DNA from: a virus
Lineage: Duplodnaviria; Caudoviricetes
Virus record (IMG/VR): IMGVR_UViG_3300037462_000914
Location: 1-37,256 of that record
Direction: 5' to 3' (one strand)
DNA: 37,256 bases
Shown: positions 1 through 37,256 of the stretch, piece by piece
Numbering within the stretch: position 1 is the stretch's first letter
Layout: every line of letters begins with the position of its first letter
Made by a program: the position numbers and the translations under genes
Notes under the pieces: generated by a model
The model's input: only the letters and a program-made list of their open reading frames with translations
The model's database searches: none
Told to the model about the DNA's origin: nothing

Positions 1-765
1 GTTGCCGATTCCGTTTGCGTGGCGTGCGGCGGTTACCCCAAAAGCGAACAATTCGGCTGGATTGCCGCCTTGGGCCACACGTTCGAGGAGCCGGTGCCGT
101 CGCTGTTCACGTTCAACATGCCGAAAAATCCCGTGACTGAACTCATGGGCGTGTCGGTGCCGCAGGCCACGGCCAAAGTGGCCGCTTCCAAACTGTCCGA
201 GACCGCCCCGCTACTGGTGACGCACTGGGGCATGAGCGGCCCCGCCGTGCTGCGGCTGTCGGCGTGGGGTGCGCGGGTGTTGCACGAAAAACAATACGTT
301 TTCACGGCGTTGGTGAACTGGCTGGCCGAAACAACGGAAGAAACCGTGCGGGGCGAGTTTCAAAAGCTCCGGTTTCAGTCGCCGGCCCAAAAAATCACGA
401 ATGCCAATCCGTTCCGATTGCCGCAGCGTTTGTGGCAGTTTTTGCTGCAAAAAGCGGGCATCAACGAAAACCTCCGCTGGGCTGATTTACCCGCCAAAGA
501 ACAAAACCGCCTCATCAAGCTGCTCACCAACGACGAGTACCCGGTACAGGGCAAGACCACCTTTAAAGAGGAATTCGTCACCTGCGGCGGTGTGAAATTG
601 GCTGAAATAGAGCCGAATACAATGGAAAGCCGATTGGTGTCCAACCTGTTTTTCGCGGGCGAGGTAATGGACGTGGACGGCATCACGGGCGGCTTCAATT
701 TCCAGCACGCGTGGACAAGCGGCTGGCTGGCGGCGAAGGCCGTGGCTGGTAGAGTGGTTTCTTAA
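1..765 (+). CDS. NAD(P)/FAD-dependent oxidoreductase, HI0933/YhiN/BaiN family (5'-partial, host gene)
   Basis: Frame is open from base 1. Motifs LLVTHWGMSGPAVL, FVTCGGV and LFFAGEVMDVDGITGGFNFQHAWTSG are typical of the family C-terminus. Confidence 0.92.
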   Translation, partial: VADSVCVACGGYPKSEQFGWIAALGHTFEEPVPSLFTFNMPKNPVTELMGVSVPQATAKVAASKLSETAPLLVTHWGMSGPAVLRLSAWGARVLHEKQYVFTALVNWLAETTEETVRGEFQKLRFQSPAQKITNANPFRLPQRLWQFLLQKAGINENLRWADLPAKEQNRLIKLLTNDEYPVQGKTTFKEEFVTCGGVKLAEIEPNTMESRLVSNLFFAGEVMDVDGITGGFNFQHAWTSGWLAAKAVAGRVVS

Positions 766-784
766 CTGAATACATGCGAAACTT

Positions 785-1045
785 ATGTTCAGTCAAATTA
801 AATCTTTCTTCAAGAAGACAGAGCAGAATGATTCTGTTGACGCACTGCTAATTCCCACTTCAGAGACCTTCATTGACGATAAATGGGAAAAGACACTCGG
901 CATTTCCTCTCCTGTGTTCACTTTGACCGAACGAGTGTATCATAATCAGAAATTTACATTGCTGATGTTACTTAAAAGCTATGGTGTAAAAAACGGTAAA
1001 GCCAAGGTTAGGTACAAGTATGAGATTATGTCAGAAAATGTATAA
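785..1045 (+). CDS. AT-rich hypothetical protein, probably truncated by prophage insertion
   Basis: 86-aa ORF whose stop (TAA 1043-1045) lies inside the proposed prophage terminus TGTATAA. Confidence 0.5.
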   Translation: MFSQIKSFFKKTEQNDSVDALLIPTSETFIDDKWEKTLGISSPVFTLTERVYHNQKFTLLMLLKSYGVKNGKAKVRYKYEIMSENV

Positions 1046-1047
1046 TC

Positions 1048-1091
1048 GGCCAATCAAAAACTACACAAAAGGCCAATCAAAAACTACACAA
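1048..1091 (+). repeat. Tandem 21-bp direct repeat (23-bp period), putative transposase-binding sites at the prophage end
   Basis: ggccaatcaaaaactacacaa at 1048-1068 and 1071-1091, starting 9 bp after the T of TG at 1039. Confidence 0.75.
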
Positions 1092-1165
1092 GAAAAAATT
1101 TAGGCGTGTCTAAATTTTAGAGAGGAAATTGCACTTTTTTAACAATGTAAAACCTGCCTCGTCGG

Positions 1166-2014
1166 TCACAGTGCGTACTTGGATTGAAAATAGGAATACA
1201 AGTCCGAAACCTGCTGGTCTGTCAGTGCGGCTTGGTAGGTAACGATTTCCGCCACATCGCCACGAAATCCGTTTGGCTCGAAGGCGCCCACTGCGCGTCC
1301 TACGTGGAAAAAATCTTGGTTGGTGTTCATTGTGGCCGCGAACGTGTAGGTTGCCGCCAGAACGCCGTCAACATACAGACGCTCCGTTGCCCCGTCTTTA
1401 ACCGAGCACGTGAAGGTGAATCCGTTCACCGGGGCAGGACGATTGTAAACCGTCTCACTGTTAAACTGCCCCTTGCCGAACCTGAAACCGATTTGGGTTT
1501 GGTGTGGCGACAGTGACGTGTTGCCCCATGGGCCTGATTCTGTCCATGCCAGCACAGGGCGGTCGCAACCGAAGCCGCCGGGCGTGGTGCCAACTGCTGC
1601 GCGGCTGACGGCGCACATGGTGAACTGCGTCAGGCCGTTCACGTTGTAGGCTCCGGGCTGTGCCGACAGAACAGGCTGCTGGTTGGCGTCGTTGGTGCTG
1701 TAGTCGAAACGCACCACGGCGCGGCCGTTGGCAACGTTTTTAGCGAAAACCGGCCTCAGTGCGGCCAGCGGCTGGCTGGTGTGGCGGTTGTTGCCGCTTA
1801 GGTCAAGCCATTCGCATACAGGGGCGTTGTTGTCGAAAGGATTGTTGTTGCCGCTGCCTCTTAGATAGTCGGCGTACAGCCACAAGCTGGGGCTTGCACC
1901 CAACCACGGCAGGGCCACGAACGGGGCCGAAACCAACCCGTCGGAACCGTTCAGGCATTCGGGCGGCGGGCCTTGCTGCACGGCCGCACCGAGCATTGCG
2001 TTGTACCACATCAT
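1166..2014 (-). CDS. LamG/concanavalin A-like domain protein, putative receptor-binding tail protein
   Basis: WLDLSGNNRH...LYVDG...FRGDVAEIVTYQAALT pattern; last gene of the tail operon. Confidence 0.75.
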   Translation of the reverse strand: MMWYNAMLGAAVQQGPPPECLNGSDGLVSAPFVALPWLGASPSLWLYADYLRGSGNNNPFDNNAPVCEWLDLSGNNRHTSQPLAALRPVFAKNVANGRAVVRFDYSTNDANQQPVLSAQPGAYNVNGLTQFTMCAVSRAAVGTTPGGFGCDRPVLAWTESGPWGNTSLSPHQTQIGFRFGKGQFNSETVYNRPAPVNGFTFTCSVKDGATERLYVDGVLAATYTFAATMNTNQDFFHVGRAVGAFEPNGFRGDVAEIVTYQAALTDQQVSDLYSYFQSKYAL

Positions 2015-3396
2015 AGGAAAGGCCCGTTGATGATGACCGAATACTCAGGGTTGCCGCCCACCACGTTGTCACACAAGAGCGTCACGTGCCACTTGTCGCC
2101 CACCGCACCTTGCAATACGTTGTTGCCGATTTTCTTGGTGCCGGATGGCAGGTTCAGCGTCAGGTCGCCTGAACCGTTCTTGGTTATTGTCCAATTGACC
2201 TTCGTTCCCCGCTTGGGGTTCTGCACCGTCAGGCTGAAAGCCGAAGAAGTGACGTTGGCGTTGGCGTAGATGATGTCGGCAAGGTTGGCATCCACCGTGC
2301 CGTTCGAGGTGGTCACGTATGCCGTCGTCTCCTTCGTCCCCGGCCCGCCCGTGCCGACTATTTCCAGCTTGCCGAAGGCCCAAAAACTGGAACCAGCCGA
2401 AACCAGCACTTCGCCGCCATCCACAAAGTCTATTTCAAGCACGTACACAGTCCCGGTGCCTGCATGGGCTGGTATGATTAGCCCGCCGGTGATTCGTGCG
2501 TGTGTGTTGCGGTTGATGGTAACCGGGTTGCCTTGCGAATCGCTGATTTGCACGAGGTTGATTTGGATTGGCCCCGTGTTGGTCGTGCTTTTGCGCAGAA
2601 ACAGCCTGAGTTTGCTACGAGAGCCTATGTACGCGAACGGGAAACGGATGTTGAGAACCGGCTCGGTCAGGTTGTTGCCGCCAGCCGAGCTGCCGAAGAC
2701 GTACTTGTAGGCGCCGCCGAAGCTGTCCAGAGGCATCTCGATGTTCTCTTCGTCCACCCATTGCGCGCCAGCAGCTTCGTCGTAGCCGAACAGCACTTCC
2801 CTGAGCGTGAGCATGTTGACCAGCTTCTGCTCCTCGCCTTGGTAGTACTCGAACGCTTCGCCTACATCTATTAGCTTCAGGTACTGGCTCAGGTCAATGT
2901 CCAAATCCTCGCCCGCCGTGATTTTAAGCCACGTCTCCGTTTGGGCGAACCAACGGTAGATGGCCCAGCCGTCTTCAACCGTTGGGTCGCCGGTCGCGTC
3001 TTCGACGAAAACCGATTCCTGGTCGGCCACCGCGTCGTTGTCGGCCAAGGCGTTGCGCTGGGCGATGGTCTGAACCGCGTGGTCGGTACGGGTCACCGAC
3101 TGGCTGTGCGCCTTGATTCGGTCGATTGACCACGTTTCGGTGTCCGATTCGGTCTTGGAGTCGGCAATCAGGCGGCGCATCAGGGCCAATGCCAGCACGC
3201 CGGTGGTGTCCAATGGGGCGTAGCCGCCGGGCTGTCCTTTTTCGCTGCGAAGCTGGTAGTCGGCGATGTTGGCCGGGGTTCCTTCGGGGACGAAGTTGAT
3301 GAAATCAATCAACGCCGCCAGCAGCGGGGCCGAGCGGCTGCGGTTGTTGGGTTGCAGGGCGGCGATGAACGCGTCTATGAGTTGCTGTTTGTTCAT
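2011..3396 (-). CDS. Putative tail fibre protein
   Basis: 461 aa with EKGQPGGYAPLD and TWSIDRI fibre-like motifs and a beta-rich C-terminus; ATGA-coupled to neighbours. Confidence 0.65.
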   Translation of the reverse strand: MNKQQLIDAFIAALQPNNRSRSAPLLAALIDFINFVPEGTPANIADYQLRSEKGQPGGYAPLDTTGVLALALMRRLIADSKTESDTETWSIDRIKAHSQSVTRTDHAVQTIAQRNALADNDAVADQESVFVEDATGDPTVEDGWAIYRWFAQTETWLKITAGEDLDIDLSQYLKLIDVGEAFEYYQGEEQKLVNMLTLREVLFGYDEAAGAQWVDEENIEMPLDSFGGAYKYVFGSSAGGNNLTEPVLNIRFPFAYIGSRSKLRLFLRKSTTNTGPIQINLVQISDSQGNPVTINRNTHARITGGLIIPAHAGTGTVYVLEIDFVDGGEVLVSAGSSFWAFGKLEIVGTGGPGTKETTAYVTTSNGTVDANLADIIYANANVTSSAFSLTVQNPKRGTKVNWTITKNGSGDLTLNLPSGTKKIGNNVLQGAVGDKWHVTLLCDNVVGGNPEYSVIINGPFL

Positions 3397-3692
3397 GCGG
3401 CGAAGAAGTCGTTTTGGTCAAAGTCGCGGGCATCGAAGTCGGCCGCGCCTGCGGGCTGGGCGGCTTGCAGGCTGCCCGCCACGCGCAGGTTGTTGTCGGC
3501 CATGTAGTCGGCCACCTCCTGCGCCCGGTCGGGCAGTTTGGCGGCGGGCATTTGCAGCAGCCGCCCGGCGAACAGGTCGGCGTTGATGTCCAACCCGTTG
3601 GCATCCAGCAGGGCGAACACCTGCTCCACCGCGCCGAGCTTCTGCACGGTCACGTCGAATATGCTCTGTCGCGGGTCGGTTACGGTGTACAT
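3393..3692 (-). CDS. LysM-like baseplate protein (gpX-like)
   Basis: QSIFDVTVQKLGAVEQVFALLDANGL resembles the LysM/gpX pattern; located in the baseplate module. Confidence 0.6.
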   Translation of the reverse strand: MYTVTDPRQSIFDVTVQKLGAVEQVFALLDANGLDINADLFAGRLLQMPAAKLPDRAQEVADYMADNNLRVAGSLQAAQPAGAADFDARDFDQNDFFAA

Positions 3693-3695
3693 TTG

Positions 3696-3775
3696 TGAGT
3701 GATGAGTGATGACTGATGAGTTATGAGTGAACGGTGTTTTTTAGCTCATCATTCATCACTCATAACTCATCACTC
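3696..3775 (-). repeat. Inverted heptamer-array hairpin, TGATGAG/CTCATCA family
   Basis: (tgatgag)-like x~5, then acggtgttttttag, then (ctcatca)-like x~4; fills the intergenic gap. Confidence 0.85.
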
Positions 3776-3777
3776 GG

Positions 3778-4638
3778 CTATGCTATTTTCTTCACCTTGG
3801 CCAGCACCACGTAGGCGGGGCGGTTTTCGTGGGGCGAACCTTGGCCGGATGTGCCTACCTGCGTGCTTGGCGAAACGCGTCGGTAACTGGACGAGTCGGT
3901 GCGAACGTTGGCATTGGCGGGTGTGCCGGATGCTATCACTTCTGCGTTTAGCGCGTGGCTGTGCGGGCCGTTTTGGTCGGCGGTCAGGCTCACCGTGTCC
4001 GAGCCGCCGGTGTTGCCCACCTTGGCGTAGTTGCGCACCAGCCCCGGATTGGTTTCGGGCGTTGCCGAACTGCCGGGGTCGTAGCCCACGCTGAACCGCC
4101 CGAACGACTTCTGGAGCAGGCTCCAGCCCGTCCACGGCCCGGAGCCGAGCAGGGTGTTGGTGTCGAAAAACCCGATGTTGTCTTCGTCAATCTCCAAAAT
4201 GCTGCCCACGGGCATGATGCCGTTGCGCAAAATGGCGGCGTAGTACTGGCTGCGGGCGGCGTTGAGGGTGATGTACGAACCGGCCTGCGGCTGGGCGGCC
4301 ACCATTTGGGCGGTGTAGTCGCGCACGGCCGGTTTGGCCGTGCCGGTCTTGTAGGTGCGGCTGGTGTCCACGGGCGGGGCGGCAATCAAAAAGACGGGCA
4401 GGGTCACGTCGGCCAGGGCCTCGGTGCGCAAAAAACGCCCGTCCAGGAACACCACGCCCGGCGAGACGTTGCTGTTGCCCGCCGTGGCCGCCTGGGTGAT
4501 GTCGCACCCGGACACGACCATGTTTTGCCCAAAAGCCCGCACCTGCGCGGCGATGGTTTCGCCCAGTTCGGCCTGCAACAGCAGCAGGTCGTCGTTCAGC
4601 AGCGGCCTTCCGCCGTCTTCGGCTACGATTTCTTTCAT
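3778..4638 (-). CDS. Baseplate/tail fibre-proximal protein with collar-like C-terminus
   Basis: GGSDTVSLTADQNGPHSH...GSPHENRPAYVVLA is a typical tail-collar C-terminal pattern. Confidence 0.7.
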   Translation of the reverse strand: MKEIVAEDGGRPLLNDDLLLLQAELGETIAAQVRAFGQNMVVSGCDITQAATAGNSNVSPGVVFLDGRFLRTEALADVTLPVFLIAAPPVDTSRTYKTGTAKPAVRDYTAQMVAAQPQAGSYITLNAARSQYYAAILRNGIMPVGSILEIDEDNIGFFDTNTLLGSGPWTGWSLLQKSFGRFSVGYDPGSSATPETNPGLVRNYAKVGNTGGSDTVSLTADQNGPHSHALNAEVIASGTPANANVRTDSSSYRRVSPSTQVGTSGQGSPHENRPAYVVLAKVKKIA

Positions 4639-4640
4639 AA

Positions 4641-4720
4641 TCAGTCGTCAGTCGTCAGTGGCCAGTGGTCAGTGTCGGCGGCTTTTTTTACTGACCACTA
4701 ACGACTGACCACTGACCACT
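4641..4720 (-). repeat. Inverted heptamer-array hairpin, AGTGGTC/AGTCGTC family
   Basis: (cagtcgt/cagtggt)n, loop tgtcggcggcttttttta, (ctgacca)n. Confidence 0.9.
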
Positions 4721-4724
4721 ATGT

Positions 4725-5219
4725 TTATGCCACTCTTATCTCGAACCGCTTGGTGGCCAGCCGGTATTGGTTGACCAAGGCGCGGACAATCTGCCGGTCG
4801 GTGGGCGGAACAGACGCAGGTACCTGCACGATGAAATCGTACAGGTTGCGGCCTTCGTTCACCCCGCTCAGGAACAGGCCCTCGGTGCCTTCGCTGGCGT
4901 TGTCGGCGTAGGTGTCGGGCTGCAGCTCCGGGCTGTTGAACAGGTAGGCCGCGTCAAGGCGCAGGCTGCTGTTCACGATGCGAATCAGCCCGCCGCCCGA
5001 CGGCACGCGCCGGTTCAGCAGGTTCTCCAGTATCTGCGTCTGGCCGTTCAGCTTGGCCTTGGCGTTGCTGTCGGCCCGGTAGGCCAAGAACACCGCGTGC
5101 GCCGTGGCGAACGGCACCAGCAGCACCCGCACCAACGCCAGCCACTTGGCTTTAATCAAATCAACCGGCGTAAACCGCAGGATGAGCTTGTTGAGGTCTA
5201 TCTGTACGATTCTCATCAC
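4725..5219 (-). CDS. Baseplate wedge protein (gp48/gpI-like)
   Basis: LNGQTQILENLLN...DFIVQVP...LVNQYRLATKRF; follows the baseplate J-like gene. Confidence 0.6.
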   Translation of the reverse strand: MMRIVQIDLNKLILRFTPVDLIKAKWLALVRVLLVPFATAHAVFLAYRADSNAKAKLNGQTQILENLLNRRVPSGGGLIRIVNSSLRLDAAYLFNSPELQPDTYADNASEGTEGLFLSGVNEGRNLYDFIVQVPASVPPTDRQIVRALVNQYRLATKRFEIRVA

Positions 5220-5221
5220 AA

Positions 5222-5301
5222 AGTCGTCAGTGGCCAGTGGTCGGTGGCCAGTGTTGGCGGCTGTTTTCTACTGACCACCGACGACTGACCACTGACCACT
5301 A
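5222..5301 (-). repeat. Inverted heptamer-array hairpin, AGTGGTC family
   Basis: Loop tgttggcggctgttttcta; TAG of the upstream gene is the first repeat unit. Confidence 0.9.
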
Positions 5302-6108
5302 AACCGGTATGAGCTGCAAGGTGTCCTCCAACGTGAACCCGGCGGCGGTTTCGGCCTCGATGTAGCCGGCCTTGGTTTCGTAGGTGCGGGTGAACGACTC
5401 GCTCACCAGCCCGCTCCACGCCTGCAGTTGCAGCACCTCCGCGTCGTCAAAGCCCTCCACGCGCTGCATCGCGTCAATCAGGCGTATGGTCTGCACCGTG
5501 CCGTCGAAGGGCAGGTTTTTCAAATAGTCTTTTATGGCCGCCACCAGCCGGGTGCGGAACTCGGTCAGTTCGTAGACGCCTTGGTAATACACCTTCAGGT
5601 AGGGCCGCAGCCGGTCGGCGTTCAGGCTGACGATTTCGATGTCGGTGCCGGCAAAGCGCAGCCGGTCGATGTAGCCGCCGAACTGCGCCAGTTCGTTGGG
5701 TGCCAGCGGCTGCAACGTGTCGGGCTGCGCACCGGCCTTGGCCACTTTCAAAAAGAGCTTCGAGCCGTCCTCCTTGTAGGCGGCTTGGGTCACGATGCGC
5801 TTGGCCGGGTCGATGATTGGGTAGGTCAGCACGCCGTCCACCTCGTAGAGCACGTCGCCGAACTGGAACTCGCGGGCCTTCTTGGCGTACCAGGCGGCGG
5901 TGGCCACCGGCGCGGTGTTGATCAGCCGCTCGGTTTCGGTGCGGTGCACGTCGAAAAAGGTTTCGTGTATCCAGTGGGCCACGGCCACCACATAGAACAG
6001 CAGCCCGTAGCGGGAGGTGAACGAGCCGTTGGCCAGCCCCGACAGTTGCGGGTCGGCGGCGGCCGCGTCAATCATCTGCTGTTTTATCTCAGCTATTGTC
6101 CGTGCCAT
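5299..6108 (-). CDS. Baseplate J-like (gp47) protein
   Basis: MARTIAEIKQQM...WYAKKAREFQFGD...AIKDYLKNLPFDG; synteny. Confidence 0.7.
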   Translation of the reverse strand: MARTIAEIKQQMIDAAAADPQLSGLANGSFTSRYGLLFYVVAVAHWIHETFFDVHRTETERLINTAPVATAAWYAKKAREFQFGDVLYEVDGVLTYPIIDPAKRIVTQAAYKEDGSKLFLKVAKAGAQPDTLQPLAPNELAQFGGYIDRLRFAGTDIEIVSLNADRLRPYLKVYYQGVYELTEFRTRLVAAIKDYLKNLPFDGTVQTIRLIDAMQRVEGFDDAEVLQLQAWSGLVSESFTRTYETKAGYIEAETAAGFTLEDTLQLIPV

Positions 6109-6391
6109 AGCGTGCGTTTATCTTAAGTTGGCCGTCCGGCTCCAGCGCGATGCTCTCCACCAGCGCGCCGTCGGCCTCCAGTTGCAGTTGCAGGGTGTGC
6201 TTGACGGCTGTGGCAGCGCCTTCGTCGAGCAAGGCCCGCCGCAAATTCACGCCGAACTGGGGGAACTCCTTCCAGTCGCCGGTGTTGCTCAGGGCCACCA
6301 GCCTCATGTTCTGCTCGTCGGCATCGCCGAACACGATGTCGCCGTTCACAATCAGCAGGTCAAGGTCGTCGTCAAGCAGGATGTCCGTCAT
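6089..6391 (-). CDS. Baseplate sheath-initiator (gp46/gpW/gp25-like)
   Basis: DILLDDDLDLLIVNGD...GDWKEFPQFGV...LQLEADG. Confidence 0.65.
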   Translation of the reverse strand: MTDILLDDDLDLLIVNGDIVFGDADEQNMRLVALSNTGDWKEFPQFGVNLRRALLDEGAATAVKHTLQLQLEADGALVESIALEPDGQLKINARYGTDNS

Positions 6392-6393
6392 TG

Positions 6394-6465
6394 AGTCGTA
6401 AGTGGTAAGTCGTCAGTGGCAAGTGGTTGCTTCGCTTTTATACTTGCGACTTGCCACTGGCGACT
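6394..6465 (-). repeat. Inverted heptamer-array hairpin, AGTGGCA/AGTCGTA variant
   Basis: agtcgta agtggta agtcgtc agtggca, loop, then acttgcg acttgcc actggcg act. Confidence 0.8.
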
Positions 6466-6469
6466 TTGT

Positions 6470-6667
6470 TTAGGTGATTGTTCCCGTTTGGCTCGTGGCG
6501 GTGCCGGTGGTCATTACCGTGCCGGTGCGCACGAACGCGTCTATGGCGTTGGCCAGTTTCTCGGAAAAACTCAATTTGGCCTGTTCGCCGGTCACGTTCT
6601 CCTCGTTCTCGAAATCGTTCAGGATTTGGATGATTTGCAGTTGCAGTTGGGCTTTGTTCAGCGGCAT
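6470..6667 (-). CDS. Small baseplate protein, possible spike tip
   Basis: 65 aa, KLANAIDAFVRTGTV with a Thr/Gly-rich end; directly after the spike gene. Confidence 0.5.
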   Translation of the reverse strand: MPLNKAQLQLQIIQILNDFENEENVTGEQAKLSFSEKLANAIDAFVRTGTVMTTGTATSQTGTIT

Positions 6668-6691
6668 TTTAATGGTGTTTTAATGGTGTTT

Positions 6692-7144
6692 TTAGAGTCC
6701 GAAAACGGTTTTCAAATCCTGTTCCACTTGCACGAAGTCGCTCAGGTTGGTGGGCGGCTTCGACTCGCCGGCCGGCGTGGTCACCGTCAGCGTTTGCAGT
6801 GCCTTGGCAAAGTCAATTAGGGTTTTGCCCAAATCCTTGCCGTTGCGCTTGATGCTCAACGCCTCGTATTCGCTGCCCATCAGCACCAGCCAGCCGCCGT
6901 CGTTGGCAATCTGGGTCACCAGCACGAAGCTGCCCGGCTTGGGATAGACCACCAGCCCCTCGTCGGCCTCGTCGTCGGTGGCGCGGAGCCGGACACCTCC
7001 GAGTCCGGCTTCCGTGTCCACCATCTCAACTTCACAAACCACCCTTGCCTTGTCGACCGAGACGACCTTGGCCACGCGCACCTGCGCCGCGCCGTCGGCC
7101 GCCAGCCGTTTAAATCCCTCGCGTATGAGCTGCTCGATGTCCAT
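6692..7144 (-). CDS. Baseplate spike (gpV/gp45-like)
   Basis: AKVVSVDK...GVRLRA...YPKPGSFVLV, an OB-fold-like pattern. Confidence 0.65.
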   Translation of the reverse strand: MDIEQLIREGFKRLAADGAAQVRVAKVVSVDKARVVCEVEMVDTEAGLGGVRLRATDDEADEGLVVYPKPGSFVLVTQIANDGGWLVLMGSEYEALSIKRNGKDLGKTLIDFAKALQTLTVTTPAGESKPPTNLSDFVQVEQDLKTVFGL

Positions 7145-7149
7145 TTTCT

Positions 7150-7220
7150 TAGTCTTGGGTCTTGGGTCTTGGGTCTTGGGCGTTTTTTACTCAATACCCA
7201 AGACTCACGACCCAAGACTA
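7150..7220 (-). repeat. Inverted heptamer-array hairpin, GTCTTGG/CCAAGAC family
   Basis: (gtcttgg)x4, loop gcgttttttactcaata, then cccaaga ctcacga cccaaga cta. Confidence 0.9.
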
Positions 7221-8249
7221 AACGCCGATGAGTTCGATCTCGCGCGGGGTCAGCGGCACGTCGGGTGCCACGATGGTGCCGCCGGCCACCTTCATGGCCA
7301 GCTCCACCTCGCGCCGGAAGCCGCCCGTGCCGAACGTTGTCCGCACCGAGTCGGCCAGGTAGCGGCCGTTTCGCTCCGAGAACTTGCGGTCGCGCAGCTC
7401 CACGATTTGCCCGTGGCGCACCACCGGCAGCCCGAAGCCGGTCAAACTGCCCCGGTAACCCTCGTATTTGTATCTTTCAAGCTCGCTCTTGGCCCGCTTG
7501 CGCAATTCGTTGCTGTCCTCGATGTCGTAGTAGTGGATGGTGCGTTCGTCGCCGTCGGCATCGCCCTCCTCGACGGTGATGCGCCGGTTGTTTTTCAGTA
7601 TGCTCACCACCTTGGCCTTCAGCCGCACGTCCTCGGCCCGGCGGTACTGCAAACCGTCGTCGGCGACGTTACGCTGCATGTCATAGACGGCCACTTCGTT
7701 GATTCTGTCGAAATAGGGCAGCCCGGCGTACAGTTGCGGCCCACGGAAATAGATGGCCATGCCGTACTTTTCCTTCAGTTCCTGCAGCACCCGCGCCTTG
7801 GTGGCCCGCTCCACCAAAAAGTTGTCAATGGTCACGTCGGGCGAATCCTTGTCGATCACCACGCCGGGCACCAGGTCGCGCAAAATGTCGGCCACCTTGG
7901 CCTTGCGGTAGCTCTTGGTGATGTTGCCCTCCCGCTTCAGCGTCCACATGCGGTCTTCGCACCGCAGCTCGAAGGGGAAGCCCGGCTTGATTTCGGCCAC
8001 GAACCCCTCGAACTCGGTGTTCAAATCTTCGTCGTAGCCCAGTTGCACCTTCACCGGCGCACCCACCCGCAGCCGCTGCTCGAAACTGACCTGCCGCAGC
8101 TTGCCGCTGGCGTTGACCACGCCCCGGCTGGGTATCTTCAGCGTGCATCTGTCGGAAAGCTCCTTCCACGTCGAGACGATTTCGCACGCGTTCACGCTCC
8201 GCAGCACGAAGTCCCCGATTTCAACCCGGCATGTGAGCGTGTAAGCCAT
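7218..8249 (-). CDS. Baseplate hub (gpD/gp44-like late control protein)
   Basis: Start re-called to MAYTLTC (8249); the longer track ORF runs through a repeat and the upstream gene. VQLGYD...EFEGFV...CEDRMW...GYRGSLTGFGLP. Confidence 0.8.
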   Translation of the reverse strand: MAYTLTCRVEIGDFVLRSVNACEIVSTWKELSDRCTLKIPSRGVVNASGKLRQVSFEQRLRVGAPVKVQLGYDEDLNTEFEGFVAEIKPGFPFELRCEDRMWTLKREGNITKSYRKAKVADILRDLVPGVVIDKDSPDVTIDNFLVERATKARVLQELKEKYGMAIYFRGPQLYAGLPYFDRINEVAVYDMQRNVADDGLQYRRAEDVRLKAKVVSILKNNRRITVEEGDADGDERTIHYYDIEDSNELRKRAKSELERYKYEGYRGSLTGFGLPVVRHGQIVELRDRKFSERNGRYLADSVRTTFGTGGFRREVELAMKVAGGTIVAPDVPLTPREIELIGV

Positions 8250-8254
8250 TCCTA

Positions 8255-8335
8255 CAGTGGTCAGTGGTCGGTCGTCAGTGGTCAGTGACGGGCGGCTTTT
8301 TTTACTGACCACCGACCACTGACCACTGACGACTA
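8255..8335 (-). repeat. Inverted heptamer-array hairpin, AGTGGTC family
   Basis: Loop gacgggcggcttttttta. Confidence 0.9.
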
Positions 8336-8938
8336 TTTTATAAGCAGTTCCACCGGCGTGTCGCTGACGGCGCTGAACTCGTAGGCGAACACGTCCTCGT
8401 GGCCGGCCATGTCCGGGTAGCTCACGTCGGTGAGCAACAGGTTGTGAATATCGAACAGACGCAAGTACTCGCAAGCCACCTTGACCGACTGGTTCTTGCG
8501 GAACAGCTTCACCTGCTGGCGCAGCCCCTGCGCCGGAAAACGCCCGAACACCGCGTCGGGCTGGGCCGAAGGCGGGCTGATTACGTAGCCGGTTATCTTC
8601 ACAGCCCACGTGTCGAAGCCCACCACCTCGTTCACCGTGTTGTCGGCCCCGGCTATCTTGGTGGTCACCACGTGCTTGCGGCCGCTCACCTCCACGGTGG
8701 CTAGCGTCAGTTCCAGGCCGTCCAGTTCCAGGCGGCTCACCAGCACCCGGCGGTCGGGCACCGGCCCCCGGTTCATGGGCCTGCCCGCCTCAAAGCCCTT
8801 TTCGGTCTGGATGAACGGGTTGGGCAACGCCGTCAGCAGTTGGCGCACGTCGCCCAAGGCCGGCTCCAGCCCCACGGCCAGTTGCCCCGTCGCACGCTGG
8901 CGCAGGGCGTTCTCCAAGTTTATCGTGAAGTCGGCCAT
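8333..8938 (-). CDS. Tail tube initiator-like protein (DUF6046/gpU-like)
   Basis: KHVVTTKIAG..NTVNE...V.CEYLRLFDI...AVSD; follows the tape measure gene. Confidence 0.6.
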   Translation of the reverse strand: MADFTINLENALRQRATGQLAVGLEPALGDVRQLLTALPNPFIQTEKGFEAGRPMNRGPVPDRRVLVSRLELDGLELTLATVEVSGRKHVVTTKIAGADNTVNEVVGFDTWAVKITGYVISPPSAQPDAVFGRFPAQGLRQQVKLFRKNQSVKVACEYLRLFDIHNLLLTDVSYPDMAGHEDVFAYEFSAVSDTPVELLIK

Positions 8939-8943
8939 TTTTT

Positions 8944-9016
8944 GGTCTTGGGTCTTGGGTCTTGGGTCTTGGGTTGTTTTTTTTACTCAATACCCAAGAC
9001 TCGCGACCCATGACTA
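8944..9016 (-). repeat. Inverted heptamer-array hairpin, GTCTTGG family
   Basis: Near copy of 7150-7220; loop gttgttttttttactcaata. Confidence 0.9.
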
Positions 9017-10867
9017 ATTCATTGCGATTTGGTTGGCCGAGTTGAGGATGCGCAGCAGCATTTGTTGCAGTTGCGTCTCCACTTGGCTGGCCCCTTCGCT
9101 CAGGTTGGTGGTCTGGATGGTGATGCCGCCTTGGTTCAACGCATCCAGCTTGATGTGTATGTTCACCGGGCGGCTGCCGCCTCCGGTCACTTTCTCGGTC
9201 GCCTCCCGCTCCTTTTTGTCAAGTTCGTTCAGCCTTTTCTTGGCGAATGGGTCAATGCTTTTCTTCGGCTCCGCACCGCCCGGCCTGCGCAGCAGGCTGC
9301 CGTCGCCCCGTCCGGTGGGGCCGAACAGCGGCGCGTTCATGATGTCGTTTACGGCCTGCACCGGGGTTTTGCCCCGTGGCAACGCCGGTGTGTTGGTCGC
9401 CATGCCGGGTTCGGGACCCAAGCCCAATGCGCCGCGTATCCAGTCGGCGGTCGAGTCAACCCAAGAATCCTTGGCCGAGATGTTGCCCGCGTTCAAAAAC
9501 CCGCGCACCGACCCAATCCAGTCCAGTCCGGTGTTCACCGCCTTCATGGCCGCCGTGAACACGGGCAGCGTCCGGGTGCCCAGCCTGGTCAGCGTCGCGT
9601 CGAAGTCGTTCATCAGCCGGTTCCATTCGGCCTGCTTGTTCTGCCCGTTGGCCAAGGCCCCTTCCAGCCCGATGCCCCGCGCGGCCGAGTTGCGCACGTC
9701 GTCGATGGTGTTCTTCAGCTTGGCCGTATCCTGGACGAACATCGAAAGCCCCAGCGTGGCCTCCTGGTCGAGGCCGATGGCATCCAGCACCCGTACCCGC
9801 TGCTCGTTGGTCAGCCCATCGAAGCGTTTGCGCAACTGGCCGGATATGTCCACCAAACTACGCAGTTTGCCCTGCTGGTCGAAAAGCTCCACGCCCAGTT
9901 TTCTGAACTCCTTCTGCCGCTTGGTGTCGGCCAGGGCCTTGAACACGTTCTCCAGCGTGGTGCTGGCCTGCTCGGCCCGCAGGCCCTGCGAGGTGTAGAA
10001 TGCAAACGCCCCGGCCGTCTCTTTGAACGAAAGGCCGAGGTTGTTGGAAAGCGGTATGATTTTGGGCAAATAGTTGGCGAAATCAACGAACTCGCCCTTG
10101 CCTTTGTTGACGGCCCCGAACAGGGTGTCCAACGCCTCCTTGGCCGTGGTGTTGGCCGGGCCGACGCTGTTGAGCGTGTTCACCACCGCGTCGCCCACCA
10201 CCCGCAGGTCGGCCTGCGCCGCCTCGGCCCCGCGCAGCGAGTTGCGCAGGATGTCGAGGCCCAGCGCCTTGTCGCCCACGCCGGAAATGATTTGGTTGAA
10301 CGCGTCGGGCACCTGCCCCAAGGCGTTCTCGATGCCGCTGCCCCTGGCCAGCCCCATCACCTCCTGGCTCAGCCCGGCCAGTTCGGCCCGGCTCAGGCCC
10401 ATGGTCACGTTGGCCTTGGCCATGCCCGCCTCGAAGCTCATCGCCTGCCGGGTGCCTTGCACCAGTGCGGTACCTGCCGCCGCCACGCCCGCCGCCGCCA
10501 GCCCGGCCGGGGTGGCCATGCCCGCCAGCCCGGCCACGCCGGGCAGTTGGCTCAGCGGGCCGCCCGTCAGAAAATTCTGGATGCGGTTGCCGCGGCCCAG
10601 CCCGGCGCTGGCCATGCTTTTGGCACGGCCTTCCAGGGCCTGTATCTCGCGGTTGGCCCGGGCCAGTTCCTTCATGTCGCCCGTCAGGTCGCGGATTACC
10701 TTCAGGTCGTCAATCCGCTTGCGAATCTGTTCCAGGCTTTTGGGCATTTCGCCCAAGCTTTTGCGGAACGCCATGGCCTCGGCGTTGGTTTTCCTGAACT
10801 CGTTGGCCGCCGCGCCCAGTTGCTGGGCCACGTTGCCTTTGAGGTTGAAAAGCCATTCGAGCTTCAT
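9014..10867 (-). CDS. Tail tape measure protein (TP901-like core)
   Basis: 617 aa, Ala/Gly-rich; FEAGMAKAN...LGVELFDQQGKLRSL; follows the chaperone gene. Confidence 0.88.
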   Translation of the reverse strand: MKLEWLFNLKGNVAQQLGAAANEFRKTNAEAMAFRKSLGEMPKSLEQIRKRIDDLKVIRDLTGDMKELARANREIQALEGRAKSMASAGLGRGNRIQNFLTGGPLSQLPGVAGLAGMATPAGLAAAGVAAAGTALVQGTRQAMSFEAGMAKANVTMGLSRAELAGLSQEVMGLARGSGIENALGQVPDAFNQIISGVGDKALGLDILRNSLRGAEAAQADLRVVGDAVVNTLNSVGPANTTAKEALDTLFGAVNKGKGEFVDFANYLPKIIPLSNNLGLSFKETAGAFAFYTSQGLRAEQASTTLENVFKALADTKRQKEFRKLGVELFDQQGKLRSLVDISGQLRKRFDGLTNEQRVRVLDAIGLDQEATLGLSMFVQDTAKLKNTIDDVRNSAARGIGLEGALANGQNKQAEWNRLMNDFDATLTRLGTRTLPVFTAAMKAVNTGLDWIGSVRGFLNAGNISAKDSWVDSTADWIRGALGLGPEPGMATNTPALPRGKTPVQAVNDIMNAPLFGPTGRGDGSLLRRPGGAEPKKSIDPFAKKRLNELDKKEREATEKVTGGGSRPVNIHIKLDALNQGGITIQTTNLSEGASQVETQLQQMLLRILNSANQIAMN

Positions 10868-10871
10868 GGTT

Positions 10872-11081
10872 CTACGGGTTGAGCGGTCGGGATTCGGCTT
10901 CGCGGATGGCCGTCAGGTCAGCGTACCACAGGCAGAAGTCTTCGTCGCTGAGTGCGTCTATGAACCGGTCGGTGCGCCGGTAGTAGTATCGCAGGTGGGC
11001 GTGCATGGTGCGCAGCATCGCGTCGCTGAGCGGCTCGGCCCGCTCGTAGGGCAGGCCCTGCGCCTTCAGCAAATTTTTTTT
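10872..11081 (-). CDS. Tail assembly chaperone C-terminal (GT) segment reached by -1 frameshift
   Basis: -1 frame relative to 11066-11374, entered at the A8 run (11074-11081); ends just before the tape measure start. Confidence 0.7.
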   Translation of the reverse strand, partial: KKNLLKAQGLPYERAEPLSDAMLRTMHAHLRYYYRRTDRFIDALSDEDFCLWYADLTAIREAESRPLNP

Positions 11082-11374
11082 AGCTCCACCTTGGCCGCCT
11101 CCACCAGTTCGGTGAGTGTTTTGCTCAGCCCGAAGAACAAGCGGTCGTTGGTTTTGAAGGCTTCGTCGCCCGCAATCAGGCAGTTCTCGACAATGATTTC
11201 GTTCCACTTGATGGTGTCGTCGCCCGATGCCTTGTTGGCCGCACGCAGGATTTCGCGGGTGGGGCGGCGCAGCCAGCACCTGCGTCCGTCGTCGCTGGTG
11301 AACTCGTACACTTCGCCGTACTTCTGCTTCCACTCGGCGATTAGCTCCGGAGAGGGATTGGTCTGTTCTTTCAT
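11066..11374 (-). CDS. Tail assembly chaperone (G-like)
   Basis: IAEWKQKYGEVYE...LRRPTR...NCLIAGD; between tube and tape measure; ends CTA AAA AAA ATT TGC TGA. Confidence 0.8.
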   Translation of the reverse strand: MKEQTNPSPELIAEWKQKYGEVYEFTSDDGRRCWLRRPTREILRAANKASGDDTIKWNEIIVENCLIAGDEAFKTNDRLFFGLSKTLTELVEAAKVELKKIC

Positions 11375-11379
11375 GGAGG

Positions 11380-11478
11380 TAGTTGGTAGTTGGTTGTCGG
11401 TCGTCGGTGTCAGTCATTAGCCGTTAGCCAATAGCTATTAGCTAACGGCTGGCCACCGACGACTGACCACTGACGACT
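11380..11478 (-). repeat. Nested heptamer hairpin: AGTCGTC outer arms, TTAGCCG inner arms, AATAGCTATT core
   Basis: ...gtcagtcattagccgttagccaatagctattagctaacggctggccaccgacgactgacc... Confidence 0.85.
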
Positions 11479-11484
11479 TTCAAA

Positions 11485-11901
11485 TCAGATGTTGTATTCT
11501 ATGTCGCCGGCGTTGCCCTCGATGTCAATGGTGGCGTGCGGCTCGCCGGCCGTGTACTTCTTGTTGATCTTGGTGACCTTGAACTTCACTATGCGGTCGG
11601 TGCGCAGCCGGTTGAGCCGGTCGAGGCGGGCCACCTGTATGTTCACCGCCGCCATCGAGCGAAGGCTGGCGCCGGGCGGCAGCGAATCCTGCAGCGCGTC
11701 GTACTCGTCCACCAGCAGGGTCAGCTTCACCGGGAAGCGGCTCTTGCCGTTGATCACCGCGTAGGGTGCCCGCTGGCCCAAGATGTGCACCTCCGACGAC
11801 TCGCCTTCCTCGTCGTACTCGATGTCCACCACCGCCGCCGTCTTGTTGGCCACGATGATCTGGATGTTCTCGTGGCTGTAGGTGTTTCCGTTGATTGCCA
11901 T
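11485..11901 (-). CDS. Tail tube protein
   Basis: MAINGNTYSHENI...; 138 aa directly after the sheath. Confidence 0.75.
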   Translation of the reverse strand: MAINGNTYSHENIQIIVANKTAAVVDIEYDEEGESSEVHILGQRAPYAVINGKSRFPVKLTLLVDEYDALQDSLPPGASLRSMAAVNIQVARLDRLNRLRTDRIVKFKVTKINKKYTAGEPHATIDIEGNAGDIEYNI

Positions 11902-11907
11902 TTTACA

Positions 11908-11995
11908 AGTCGTTAGTCGTCAGTCGTCAGTGGCCAGTGGTCAGCCGTTAGCTAATAGCTATTGGCTAACGGCTAATGACTGACGACTGACCACT
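11908..11995 (-). repeat. Nested heptamer hairpin with AATAGCTATT core
   Basis: (agtcgtc)n agccgttagctaatagctattggctaacggctaatgactgacgactgaccact. Confidence 0.85.
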
Positions 11996-11999
11996 TTGT

Positions 12000-13247
12000 T
12001 TAGTTGTTTGCCGGGTTGCTCAGTTGCAGCTTCACGTCGATGAAGCGTTTGTAGGCGGGCGGCACCACCCGCAGCAATATCTCGTAGCGGCCGTCGGCCA
12101 GTATGTTCTGCTCGGGGCGGATGAAAACCTGCACGCCCAGCGCCTCGCCGACGGCTATCATCTCGTCTTCGATGGGCGTTTTTATCGCGTCTTCGCTTCG
12201 CTTGATCTCCAGCGGCGACAGGTTGCCCGTCGCCGGATCGACGAAGGTCGTGTCCAGAAGCTCGCGGATGAACACCCGGCGGGCGATGCGGGCCGCCTTG
12301 TTGATCACGCGGTTGCGGCTGATGAAGCAGTAGTCGTTGTCGAGCGGGGCGCAGGTGGGGTCGTCGTTGAAATAGAAACCCTCCTGCCCGGTGTCCTGGG
12401 TGACGAACAGGTAGCCCTTGTCTGAGAGCGTGTCCAAATCCGCGTCGGTCATCTCCACCACGCGCCGACCGGCGGAGGTTTCGGCGTCGAGCCAGCCGGT
12501 GCGGTCGGAGTCGAAGCGGCGGCGGCCGATGTTGACCTCCACGCCAACCCCGGCCACGCGGCCCAGGGCGAAGCCCACGGCGGCGTAGTTGGCCGCGCCG
12601 GTGTTGCCCGCCGCCTCCAGTGCCGTGCGCCGGTCGCGGTCTCGGCTGATCATCACGCTCACGTTCGGGGCGTTCTGCCCGCGCAGGTTCACGGCCGAGC
12701 CGAGGCTCTGCGGGTTGAAGATGCGCCCCTCCAGCACGATGTCTATGGGCCGGAACTTGGCGAACTCGTCGTCGGCGAACGCCTGCGCCAACGCCAGTGC
12801 CGCCACAAATGCGGCCGTCAGACCGGCTTGCGCCCCGGTTTCGGCATCGGCCGGGTTCAGGGCCACGCCCAGCAGTTTGATGTTGGCCTTCTGCGCCGTC
12901 AGGTATCCCTTCAGGGCGTTGTGCGGCACCGAGTTGGGCGTGAACAGTTGCGTCACCGTCACCGTCTCCGGCACGGTGAGCACGTGCAGTTCCGTCCCGG
13001 CCGGTGCCTTGACGTAGAAGTCCTTGATGTGTTCCCAAGCCAGCGTGACGGCGGCCCTATCCTTGGCCTCGGTGAAGCCCTGCGCCTCGAAGTCGCTGCG
13101 CTGGATGCCCACGAAGGCGGTGCCGGTCAGCCCGCCGTAGGCGGCCGCGTCCATGGCCACCACCAGCAGGCTCACGCCGTCGCGGCTGGCCACGGTGCCG
13201 CCGAGTCCGCCGTTGAGTTTTGAAATCGTTACGTTGGGCCTTGCCAT
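12000..13247 (-). CDS. Tail sheath protein (DUF2586-like)
   Basis: PNVTISKLNGGLG...GFYFNDDPT...DYCFISRNRVINKAAR. Confidence 0.85.
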   Translation of the reverse strand: MARPNVTISKLNGGLGGTVASRDGVSLLVVAMDAAAYGGLTGTAFVGIQRSDFEAQGFTEAKDRAAVTLAWEHIKDFYVKAPAGTELHVLTVPETVTVTQLFTPNSVPHNALKGYLTAQKANIKLLGVALNPADAETGAQAGLTAAFVAALALAQAFADDEFAKFRPIDIVLEGRIFNPQSLGSAVNLRGQNAPNVSVMISRDRDRRTALEAAGNTGAANYAAVGFALGRVAGVGVEVNIGRRRFDSDRTGWLDAETSAGRRVVEMTDADLDTLSDKGYLFVTQDTGQEGFYFNDDPTCAPLDNDYCFISRNRVINKAARIARRVFIRELLDTTFVDPATGNLSPLEIKRSEDAIKTPIEDEMIAVGEALGVQVFIRPEQNILADGRYEILLRVVPPAYKRFIDVKLQLSNPANN

Positions 13248-13252
13248 TGCTA

Positions 13253-13314
13253 TAGTCGTTAGTCGTCAGTCTTTGGCCGTTAGCCAATAGCTATTGGCTA
13301 ACGGCTAATGGCTA
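13253..13314 (-). repeat. Nested heptamer hairpin with AATAGCTATT core
   Basis: ttggccgttagccaatagctattggctaacggctaa is a near-perfect palindrome, with extra agtcgtt/agtcgtc units. Confidence 0.85.
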
Positions 13315-13316
13315 TT

Positions 13317-13847
13317 TTATTGCGGGAACACCGGCGGCTGCGGGTAGGCAGTGTCGGGTACTATGTTTTTGCCCAAAAACAGGGCGGGCGAAACCTTTAT
13401 CAGTTTGGATTGGTCGCCTGCGGCCTTGTCCGGGTCTGCGATGGTTGTCTCGAACACCGTCCGGTGCAGCAGCAGCCCGCCGAACTCGGTGTCGGGTTCG
13501 GTGCGCCGCCGCTCCAGCCCGCTGAACCGCTCGCCGGTCAGCCCCTGCACGGCCAAGTATATGGCCTGCAGCCGGTCGAAGTACCGGGCCAAGCCGTCGG
13601 CCTGCCCCGGCGCGCCGTCGTAGGTGTCCTCGCACCAGTGGTCGCCCACGTGCAGGGTCACCGTGCACAGGCCGCGTTGGTAGCCCTTGCCCTGCCCCTG
13701 CCAGTCGGTGCGCATCTCCACCAGCACGCCCGGCAGCAGTTGCGCCCACCGGCTTTCGTCCTCGTACTGCCGGTTGTAGAGGTCTATGTAGGCCAGCCCC
13801 TCCACACTTCGCAGGGCGGCGCACAGGGCCGTGTAGAGTTCTTTCAT
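13317..13847 (-). CDS. Tail terminator/completion protein (gp37-like)
   Basis: GLAYIDLYNRQY...PGVLVE; precedes the sheath. Confidence 0.6.
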   Translation of the reverse strand: MKELYTALCAALRSVEGLAYIDLYNRQYEDESRWAQLLPGVLVEMRTDWQGQGKGYQRGLCTVTLHVGDHWCEDTYDGAPGQADGLARYFDRLQAIYLAVQGLTGERFSGLERRRTEPDTEFGGLLLHRTVFETTIADPDKAAGDQSKLIKVSPALFLGKNIVPDTAYPQPPVFPQ

Positions 13848-13849
13848 TC

Positions 13850-13938
13850 AATTAAGAATTATGAATTGCGAATTCAGCACAACAGGCCCGGAAAACCAGC
13901 GGCCCGCCTCATTCTTGATTCTGAATTCTTAATTCTTA
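13850..13938 (-). repeat. Inverted heptamer-array hairpin, GAATTAA/GAATTCT family
   Basis: aattaag aattatg aattgcg aatt, GC-rich loop, then attcttg attctga attctta attctta att. Confidence 0.85.
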
Positions 13939-14382
13939 ATTAACGGCGGTGTCGTTCTTGTCTTCCTTGCGCTGCACGTACCGCGTCTGGATGACGGCGT
14001 TCAGCTCCGCGTCGGTGAGCCGGAAGCTCTCCATCAGCTCGCGGGCCACCATCAGGGCGATGCGGGCGTAGTTCATGGCCCGCACCTCGTCAGGCTGCAC
14101 GCGCAGCCACACCAAATAGCAGGCTATCTTGTCTTCGCCCAGTTTCTCCTCGCAGCCGGCCACCTTGCCCAGCACCGTGGCGGCCTTGGCCAGCGCATAG
14201 CTGAGCTTCACCCGCAGCAGGTTGTCCCACTCGCCGGGTATGATTTCGGTGAGCCGGATGGCCGCCCGGCTGTTGACGGCCGCCTTCAGCGACTGCACCA
14301 CCTCTATCGCCTCGTCGACGTGGACAAGGTAGCGGCGGGCGGAGATGAACAAATTGACGATGAAGCGGACGATGCGTAGCAT
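13936..14382 (-). CDS. Hypothetical protein in the lysis module
   Basis: 148-aa ORF with phage-like codon bias; stop abuts the repeat. Confidence 0.65.
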   Translation of the reverse strand: MLRIVRFIVNLFISARRYLVHVDEAIEVVQSLKAAVNSRAAIRLTEIIPGEWDNLLRVKLSYALAKAATVLGKVAGCEEKLGEDKIACYLVWLRVQPDEVRAMNYARIALMVARELMESFRLTDAELNAVIQTRYVQRKEDKNDTAVN

Positions 14383-14959
14383 GGCTGAAGGTCTGTTGGG
14401 GTGCGTATTTGACGAAAGTGAATGCGATGATGCGGAAGTGGTTGGTCAGTACGATTTGCCGGGTGCGTTCATAGACCCCGCCGCCGTCGTACTGGCTGCC
14501 CCGCGTGCCGGGGCTGGTGTTGGCCTCGATGGTGCGGAACGTGGAGGTGCCGGTCTGCCGGGTCACGAACCCGACGTGGCCCTGCCAGCCCGTGCCTCGC
14601 TGCCAGACGACGATGGTGCCGGGCGGGATTTTCAGGTTTTTGCCCAAAACGTCGCTGCTGCGCACCGACTTTTCGGTGACGAACCGCCTTGCGGCCGCAC
14701 TGACGATGAGCGGCTCGGCCACGTTTGCCCGCCCGATGCAGAAGCTGACGAAGGCGGCGCAGTAGGGGTTTCCCCTTCCCAAACCGGTGTAGCGCAGAAA
14801 CATCTCCACCTCTTTGCCGTCGTTGCGGCCGGTGGCCTCGGTCACCCCCACGTACTTGCGGGCGATTTGCAAATGAACCGGCTCGGGGTTCGGATTGGGC
14901 GGGGCGGCAACCAGAAGTTGCGGCACCACCAGCAGGAGCAATAGCAGAAGTCTCTTCAT
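14090..14959 (-). CDS. CHAP-domain endolysin with N-terminal signal peptide
   Basis: PYCAAFVS...GHVGFV...TIEANT; N-terminus MKRLLLLLLLVVPQLLVAA. The 3' end is uncertain because it overlaps the next gene. Confidence 0.8.
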   Translation of the reverse strand: MKRLLLLLLLVVPQLLVAAPPNPNPEPVHLQIARKYVGVTEATGRNDGKEVEMFLRYTGLGRGNPYCAAFVSFCIGRANVAEPLIVSAAARRFVTEKSVRSSDVLGKNLKIPPGTIVVWQRGTGWQGHVGFVTRQTGTSTFRTIEANTSPGTRGSQYDGGGVYERTRQIVLTNHFRIIAFTFVKYAPQQTFSHATHRPLHRQFVHLRPPLPCPRRRGDRGGAVAEGGRQQPGGHPAHRNHTRRVGQPAAGEAQLCAGQGRHGAGQGGRLRGETGRRQDSLLFGVAARAA

Positions 14960-14985
14960 GGAAACGGTCGTTTAAAGGTGGAAAA

Positions 14986-15324
14986 TCAGGCTTTGCCGAT
15001 GGCCGCACTCAGCCCCAGCGCAATGGCGATGATGAACGCGCACCAGACGATGGCCTTGGTTTGCACCGGCGCGTTGCGGAACTCCTTCATGTGCCAGCCG
15101 GGCAGCATCCAGGCCATGGACATGCGCAGCAGCAGCAGGTACTCCAGCCCGTAGAGCAAGGCCGCACTGATGCCCGAAAGCTCCTCCATGTTCTCCGGCT
15201 TGCGGATGCCGATTTTGGCCAAGGTACCCACCGGCAGCGTGTGGTAGAGCAGGAAAACGCTCAACGCCACCAGCAGCAGGAAGTATCCGATTTCCAAAAA
15301 GCGGTCTTTGATGTAGCTTGTCAT
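14986..15324 (-). CDS. Membrane protein, putative holin
   Basis: Three hydrophobic segments; upstream of the endolysin. Confidence 0.55.
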   Translation of the reverse strand: MTSYIKDRFLEIGYFLLLVALSVFLLYHTLPVGTLAKIGIRKPENMEELSGISAALLYGLEYLLLLRMSMAWMLPGWHMKEFRNAPVQTKAIVWCAFIIAIALGLSAAIGKA

Positions 15325-15377
15325 AGTTGTAGTCGTAAAGCCCCCTCCCGGTCACGCCAAGGCGTGAAGTTTTTTTG

Positions 15378-15412
15378 CTCCCTCCCCTTGGGGGAGGGCT
15401 GGGGTGGGGCCT
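15378..15412 (-). repeat. REP-like GC hairpin directly after a stop codon
   Basis: Sense strand: TAG aggccccaccccagccctcccccaaggggaggg. Confidence 0.75.
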
Positions 15413-15769
15413 CTACTGTCCGTCCGACAGGTAGTGGTTGTGGTAGGTATGGATGATCATGTCGAAACGCTCCCAGTCGCGTTGAACATAAGCGTCTTCG
15501 AGGCTCTCCATCAGGTGGCGGCGGCTCTTGGCCACCCGCACCGTCTTCTGCCGCTCGGCCTTGGCGAACACGTTGATGCCCGCCCGGTGGTCGCGCAGGT
15601 AGTGGCTGCGCCAGCGGTAGATCAAGTACAGGGCCGTCACCGAACTGACCAGTATGGCAATCCAGTGGTCGGCGTCCTTCATGTTCAGCACCCACACCAG
15701 TGCGTTCATGGCGGTGACCATGCTGGTCGTCAGCCCGATCTCGTTCGAGTGTTGCGGATGGTAGGCCAT
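15413..15769 (-). CDS. Membrane protein, putative holin/antiholin
   Basis: Two N-terminal hydrophobic segments and a charged C-terminus. Confidence 0.5.
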   Translation of the reverse strand: MAYHPQHSNEIGLTTSMVTAMNALVWVLNMKDADHWIAILVSSVTALYLIYRWRSHYLRDHRAGINVFAKAERQKTVRVAKSRRHLMESLEDAYVQRDWERFDMIIHTYHNHYLSDGQ

Positions 15770-15774
15770 TTCGT

Positions 15775-16182
15775 TTATCGCTGCACCGGCACCACTGTGC
15801 CGCCCACTTGGTTGGCGTAGTGCACCGCGTCGCTTTCGGTGAAGAAAGGCACCCGGTTCACGTCAACCACGTAGAACACCCCGACCTCCGGGTGCAACTC
15901 GAAGTACGGCTGCACCTCGGCCCGCCAGTCAACCGACTCGGCGATTTCATTCAAAAGCTCCAGCCCGGCTGCCGCCGCGTCGGCCGCCAGTTGCTCCAAG
16001 CCCAGACCTGGCTCAACCGGGGTTTGCTCAACCGGGGTTTGCTCAACCGGGGTTTGCTCAACCGGGGTTTGCTCAACCGGGGTTTGCTCAACCGGGGTTT
16101 GCTCAACCGGGGTTTGCTCAACCGGGGTTTGCTCAACCGGGGTTTGCGGCTCCTGCGGAGCCGTTTGCGATTTTTTCGCCAT
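15775..16182 (-). CDS. Hypothetical protein after capsid with (QTPVE)9 repeat
   Basis: 135-aa ORF downstream of the major capsid gene. Confidence 0.65.
   Translation of the reverse strand: MAKKSQTAPQEPQTPVEQTPVEQTPVEQTPVEQTPVEQTPVEQTPVEQTPVEQTPVEPGLGLEQLAADAAAAGLELLNEIAESVDWRAEVQPYFELHPEVGVFYVVDVNRVPFFTESDAVHYANQVGGTVVPVQR
16012..16146. repeat. 15-bp perfect tandem repeat x9 (coding VNTR)
   Basis: ctcaaccggggtttg x9. Confidence 0.97.
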
Positions 16183-16223
16183 GTCCTTATATAATAGGTG
16201 TACGAAACTTTTCCTAAAACCTC

Positions 16224-16278
16224 AATTCCGAATTCAGAATTCTGAATTCAGAATTCTGAATTCGGAATTCTGAATTCA
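16224..16278 (-). repeat. GAATTCA/GAATTCT heptamer array (self-complementary)
   Basis: aattccgaattcagaattctgaattcagaattctgaattcggaattctgaattca, right after the capsid stop. Confidence 0.85.
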
Positions 16279-17229
16279 TCAGGCCGCCGCCTGCTGCACC
16301 AGTGCCACGATGCCCTGGGCGTTGGCCCGGCGTTTGCGTCCGCCCATGCGCACCAGCGTCGAGTACACGTCGCCGTAGTAGAGCGGGCTGTCGGTATCCT
16401 CGAAGATGTCCACCGTGCCAAGGGCGGCTTCCACCGCGCTGCGGTGCCAACACACCACGGCCTCGTTGTCGGTGGCCGCACCGGCCGCGCCCACGGGCTT
16501 CACCACCGGCGTGCCGGCGTTGTCATAGACGGCCGTGCCGTTGCGCTCCATCAGGTTGAAGCCGAACAGCCGGGTGATCACCCCGTTGGTGATGTCCAGC
16601 TCGCGGCCGAAGTCGCGGGCAATCAAGTCCTTGTCGCTCATGAGCTGGTCGTACAAATCGCTGGGCAGCAGGGCGAACCGGTCGGTGCCGGGGCTGTTCT
16701 GCTTGTTCAAGGCCAGCTTGGCCCGCTTCAAGTCAAGGTAGCTGAACTTCTGGCGGTTGCCCGTGCCGCTCGGGGCGGTGGCGGCCACGCTCTCGGTGTT
16801 GGCGATGCGGATGACCGCAGCGGCGGCGATGGCCGCGCTGCCCGCACCGGCCGCAAACGCGCTGAGCCAGTTGAAGATGATGTCCTCGCCGCACGCCTCG
16901 GCGATGGTGGCCAAGTGTTCGCCCAGCACGCTGTCCATCTTGTCGTAGGACAGTTCCACCGTTTCGGCGTTCTGGATGTGGGTCGGGTCGGTGCTGTACT
17001 CGTCGATCACGTACACGATGTCCGTGTCGGTGCGGCGCACGGCCACGGCCGGGAAGCTGCCCCGGTTGCGCACCACCGTGGGGCGGGCACCCGCCTGCGG
17101 GATGTGCACGATCTTGCCGCCCAGCACGTTCTCATCCACCCGCGTGCAGTTGGCCGGGTTCAGGTGGGGGTTGTCCTTGAACAGGTTCCCCATGATGTAG
17201 TTGACCCAAAGTTCTTTCTGGATTGCCAT
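16279..17229 (-). CDS. Major capsid protein
   Basis: MAIQKELW...KIVHIPQAG...ELSYDKMDSV...PLYYGDVYS; follows protease/scaffold. Confidence 0.85.
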   Translation of the reverse strand: MAIQKELWVNYIMGNLFKDNPHLNPANCTRVDENVLGGKIVHIPQAGARPTVVRNRGSFPAVAVRRTDTDIVYVIDEYSTDPTHIQNAETVELSYDKMDSVLGEHLATIAEACGEDIIFNWLSAFAAGAGSAAIAAAAVIRIANTESVAATAPSGTGNRQKFSYLDLKRAKLALNKQNSPGTDRFALLPSDLYDQLMSDKDLIARDFGRELDITNGVITRLFGFNLMERNGTAVYDNAGTPVVKPVGAAGAATDNEAVVCWHRSAVEAALGTVDIFEDTDSPLYYGDVYSTLVRMGGRKRRANAQGIVALVQQAAA

Positions 17230-17235
17230 TTCTAT

Positions 17236-17338
17236 AGTAGTTAGTCGTCAGTCGTCAGTGGTCAGTCGTCAGTCGTCGGTGGTCAGCGTTGGTGGCGTTT
17301 TTTTTACTGACCACCGACGACCGACCACTGGCCACTCA
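17236..17338 (-). repeat. Inverted heptamer-array hairpin, AGTCGTC/AGTGGTC family
   Basis: Loop cgttggtggcgtttttttta. Confidence 0.9.
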
Positions 17339-18328
17339 CTTCGTTTTCACGTTCTTGATCAGGGCGTTGTAGGCCTCGGCGTTGTTTTTGCGCATCTCGC
17401 CCAGACCGGCCGGGTCGCGCCGCTGCCAGTCGGTCAGCGTCCACGCCTTGCGTTCGTCGGCCACGGCCGCAGCCTGCGCCAGTTGCGCGCCGATGGGCGT
17501 GTAGGCGGCCATGCCGTCAATCACCGCCTTGGTGGCGTCGTAGTTCAGCTCGGCCAGCGTGCGGTAGTGGGCCTCCTGCGCCTTGGTGATTTTGCCAGCC
17601 GCCAAGGCGGCGTCCACCAGCACGGCGGCCTTTTCCTTGGCCGCGCCCAAGCTCAGCTCGGCCACCTTGTCCTCCAGGGTTTTCATCGTGGTGGCGTTGG
17701 CGGCCAGTTCGCCGGCCAGCTTGGCGTTGGCCGCCGTCAGTTCGGTCACTTTCTGCAAGGCTTCGGCCTCGGTGGCGTTGTCGGCCAGGCCGAGCTGCTT
17801 CAGTACGGTTTTCATTATTGGCTCAGTTTTGGGTTGTTCGGAGAATATGGACTTCATCACCTCGGCGGTCATGCCGCCGTCGCTCTGCGAAAGGGTCACG
17901 TTGCGTTTCATGCAGGCCAGCCGCGTGGCGTTGGCCAGGGCCGGGATGTCGGCGATGGAGATTTCGAGCAAGTCGAACCTGGTCACCACCGGTATCTGCT
18001 GGCCGGGCACGAGCGGGTTGGCCTCGTACTCGATTGAGTCATAGTCCACGTCGAGGCCCACCGACACGGCGTTCAAAAAACCCTCGGCCACTTGGCGGGC
18101 TATCTTGCCGCCGTGTTCGTCGGCTTCGTCGAACACCGGCAGGGCCGTCCAGCGGCCGTCTTCGTACTTCAGGTCCTCCCACCTGCCGATCACCCCGCTC
18201 CAACGGTCGTGCCGGTAGAACATGACGGGGTTCTTCAGGAAGTTCTCGACCGCCATGTTCTCCGCCTTCACGCGGTAGCCGTAGCGGTTGATGCTGCTGT
18301 CCAGTATGACGAAGCGGGGATAGGCCAA
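17336..18328 (-). CDS. Prohead protease fused to scaffold (Mu gpI/gpZ-like)
   Basis: NRYGYRV...FLKNPVMFYRH...IGRW...GFLNAVSVG...LLEISIADIPA, then an Ala-rich helical C-terminus; TTG start. Confidence 0.85.
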   Translation of the reverse strand: MAYPRFVILDSSINRYGYRVKAENMAVENFLKNPVMFYRHDRWSGVIGRWEDLKYEDGRWTALPVFDEADEHGGKIARQVAEGFLNAVSVGLDVDYDSIEYEANPLVPGQQIPVVTRFDLLEISIADIPALANATRLACMKRNVTLSQSDGGMTAEVMKSIFSEQPKTEPIMKTVLKQLGLADNATEAEALQKVTELTAANAKLAGELAANATTMKTLEDKVAELSLGAAKEKAAVLVDAALAAGKITKAQEAHYRTLAELNYDATKAVIDGMAAYTPIGAQLAQAAAVADERKAWTLTDWQRRDPAGLGEMRKNNAEAYNALIKNVKTK

Positions 18329-18362
18329 TTCAATTACGAATTACGAATTGTGAATTACGAAT
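18326..18362 (-). repeat. Single-arm GAATTAC heptamer array overlapping the protease start
   Basis: caattcaattacgaattacgaattgtgaattacgaat. Confidence 0.75.
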
Positions 18363-18523
18363 GGCGGGCAACACCAGTGTTTGCAGTGACAAAATTGGGC
18401 GGCGGCGGGGCGTGCGGCAAATCGGGTTGGCGCTTTGCGGTTTGTAGAATTTGTAGTGAATCGCTATAATTGCATCAGATTTCTCCGCTCCCGCCCGCCC
18501 GGGCATTTCGCACTACTTTTACG

Positions 18524-18730
18524 ATGCCGAAACGCAAGAACGAACTCTTGGAACGACGCAACGCACTCATCGTGCGCGATTTCGACCGGCTGTTCAGCGA
18601 AGGCTACCGGTTCGAGAAGTGCTTCGAGAAACTTGGCGACAAGTATTTCCTGTCTCCCGACACCGTGAACGGCATCGTTTGGCGGGCCAAAGCCGCCGCC
18701 AAAGCCGCCGCCGACGCGTCTGCCGCCTGA
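18524..18730 (+). CDS. Mor/C-like small HTH transcription activator
   Basis: RRNALIVRDF...EKLGDKYFLSPDTVNGIV resembles the Mor-type HTH. Confidence 0.55.
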   Translation: MPKRKNELLERRNALIVRDFDRLFSEGYRFEKCFEKLGDKYFLSPDTVNGIVWRAKAAAKAAADASAA

Positions 18731-18831
18731 AGGCCATTCCAACACCGTTCAAATGCCGTTTAAACTCTTTCGTGTTCAACGAACGGGCTTGTGCGCCTAC
18801 GTGCGTTCGGTTCAACAAACGGATGCGTCTA

Positions 18832-19281
18832 ATGTCAGCTAATGAGGAAATCCCGAAGAGGAGGCGAAAGAAGAGTTTGTCCAACGACGAGCTGCGCGAG
18901 GTGGCCAAGCTGCTCTTCATCCAGACCGACCTGAGCCAAAAGGAAATCGCCGTGCGCACCGGCTGCAACGAACACATGGTGGGCCGGTGGATCAAGGCCT
19001 ACAACTGGCACAAGCTCAAAATCTCGGAGCATTCTTACAAAGACACCATCCGGGTGAAGCTGCTGGCCCGCTACCAGGAGGCGTTGGACAACAACGCGCC
19101 GCTGGAGGAGCTGCAGGCCCTGAGCGTGGAAATCGAGAAGATGCCCGCCACCAGCGTGCCGCCCCAGCAGGCGGTCAAGATCGTGAAGGACCTGACGCGC
19201 TACCTGTTGGAAAAGGATGTCGAGTTGGGCAAATCGCTGATCAGCCACGCCGACGATTTCATCAAGACACACTATTATTAA
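18832..19281 (+). CDS. Terminase small subunit-like HTH protein (Mu gp27-like)
   Basis: REVAKLLFIQTDLSQKEIAVRTGCNEHMVGRWIKAYNW; directly upstream of TerL. Start may be 18823. Confidence 0.7.
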   Translation: MSANEEIPKRRRKKSLSNDELREVAKLLFIQTDLSQKEIAVRTGCNEHMVGRWIKAYNWHKLKISEHSYKDTIRVKLLARYQEALDNNAPLEELQALSVEIEKMPATSVPPQQAVKIVKDLTRYLLEKDVELGKSLISHADDFIKTHYY

Positions 19282-19380
19282 TTAAGAATTAAGAATTCAG
19301 AATTAAGAATGAAGGGCGGCGGCTTTGCGGCCATGCACCGGGTTCTGAATTCTGAATTCTTAATTCTGAATTCTTAATTA
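19279..19380 (+). repeat. Inverted heptamer-array hairpin, GAATTAA/GAATTCT family
   Basis: TAA ttaagaa ttaagaa ttcagaa ttaagaa, GC-rich loop, then ttctgaa ttctgaa ttcttaa ttctgaa ttcttaa tta. Confidence 0.9.
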
Positions 19381-19383
19381 AAA

Positions 19384-20910
19384 ATGGGTTTCGACGCACG
19401 CAGACAGCTCACCCGCCAGCAGAAGGCCGACTGGGAGATATTCAAGCGGCAGGTCACCGGCGCGACGGAAACGTTTTTGGAAACGCCGGACGAGAAGGCG
19501 GCGCGGCTGGCCGGTTTCCGGACGGACTACAACGCGTTCTTCCGATATTACTTCCCGCACTACGCCGAGTGCGACTGCGCCGACTACCACATCGAGGTGG
19601 CCGAAAACCTGCGCGACAACCCGATCATCACCCAGTTCAACATCGTTTACCGGGGCGGGGCCAAGTCGGTGCACGGCAACATGGGCATCCCGCTGTGGCT
19701 CATCTTCGTCTTCGACCAGGTCAGCTTCATGCTGCTCATCGGCGAAAACGAGCGGAAGGCCAGCCTGCTGCTGCGCGACATCCAGGTGGAGCTACAGTAC
19801 AACCAGCGGCTCATCGCCGACCACGGGGTGCAGATGCAGTACGGCGACTGGAGCGAGGCCGAGTTCAAGATTCAGAAGGGTACGCTGTTCAAGTGCCTCG
19901 GCATCAACCAGAGTGCGCGGGGCCTGCGCAACATGCAGCACCGGCCCGACCTGGTGAGCGTGGACGACGTGGAGGACCGAAAGAAGGCCAAGAACCCCGA
20001 GATAGTGGCCGAACGCATCGACAAAATCACCGGCGACGTGATGGGTGCCTTCGCCAAGGACCGCCAGCGGCTGCTGGTGAACAACAACCTGATCCACAAG
20101 AGCGGCGTGGTGGCCGGGCTTTTGGACAAGCTGGGCAACAAGGACACCACCCGCATCCTGGTGCGCAACGCCACCGATGCCGACGGCAACCCGACGTGGC
20201 CGCAGCGGTTCACCCGCCAGTACTGGGCCGACAAGAAGGCTAACACGCCAAGTGCCCAGTGGGAACGCGAGTGGATGAATAACCCCGTTGAGGAAGGGTT
20301 GCTGTTCAAGGCCGAGTGGATGACGTTCAAGCCGATATCGCTGCTGGCCCCGCCGGTGCCGAAAATCGTGGTGTACGGCGACTTGAGCTACAAGGCCAGC
20401 GGCGACTACAAGGCGCTGGTGGCCGGGTGGAAGCACGGCGACTCCTATTATATATACGACGCATTCGTCAGGAAGACGACGCTGGCCAACGTGATCGACT
20501 GGTGCTACGACTTCCGCAAGTGGGTGCCGGAGAATATCATGGTCGAGTTCTGGGTGGAGGCCAACTTCATCCAGGACATGTTTTTGGACGAGTTCTACGC
20601 CGAGGCCGCCAAACGCGGCAAACAGCTCAACATCCGGCCCGACAAACGGGCCAAGCCCGACAAGTACATCCGCATCGAGGCGTTGACCCCGGCGTTCCAG
20701 CGCGGCAAGGTGTTTTTCAACGAACTGCGCAAAGGCTCCAAGGACATGGAGAAACTCGTCGACCAGTTCCTTTTGTTCGAGAAAGGCAGCAGTGCCAACG
20801 ACGACGGCCCCGACGCGTGCGAAGGGCTGTTCGACAAGCTGAACGCCCAGTCGAAGGCCGGGCTGTTCCCTAACCTGTTCATACCCAAAACCCGCAAGAA
20901 CGCATGGTAA
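19384..20910 (+). CDS. Terminase large subunit (Mu gp28-like)
   Basis: YRGGAKS (Walker A-like), RPDLVSVDDVE (Walker B), nuclease motifs GDLSYK..DYKA and NDDGPDA. Confidence 0.9.
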   Translation: MGFDARRQLTRQQKADWEIFKRQVTGATETFLETPDEKAARLAGFRTDYNAFFRYYFPHYAECDCADYHIEVAENLRDNPIITQFNIVYRGGAKSVHGNMGIPLWLIFVFDQVSFMLLIGENERKASLLLRDIQVELQYNQRLIADHGVQMQYGDWSEAEFKIQKGTLFKCLGINQSARGLRNMQHRPDLVSVDDVEDRKKAKNPEIVAERIDKITGDVMGAFAKDRQRLLVNNNLIHKSGVVAGLLDKLGNKDTTRILVRNATDADGNPTWPQRFTRQYWADKKANTPSAQWEREWMNNPVEEGLLFKAEWMTFKPISLLAPPVPKIVVYGDLSYKASGDYKALVAGWKHGDSYYIYDAFVRKTTLANVIDWCYDFRKWVPENIMVEFWVEANFIQDMFLDEFYAEAAKRGKQLNIRPDKRAKPDKYIRIEALTPAFQRGKVFFNELRKGSKDMEKLVDQFLLFEKGSSANDDGPDACEGLFDKLNAQSKAGLFPNLFIPKTRKNAW

Positions 20911-21233
20911 GAACCAAACTGCCGACGCTGTACATCAGCCACAGTTGGGTGGGCGGCACGGTGAACATCAACCGGCCCGGCTTCGACTTCACCGGTGCGT
21001 CGGTCAGGTGCGTGCTGCGCCGCATCGAAGCCGGGCCGGTCGTACACGCCTTCGACCTGGTTGCCGAACGCGTTCCCGGTCGCTTGTCGGTCACGCTCAG
21101 CCTCACACCGGCCCAAACCGTAGCCCTGGTGCGCGGCGAACTGCTCGGCGACGTGCGGCTCGAACTGCCCGACGGCACCACGGCCTATTTGTTTCCTTTC
21201 TCGGTGCCGGTGGAGGCGGTCGTCACCACGTGA
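20904..21233 (+). CDS. Hypothetical beta-rich virion protein
   Basis: DFTGASVRC...LSLTPAQT...DVRLELPDG; overlaps the TerL stop. Confidence 0.6.
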   Translation: MVRTKLPTLYISHSWVGGTVNINRPGFDFTGASVRCVLRRIEAGPVVHAFDLVAERVPGRLSVTLSLTPAQTVALVRGELLGDVRLELPDGTTAYLFPFSVPVEAVVTT

Positions 21234-21496
21234 ACACGTACAACATCGAATACCTGCCGCCCCAGCCGGTGGTTTACAATGTCGTGCTGGAGATGTCGGC
21301 CCTGCCGTTCGCCCCGGTCGTAAGGGAGTTCGCCAACCAGTCCGACTTCACCCTGACCCACAACCGTGGCCGGGCCGTGGCCGTGGCCGTGCAGGTCGGC
21401 GGCGAAACAATCGGTGCCGACGTTTCGCATCCGGACGCAAACACGGTGCGCATCCGATTGTCAACGCCGCTGTCGGGCGTTGTCATTATTATATAG
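21230..21496 (+). CDS. Small fibre-adaptor-like protein
   Basis: GTG start in a GTGA overlap; FTLTHNRG...DANTVRIRLSTPLSG. Confidence 0.6.
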   Translation: MNTYNIEYLPPQPVVYNVVLEMSALPFAPVVREFANQSDFTLTHNRGRAVAVAVQVGGETIGADVSHPDANTVRIRLSTPLSGVVIII

Positions 21497-21535
21497 CTAT
21501 TAGCCAAAGACTAACGACTAAAGACTAACGACTAT
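21494..21535 (+). repeat. Partial nested heptamer element
   Basis: TAG ctattagccaaagactaacgactaaagactaacgactata resembles the reverse complement of 13253-13314. Confidence 0.75.
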
Positions 21536-21539
21536 AAAC

Positions 21540-22253
21540 ATGGCACAACAAAAGGTTTACACCGACCTGAACCTGCTGCGCAACCAGCTTCTGCTGGCCA
21601 GGTTCCAGAACTCCAACGTGGCACCCACCACGCCCGACGAGGGCCAGTTCTATTTCGACACGAACAACAAGGCGTTTCTGGGCTGGAACGGAACGGCGTG
21701 GATTGACCTGGGCGCGGTCGCATCGTCCGGCGTGACTATCAGGGGCGACATCGCCAACGCCGACACCAGCCCGGCCTTCCCCTCCAACCCCGACGTGGGC
21801 GACACATGGTTCGTGACCACCGTGGCGGGTACGGTCGGCGGACAGGCCGTGGATATTGGCGACCAACTCATCTACACTTCCTCCGGCTGGCGCATCATCC
21901 AAGCCAACCTTCGTTCGGCAACCGAACTCATCGCCGGTTTCGTGCGCATGGCCACGCAAGCGGAGGCCGATGCGGGCAGTTCCGACACCATCGCCATCAC
22001 GCCGTTGAAACTGGCCAATTTCCTGACGGGCAAAGGCTATGTGCGCAAAGCGGTGCAAGTGACCAACCTGACGGCAAACACCGCCTTCACCTTCAGCCAC
22101 GGGCTTGGGTTGGCTGACCAAAACGACCTGTCGGTTTCGGCGTGGCAGGCAAACGAGCAAATCATGCTCGCCGTGCGGTCGGTGTCGGCCAACGCCGTCG
22201 AGGTCGAGTCCAACGTAACCCTTTCCAACGTCAAACTCGTAGCCTTGGCCTGA
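21540..22253 (+). CDS. Fibre-like virion protein
   Basis: EGQFYFDT, and ATELIAGFVRMATQAEADAG..DTIAITPLKL, a fibre repeat motif. Confidence 0.7.
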   Translation: MAQQKVYTDLNLLRNQLLLARFQNSNVAPTTPDEGQFYFDTNNKAFLGWNGTAWIDLGAVASSGVTIRGDIANADTSPAFPSNPDVGDTWFVTTVAGTVGGQAVDIGDQLIYTSSGWRIIQANLRSATELIAGFVRMATQAEADAGSSDTIAITPLKLANFLTGKGYVRKAVQVTNLTANTAFTFSHGLGLADQNDLSVSAWQANEQIMLAVRSVSANAVEVESNVTLSNVKLVALA

Positions 22254-22972
22254 TGGGTAGCACGCGCATATACACCGACTTGGAGATGGCGGGCGGGCTG
22301 GTTGCCGGGCTTTCGGCGCGGCGCAAGTTCTATGCCTTCAACGACTTCGTTTCGGCCGCATCCAACCACGAGTGGGCCGTCACGCAGGCGGGAACCTCCG
22401 CCGCATTGACGCTGGCGGCGGCGGTGGCGGGTACGCTGGGACTGGCCCAGTTCCGCCTCGGCACCACGGCCACCGGGCGGGTGACGGTGATGAGCGTGGC
22501 CACCGACTGCATACTGCTCGGGAATGGCAAGGCACGCTACGCACAGAGGTACCGCCCGCTGCTGCTCTCGACGGCCACCGACACCTACACCACACGGCTC
22601 GGATTCATCAATTCGGCCACGGCCGAGCCGAGCAACGGCTGCTATTTCCGCTACCGCCACGATTTGAACGGCGGGCGTTGGCAGGCCGTTTGCCGGGCCA
22701 ACAACGTCGAGACGGCCAGTGCGATTGACACCGGCGTTGCGGCCACGGCCAACGTGTGGACGCTGATGGAGGTGCGCCTGAACGCCGACGCATCACGGGC
22801 GACGTTTTTGATCAACGATACGGAAGTGGCATCTGTCACGGCCAACATCCCGACCGGCTCGTTGAGAACCGCCTACGGCATGTCCGTGATTCGCAGCGTC
22901 GGCACCGCCGACATCACCGTGGCGCAAACCGACTACGCCGAAACCGAGTACCTGTTCACCAGCCCAAGGTAG
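22253..22972 (+). CDS. Putative lectin-fold fibre/decoration protein
   Basis: ATG in a TGATG overlap; beta-rich, DTGVAA..N.W...F.IN pattern. Confidence 0.6.
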   Translation: MGSTRIYTDLEMAGGLVAGLSARRKFYAFNDFVSAASNHEWAVTQAGTSAALTLAAAVAGTLGLAQFRLGTTATGRVTVMSVATDCILLGNGKARYAQRYRPLLLSTATDTYTTRLGFINSATAEPSNGCYFRYRHDLNGGRWQAVCRANNVETASAIDTGVAATANVWTLMEVRLNADASRATFLINDTEVASVTANIPTGSLRTAYGMSVIRSVGTADITVAQTDYAETEYLFTSPR

Positions 22973-22974
22973 CC

Positions 22975-23397
22975 ATGACATTCCTCGAAACGCCCGACTT
23001 CACCAAGCAGATCAAAACCGACGTGCTCGAACGCATCATCCAGCAGGATTACGCCGTGCTGGCCGATGCCGAACTGTCGGCCATATCCGAGATGCAGAGC
23101 TACCTCGGCGTGCGGCTCGACGTTGCGCAGATTTTTGCCCAAAACGGCCCGGCCCGCCATCCGCTGGTGGTCATGTTCTGCGTGGACATCCTGCTGTACC
23201 ACATCCACAGCAGGCTCAACCCCAACCAGATTCCGCAACTTCGCATCGACCGCTACGAGGCGGCCGTCGCCTGGTGCAGGCAGGCCGGGGCCGGCACGCT
23301 CTACACCGACCTGCCGCCCAAGCCCGAAACCGAAACACCCGCCGCCGCCGGCAACATCATTTACAGCGGCCCGGCCAAACGGAACAACGAATTTTAA
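22975..23397 (+). CDS. Head-tail connector, Mu gp36/DUF1320-like
   Basis: AISEMQSYL...FCVDILLYHIH...RIDRYEAAVAW. Confidence 0.8.
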   Translation: MTFLETPDFTKQIKTDVLERIIQQDYAVLADAELSAISEMQSYLGVRLDVAQIFAQNGPARHPLVVMFCVDILLYHIHSRLNPNQIPQLRIDRYEAAVAWCRQAGAGTLYTDLPPKPETETPAAAGNIIYSGPAKRNNEF

Positions 23398-23399
23398 CT

Positions 23400-23491
23400 T
23401 CAGTGGCCAGTGGTCAGTCGTCAGTGGTCGGTGGTCAGTAGAAAACAACCGCCGACACTGACCACCGACCACTGACGACTGACCACTGACT
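23400..23491 (+). repeat. Inverted heptamer-array hairpin, AGTGGTC family
   Basis: Loop tagaaaacaaccgccgaca, the reverse orientation of the copies in minus-strand operons. Confidence 0.9.
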
Positions 23492-23492
23492 T

Positions 23493-25514
23493 ATGGCTAA
23501 AAAGACAACCGCCCCCGAAACCCTGGTCATCAACCAGATCAGGCTCATCCAACTGCAACGGCAAAAGGCCGAGATCGACCGCTGGCGCAACGCCCTGCGC
23601 AGCGCCGAGTCGGTGACCAACCCGCTGCGCCGCCCGCTGCTGGAGCTGTACCGCGAGCTGATGCTGGACGCGCACCTGTACGCCATCGTCGACAAACGCA
23701 TCCGGGCCGTCACCCGCCGCCGCTTCAGCTACGTCGAAGACGACGTTGACACCTCGGAAATCAACCGCATGTTCGCCAGCCCGTGGTTCTCGGACGTGGT
23801 CTGGTACGCGATGGAAGCCCTGTTCTGGGGCTTTTCGCTGGTGGAGCTGCACTTGGACAAGGGCATGGTGGCCAAGGCCGTGCCGGTGCCGCGCCAGCAC
23901 GTGCGGCCCGAGTTGGGCATCGTGGTGCTGGCCAACGCCAGCGAAACCGCCGGCATCGAATACCGCAAGCCGCCCTACGACACGCGGGTGCTGGAGGTGT
24001 GGCTGGAGGACGAACTGGGGCTTTTGAACATCGCCGCCGCCAACGTGATCTACAAACGCGGCGGAACCACCGACTACGCCAACTTCATCGAGATGTTCGG
24101 CTCGCCCATCCGCCAGTACGAGTACGACCCCAACGTGCCCGGCGCACGGGAGGAAACCCAAAAGGTGGCCGACGAGTCGGGCAACAGTGCCGCCATCGTC
24201 ACGCCCCGCGACTGGACGACCCTGACGCTGCACCAGGTCAACAACTCGGTCGGGGCCAGCGTGCACAGCACTTTCCTGGCCGACCTGAAGGAGGAACTGT
24301 CGGTGCTGGTGCTGGGCAACACCATGACCACCGAGGACGGCTCCAGCCTGAGCCAGGCCAAGGTGCACCAGGACGAGCAGACGGCCATGACCCAGGACGA
24401 TGTGCGGTTTGTGGAGGACGTGCTGAATTTTCACCTGAAGCCCAAGCTGGAGGCGTTGGGCTACCCGGTGGCCAAGGGGCGTTTCCAAGCCGACCAAACC
24501 GACACCACGCCCATCGAGGTGAAGCTGGACATGGATTTGAAGATGAAGGCGGCGGGCATCCCGATTGACGACGACTATTTCTACGACAAATACAAGATTC
24601 CCAAGCCGACAGGGGCGGGGCGCAAGGCTGCCGCGCCTGAAAAAAAAAAGCCTGAACCGGCCCAGTCGCTCCTGACTTTCCACGCCGCCGACTGCACCTG
24701 CGGCGGGCTGCCCACGGATCTGGCCCTGCCCACGGGTTTGTTCAAATCCATATTGAAGGTGTTTCGCCGCGTGTTCGACAAGCAGTTGAAGGCGGGCGAC
24801 ATTGACGAACAAACGTTCACCGACACCTACCAGGCGCTGGTGGACGGCATCGGGACCGGCTACGGCGACATCCGGCCCGACTACGAAACGCCCGACACCC
24901 AGATGCTGGCCCGGCTCCAAGAGCAGACGGGCGTGTTCGCCGCCCACAAGAACGCCGCCTTTGTGAAAGCATTGGCCGAGGCGTTGACCGGTGCCGACGG
25001 CAAGCTGGTGGAGTGGAACGATTTTCGCAAAATTGCCCGAAACATCCACGCCGACTACAACGTGAACTGGCTGCGCACCGAGTACAACCAGGCCGTAGCA
25101 TCGGCGCAGATGGCCAGCCGGTGGGTGGAGATCGAGGCCGCCAAGGCCGATTTTCCGAACCTGAAATACAGCACCGTGGGCGACGCCAACGTGCGGCCCG
25201 CCCACGCCAAGCTCGACGGCGTGGTGCGCCCGGTGGACGATGCGTTCTGGGACGCGGCATACCCGCCGTCCGCATGGTCTTGCCGGTGCACCGTGCAGCA
25301 ACTCGACGACACGGCCGACATCACGCCCGAAAGCCGCTACCGCAGCGTGCTCAGCGGCCCCGACTGGGACAAGCGTTTCAACGGGAACGTGGGCAAAACC
25401 GGCAAGCCCTTCGGCGAAGACTACGAGTACTACCTCTCGCTTACCCCGGAGCAGCGCAAAGCCGCCGAGCAAAAAGCGAAAGAGATATTGGAGAAAGACA
25501 ATGGCAACGACTGA
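23493..25514 (+). CDS. Portal (gp29/DUF935-like) fused to MuF/gp30 head morphogenesis domain
   Basis: N-terminal LMLDAHL...FIEMFGSP...LVLGNTMTTEDGSS.SQAKVH; C-terminal LRTEYNQA...VGDANVRPAH...YPPSAWSCRCTV. Confidence 0.88.
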   Translation: MAKKTTAPETLVINQIRLIQLQRQKAEIDRWRNALRSAESVTNPLRRPLLELYRELMLDAHLYAIVDKRIRAVTRRRFSYVEDDVDTSEINRMFASPWFSDVVWYAMEALFWGFSLVELHLDKGMVAKAVPVPRQHVRPELGIVVLANASETAGIEYRKPPYDTRVLEVWLEDELGLLNIAAANVIYKRGGTTDYANFIEMFGSPIRQYEYDPNVPGAREETQKVADESGNSAAIVTPRDWTTLTLHQVNNSVGASVHSTFLADLKEELSVLVLGNTMTTEDGSSLSQAKVHQDEQTAMTQDDVRFVEDVLNFHLKPKLEALGYPVAKGRFQADQTDTTPIEVKLDMDLKMKAAGIPIDDDYFYDKYKIPKPTGAGRKAAAPEKKKPEPAQSLLTFHAADCTCGGLPTDLALPTGLFKSILKVFRRVFDKQLKAGDIDEQTFTDTYQALVDGIGTGYGDIRPDYETPDTQMLARLQEQTGVFAAHKNAAFVKALAEALTGADGKLVEWNDFRKIARNIHADYNVNWLRTEYNQAVASAQMASRWVEIEAAKADFPNLKYSTVGDANVRPAHAKLDGVVRPVDDAFWDAAYPPSAWSCRCTVQQLDDTADITPESRYRSVLSGPDWDKRFNGNVGKTGKPFGEDYEYYLSLTPEQRKAAEQKAKEILEKDNGND

Positions 25515-25974
25515 CCCTTTCGGGCAACTCAGAAAACGCATTGACGCCGCCCTGCGCCGCCTGCCCCGCCAGGCGGGCGTGCTGGCCGTGAACCACTTTC
25601 AGGACAACTTCAGGCGGCAGGGCTTCGACGGCAAGCCGTGGAAGGAGGTCAAGCGCCGCCTGCCCACCGGCGGCCGCACCAACCGGCGCGGCACCGCCAC
25701 CCGGCTCACCTACCGCCGTGGGGCCGGCCGCACCCGTGGCATTCTGATCCAGACCGGGCGGCTGCGGCGCAGCATCCGCATCACCAAAACCACCGCCGAC
25801 TCGGTGACCGTCGGCACCGACACGCCCTACGCGGCCGTGCACAACGAAGGGCTGCGGGCCGGTCGCGGCTCGGGCTTCCAAATGCCCAAAAGACAATTCA
25901 TCGGCACCGACCGCAAGCTGAAACAGGAACTGGAGGATTTGGTCAAAAAGCAAATCACGGCCGCGTTCAAATAA
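25501..25974 (+). CDS. Virion morphogenesis protein (Mu gpG-like)
   Basis: ILIQTGRLRRSI...TPYAAVHNEG...MPKRQFIG. Confidence 0.85.
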   Translation: MATTDPFGQLRKRIDAALRRLPRQAGVLAVNHFQDNFRRQGFDGKPWKEVKRRLPTGGRTNRRGTATRLTYRRGAGRTRGILIQTGRLRRSIRITKTTADSVTVGTDTPYAAVHNEGLRAGRGSGFQMPKRQFIGTDRKLKQELEDLVKKQITAAFK

Positions 25975-26236
25975 GCGGCCTCCCCCCAACCCCCTCCGAA
26001 GGAGGGGGGGGTTTTTCTCCTCCCCCTTCGGGGGAGGACGGGAGGGGGCCGCCCACCGTGGCCAGCAACGCCGTCAGTTCGGGCAGGCGCGGCTCCACCG
26101 CCGCCGCATCGTCGCGGAAGACGAACTCCTTGATGCTTCCCTTGGGCAGCCCGCAGCGGGTCTCGATGACCCGCCAATTAAAAAGCCCTCCCCGGCTGGC
26201 GAGGAAGGCTTGGATTTGCCTGAGTTCGGGTGTCAT
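25967..26236 (-). CDS. Small hypothetical protein, possible HTH; C-terminus read through REP-like repeats
   Basis: FNWRVIETRCGLPKGSI; ATGA-coupled to the upstream gene. Confidence 0.5.
   Translation of the reverse strand: MTPELRQIQAFLASRGGLFNWRVIETRCGLPKGSIKEFVFRDDAAAVEPRLPELTALLATVGGPLPSSPEGGGEKPPPPSEGVGGRPLI
25977..26051. repeat. Head-to-head pair of REP-like GC hairpins between convergent operons; the left copy is followed by a T-tract (terminator-like)
   Basis: ggcctccccccaaccccctccgaaggagggggggg ttttt, then ctcctcccccttcgggggaggacgggagggggcc. Confidence 0.75.
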
Positions 26237-26508
26237 TTCAGGTAGGCGTTCAGGATGGCGAACAACACCCCGGCTATCACGGCCACCTGCCCAATCCAGA
26301 ACATGAACATCAGCCGGGCCTGCTCCTTGAAGCCCCGCTCCATTTCCACCCGCAAATCGGCAATGTCCCGCTTGGTGGCCAGCACCTCCTTTTGGTCGGC
26401 GAACTTCTGGCTCACCTCCGCTTCCACAAAGCCCACCAACGCCTTAGCCTCTTTCTCGCCCACCCTGGCCTTTAAAATGTCGTAAAGTTCAATCTGTGAC
26501 ACGTTCAT
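26233..26508 (-). CDS. DUF1640/CCDC90-like coiled-coil membrane protein
   Basis: LATKRDIADLRVEM followed by a C-terminal TM segment. Confidence 0.65.
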   Translation of the reverse strand: MNVSQIELYDILKARVGEKEAKALVGFVEAEVSQKFADQKEVLATKRDIADLRVEMERGFKEQARLMFMFWIGQVAVIAGVLFAILNAYLK

Positions 26509-26582
26509 TTCCTTTGCTGTTCGGAGTACGCCGTCCCGCGTTTTTGGTTAAATTTGCTATACCATTAATACGTTTAAACACC

Positions 26583-26590
26583 CAAAGATA
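26583..26590 (-). promoter_or_regulatory. Bacteroidota-type -7 promoter element TATCTTTG
   Basis: Matches TAnnTTTG, about 75 nt upstream of the 26508 start. Confidence 0.5.
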
Positions 26591-26626
26591 ACCTTTTTGT
26601 AGCGCAAAAACACCACGAAACAAGAC

Positions 26627-26670
26627 AAAAAAAAGCCCCTCTCCTTCGGAGAGGGGTTGGGGTGAGGCCG
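26627..26670 (-). terminator. REP-like hairpin with U-tract ending the rha operon
   Basis: Sense: TAG cggcctcaccccaa cccctctcc gaa ggagagggg c tttttttt. Confidence 0.7.
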
Positions 26671-26865
26671 CTATTCCGGCTGCAGGTGCTCGATCAGCAC
26701 CAGCGTGTCGTGTATCTCGATGCGCAGGCTGGCGAACTCCTCCGGCTCCAGGGCGCAGACGGCCTTCAGGATGGCCATCAGCCCGGTGCGGTACTGATTC
26801 AGCTCCTCGCACGGCGAAGGGTGCTCGATGCGCACCTCAATCGCCCGGTCGGTGCAGCGGGTCAT
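26671..26865 (-). CDS. Small hypothetical protein coupled to rha
   Basis: ATGA overlap with the rha stop; 64 aa. Confidence 0.6.
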   Translation of the reverse strand: MTRCTDRAIEVRIEHPSPCEELNQYRTGLMAILKAVCALEPEEFASLRIEIHDTLVLIEHLQPE

Positions 26866-27371
26866 CGGCCACCTCCTTCCGCGAACAAGTCCAGCACGGC
26901 CATCATCTTGCGGTACACCCGCCGCTGGCGGCGGCTCACCCGCTGGTCGCTCAGGGCAATGGCAGTGATTTCGCGCCGCAAACCGGCCACGTCCACCCGC
27001 CCCGGCAAAGGCATCCGGTACTGGCCGGTGTAGTCCACAGGCGTTTGCTTGCGCAACTTGGCCTCCATTTCGTTGAAAGCCGCAATATAATCCTCTTTGA
27101 ACTTCATGGCGTTTTCGCCGGTGAAGCCCATCACCAGCAAAGTGAAACCGTCGCGGGTGATGACGTACTGCTTCTGCTCGCGTCCCCAAAAGTCCCGATA
27201 AGAGGTCGGCTCAAAATTGAGCCGACCAAATTCCTCGCTGCAACCAAGGTTTTCAATGTCGCGAAGTACATTCTTGTGTTCTTTGCCGAAGTACTCGGCA
27301 ATCAGACGGGAACTGGTCAGGGTTTTGCCACCCTGCGCAAACACTAATTCTTTCATGGGAATTTTAGACAT
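26862..27371 (-). CDS. rha: Rha family phage regulatory protein
   Basis: TSSRLIAEYFGKEHKNVLRDIE...LNF..SY...YVITRDGFTLLVMGFTGENAMKFKEDYIAAFNEME. Confidence 0.92.
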   Translation of the reverse strand: MSKIPMKELVFAQGGKTLTSSRLIAEYFGKEHKNVLRDIENLGCSEEFGRLNFEPTSYRDFWGREQKQYVITRDGFTLLVMGFTGENAMKFKEDYIAAFNEMEAKLRKQTPVDYTGQYRMPLPGRVDVAGLRREITAIALSDQRVSRRQRRVYRKMMAVLDLFAEGGGR

Positions 27372-27385
27372 TAAAGTTCAGGGCA

Positions 27386-27481
27386 ACAAAAAAGCGGTGT
27401 CGCCCTTCCCGCTGTCTGAGCTTCCCGTGGCAAGCTCCCATACCCCATTACAAGGTATGGACGGGGGTGCGACACCGCTAT
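27386..27481 (-). ncRNA. Putative c4-like multi-stem antisense/attenuator RNA in the rha leader
   Basis: Outer stem agcggtgtcgc (27393-27403)/gcgacaccgct (27469-27479), two internal hairpins, a U-tract after it, and complementarity to flanking sites. Confidence 0.6.
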
Positions 27482-27574
27482 TTCCATATGGAATAGAAGT
27501 ATCAAGGCACAAAAATAGCCCCTGCAAGCAAACGTTGTGGGGGCTTTCGCTCCCACGAGAATTTCAGACAGGGG

Positions 27575-27582
27575 CAAAGATA
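27575..27582 (-). promoter_or_regulatory. Bacteroidota-type -7 promoter element TATCTTTG for the rha operon
   Basis: TAnnTTTG match, with TTG about 21 nt upstream. Confidence 0.6.
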
Positions 27583-27817
27583 CGAAAACTACGCAATCAA
27601 AGTCAAGGGGCATGTAAGATTTCGCCGCTCGAAAGCACCCTCTTGCTTGATAACAAACCGAGTATCACCGTTGTCCGGGAAGTGGTGATTTTTACGGTAA
27701 CTTCTACTTGATGCCTCCAAAAGAGTTTTTCTCAAAAATGAGAAGAACCTTAACCCCCTGAGTATCACCGAATCCGTTTTTACGGAAACCTTTTTTTTCT
27801 TTTACTCAAAAAAGAGT

Positions 27818-27863
27818 AAAAGTCCCGGTAGGAGGTCTCCTGAAAATTCAGGAGACCGAATTC
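27818..27863 (-). pseudogene. 46-nt orphan fragment of an rha allele
   Basis: Encodes EFGLLNFQETSYRDF versus EFGRLNFEPTSYRDF in rha; 37/46 nt identical to 27188-27233. Confidence 0.8.
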
Positions 27864-27870
27864 ATGTAAG

Positions 27871-28374
27871 CTATTTTTGTTGGTAATTGGGCTTGCGGCA
27901 CCAAATACTGACCTCGTAAGACTCCTTGAATCCGTTGTCGCTCTTTTCGGTGATAAGGATGAGCCGGTAACCTTTCGCCGGATTGTCGTACACGGCCCGC
28001 TCAACACCCGGCTTTGTTTCCTTTTTCTCAACAAAGGCGTGGGATTTGGCTATTTCGGCTTCGTACTCCTCCGGCTTGTATTCATAGGTAGGCTCAATCC
28101 TGATGGCGACCACCTTGCCGTTTTTGAAAAAATAAACGTAGTTCACCGAACCCGTCGGAACCCAGCGGTAATAATGGGTGAAAGAAGTGTCTCGTCCGCC
28201 GTAGTTTTCTTTTAGATTGTAGTCGGCCCAGTCGCCGGTCGTTTCAAGCCACGCGGCAAACTCTTTGCCTGTAATGCTCATGCGCACATTGTCAGGGTTG
28301 AAAATCGGACGCTTTTCTGTTTGAGCAAACGCCGTGGCAGACAATAATCCAATCAACAGGAGCAACCTTTTCAT
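27871..28374 (-). CDS. Secreted hypothetical protein (moron-like, lower GC)
   Basis: Signal peptide MKRLLLLIGLLSATAFA|Q; AT-richer codons than the core phage genes. Confidence 0.75.
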   Translation of the reverse strand: MKRLLLLIGLLSATAFAQTEKRPIFNPDNVRMSITGKEFAAWLETTGDWADYNLKENYGGRDTSFTHYYRWVPTGSVNYVYFFKNGKVVAIRIEPTYEYKPEEYEAEIAKSHAFVEKKETKPGVERAVYDNPAKGYRLILITEKSDNGFKESYEVSIWCRKPNYQQK

Positions 28375-28482
28375 TTGAACAAGATTTAGTTGAACAATAA
28401 ACACCCCCCAAATCTCCCCTTTTTTGCCCAAAACGCCCCGCGCCAACCGCCCCCGAACCTTACCCGTGCAAGGCCCGCCCCG

Positions 28483-28517
28483 AAAAAAAAGCACCCGCCG
28501 CAAGGCAGCGGGGCTTT
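28483..28517 (-). terminator. Rho-independent terminator of the early operon
   Basis: Sense: gccccgctgc ctt gcggcgggtgc tttttttt. Confidence 0.7.
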
Positions 28518-28557
28518 CCGCACTATCAAAACAACTCGTCAAACGCACCTTGCCTTC

Positions 28558-28590
28558 AATTCTGAATTCTGAATTCATAATTCACAATCA
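28558..28590 (-). repeat. Single-arm GAATT heptamer array after a stop
   Basis: Sense: TGA ttgtgaa ttatgaa ttcagaa ttcagaa ttg. Confidence 0.75.
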
Positions 28591-29004
28591 AACCTCCCAC
28601 ACCTTGTTGTGCAGGTACGTCTTGGCGTACATGCGGGCCACGCCGGTGCGGGCCACCTCGCCGTTGTAGGTCTCCACGTACTCGTAGGCCCGCCGCTGCT
28701 GGTGGGGCGGCAGCTTGTCCCACACCGCCTTGGCCCGCTTCTTGTCGAACGGGTAGGCGTACTTGCGCCAGAAGTCGTCGAAGCTGAGCAGTTGCACCAT
28801 CTCGGTCAGCAGGCCCCTGAGCTTCGGGGCCGCGTAGGCCCGCTGCAAATCGTGCAGGTGGTAGAAAGCCTTGGCCACGATGTCGGAGAGTTGCTCCGGG
28901 GCCAGCTCGCGGCTCACCTCGAAGCCCAGCAGCACGCCCTTGGCGCTGTAGGTGAAGACGATGTCGCATTCGTAGCGGCGGCTGGTCAGGAGGAATTTGC
29001 GCAT
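28588..29004 (-). CDS. Hypothetical phage protein
   Basis: 138 aa; SFDDFWRKY...KKRAKAVWDKL...YAKTYL. Confidence 0.7.
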   Translation of the reverse strand: MRKFLLTSRRYECDIVFTYSAKGVLLGFEVSRELAPEQLSDIVAKAFYHLHDLQRAYAAPKLRGLLTEMVQLLSFDDFWRKYAYPFDKKRAKAVWDKLPPHQQRRAYEYVETYNGEVARTGVARMYAKTYLHNKVWEV

Positions 29005-29008
29005 TTTA

Positions 29009-29085
29009 AGTGGTCGGGGTCGTCGGTGTCAGTCATTAGCCGTTAGCCAATAGCTATTAGCTGACGACTGGCCACTGGCGACTTA
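29009..29085 (-). repeat. Nested heptamer hairpin with AATAGCTATT core
   Basis: Shares ggtcgtcggtgtcagtcattagccgttagccaatagctattagct with 11399-11443. Confidence 0.85.
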
Positions 29086-29436
29086 CGACAGTTTCTGGTG
29101 GATGGTGTTACATATCTGCTTGGCAAGCTGGCGGTGGTCGGCCGAGGCGTAGTCCACCTCCACCCACGTGGCCACCGTGCGCAGGGCCTGGGCGTGCGGC
29201 TCGGGCAGCTTCAGGGCCACCGTGCCGCCCTCCGGGCAGGCGGCCAGGCGGGTGAAGTACTTGTGCCACACCAGCGTCACCAGCCCGATCAGCACCCGGT
29301 CAACGGCGTACTCGTAGTCGCCGTAGTCGCCCTCGGCGTAGTTGACCCGCAGCGGCACAATGGCCGCCATGCGCGTCAGGTTGTCGGCCATCAGGCGGGC
29401 TTCGGTGCGGTTGAGTTTCAGGGTTACGGATTTCAT
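29083..29436 (-). CDS. Hypothetical protein
   Basis: 117-aa ORF in the early operon, TGATG-coupled. Confidence 0.65.
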   Translation of the reverse strand: MKSVTLKLNRTEARLMADNLTRMAAIVPLRVNYAEGDYGDYEYAVDRVLIGLVTLVWHKYFTRLAACPEGGTVALKLPEPHAQALRTVATWVEVDYASADHRQLAKQICNTIHQKLS

Positions 29437-29675
29437 CAGTTCGGACGGCTTTTATCCACAATCTTTACCGTGCCTTCGGTGGCCTGCTCGGCGGTTGTTT
29501 TCATGATGACCATAATGGTCGCAAACAAGCCCTTCAGCGCGCCGGTCGGCTTAGTCTGCGCCGAAACGGTCGTTTCCGCGCCCTTGGTGCTGATGACAAT
29601 ATATTCGTCCGCGTCTTTGATTAGCTCGATGACGGCGGCGGTGTGTTTCTCAATTTCGCTCTGCGGATTCTCCAT
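29436..29675 (-). CDS. Hypothetical protein (79 aa)
   Basis: Start re-called at MENPQ; resembles 30063-30302. Confidence 0.55.
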   Translation of the reverse strand: MENPQSEIEKHTAAVIELIKDADEYIVISTKGAETTVSAQTKPTGALKGLFATIMVIMKTTAEQATEGTVKIVDKSRPN

Positions 29676-29694
29676 GTGTGCGCGGGGTTTAGGA

Positions 29695-30063
29695 TTAATG
29701 TTTGGCTTGAAGTTTTTGTCGGCGGCAGTAGTCTGTCCACCAGTGGGCAATGTAAGGCCGGTGCTTGGCGCATTCGGCCACGTAGGCGGGCGGCGTGTCC
29801 GGTTTTTGGGCCGCCTCCCGGAACAGCCGGCTTCGCAGGAACACCTCGGCCACCTCCGGCAGCGGCGCCCCGCCGTCCGCCAGCCCCAACATCCGCCGGG
29901 CGGTGTCGATGGCGTTGAAAAACGCCGGGTCGAGGGTGAAGCCCTCCCCGTAACCGGTCGAGTCCAAGTGGACGATGGCCAGCACCGTCACCGCATCCGA
30001 CATGGCCATCAGCGGCATTCCGGCCGCATCGAAAGCCTCGAAAAAACCCGTGTTCACACCCAT
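29695..30063 (-). CDS. Hypothetical protein
   Basis: 122 aa, TGATG-coupled. Confidence 0.6.
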   Translation of the reverse strand: MGVNTGFFEAFDAAGMPLMAMSDAVTVLAIVHLDSTGYGEGFTLDPAFFNAIDTARRMLGLADGGAPLPEVAEVFLRSRLFREAAQKPDTPPAYVAECAKHRPYIAHWWTDYCRRQKLQAKH

Positions 30064-30302
30064 CAGTTCTCGCCGCCCTCCCGGATGGTTCTGCGCTTGA
30101 CCACGACCGTCTTGTGAACGACATCCATTATCTTCTTGATCAGGTCGGCCAGAAAAACCAGCTTGGCGTTGTTGTTCTTCACCGACCCGAACACGTCAAC
30201 CGTGTCGCCTTCGGCCTGCACGAGCAGTATCCACTCGTCGGCCTTGGCCAGCGCGTCGGCGGCGGTGTCTTTTTGTTTCTCTAATTCCGTCTTTTGTGAC
30301 AT
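30063..30302 (-). CDS. Hypothetical protein (79 aa)
   Basis: In-operon ORF; resembles 29436-29675. Confidence 0.6.
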   Translation of the reverse strand: MSQKTELEKQKDTAADALAKADEWILLVQAEGDTVDVFGSVKNNNAKLVFLADLIKKIMDVVHKTVVVKRRTIREGGEN

Positions 30303-30328
30303 AGTGTTCGGGGTTTTGGAGGTTGGAA

Positions 30329-30712
30329 CTATGCAAGGTTCGCCGTCTTGGTCAGGATGGCGTGGTACTTCACGCCGTCAAGCTCGATCGGCTCGGTGCT
30401 CATCCGGCAGGAGACGGTTTTGCTTTGTACCGACAGGCTGCCGAGGATTTGGCGGGCCATCGCCGCCGACTGCGCCAGCAAGGCTCCCTGCTTGCCACGC
30501 AGCGGAAAGCCTTCGTCGGCCACGGCCACGTACCAGTCGGCCGGGCGGGCCTCGTCTTGGGAAAACGCCACCGGCGTGCCTTCGGCCCAGCCCACGGCCT
30601 CGATGAACGTGCGCGAAAACGACAGGCAGCCGTTCTTGGTGTTGATGTTGACAGTCGCCACGCCGCGCGGGGCGGCCTTGACGTTGGTGGAATCGAACTG
30701 TTTGAGTTTCAT
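30329..30712 (-). CDS. Hypothetical protein
   Basis: Start re-called at MKLKQF; the track's upstream extension is repeat-derived. Confidence 0.65.
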   Translation of the reverse strand: MKLKQFDSTNVKAAPRGVATVNINTKNGCLSFSRTFIEAVGWAEGTPVAFSQDEARPADWYVAVADEGFPLRGKQGALLAQSAAMARQILGSLSVQSKTVSCRMSTEPIELDGVKYHAILTKTANLA

Positions 30713-30715
30713 TGG

Positions 30716-30800
30716 ATTGGGTTTTGGAGGTTGGAGGGTTAAGGGTTGGCTAAGATTTTCACTGCCCACTGACGACTGACCACTGACGACCGGCCACTTA
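30716..30800 (-). repeat. Heptamer array, AGTGGTC arm plus unrelated degenerate arm
   Basis: Sense: TAA gtggccg gtcgtca gtggtca gtcgtca gtgggca gt gaaaat... Confidence 0.75.
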
Positions 30801-31253
30801 TTTCTGGGCAAAGGTTTTCATTTCCTTCTCGTACAACGCCTGCACCTGGCTCACCACCGGCAGCAGCTCGCCGTAGTACAGGTAGTTGAGTATCTTCCGC
30901 TTCGGGTTCAGCGAGCCGATGTTCTGGATGAAGTTGTTGATGCGCACGTAGTCGGCGTTGCCGCTGGCATCCACCATCGGGTTGGCCGGCAGGGTGCAGA
31001 GCAGGTGGATGATTTTGCCCCGCATCCGCCGCTTGCCCTCGTCGAGCCGCCCGGCGATGTCGGCAATCAGCGCGTCGCACTCGGCCACGGTCAGGGCCTT
31101 GGTGCTGCGCGTGCGGCCGCCGGTGTGCTGCTCGGTCAGGGCGGCCACCATCTCGGCGGCCGTCTCATGGTCGGCCCACAGCTCGTGCGCGGCCTGCCAA
31201 AGCTTCTTGTTCTGGGCCAAGGTGCGCGGTTTGGCGTAGTTGATCACGGTCAT
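30798..31253 (-). CDS. GemA/gp16-like protein
   Basis: TGGRTRSTKALTVAECDALI...RRMRGKII resembles the Mu gp16 family. Confidence 0.55.
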   Translation of the reverse strand: MTVINYAKPRTLAQNKKLWQAAHELWADHETAAEMVAALTEQHTGGRTRSTKALTVAECDALIADIAGRLDEGKRRMRGKIIHLLCTLPANPMVDASGNADYVRINNFIQNIGSLNPKRKILNYLYYGELLPVVSQVQALYEKEMKTFAQK

Positions 31254-31258
31254 GGTCG

Positions 31259-31387
31259 TCAGCAGATAAAGGCCAGCAGGATGACGAACGACAGAAAAAC
31301 CAGCGTAATCAACAGCGGCCACAGCCAGATGTCGCGCCGCAAGCGGCGTTCAAAGTCGTCGTCTTCGTCTTCGGGGTAGGGGTGCAT
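31259..31387 (-). CDS. 42-aa single-TM peptide
   Basis: MHPYPEDEDDDFERRLRRDIWLWPLLITLVFLSFVILLAFIC fills an operon gap. Confidence 0.5.
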   Translation of the reverse strand: MHPYPEDEDDDFERRLRRDIWLWPLLITLVFLSFVILLAFIC

Positions 31388-31407
31388 GGTCGGCGGGGGA
31401 TTTTGGT

Positions 31408-31668
31408 TCAACAATACTCGTCGTCGTCGTATTCGGCAAGCGGGTACTCGACATCTTTTCCGCAGGATTGGCACCAGTGGATTATACCCGCGCCCCGGCA
31501 GTCGGGGCATCTGGAGTAGCTCACGCCCTCCAGCAGATACTCGTCTTCGTTGTCCAGCGCGTCGTCAATCAACCCGTCTTCGCACAGCAGGTTGTCGCAG
31601 TGGCGGTAAGCCACCGCCTCAGCTCCGCAGTGCGGGCAAATGTCCTCGGTGGTATGTACATCACTCAT
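31408..31668 (-). CDS. Cys-rich acidic zinc-binding protein
   Basis: CPHC, CxxxxC, CPDC and CQSC motifs. Confidence 0.65.
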   Translation of the reverse strand: MSDVHTTEDICPHCGAEAVAYRHCDNLLCEDGLIDDALDNEDEYLLEGVSYSRCPDCRGAGIIHWCQSCGKDVEYPLAEYDDDEYC

Positions 31669-31909
31669 GAGTCACCTCCCGTAGCGAAACTTTCGGCATT
31701 TTCGGGAACACCCGCTCTATCTCCTGCGCCGCCCACGCAGGATCAGCGTAGCCGAGCGGCGTGGTGTAGAAGCTGCTGTAGTGCGTGCGGTTTCGCTGCT
31801 GCATCCAGTAGGCCCCGTACCACAGGCCGTCCCACTTGTTCCTGTACACAATCAGCCGGTCGCCGTAGGCCGAGCCGTCGAAATCCTTGTAATGGGATGC
31901 AGTATCCAT
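31661..31909 (-). CDS. Hypothetical protein
   Basis: Start re-called at MDTASH; 82 aa. Confidence 0.55.
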   Translation of the reverse strand: MDTASHYKDFDGSAYGDRLIVYRNKWDGLWYGAYWMQQRNRTHYSSFYTTPLGYADPAWAAQEIERVFPKMPKVSLREVTHE

Positions 31910-31917
31910 TTTCTGCT

Positions 31918-31954
31918 TTTTTACCGGCCACCGGCCACTGACCACTGACGACTA
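31918..31954 (-). repeat. Single-arm AGTGGTC heptamer array plus A-tract
   Basis: Sense: tagtcgtcagtggtcagtggccggtggccggtaaaaa. Confidence 0.75.
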
Positions 31955-31959
31955 AAGAA

Positions 31960-32349
31960 TCACCACTCCACCTGCTTGACCCGTTCCGTCTCGATGCGCA
32001 CGCCCCACTTGCCCAGCTTCAGGTTGGCCAGTTGCGACCGCAGCAGCTCGAATTTGACCGCACGCGGGTACGACTTGCAGAACCGCAGGAACTTGGCGTC
32101 GTTGGCGTTGCGCATGTCTTCGGGAAGTACAATTTTGCTTTGCAGCTTGTCTTCCACGAAACACTCGCCGAAGTGCGCCCGGTGGCGGCCGTCGAACCAG
32201 TCGGGGTTGGCCTCGCAGGCGGCGAACACCTCGGCCTCTATCTTCTTGCGCTTGGCCCGCAGGGCCTCCTCTTTCTCGAACAGGGCGCGGTACTGGGCCA
32301 GCTTGGCTTCGGCCTCTTCGCGGGTCAGGGTTTTCTTCTTGGTTGGCAT
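31960..32349 (-). CDS. Possible Gam-like host-nuclease inhibitor (short)
   Basis: LTREEAEAKLAQY...coiled coil...ANPDWF; position in the Mu-type early operon. Confidence 0.4.
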   Translation of the reverse strand: MPTKKKTLTREEAEAKLAQYRALFEKEEALRAKRKKIEAEVFAACEANPDWFDGRHRAHFGECFVEDKLQSKIVLPEDMRNANDAKFLRFCKSYPRAVKFELLRSQLANLKLGKWGVRIETERVKQVEW

Positions 32350-32386
32350 CTTACAGTCTCGTTTTGGGCAAAAAAGGTTGAAAATT

Positions 32387-32485
32387 TCATGCAAGGTGCA
32401 GCAGGGCCGTCAGGCCCACGGCGATGAACAGGGCCAGCAGCGTGGCCACCGCCGCCGCCTTGGCGAATGTGTAGCGTATCTTCAT
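32387..32485 (-). CDS. 32-aa hydrophobic peptide
   Basis: MKIRYTFAKAAAVATLLALFIAVGLTALLHLA; below the track cutoff. Confidence 0.5.
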   Translation of the reverse strand: MKIRYTFAKAAAVATLLALFIAVGLTALLHLA

Positions 32486-32514
32486 TGCGTTTTGGGCAAA
32501 AATTGGTCAAAATG

Positions 32515-32904
32515 TCAGGCCGCGTCCAGCAGTTGCCGTTCGTAGGCCCGCACCACCGTGTCGTTGGGCGTGTAGATGTGCACATAGACCCGCACCAGCT
32601 TGCGCCACTGGTGCCACCGCTCGTGGCTTGGCGGCAGCGGCGGCAGCCGGTGCCGCTCTGCGTCCACCCAGGCCATGCTGGCGTTGGCCACCAGACGTTT
32701 GAACCACACCCAGAACTCGGATGTGCGGTAGAGGCAGTCGCGGGCGGCGGCGAAGCGTTCGCCCCGGCCCACGTAGTTCTCGCAGAACTCGACGGCGATT
32801 TCCACCAACGCCTCGTCGAATTCGTCGGCCTCGACCCCGGCCAGCCGCATCACCTGCTCGAAGGTGGGCTGGAACGGGTTGGGGTTTGCGCGGGTCTTTT
32901 TCAT
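32515..32904 (-). CDS. Hypothetical protein
   Basis: 129 aa with SEFWVWF motif. Confidence 0.65.
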   Translation of the reverse strand: MKKTRANPNPFQPTFEQVMRLAGVEADEFDEALVEIAVEFCENYVGRGERFAAARDCLYRTSEFWVWFKRLVANASMAWVDAERHRLPPLPPSHERWHQWRKLVRVYVHIYTPNDTVVRAYERQLLDAA

Positions 32905-32910
32905 CTGACA

Positions 32911-33120
32911 TCAGCTTTCGTTGGCCAGCAGTTCGATCATGTTTTCCGAGACATCCGCCGTCTCCGCTTGGTAAAACTTGCCGCTGCCCGCAGGCGGGTC
33001 AACGGCCACCAGCGGCTGGCCGCCGTAAATCACCCGGCACACCGTGCCGGTGCGCCCCTTGTATTGGCCGTGCCGGATGCGCACCCGGTCGCCGACGTGG
33101 AAGAAGCATTGCTTAGCCAC
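32911..33120 (-). CDS. KOW/SH3-like small protein
   Basis: FHVGDRVRIRHGQYKGRTGTV. Confidence 0.6.
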   Translation of the reverse strand: MAKQCFFHVGDRVRIRHGQYKGRTGTVCRVIYGGQPLVAVDPPAGSGKFYQAETADVSENMIELLANES

Positions 33121-33352
33121 CGGCCACCTCCTCCCCGTACATCGCCTTCAGCACACCCTCGAACATGACCATGTCCTCCAGCACACAGGTGCGCACCGTG
33201 GGCGAAAGCACGCCCTCGGACAGTTTCTGCTGGCAGTCGGCTATCTTCCGCTCCAGCCACGTCCGTCGGTAGGCCACCTCGGCGTGGTGCAGCCTGGCGA
33301 ACTCGACCGGGTCGAAGTGCCAGAACAATGTGGATAGGTTAGCAGCTTCCAT
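33113..33352 (-). CDS. Hypothetical protein
   Basis: 79 aa directly after the ATPase. Confidence 0.55.
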   Translation of the reverse strand: MEAANLSTLFWHFDPVEFARLHHAEVAYRRTWLERKIADCQQKLSEGVLSPTVRTCVLEDMVMFEGVLKAMYGEEVAGG

Positions 33353-33353
33353 C

Positions 33354-34235
33354 TCACGCCGCCTGTAGGGTTGCCGCCATTTGTACCGCCCGCAGGTTCT
33401 GCACCAGCCGGTAGGTGCGCCGCAAATCGTGCGTGCCCGTCTTGCGGTCGTAGCTTTCGGCCACGATCCGCTCGATGGCCTCGGGCGGCTCCACGCCGTT
33501 GGCCCGGCATATCTCGGCCACTTCCTTTTTGCCGATTTTCTCCAGCATCACGTACTCGCGGCCCATGCGGCTCCACAGCTCGCGGTAGCCCCGCGTGTCG
33601 CGTTCCACGCCCCGCTCGATGCGCGACTTCATGCTCGGCGAACCGGCGATGACGAAGCCGCAGTAGCCGCACGTGTCGTTGTAGAGGCTCTTGAACAGCC
33701 GCAGCGTGTCGTCCTTCAGTTCGCCGAACTCGTCGAGAATCACCAGCGGCCGGTCCATGCGCAGCAGGGCGTTGGCGATTTCGTCCATGCGTTCGGCCAG
33801 CGGCCCGTGCGCCTCCATGCCCATGGCCGCCATCAGCCGCTTGGTGAACTCGCGCGGGGTGCTGTAGCCCTTGCACTCCACGTACACCGCCCCGGCCAAA
33901 TGCCCGGCCGCGTGCTGGAGGGCGAAGGTCTTGCCGCTGCCCGGCTCCTGGGTCACGCACAACGTGTCGCTCATGCGCTTGGCCCGCTTGGCCGCCGCCA
34001 CGATGCGCGTGAAGTTGACCGTCTCGGCCGGCTGCCAGTGCGGGGCGTAGCCCGCCCAGTGGGCCACCTTGCGCCACATCTCGGTCGAGATCAGTTCCCA
34101 GTTGCGGTTGACGATCTGGCTCATGGTGCCTTGGCTGATGCCGATCTGCCGCGAGCAGGCGGCGTTGCTCAGGCCCAGCCGGTCGCGTTTTTCGCCCAAA
34201 AGGCGCAAGACGCTTTCCTTTTCTTCGTTTTTCAT
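33354..34235 (-). CDS. MuB-like transposition AAA+ ATPase with N-terminal HTH
   Basis: HTH SNAACSRQIGISQGTMSQ; Walker A EPGSGKT; Walker B LVILDE; YRELWSR. Confidence 0.88.
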   Translation of the reverse strand: MKNEEKESVLRLLGEKRDRLGLSNAACSRQIGISQGTMSQIVNRNWELISTEMWRKVAHWAGYAPHWQPAETVNFTRIVAAAKRAKRMSDTLCVTQEPGSGKTFALQHAAGHLAGAVYVECKGYSTPREFTKRLMAAMGMEAHGPLAERMDEIANALLRMDRPLVILDEFGELKDDTLRLFKSLYNDTCGYCGFVIAGSPSMKSRIERGVERDTRGYRELWSRMGREYVMLEKIGKKEVAEICRANGVEPPEAIERIVAESYDRKTGTHDLRRTYRLVQNLRAVQMAATLQAA

Positions 34236-34317
34236 CGTAGATTTGGGGTTGAGATTTTTACTATTTGTAAGCGACTTCACCCGCCCCGGCCCTGCCGGGG
34301 TTTGGTGTTTTTGGTTA

Positions 34318-34353
34318 CTCCCCCTCCTTGGGAGGGGGCCGGGGGGAGGCCCC
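34318..34353 (-). repeat. REP-like GC hairpin directly after a stop codon
   Basis: Sense: TAG gggcctccccccggccccctcccaaggagggggag. Confidence 0.75.
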
Positions 34354-34563
34354 CTAATTCAGGTTCAGCACCAGCAGCGGGCTGTCGCACTCCTCGCCCT
34401 CGAACCGCTCCACCAGCGCGTCCAGCATGTCCTCGACGCACAGGGCGTAGCCCGCGCCCAAAACATACGGCATGTACAGCCGGATGTAGCCTTCGTAGCG
34501 CATCAGCAGGCAGCCTTTGTGTTCCTCGATGCCCAGGCAGATTTTTTGGCGCAGGTCGTTCAT
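34354..34563 (-). CDS. Hypothetical protein
   Basis: 69 aa from MNDLRQ. Confidence 0.55.
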   Translation of the reverse strand: MNDLRQKICLGIEEHKGCLLMRYEGYIRLYMPYVLGAGYALCVEDMLDALVERFEGEECDSPLLVLNLN

Positions 34564-34588
34564 GGTTTTTCGGCGGTTTGAAGGGTGT

Positions 34589-35068
34589 TCACCAAGGCGG
34601 TGTTTCGTCGTTTTCGTCCGGCTCCGGCGGGTCGCCCCAGTCGGTGGCCACCCTCGGGTACCAGTACTCACGGTCGCACAAGGGCTGCAGGTCGGGGTTC
34701 CAAGTCGCCATGTCCTCGCTATCGAACAGGTCGCGAACCACCGGCTTGTGTTCTTTCACTATCTTCTCAATCCGCACGCCCAGCACCTTCATCACCAGCA
34801 CCACCGATTTCCACGCCGTCTCGGCATCGGTGCCTTCCGGCAGCCGGATGCCGCCCGTGGCGTTGTCGCGGCACAGCCCGGCCAGGATGCGCCGGTGGAT
34901 GCGGTAGGCCCCGTTGCCGTTGGGCAGCGTCGTCGCCGCTTGGCTCAGTTCCGGCACCAGCCCCAGCCCTTCGTTGACGGCCAGCCCCACGGCTATGTTG
35001 GCTTCGTCGCCGCTGAGCAGCAGCCGGGCCAGTTGCAGGCGTTGGTTCGTTGTTTCTTCGGTATCCAT
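34589..35068 (-). CDS. Hypothetical protein
   Basis: 159 aa from MDTEET; TGATG-coupled to the transposase stop. Confidence 0.6.
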   Translation of the reverse strand: MDTEETTNQRLQLARLLLSGDEANIAVGLAVNEGLGLVPELSQAATTLPNGNGAYRIHRRILAGLCRDNATGGIRLPEGTDAETAWKSVVLVMKVLGVRIEKIVKEHKPVVRDLFDSEDMATWNPDLQPLCDREYWYPRVATDWGDPPEPDENDETPPW

Positions 35069-36981
35069 CAGTCGAACAAGTCTTTCAGTTTCGCGTAGTC
35101 CACCTGCACCCAGTCGGGTTGCGGCGGCGGGGCGGGCGGCTCGGCGGGCAGCACCTCGATGCGCCGCATCGCCGCCACGTCGGCCTTCACCATCTCGTTG
35201 AATTGGGTCGTGTATGCCTGCTGGGTCAGGTAGGCGGCAGCGTCGGCCTCCGTCCACTCGGCCCGCGCCTCGCTGAACAGCGGGGCCGGTTCGCATTCGC
35301 ACAGCAGCCGCCCGTCCTGATAGACCCACACCCGGCTTTCGAGCAGCCTCGGCGACCAGTACACTTCCACCTCCAAGCCGTTGAGCCGCCCCACCAGTGC
35401 CGGGTCGGGCAGTTGGTAGAGGTTGCCCCGCAGGGTCAAATCCTTGTTGCCCCGCAGGGTCACCGTCGTGCGTTCGCCCACCAGCCGGATATGCTCGGCC
35501 CATTTGACGGGCGTGGCGTTGGGGTTGGGCCGGCCGGCCAACACCTGCATCCGCGTCATCCCGGCGAACCGCCCTTGGTCGGGGTGCGGGCTGTGGTTGT
35601 ATTCCTCGATGCACTGCTCGGCGATGCTTTTTATCTCCCCGAACGGCATTTTAACGTCCTTCAAATCGCTGTTTTCGCGGTTGGCCGCCAGCCTTGCGAA
35701 CGGCCGGTACTGGAAACCCTCGTGCTTGCGCTGGTGGCCGTTGCGCATGGCCCGGATGAAGTTCTCGGCCCGCTTTTCCCTCGGGTTGCCGCCCAGGCAC
35801 CACCGCACCGACTCGAAGAACTCGCCCTTTTTGAGCAAATCGTCCTTGAAGCTGCTCGATATGTGCCGCTCCACCTCGAACTCCAGCGGCAGCCGCCCGT
35901 CCAACGCCTCGTTGAGCATCATGTCGGTGATGGCCGCCTTGAACAAGGCCCTGTCCTTCTCCACGCCCACCGCGTGGCCGATCACCGCCCCGGAGCACAC
36001 GTCGAATATGAAGTAGCACCAGGCCTGTTTGCCGTCGAGCAGCTTGAAGGGCAGCTTCTGGTCGTCCATCGTCGCCTTCGACAAGGCCCACTGCGCCTTG
36101 GCCCGCTTCTTGTGCGGCTCGTGCAGGGTGCGGTATTCCAGGCTCGACGCCGTCATCTTGGCCAATCTCGCCGCAAACTCGGGGCTGCGCATCACCCGTT
36201 TCACCGTTGTCAGGCTCAGTTCGCGGCGCGGGGCCAGCGTCTCGCCCGTCTCGGTGTCCACCACCGTGATGCGCCCGGCCAGCGCCGACCGGTGGGCGGC
36301 CCACACCTCGTTGGCGTACAGCCGCCGCCCGCTGCGGGTGGCCAGCGCCAGCAGCAGCCGCCGCTCGTGCTCGTCGGCCTTGCGGGCGTGGTCGTTGTAA
36401 GCCTCCTTCCTGCTCACCACCGCCAGCGGCCCGTGGGCCTCGTAGTCGGCCATCTTGTTCAGCAGCGGCCTGATTTTACCTATCCGCTGGCCAGCCAGCA
36501 GCCCCGCGTCCCACTCGGCCCCCATCGCCGCGATACATATATTATACAGCCGCTCCTTGCTTTCCACCCCGAACCATTCTACGCAGGTGCGTCGGTCGGC
36601 GGCGGCCATCAGCCGCAGCCAGGCGCACAGCCTCGCGTAGCCCCGTGCCCGCACGCTGTCGGTGGCCTCCTCCAAGGCCCGCACCTCGGCTTGGTCAACC
36701 TCCACCCGCGCCGCCACCCGCTGCCGCAGCCGCTCGGCCCGCAACGCCGCGTCGCGTGCGGCCGTCTCGGCCAGCCAGTCCACCGTGGGGTGGCCGTTGC
36801 TGTAGGCCGCGTCCACCAGCCGCCGCCACTTGTCGGGCAGGCTGTTGTAGCTGTAGGTGCCGCGTGCCAATACCGCCAGAACACCTCTTTGGGCGGCTTT
36901 TTTAAGAGCCTCCAATGAGATTATCTCGGCCAGTTCCTGTCGGGTAACGGCAACGTCGGTGCCGCAGGGCAATAGCTGCAT
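35068..36981 (-). CDS. MuA-like DDE transposase
   Basis: TMDDQKLPF, YFIFDVCSGAVIG, PLEFEVERH, NPREKRAE, IEEYNHSPHP; start re-called at MQLLPC. Confidence 0.85.
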   Translation of the reverse strand: MQLLPCGTDVAVTRQELAEIISLEALKKAAQRGVLAVLARGTYSYNSLPDKWRRLVDAAYSNGHPTVDWLAETAARDAALRAERLRQRVAARVEVDQAEVRALEEATDSVRARGYARLCAWLRLMAAADRRTCVEWFGVESKERLYNICIAAMGAEWDAGLLAGQRIGKIRPLLNKMADYEAHGPLAVVSRKEAYNDHARKADEHERRLLLALATRSGRRLYANEVWAAHRSALAGRITVVDTETGETLAPRRELSLTTVKRVMRSPEFAARLAKMTASSLEYRTLHEPHKKRAKAQWALSKATMDDQKLPFKLLDGKQAWCYFIFDVCSGAVIGHAVGVEKDRALFKAAITDMMLNEALDGRLPLEFEVERHISSSFKDDLLKKGEFFESVRWCLGGNPREKRAENFIRAMRNGHQRKHEGFQYRPFARLAANRENSDLKDVKMPFGEIKSIAEQCIEEYNHSPHPDQGRFAGMTRMQVLAGRPNPNATPVKWAEHIRLVGERTTVTLRGNKDLTLRGNLYQLPDPALVGRLNGLEVEVYWSPRLLESRVWVYQDGRLLCECEPAPLFSEARAEWTEADAAAYLTQQAYTTQFNEMVKADVAAMRRIEVLPAEPPAPPPQPDWVQVDYAKLKDLFD

Positions 36982-37016
36982 GGGGTTTCGGTGGTCGGGT
37001 GGGCGGGGTCGGGTCG

Positions 37017-37256
37017 TCAGGCGGCTTGCGGCGGCACGTCCTTGCGGCGGTACTTGGCCCGCAGGCTTTGAACGGCCGTGTCCATGGTCACCTTCCTGAT
37101 GCTCTGCAGCTCGGCCCACGCCTTCCTGATGGTGCGCGTGGCGTCGGTGCCCTCGCGGGTGCCGTTGAAGGCGGCGTTGATGGTGCCCAGCCCGTAGCCG
37201 GTTATCTGCATGAGCATTTCCTTTTCGGCGATGAACGGTTTTTCAGTCGTTTCCAT
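37017..37256 (-). CDS. Ner/Cro-like HTH DNA-binding protein
   Basis: LMQITGYGLGTINAAFNGTR; first early gene upstream of the transposase. The ATG is at the window edge. Confidence 0.55.
   Translation of the reverse strand: METTEKPFIAEKEMLMQITGYGLGTINAAFNGTREGTDATRTIRKAWAELQSIRKVTMDTAVQSLRAKYRRKDVPPQAA

Follow-up and report, generated by a model that had tools for sequence, protein, structure and literature searches.

Rha proteins of phages probably read a palindrome within their own gene, and an orphan palindrome beside one rha gene likely belongs to a foreign Rha

Why would a phage regulatory gene contain a perfect palindrome, and why would a short piece of a related gene with a different palindrome lie close to it? 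The question arises at the rha locus of the window, which is the whole stretch of 37,256 nucleotides of viral DNA analysed here. A Pfam scan identifies the window as a Mu-like phage or prophage, based on Portal_Mu, a Mu-like protease, Gp36, a DUF2586 sheath and an AAA ATPase. The nearest isolated relatives of the sheath are phages infecting Flavobacterium and Winogradskyella, from which the host is probably a member of the Bacteroidota. The rha gene sits within a lower-GC stretch, and its product is assigned to the Rha family by profile search (PF09669; E 1.4e-33, 115.8 bits against a curated cut-off of 29.9); an alternative in-frame ATG at 27371 would add 5 aa. Genes of this family are very common in temperate phages, with 1,090 of 50,697 phage records matching rha, and usually carry the label 'antirepressor' or 'regulator'. 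A literature search of mainly openly accessible papers found no description of a Rha target or binding site. Elsewhere in the window, a single ORF at 23493-25514 (+) fuses Mu-type portal and head-morphogenesis (gpF) domains, a 15-nt tandem array occupies 15981-16177, and numerous inverted repeat blocks built on heptamers (ACTGACC- and ATTCTGA-type) lie between genes, for example at 4641-4735, 5222-5315, 8256-8349, 11399-11493, 16204-16279 and 23395-23502. The features at the centre of the question are the following.

26862..27356, minus strand: rha, 164 aa from the ATG at 27356, PF09669
27204..27227, no strand assigned: in-gene palindrome, coding-strand core GCTC-AATTTT-GAGC, which fits the code for HKNVLR
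27252..27278, minus strand: predicted recognition helix codons, HKNVLRDIE, residues 27-35 (AlphaFold2 model and covariation)
27818..27863, minus strand: orphan 46-nt fragment, very probably of a sister rha, with a palindrome at 27834-27857, core CCTG
27871..28374, minus strand: upstream gene, probable exported protein, no Pfam family, stop codon 7 nt before the orphan

The gene (27188-27233) and the orphan (27818-27863) align without gaps at an offset of 630, with 37 of 46 positions identical, and the homology ends abruptly at both sides. The orphan reads EFGLLNFQETSYRDF and its in-gene counterpart EFGRLNFEPTSYRDF. Both 24-mers (27204-27227 and 27834-27857) have perfect 11-bp arms flanking AA, so that the alignment confirms the initial annotation in its description of paired perfect inverted repeats, 630 bp apart and in the same orientation. 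Of the nine differences, six make up compensatory pairs at half-site positions 3, 6 and 7, counted from the centre; the other three fall outside the stem and are silent in the rha frame. Both sets are as had been described. On this basis the orphan had been proposed to be a silent alternative cassette for diversification of the protein, with a binding site covarying with the protein as a secondary idea, and the proposal had been made to depend on palindromy in rha homologues.

Palindromy at this site is a property of the whole family. The gene set comprises 266 distinct rha genes, of which 248 pass a palindrome filter and 143 are non-redundant at <90% identity; 18 genes with a weak palindrome or a non-His helix were removed before counting, and the sampling is biased by the search motifs GKEHKNVL and CTN-AAT-TTT-NAG. 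The in-gene palindrome is found across the 143 genes, with compensated changes in viral and genomic relatives and with 18 different symmetric cores. Pairing between the arms is 0.94, 0.96, 0.90, 0.99, 0.99 and 0.97 at positions 1-6 from the centre, and 0.48, 0.57, 0.88, 0.76 and 0.66 at positions 7-11.

The bases of the palindrome follow the residues of a helix encoded ∼18 codons upstream, the reader codons and the site being ∼60 nt apart. Mutual information between helix residues and the 5' arm is highest for three combinations, H+1/position 6, H+2/position 4 and H+5/position 3, where H is an invariant histidine. Among the 143 genes, H+1 (K28 in the window Rha) pairs with position 6 as K→G in 105/105 and D→C in 21/21; H+2 (N29) pairs with position 4 as N→T in 108/109, D→G in 15/15, H→C in 6/6 and R→A in 6/6; and H+5 (R32) pairs with position 3 as R→C in 84/85, Q→G in 16/23 and A→G in 8/15. 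Both arms fit the helix in 131/132 genes at H+1 and 135/136 at H+2, and in only 114/137 at H+5. The code agrees with the textbook preferences of Lys/Arg for G, Asp for C and Asn for A on the appropriate strand. The suggestion that the palindrome covaries with residues of its own protein thus stands as to covariation; the residues concerned are mainly H+1, H+2 and H+5 of the helix, not those encoded by the palindrome itself.

Since the palindrome is also coding sequence, covariation could in principle reflect the protein. At fourfold-degenerate codon positions, position 6 is G in 63/63 K/R genes (background 635/3114, 20%) and C in 22/22 D/Y genes (285/801, 36%), and position 3 is C in 89/93 R/K genes (907/3121, 29%) and G in 17/27 Q/A genes (195/1001, 19%). 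The persistence of the rule at silent positions means that contacts within the protein cannot account for it. The code also persists where the dyad is read in other frames or in the opposite orientation (AENSA, AEFSA, SDLS), which places the constraint on the DNA.

The code extends to genes outside the set used to derive it. Among 15 held-out GenBank phage genes, <90% identical to the training genes, at least one arm fits at the three positions in 12/14, 13/13 and 12/12, and both arms fit in 9, 12 and 11 genes; L399 was left out of this set at 93% identity, and L410 was counted despite a mis-picked centre. The Rha of phi80 fits at all three positions and that of P22 on one full arm. Of 560 close pairs of genes (≥85% identical outside helix and site), which are not independent of each other, 496 share helix and core, 34 differ in helix and both arms, 30 share the helix with one arm changed, and none falls in a discordant class. 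Tree-corrected pairs go the predicted way in 4/4, 4/4 and about 5/6 cases, a comparison that is underpowered and not significant at any position. Exceptions are HKRVLQ genes, which carry C, not G; L404, which violates K→G; and L147, which has an orphan-type core despite Arg at H+5.

Structural modeling is consistent with a DNA-reading role for this helix. The single-sequence fold of the window Rha reaches a pLDDT of 42.5, and the AlphaFold2 model from a 110-row alignment (mean pLDDT 90.7) was used instead. It contains helices at residues 16-23 and 27-35 and a beta hairpin at 48-66, and His27, the sole invariant residue among the 110 sequences, begins the second helix. The N-terminal domain is accordingly predicted to be a homodimer-forming helix-turn-helix with a beta wing. 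The homodimer prediction scores 0.80 against 0.00 for the best control, with contact agreement of at least 96% between runs and partner pLDDT of at least 86; the mark used was attained by 20/30 solved pairs and 1/23 single chains. The listed dimer interface excludes residues 27-35, the recognition helix. The best DNA-bound fold match is pSK1 Par (8csh; Z 5.3, rmsd 2.7, 53 residues), followed by Mbp1 (Z 4.3) and RacA (Z 4.0), all within a middling, inconclusive range of Z. A Foldseek search gave nothing at E ≤ 0.001, and a PDB sequence search gave no solved relative of Rha. Palindromes also occur in frame after the helices of Bro-N-like domains, at about 2300-2330 in L115 and about 1405-1430 in L396.

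As the bases track the helix residues across relatives, the in-gene palindrome is very probably the DNA site of its own Rha, a reading drawn from covariation in sequence. The silent positions, the close pairs and the held-out genes together lend support to what had been the secondary idea. Alternatively, selection could favour a hairpin in the mRNA or a cruciform in the DNA, with the symmetry maintained by template switching, which can alter both arms at once. Pairing that reaches positions 9-11 (0.88, 0.76, 0.66), beyond what the helix explains, fits such a structure, but these outer positions covary with wing residues H+28 to H+34 in an analysis without tree correction. Coding-strand A·C mismatches outnumber G·T mismatches (62 vs 30), which argues against an mRNA hairpin; pairing drops at positions 7-8, the site is found in both orientations, and structure alone leaves the residue-specific bases unexplained. 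We hold this alternative to be improbable.

The identity of the orphan follows from the same code. Its central 20-mer has three matches among viral sequences, all in frame inside intact rha genes, of which two encode the helix HDNVLQ and one HDHLLR; the window Rha carries HKNVLR. Of the three positions covered by the code, two, 3 and 6, carry other bases in the orphan than in the in-gene site, and the orphan is therefore predicted not to be a site of the window Rha. In its outer arms and in the SYRDF flank the orphan agrees with the window rha, which suggests that it came from a close sister gene with a different helix. We assign the orphan with high confidence to a sister gene, as a non-cognate fragment, and its palindrome is likely the site of a foreign Rha of the H-D-N-x-x-Q type, judged by the code.

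If the orphan were instead a silent donor copied into rha by gene conversion, its orientation, its in-frame homology of ∼11 nt per side and the presence of its allele in intact genes would be as expected. The fragment lacks the helix codons, however, and copying it into the gene would uncouple the site from its reader. No close pair (0/560) has both arms changed under an unchanged helix, and the both-arm agreement at H+1 (131/132) and H+2 (135/136) also speaks against such events. Contigs from four runs of two studies, two of these runs possibly being the source of the window, contain no variant letters or joint, although contigs drop rare variants, and no reverse transcriptase or recombinase family was detected by Pfam in the 36 ORFs scanned of 226 listed. 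With the helix codons missing and no swapped pairs, the cassette proposal of the initial annotation finds no support, and we give it almost no credence.

Between rha and the orphan lie several further elements.

27372..27574, minus strand: structured leader before rha, fold z -5.8
27575..27582, minus strand: putative rha promoter box TATCTTTG, proposed from its position only
27730..27743, no strand assigned: non-self palindrome, core TCTC, T at position 6
27773..27786, no strand assigned: non-self palindrome, core TCCG, weakest among the four, no matching Rha known
27799..27822, no strand assigned: non-self palindrome, core ACTC (27804-27817), 9-bp arms, overlapping the orphan end by 5 nt

The leader holds complementary elements TGTCTGA, TCAGACA and TGTCTAA, spotted by eye, that resemble those of C4/CI antisense RNAs, in which a short element is complementary to upstream and gene-start targets. 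An Rfam search of the leader gave three hits at E 0.5-1, none of them C4. In the gut phage contig L396 (about 1130-1250), a Bro-N-like gene follows a comparable leader whose stems differ by compensated changes; the two leaders may represent a Bacteroidota counterpart of C4/CI antisense RNA that has yet to be catalogued. The box TATCTTTG matches the Bacteroidota -7 promoter consensus and is likely the rha promoter by its position; motifs of this type are not enriched window-wide (7 seen vs 7.8 expected). Terminator-like hairpins at 27517-27548 in the window and at about 114-150 in L412 share a 12-mer loop sequence, GCAAACGTTGTG, in opposite orientations, both in Bacteroidota rha regions.

The three additional palindromes, at 27730, 27773 and 27804, had been overlooked by the initial annotation. 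Over 20 shuffles, the 37-kb window yields on average 0.35 sites of the strict Rha shape (xCxx, six A/T, xxGx); the window itself has five. Three of these palindromes lie within 227 nt next to the orphan, which is not counted, and none of 20,000 local shuffles contained as many as two. With the orphan's included, four non-self Rha-shaped palindromes cluster at 27730-27852, and the window contains no others outside rha. Related units at 27660-27702 and 27761-27790, the latter including the TCCG palindrome, share GAGTATCACCG and TTTTTACGG. As for matching readers, ACTC is the 5' half-site in 4/143 rha genes; a targeted viral search for rha sites with T at position 6 gave 42 hits, none of them within a rha gene. 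The two T-type sites may belong to another protein family.

Extra sites near rha are enriched more generally. A scan of the 143 loci found 13 non-self extra sites against 3.6 expected and two self-type extra sites against 0.4 expected; own-type extras being enriched too, extra sites near rha are not specifically foreign. An apparent avoidance of own-type extra sites, none with a strict all-A/T centre, was dropped since two occur with a relaxed centre. Conservation of the patch was sought in relatives. Viral contigs gave no match to the gene/orphan flank pattern or to the leader 26-mer, the neighbouring gene as query gave only two weak matches, and the leader pattern occurs in 0/301 genomes of one Bacteroidota class; no close relative of the window prophage was found among these viral contigs and genomes by which to judge the conservation of the patch.

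The expectation that orphan copies would lie near other rha genes is borne out in that such fragments exist, but they are rare. When 251 non-redundant loci were screened by blast, 12 hits reached a score of 20 or higher, against 0-1 in shuffles, and intergenic rha fragments were present in four loci, the window, L119, L231 and L299, the last with two fragments; a further one, in L412, was located separately. In L119, L231, L299 and L412 the fragment cores are non-self relative to the linked gene, with the exception of one arm of the second L299 fragment. Several candidates were rejected as orphans: L290 and L262 are truncated rha genes; the extra sequences in L110, L023, L115 and L317 lie within open frames; and L298 is probably a chance match. 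A search for a combined gene and fragment pattern gave 132 matches, 83 of them distinct, which comprise 79 full genes, one contig end, one truncated gene, one probable chance match and one orphan, in L235. There, at about 1450-1670, a rha fragment whose palindrome is perfect has been joined, across a short stretch that the two have in common, to a second copy of the 3' end of an endolysin gene, which has diverged silently; no rha lies within 1.5 kb. The two fragments of L299 (910-1020) form an in-frame fusion that runs opposite to rha and lies between a pair of convergent stop codons. In L055, homologous units with different A/T-centred palindromes (1955-1995 and 2340-2380) flank a KilA-N-like remnant upstream of rha.

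What remains to be weighed is whether the foreign sites were kept or merely left behind. In the reading we favour, with confidence somewhat above even, the palindrome of rha is the own site of its protein, and the orphan with its neighbours is kept as a docking patch for foreign Rha proteins. The predicted reader of the in-gene dyad is a Rha dimer that uses three residues of its helix, and binding there may damp transcription of rha or tag the phage's own genome; reader and address would travel together in rha. The orphan would be the captured address of a foreign Rha of the HDNVLQ type and, with the three neighbouring palindromes, would form the patch. Since the patch lies between the upstream gene's stop codon and the likely rha promoter, a bound protein could alter read-through or promoter use. 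Selection would then retain the foreign sites as a sensor or decoy, not as leftovers; that the foreign sites in the window have a function at all we put at an even chance.

Own-site reading is equally retained if the orphan is a neutral relic of a replaced rha module of other specificity, of which a site-centred piece survived because illegitimate joins fall at protein-bound or hairpin-prone DNA. The settings of the fragments accord with this: they lie at module junctions, by stop codons or terminators, in the window, L119, L235, L299 and L412; the L235 fragment is joined to the duplicated endolysin end at a short shared sequence; and the window orphan overlaps the next palindrome by 5 nt. Fragments are also rare (4/251 loci), and own and foreign extra sites are enriched alike. 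A relic would nevertheless require several independent retentions to give four palindromes in 123 bp and none elsewhere outside rha, and both the orphan and the fragment in L235 have 11-bp arms without a mismatch, where most in-gene copies are imperfect (pairing of 0.48-0.57 at positions 7-8). We regard the relic as possible, if on the unlikely side.

Comparison with known systems helps to place the favoured reading of a self-addressed Rha with a foreign docking patch. Binding of a phage protein within its own gene is already on record for Roi of HK022, as Clerget and Boccard reportedly described in 1996; that case is said to concern one protein and one site, without a family-wide palindrome, a code or captured foreign sites. 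Roi is a weak match to the Rha profile (E 0.005), and roi contains a short palindrome, CTGCA-T-TGCAG, after its helix codons. By the same standards, rha keeps its dyad at the DNA level regardless of the encoded peptide, as the silent positions and the alternative frames show, and the site tracks the DNA-reading residues, with tree-corrected pairs concordant but underpowered. The rha genes of phi80 and P22 have the same in-gene site as the window rha, and the phi80 annotation states that Rha inhibits DNA synthesis in IHF-negative hosts.

The LacI/GalR and the 434 and P22 repressors recognise a dyad whose centre is A/T-rich and whose bases depend on a handful of helix positions. The Rha code resembles theirs in its K/R-G, D-C and N-A pairings. 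Their operators lie at promoters, whereas the Rha site is protein-coding DNA ∼60 nt from the reader codons. The best DNA-binding fold matches of Rha, all of middling score, are of the MerR-like/KilA-N winged-helix kind (pSK1 Par 8csh, RacA, Mbp1). With diversity-generating retroelements and silent-cassette conversion the locus shares a short homologous copy near the gene. Unlike the products of a diversity-generating retroelement, the changes are paired (G/T, G/C, C/G) with silent transitions and are not confined to adenines, and unlike in silent-cassette conversion no cassette-only swapped genes exist among the close pairs (0/560).

The openly accessible papers that made up most of the literature searched describe neither a palindrome in rha nor a residue-to-base code, and against that literature the three-residue code and the orphan as a non-cognate site appear to be new. 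The code turns every rha sequence, those of phi80 and P22 included, into a specific prediction of a binding site, and, with 18 symmetric cores among 143 genes, the family offers a natural collection of dimeric DNA binders that are likely orthogonal. The orphan, too, takes on another meaning, shifting from a spare part of rha to a likely address for the protein of another phage. A more tentative and rather doubtful extension is that Rha proteins are self-addressed modules, and that phages gather the addresses of rival Rha proteins in short arrays ahead of their own rha cassette in order to sense, soak up or borrow the regulator. The four-site patch of the window would then be a 'key ring' of foreign Rha addresses, and if such addresses are collected on purpose, this would, if true, be a new form of cross-talk between phages.
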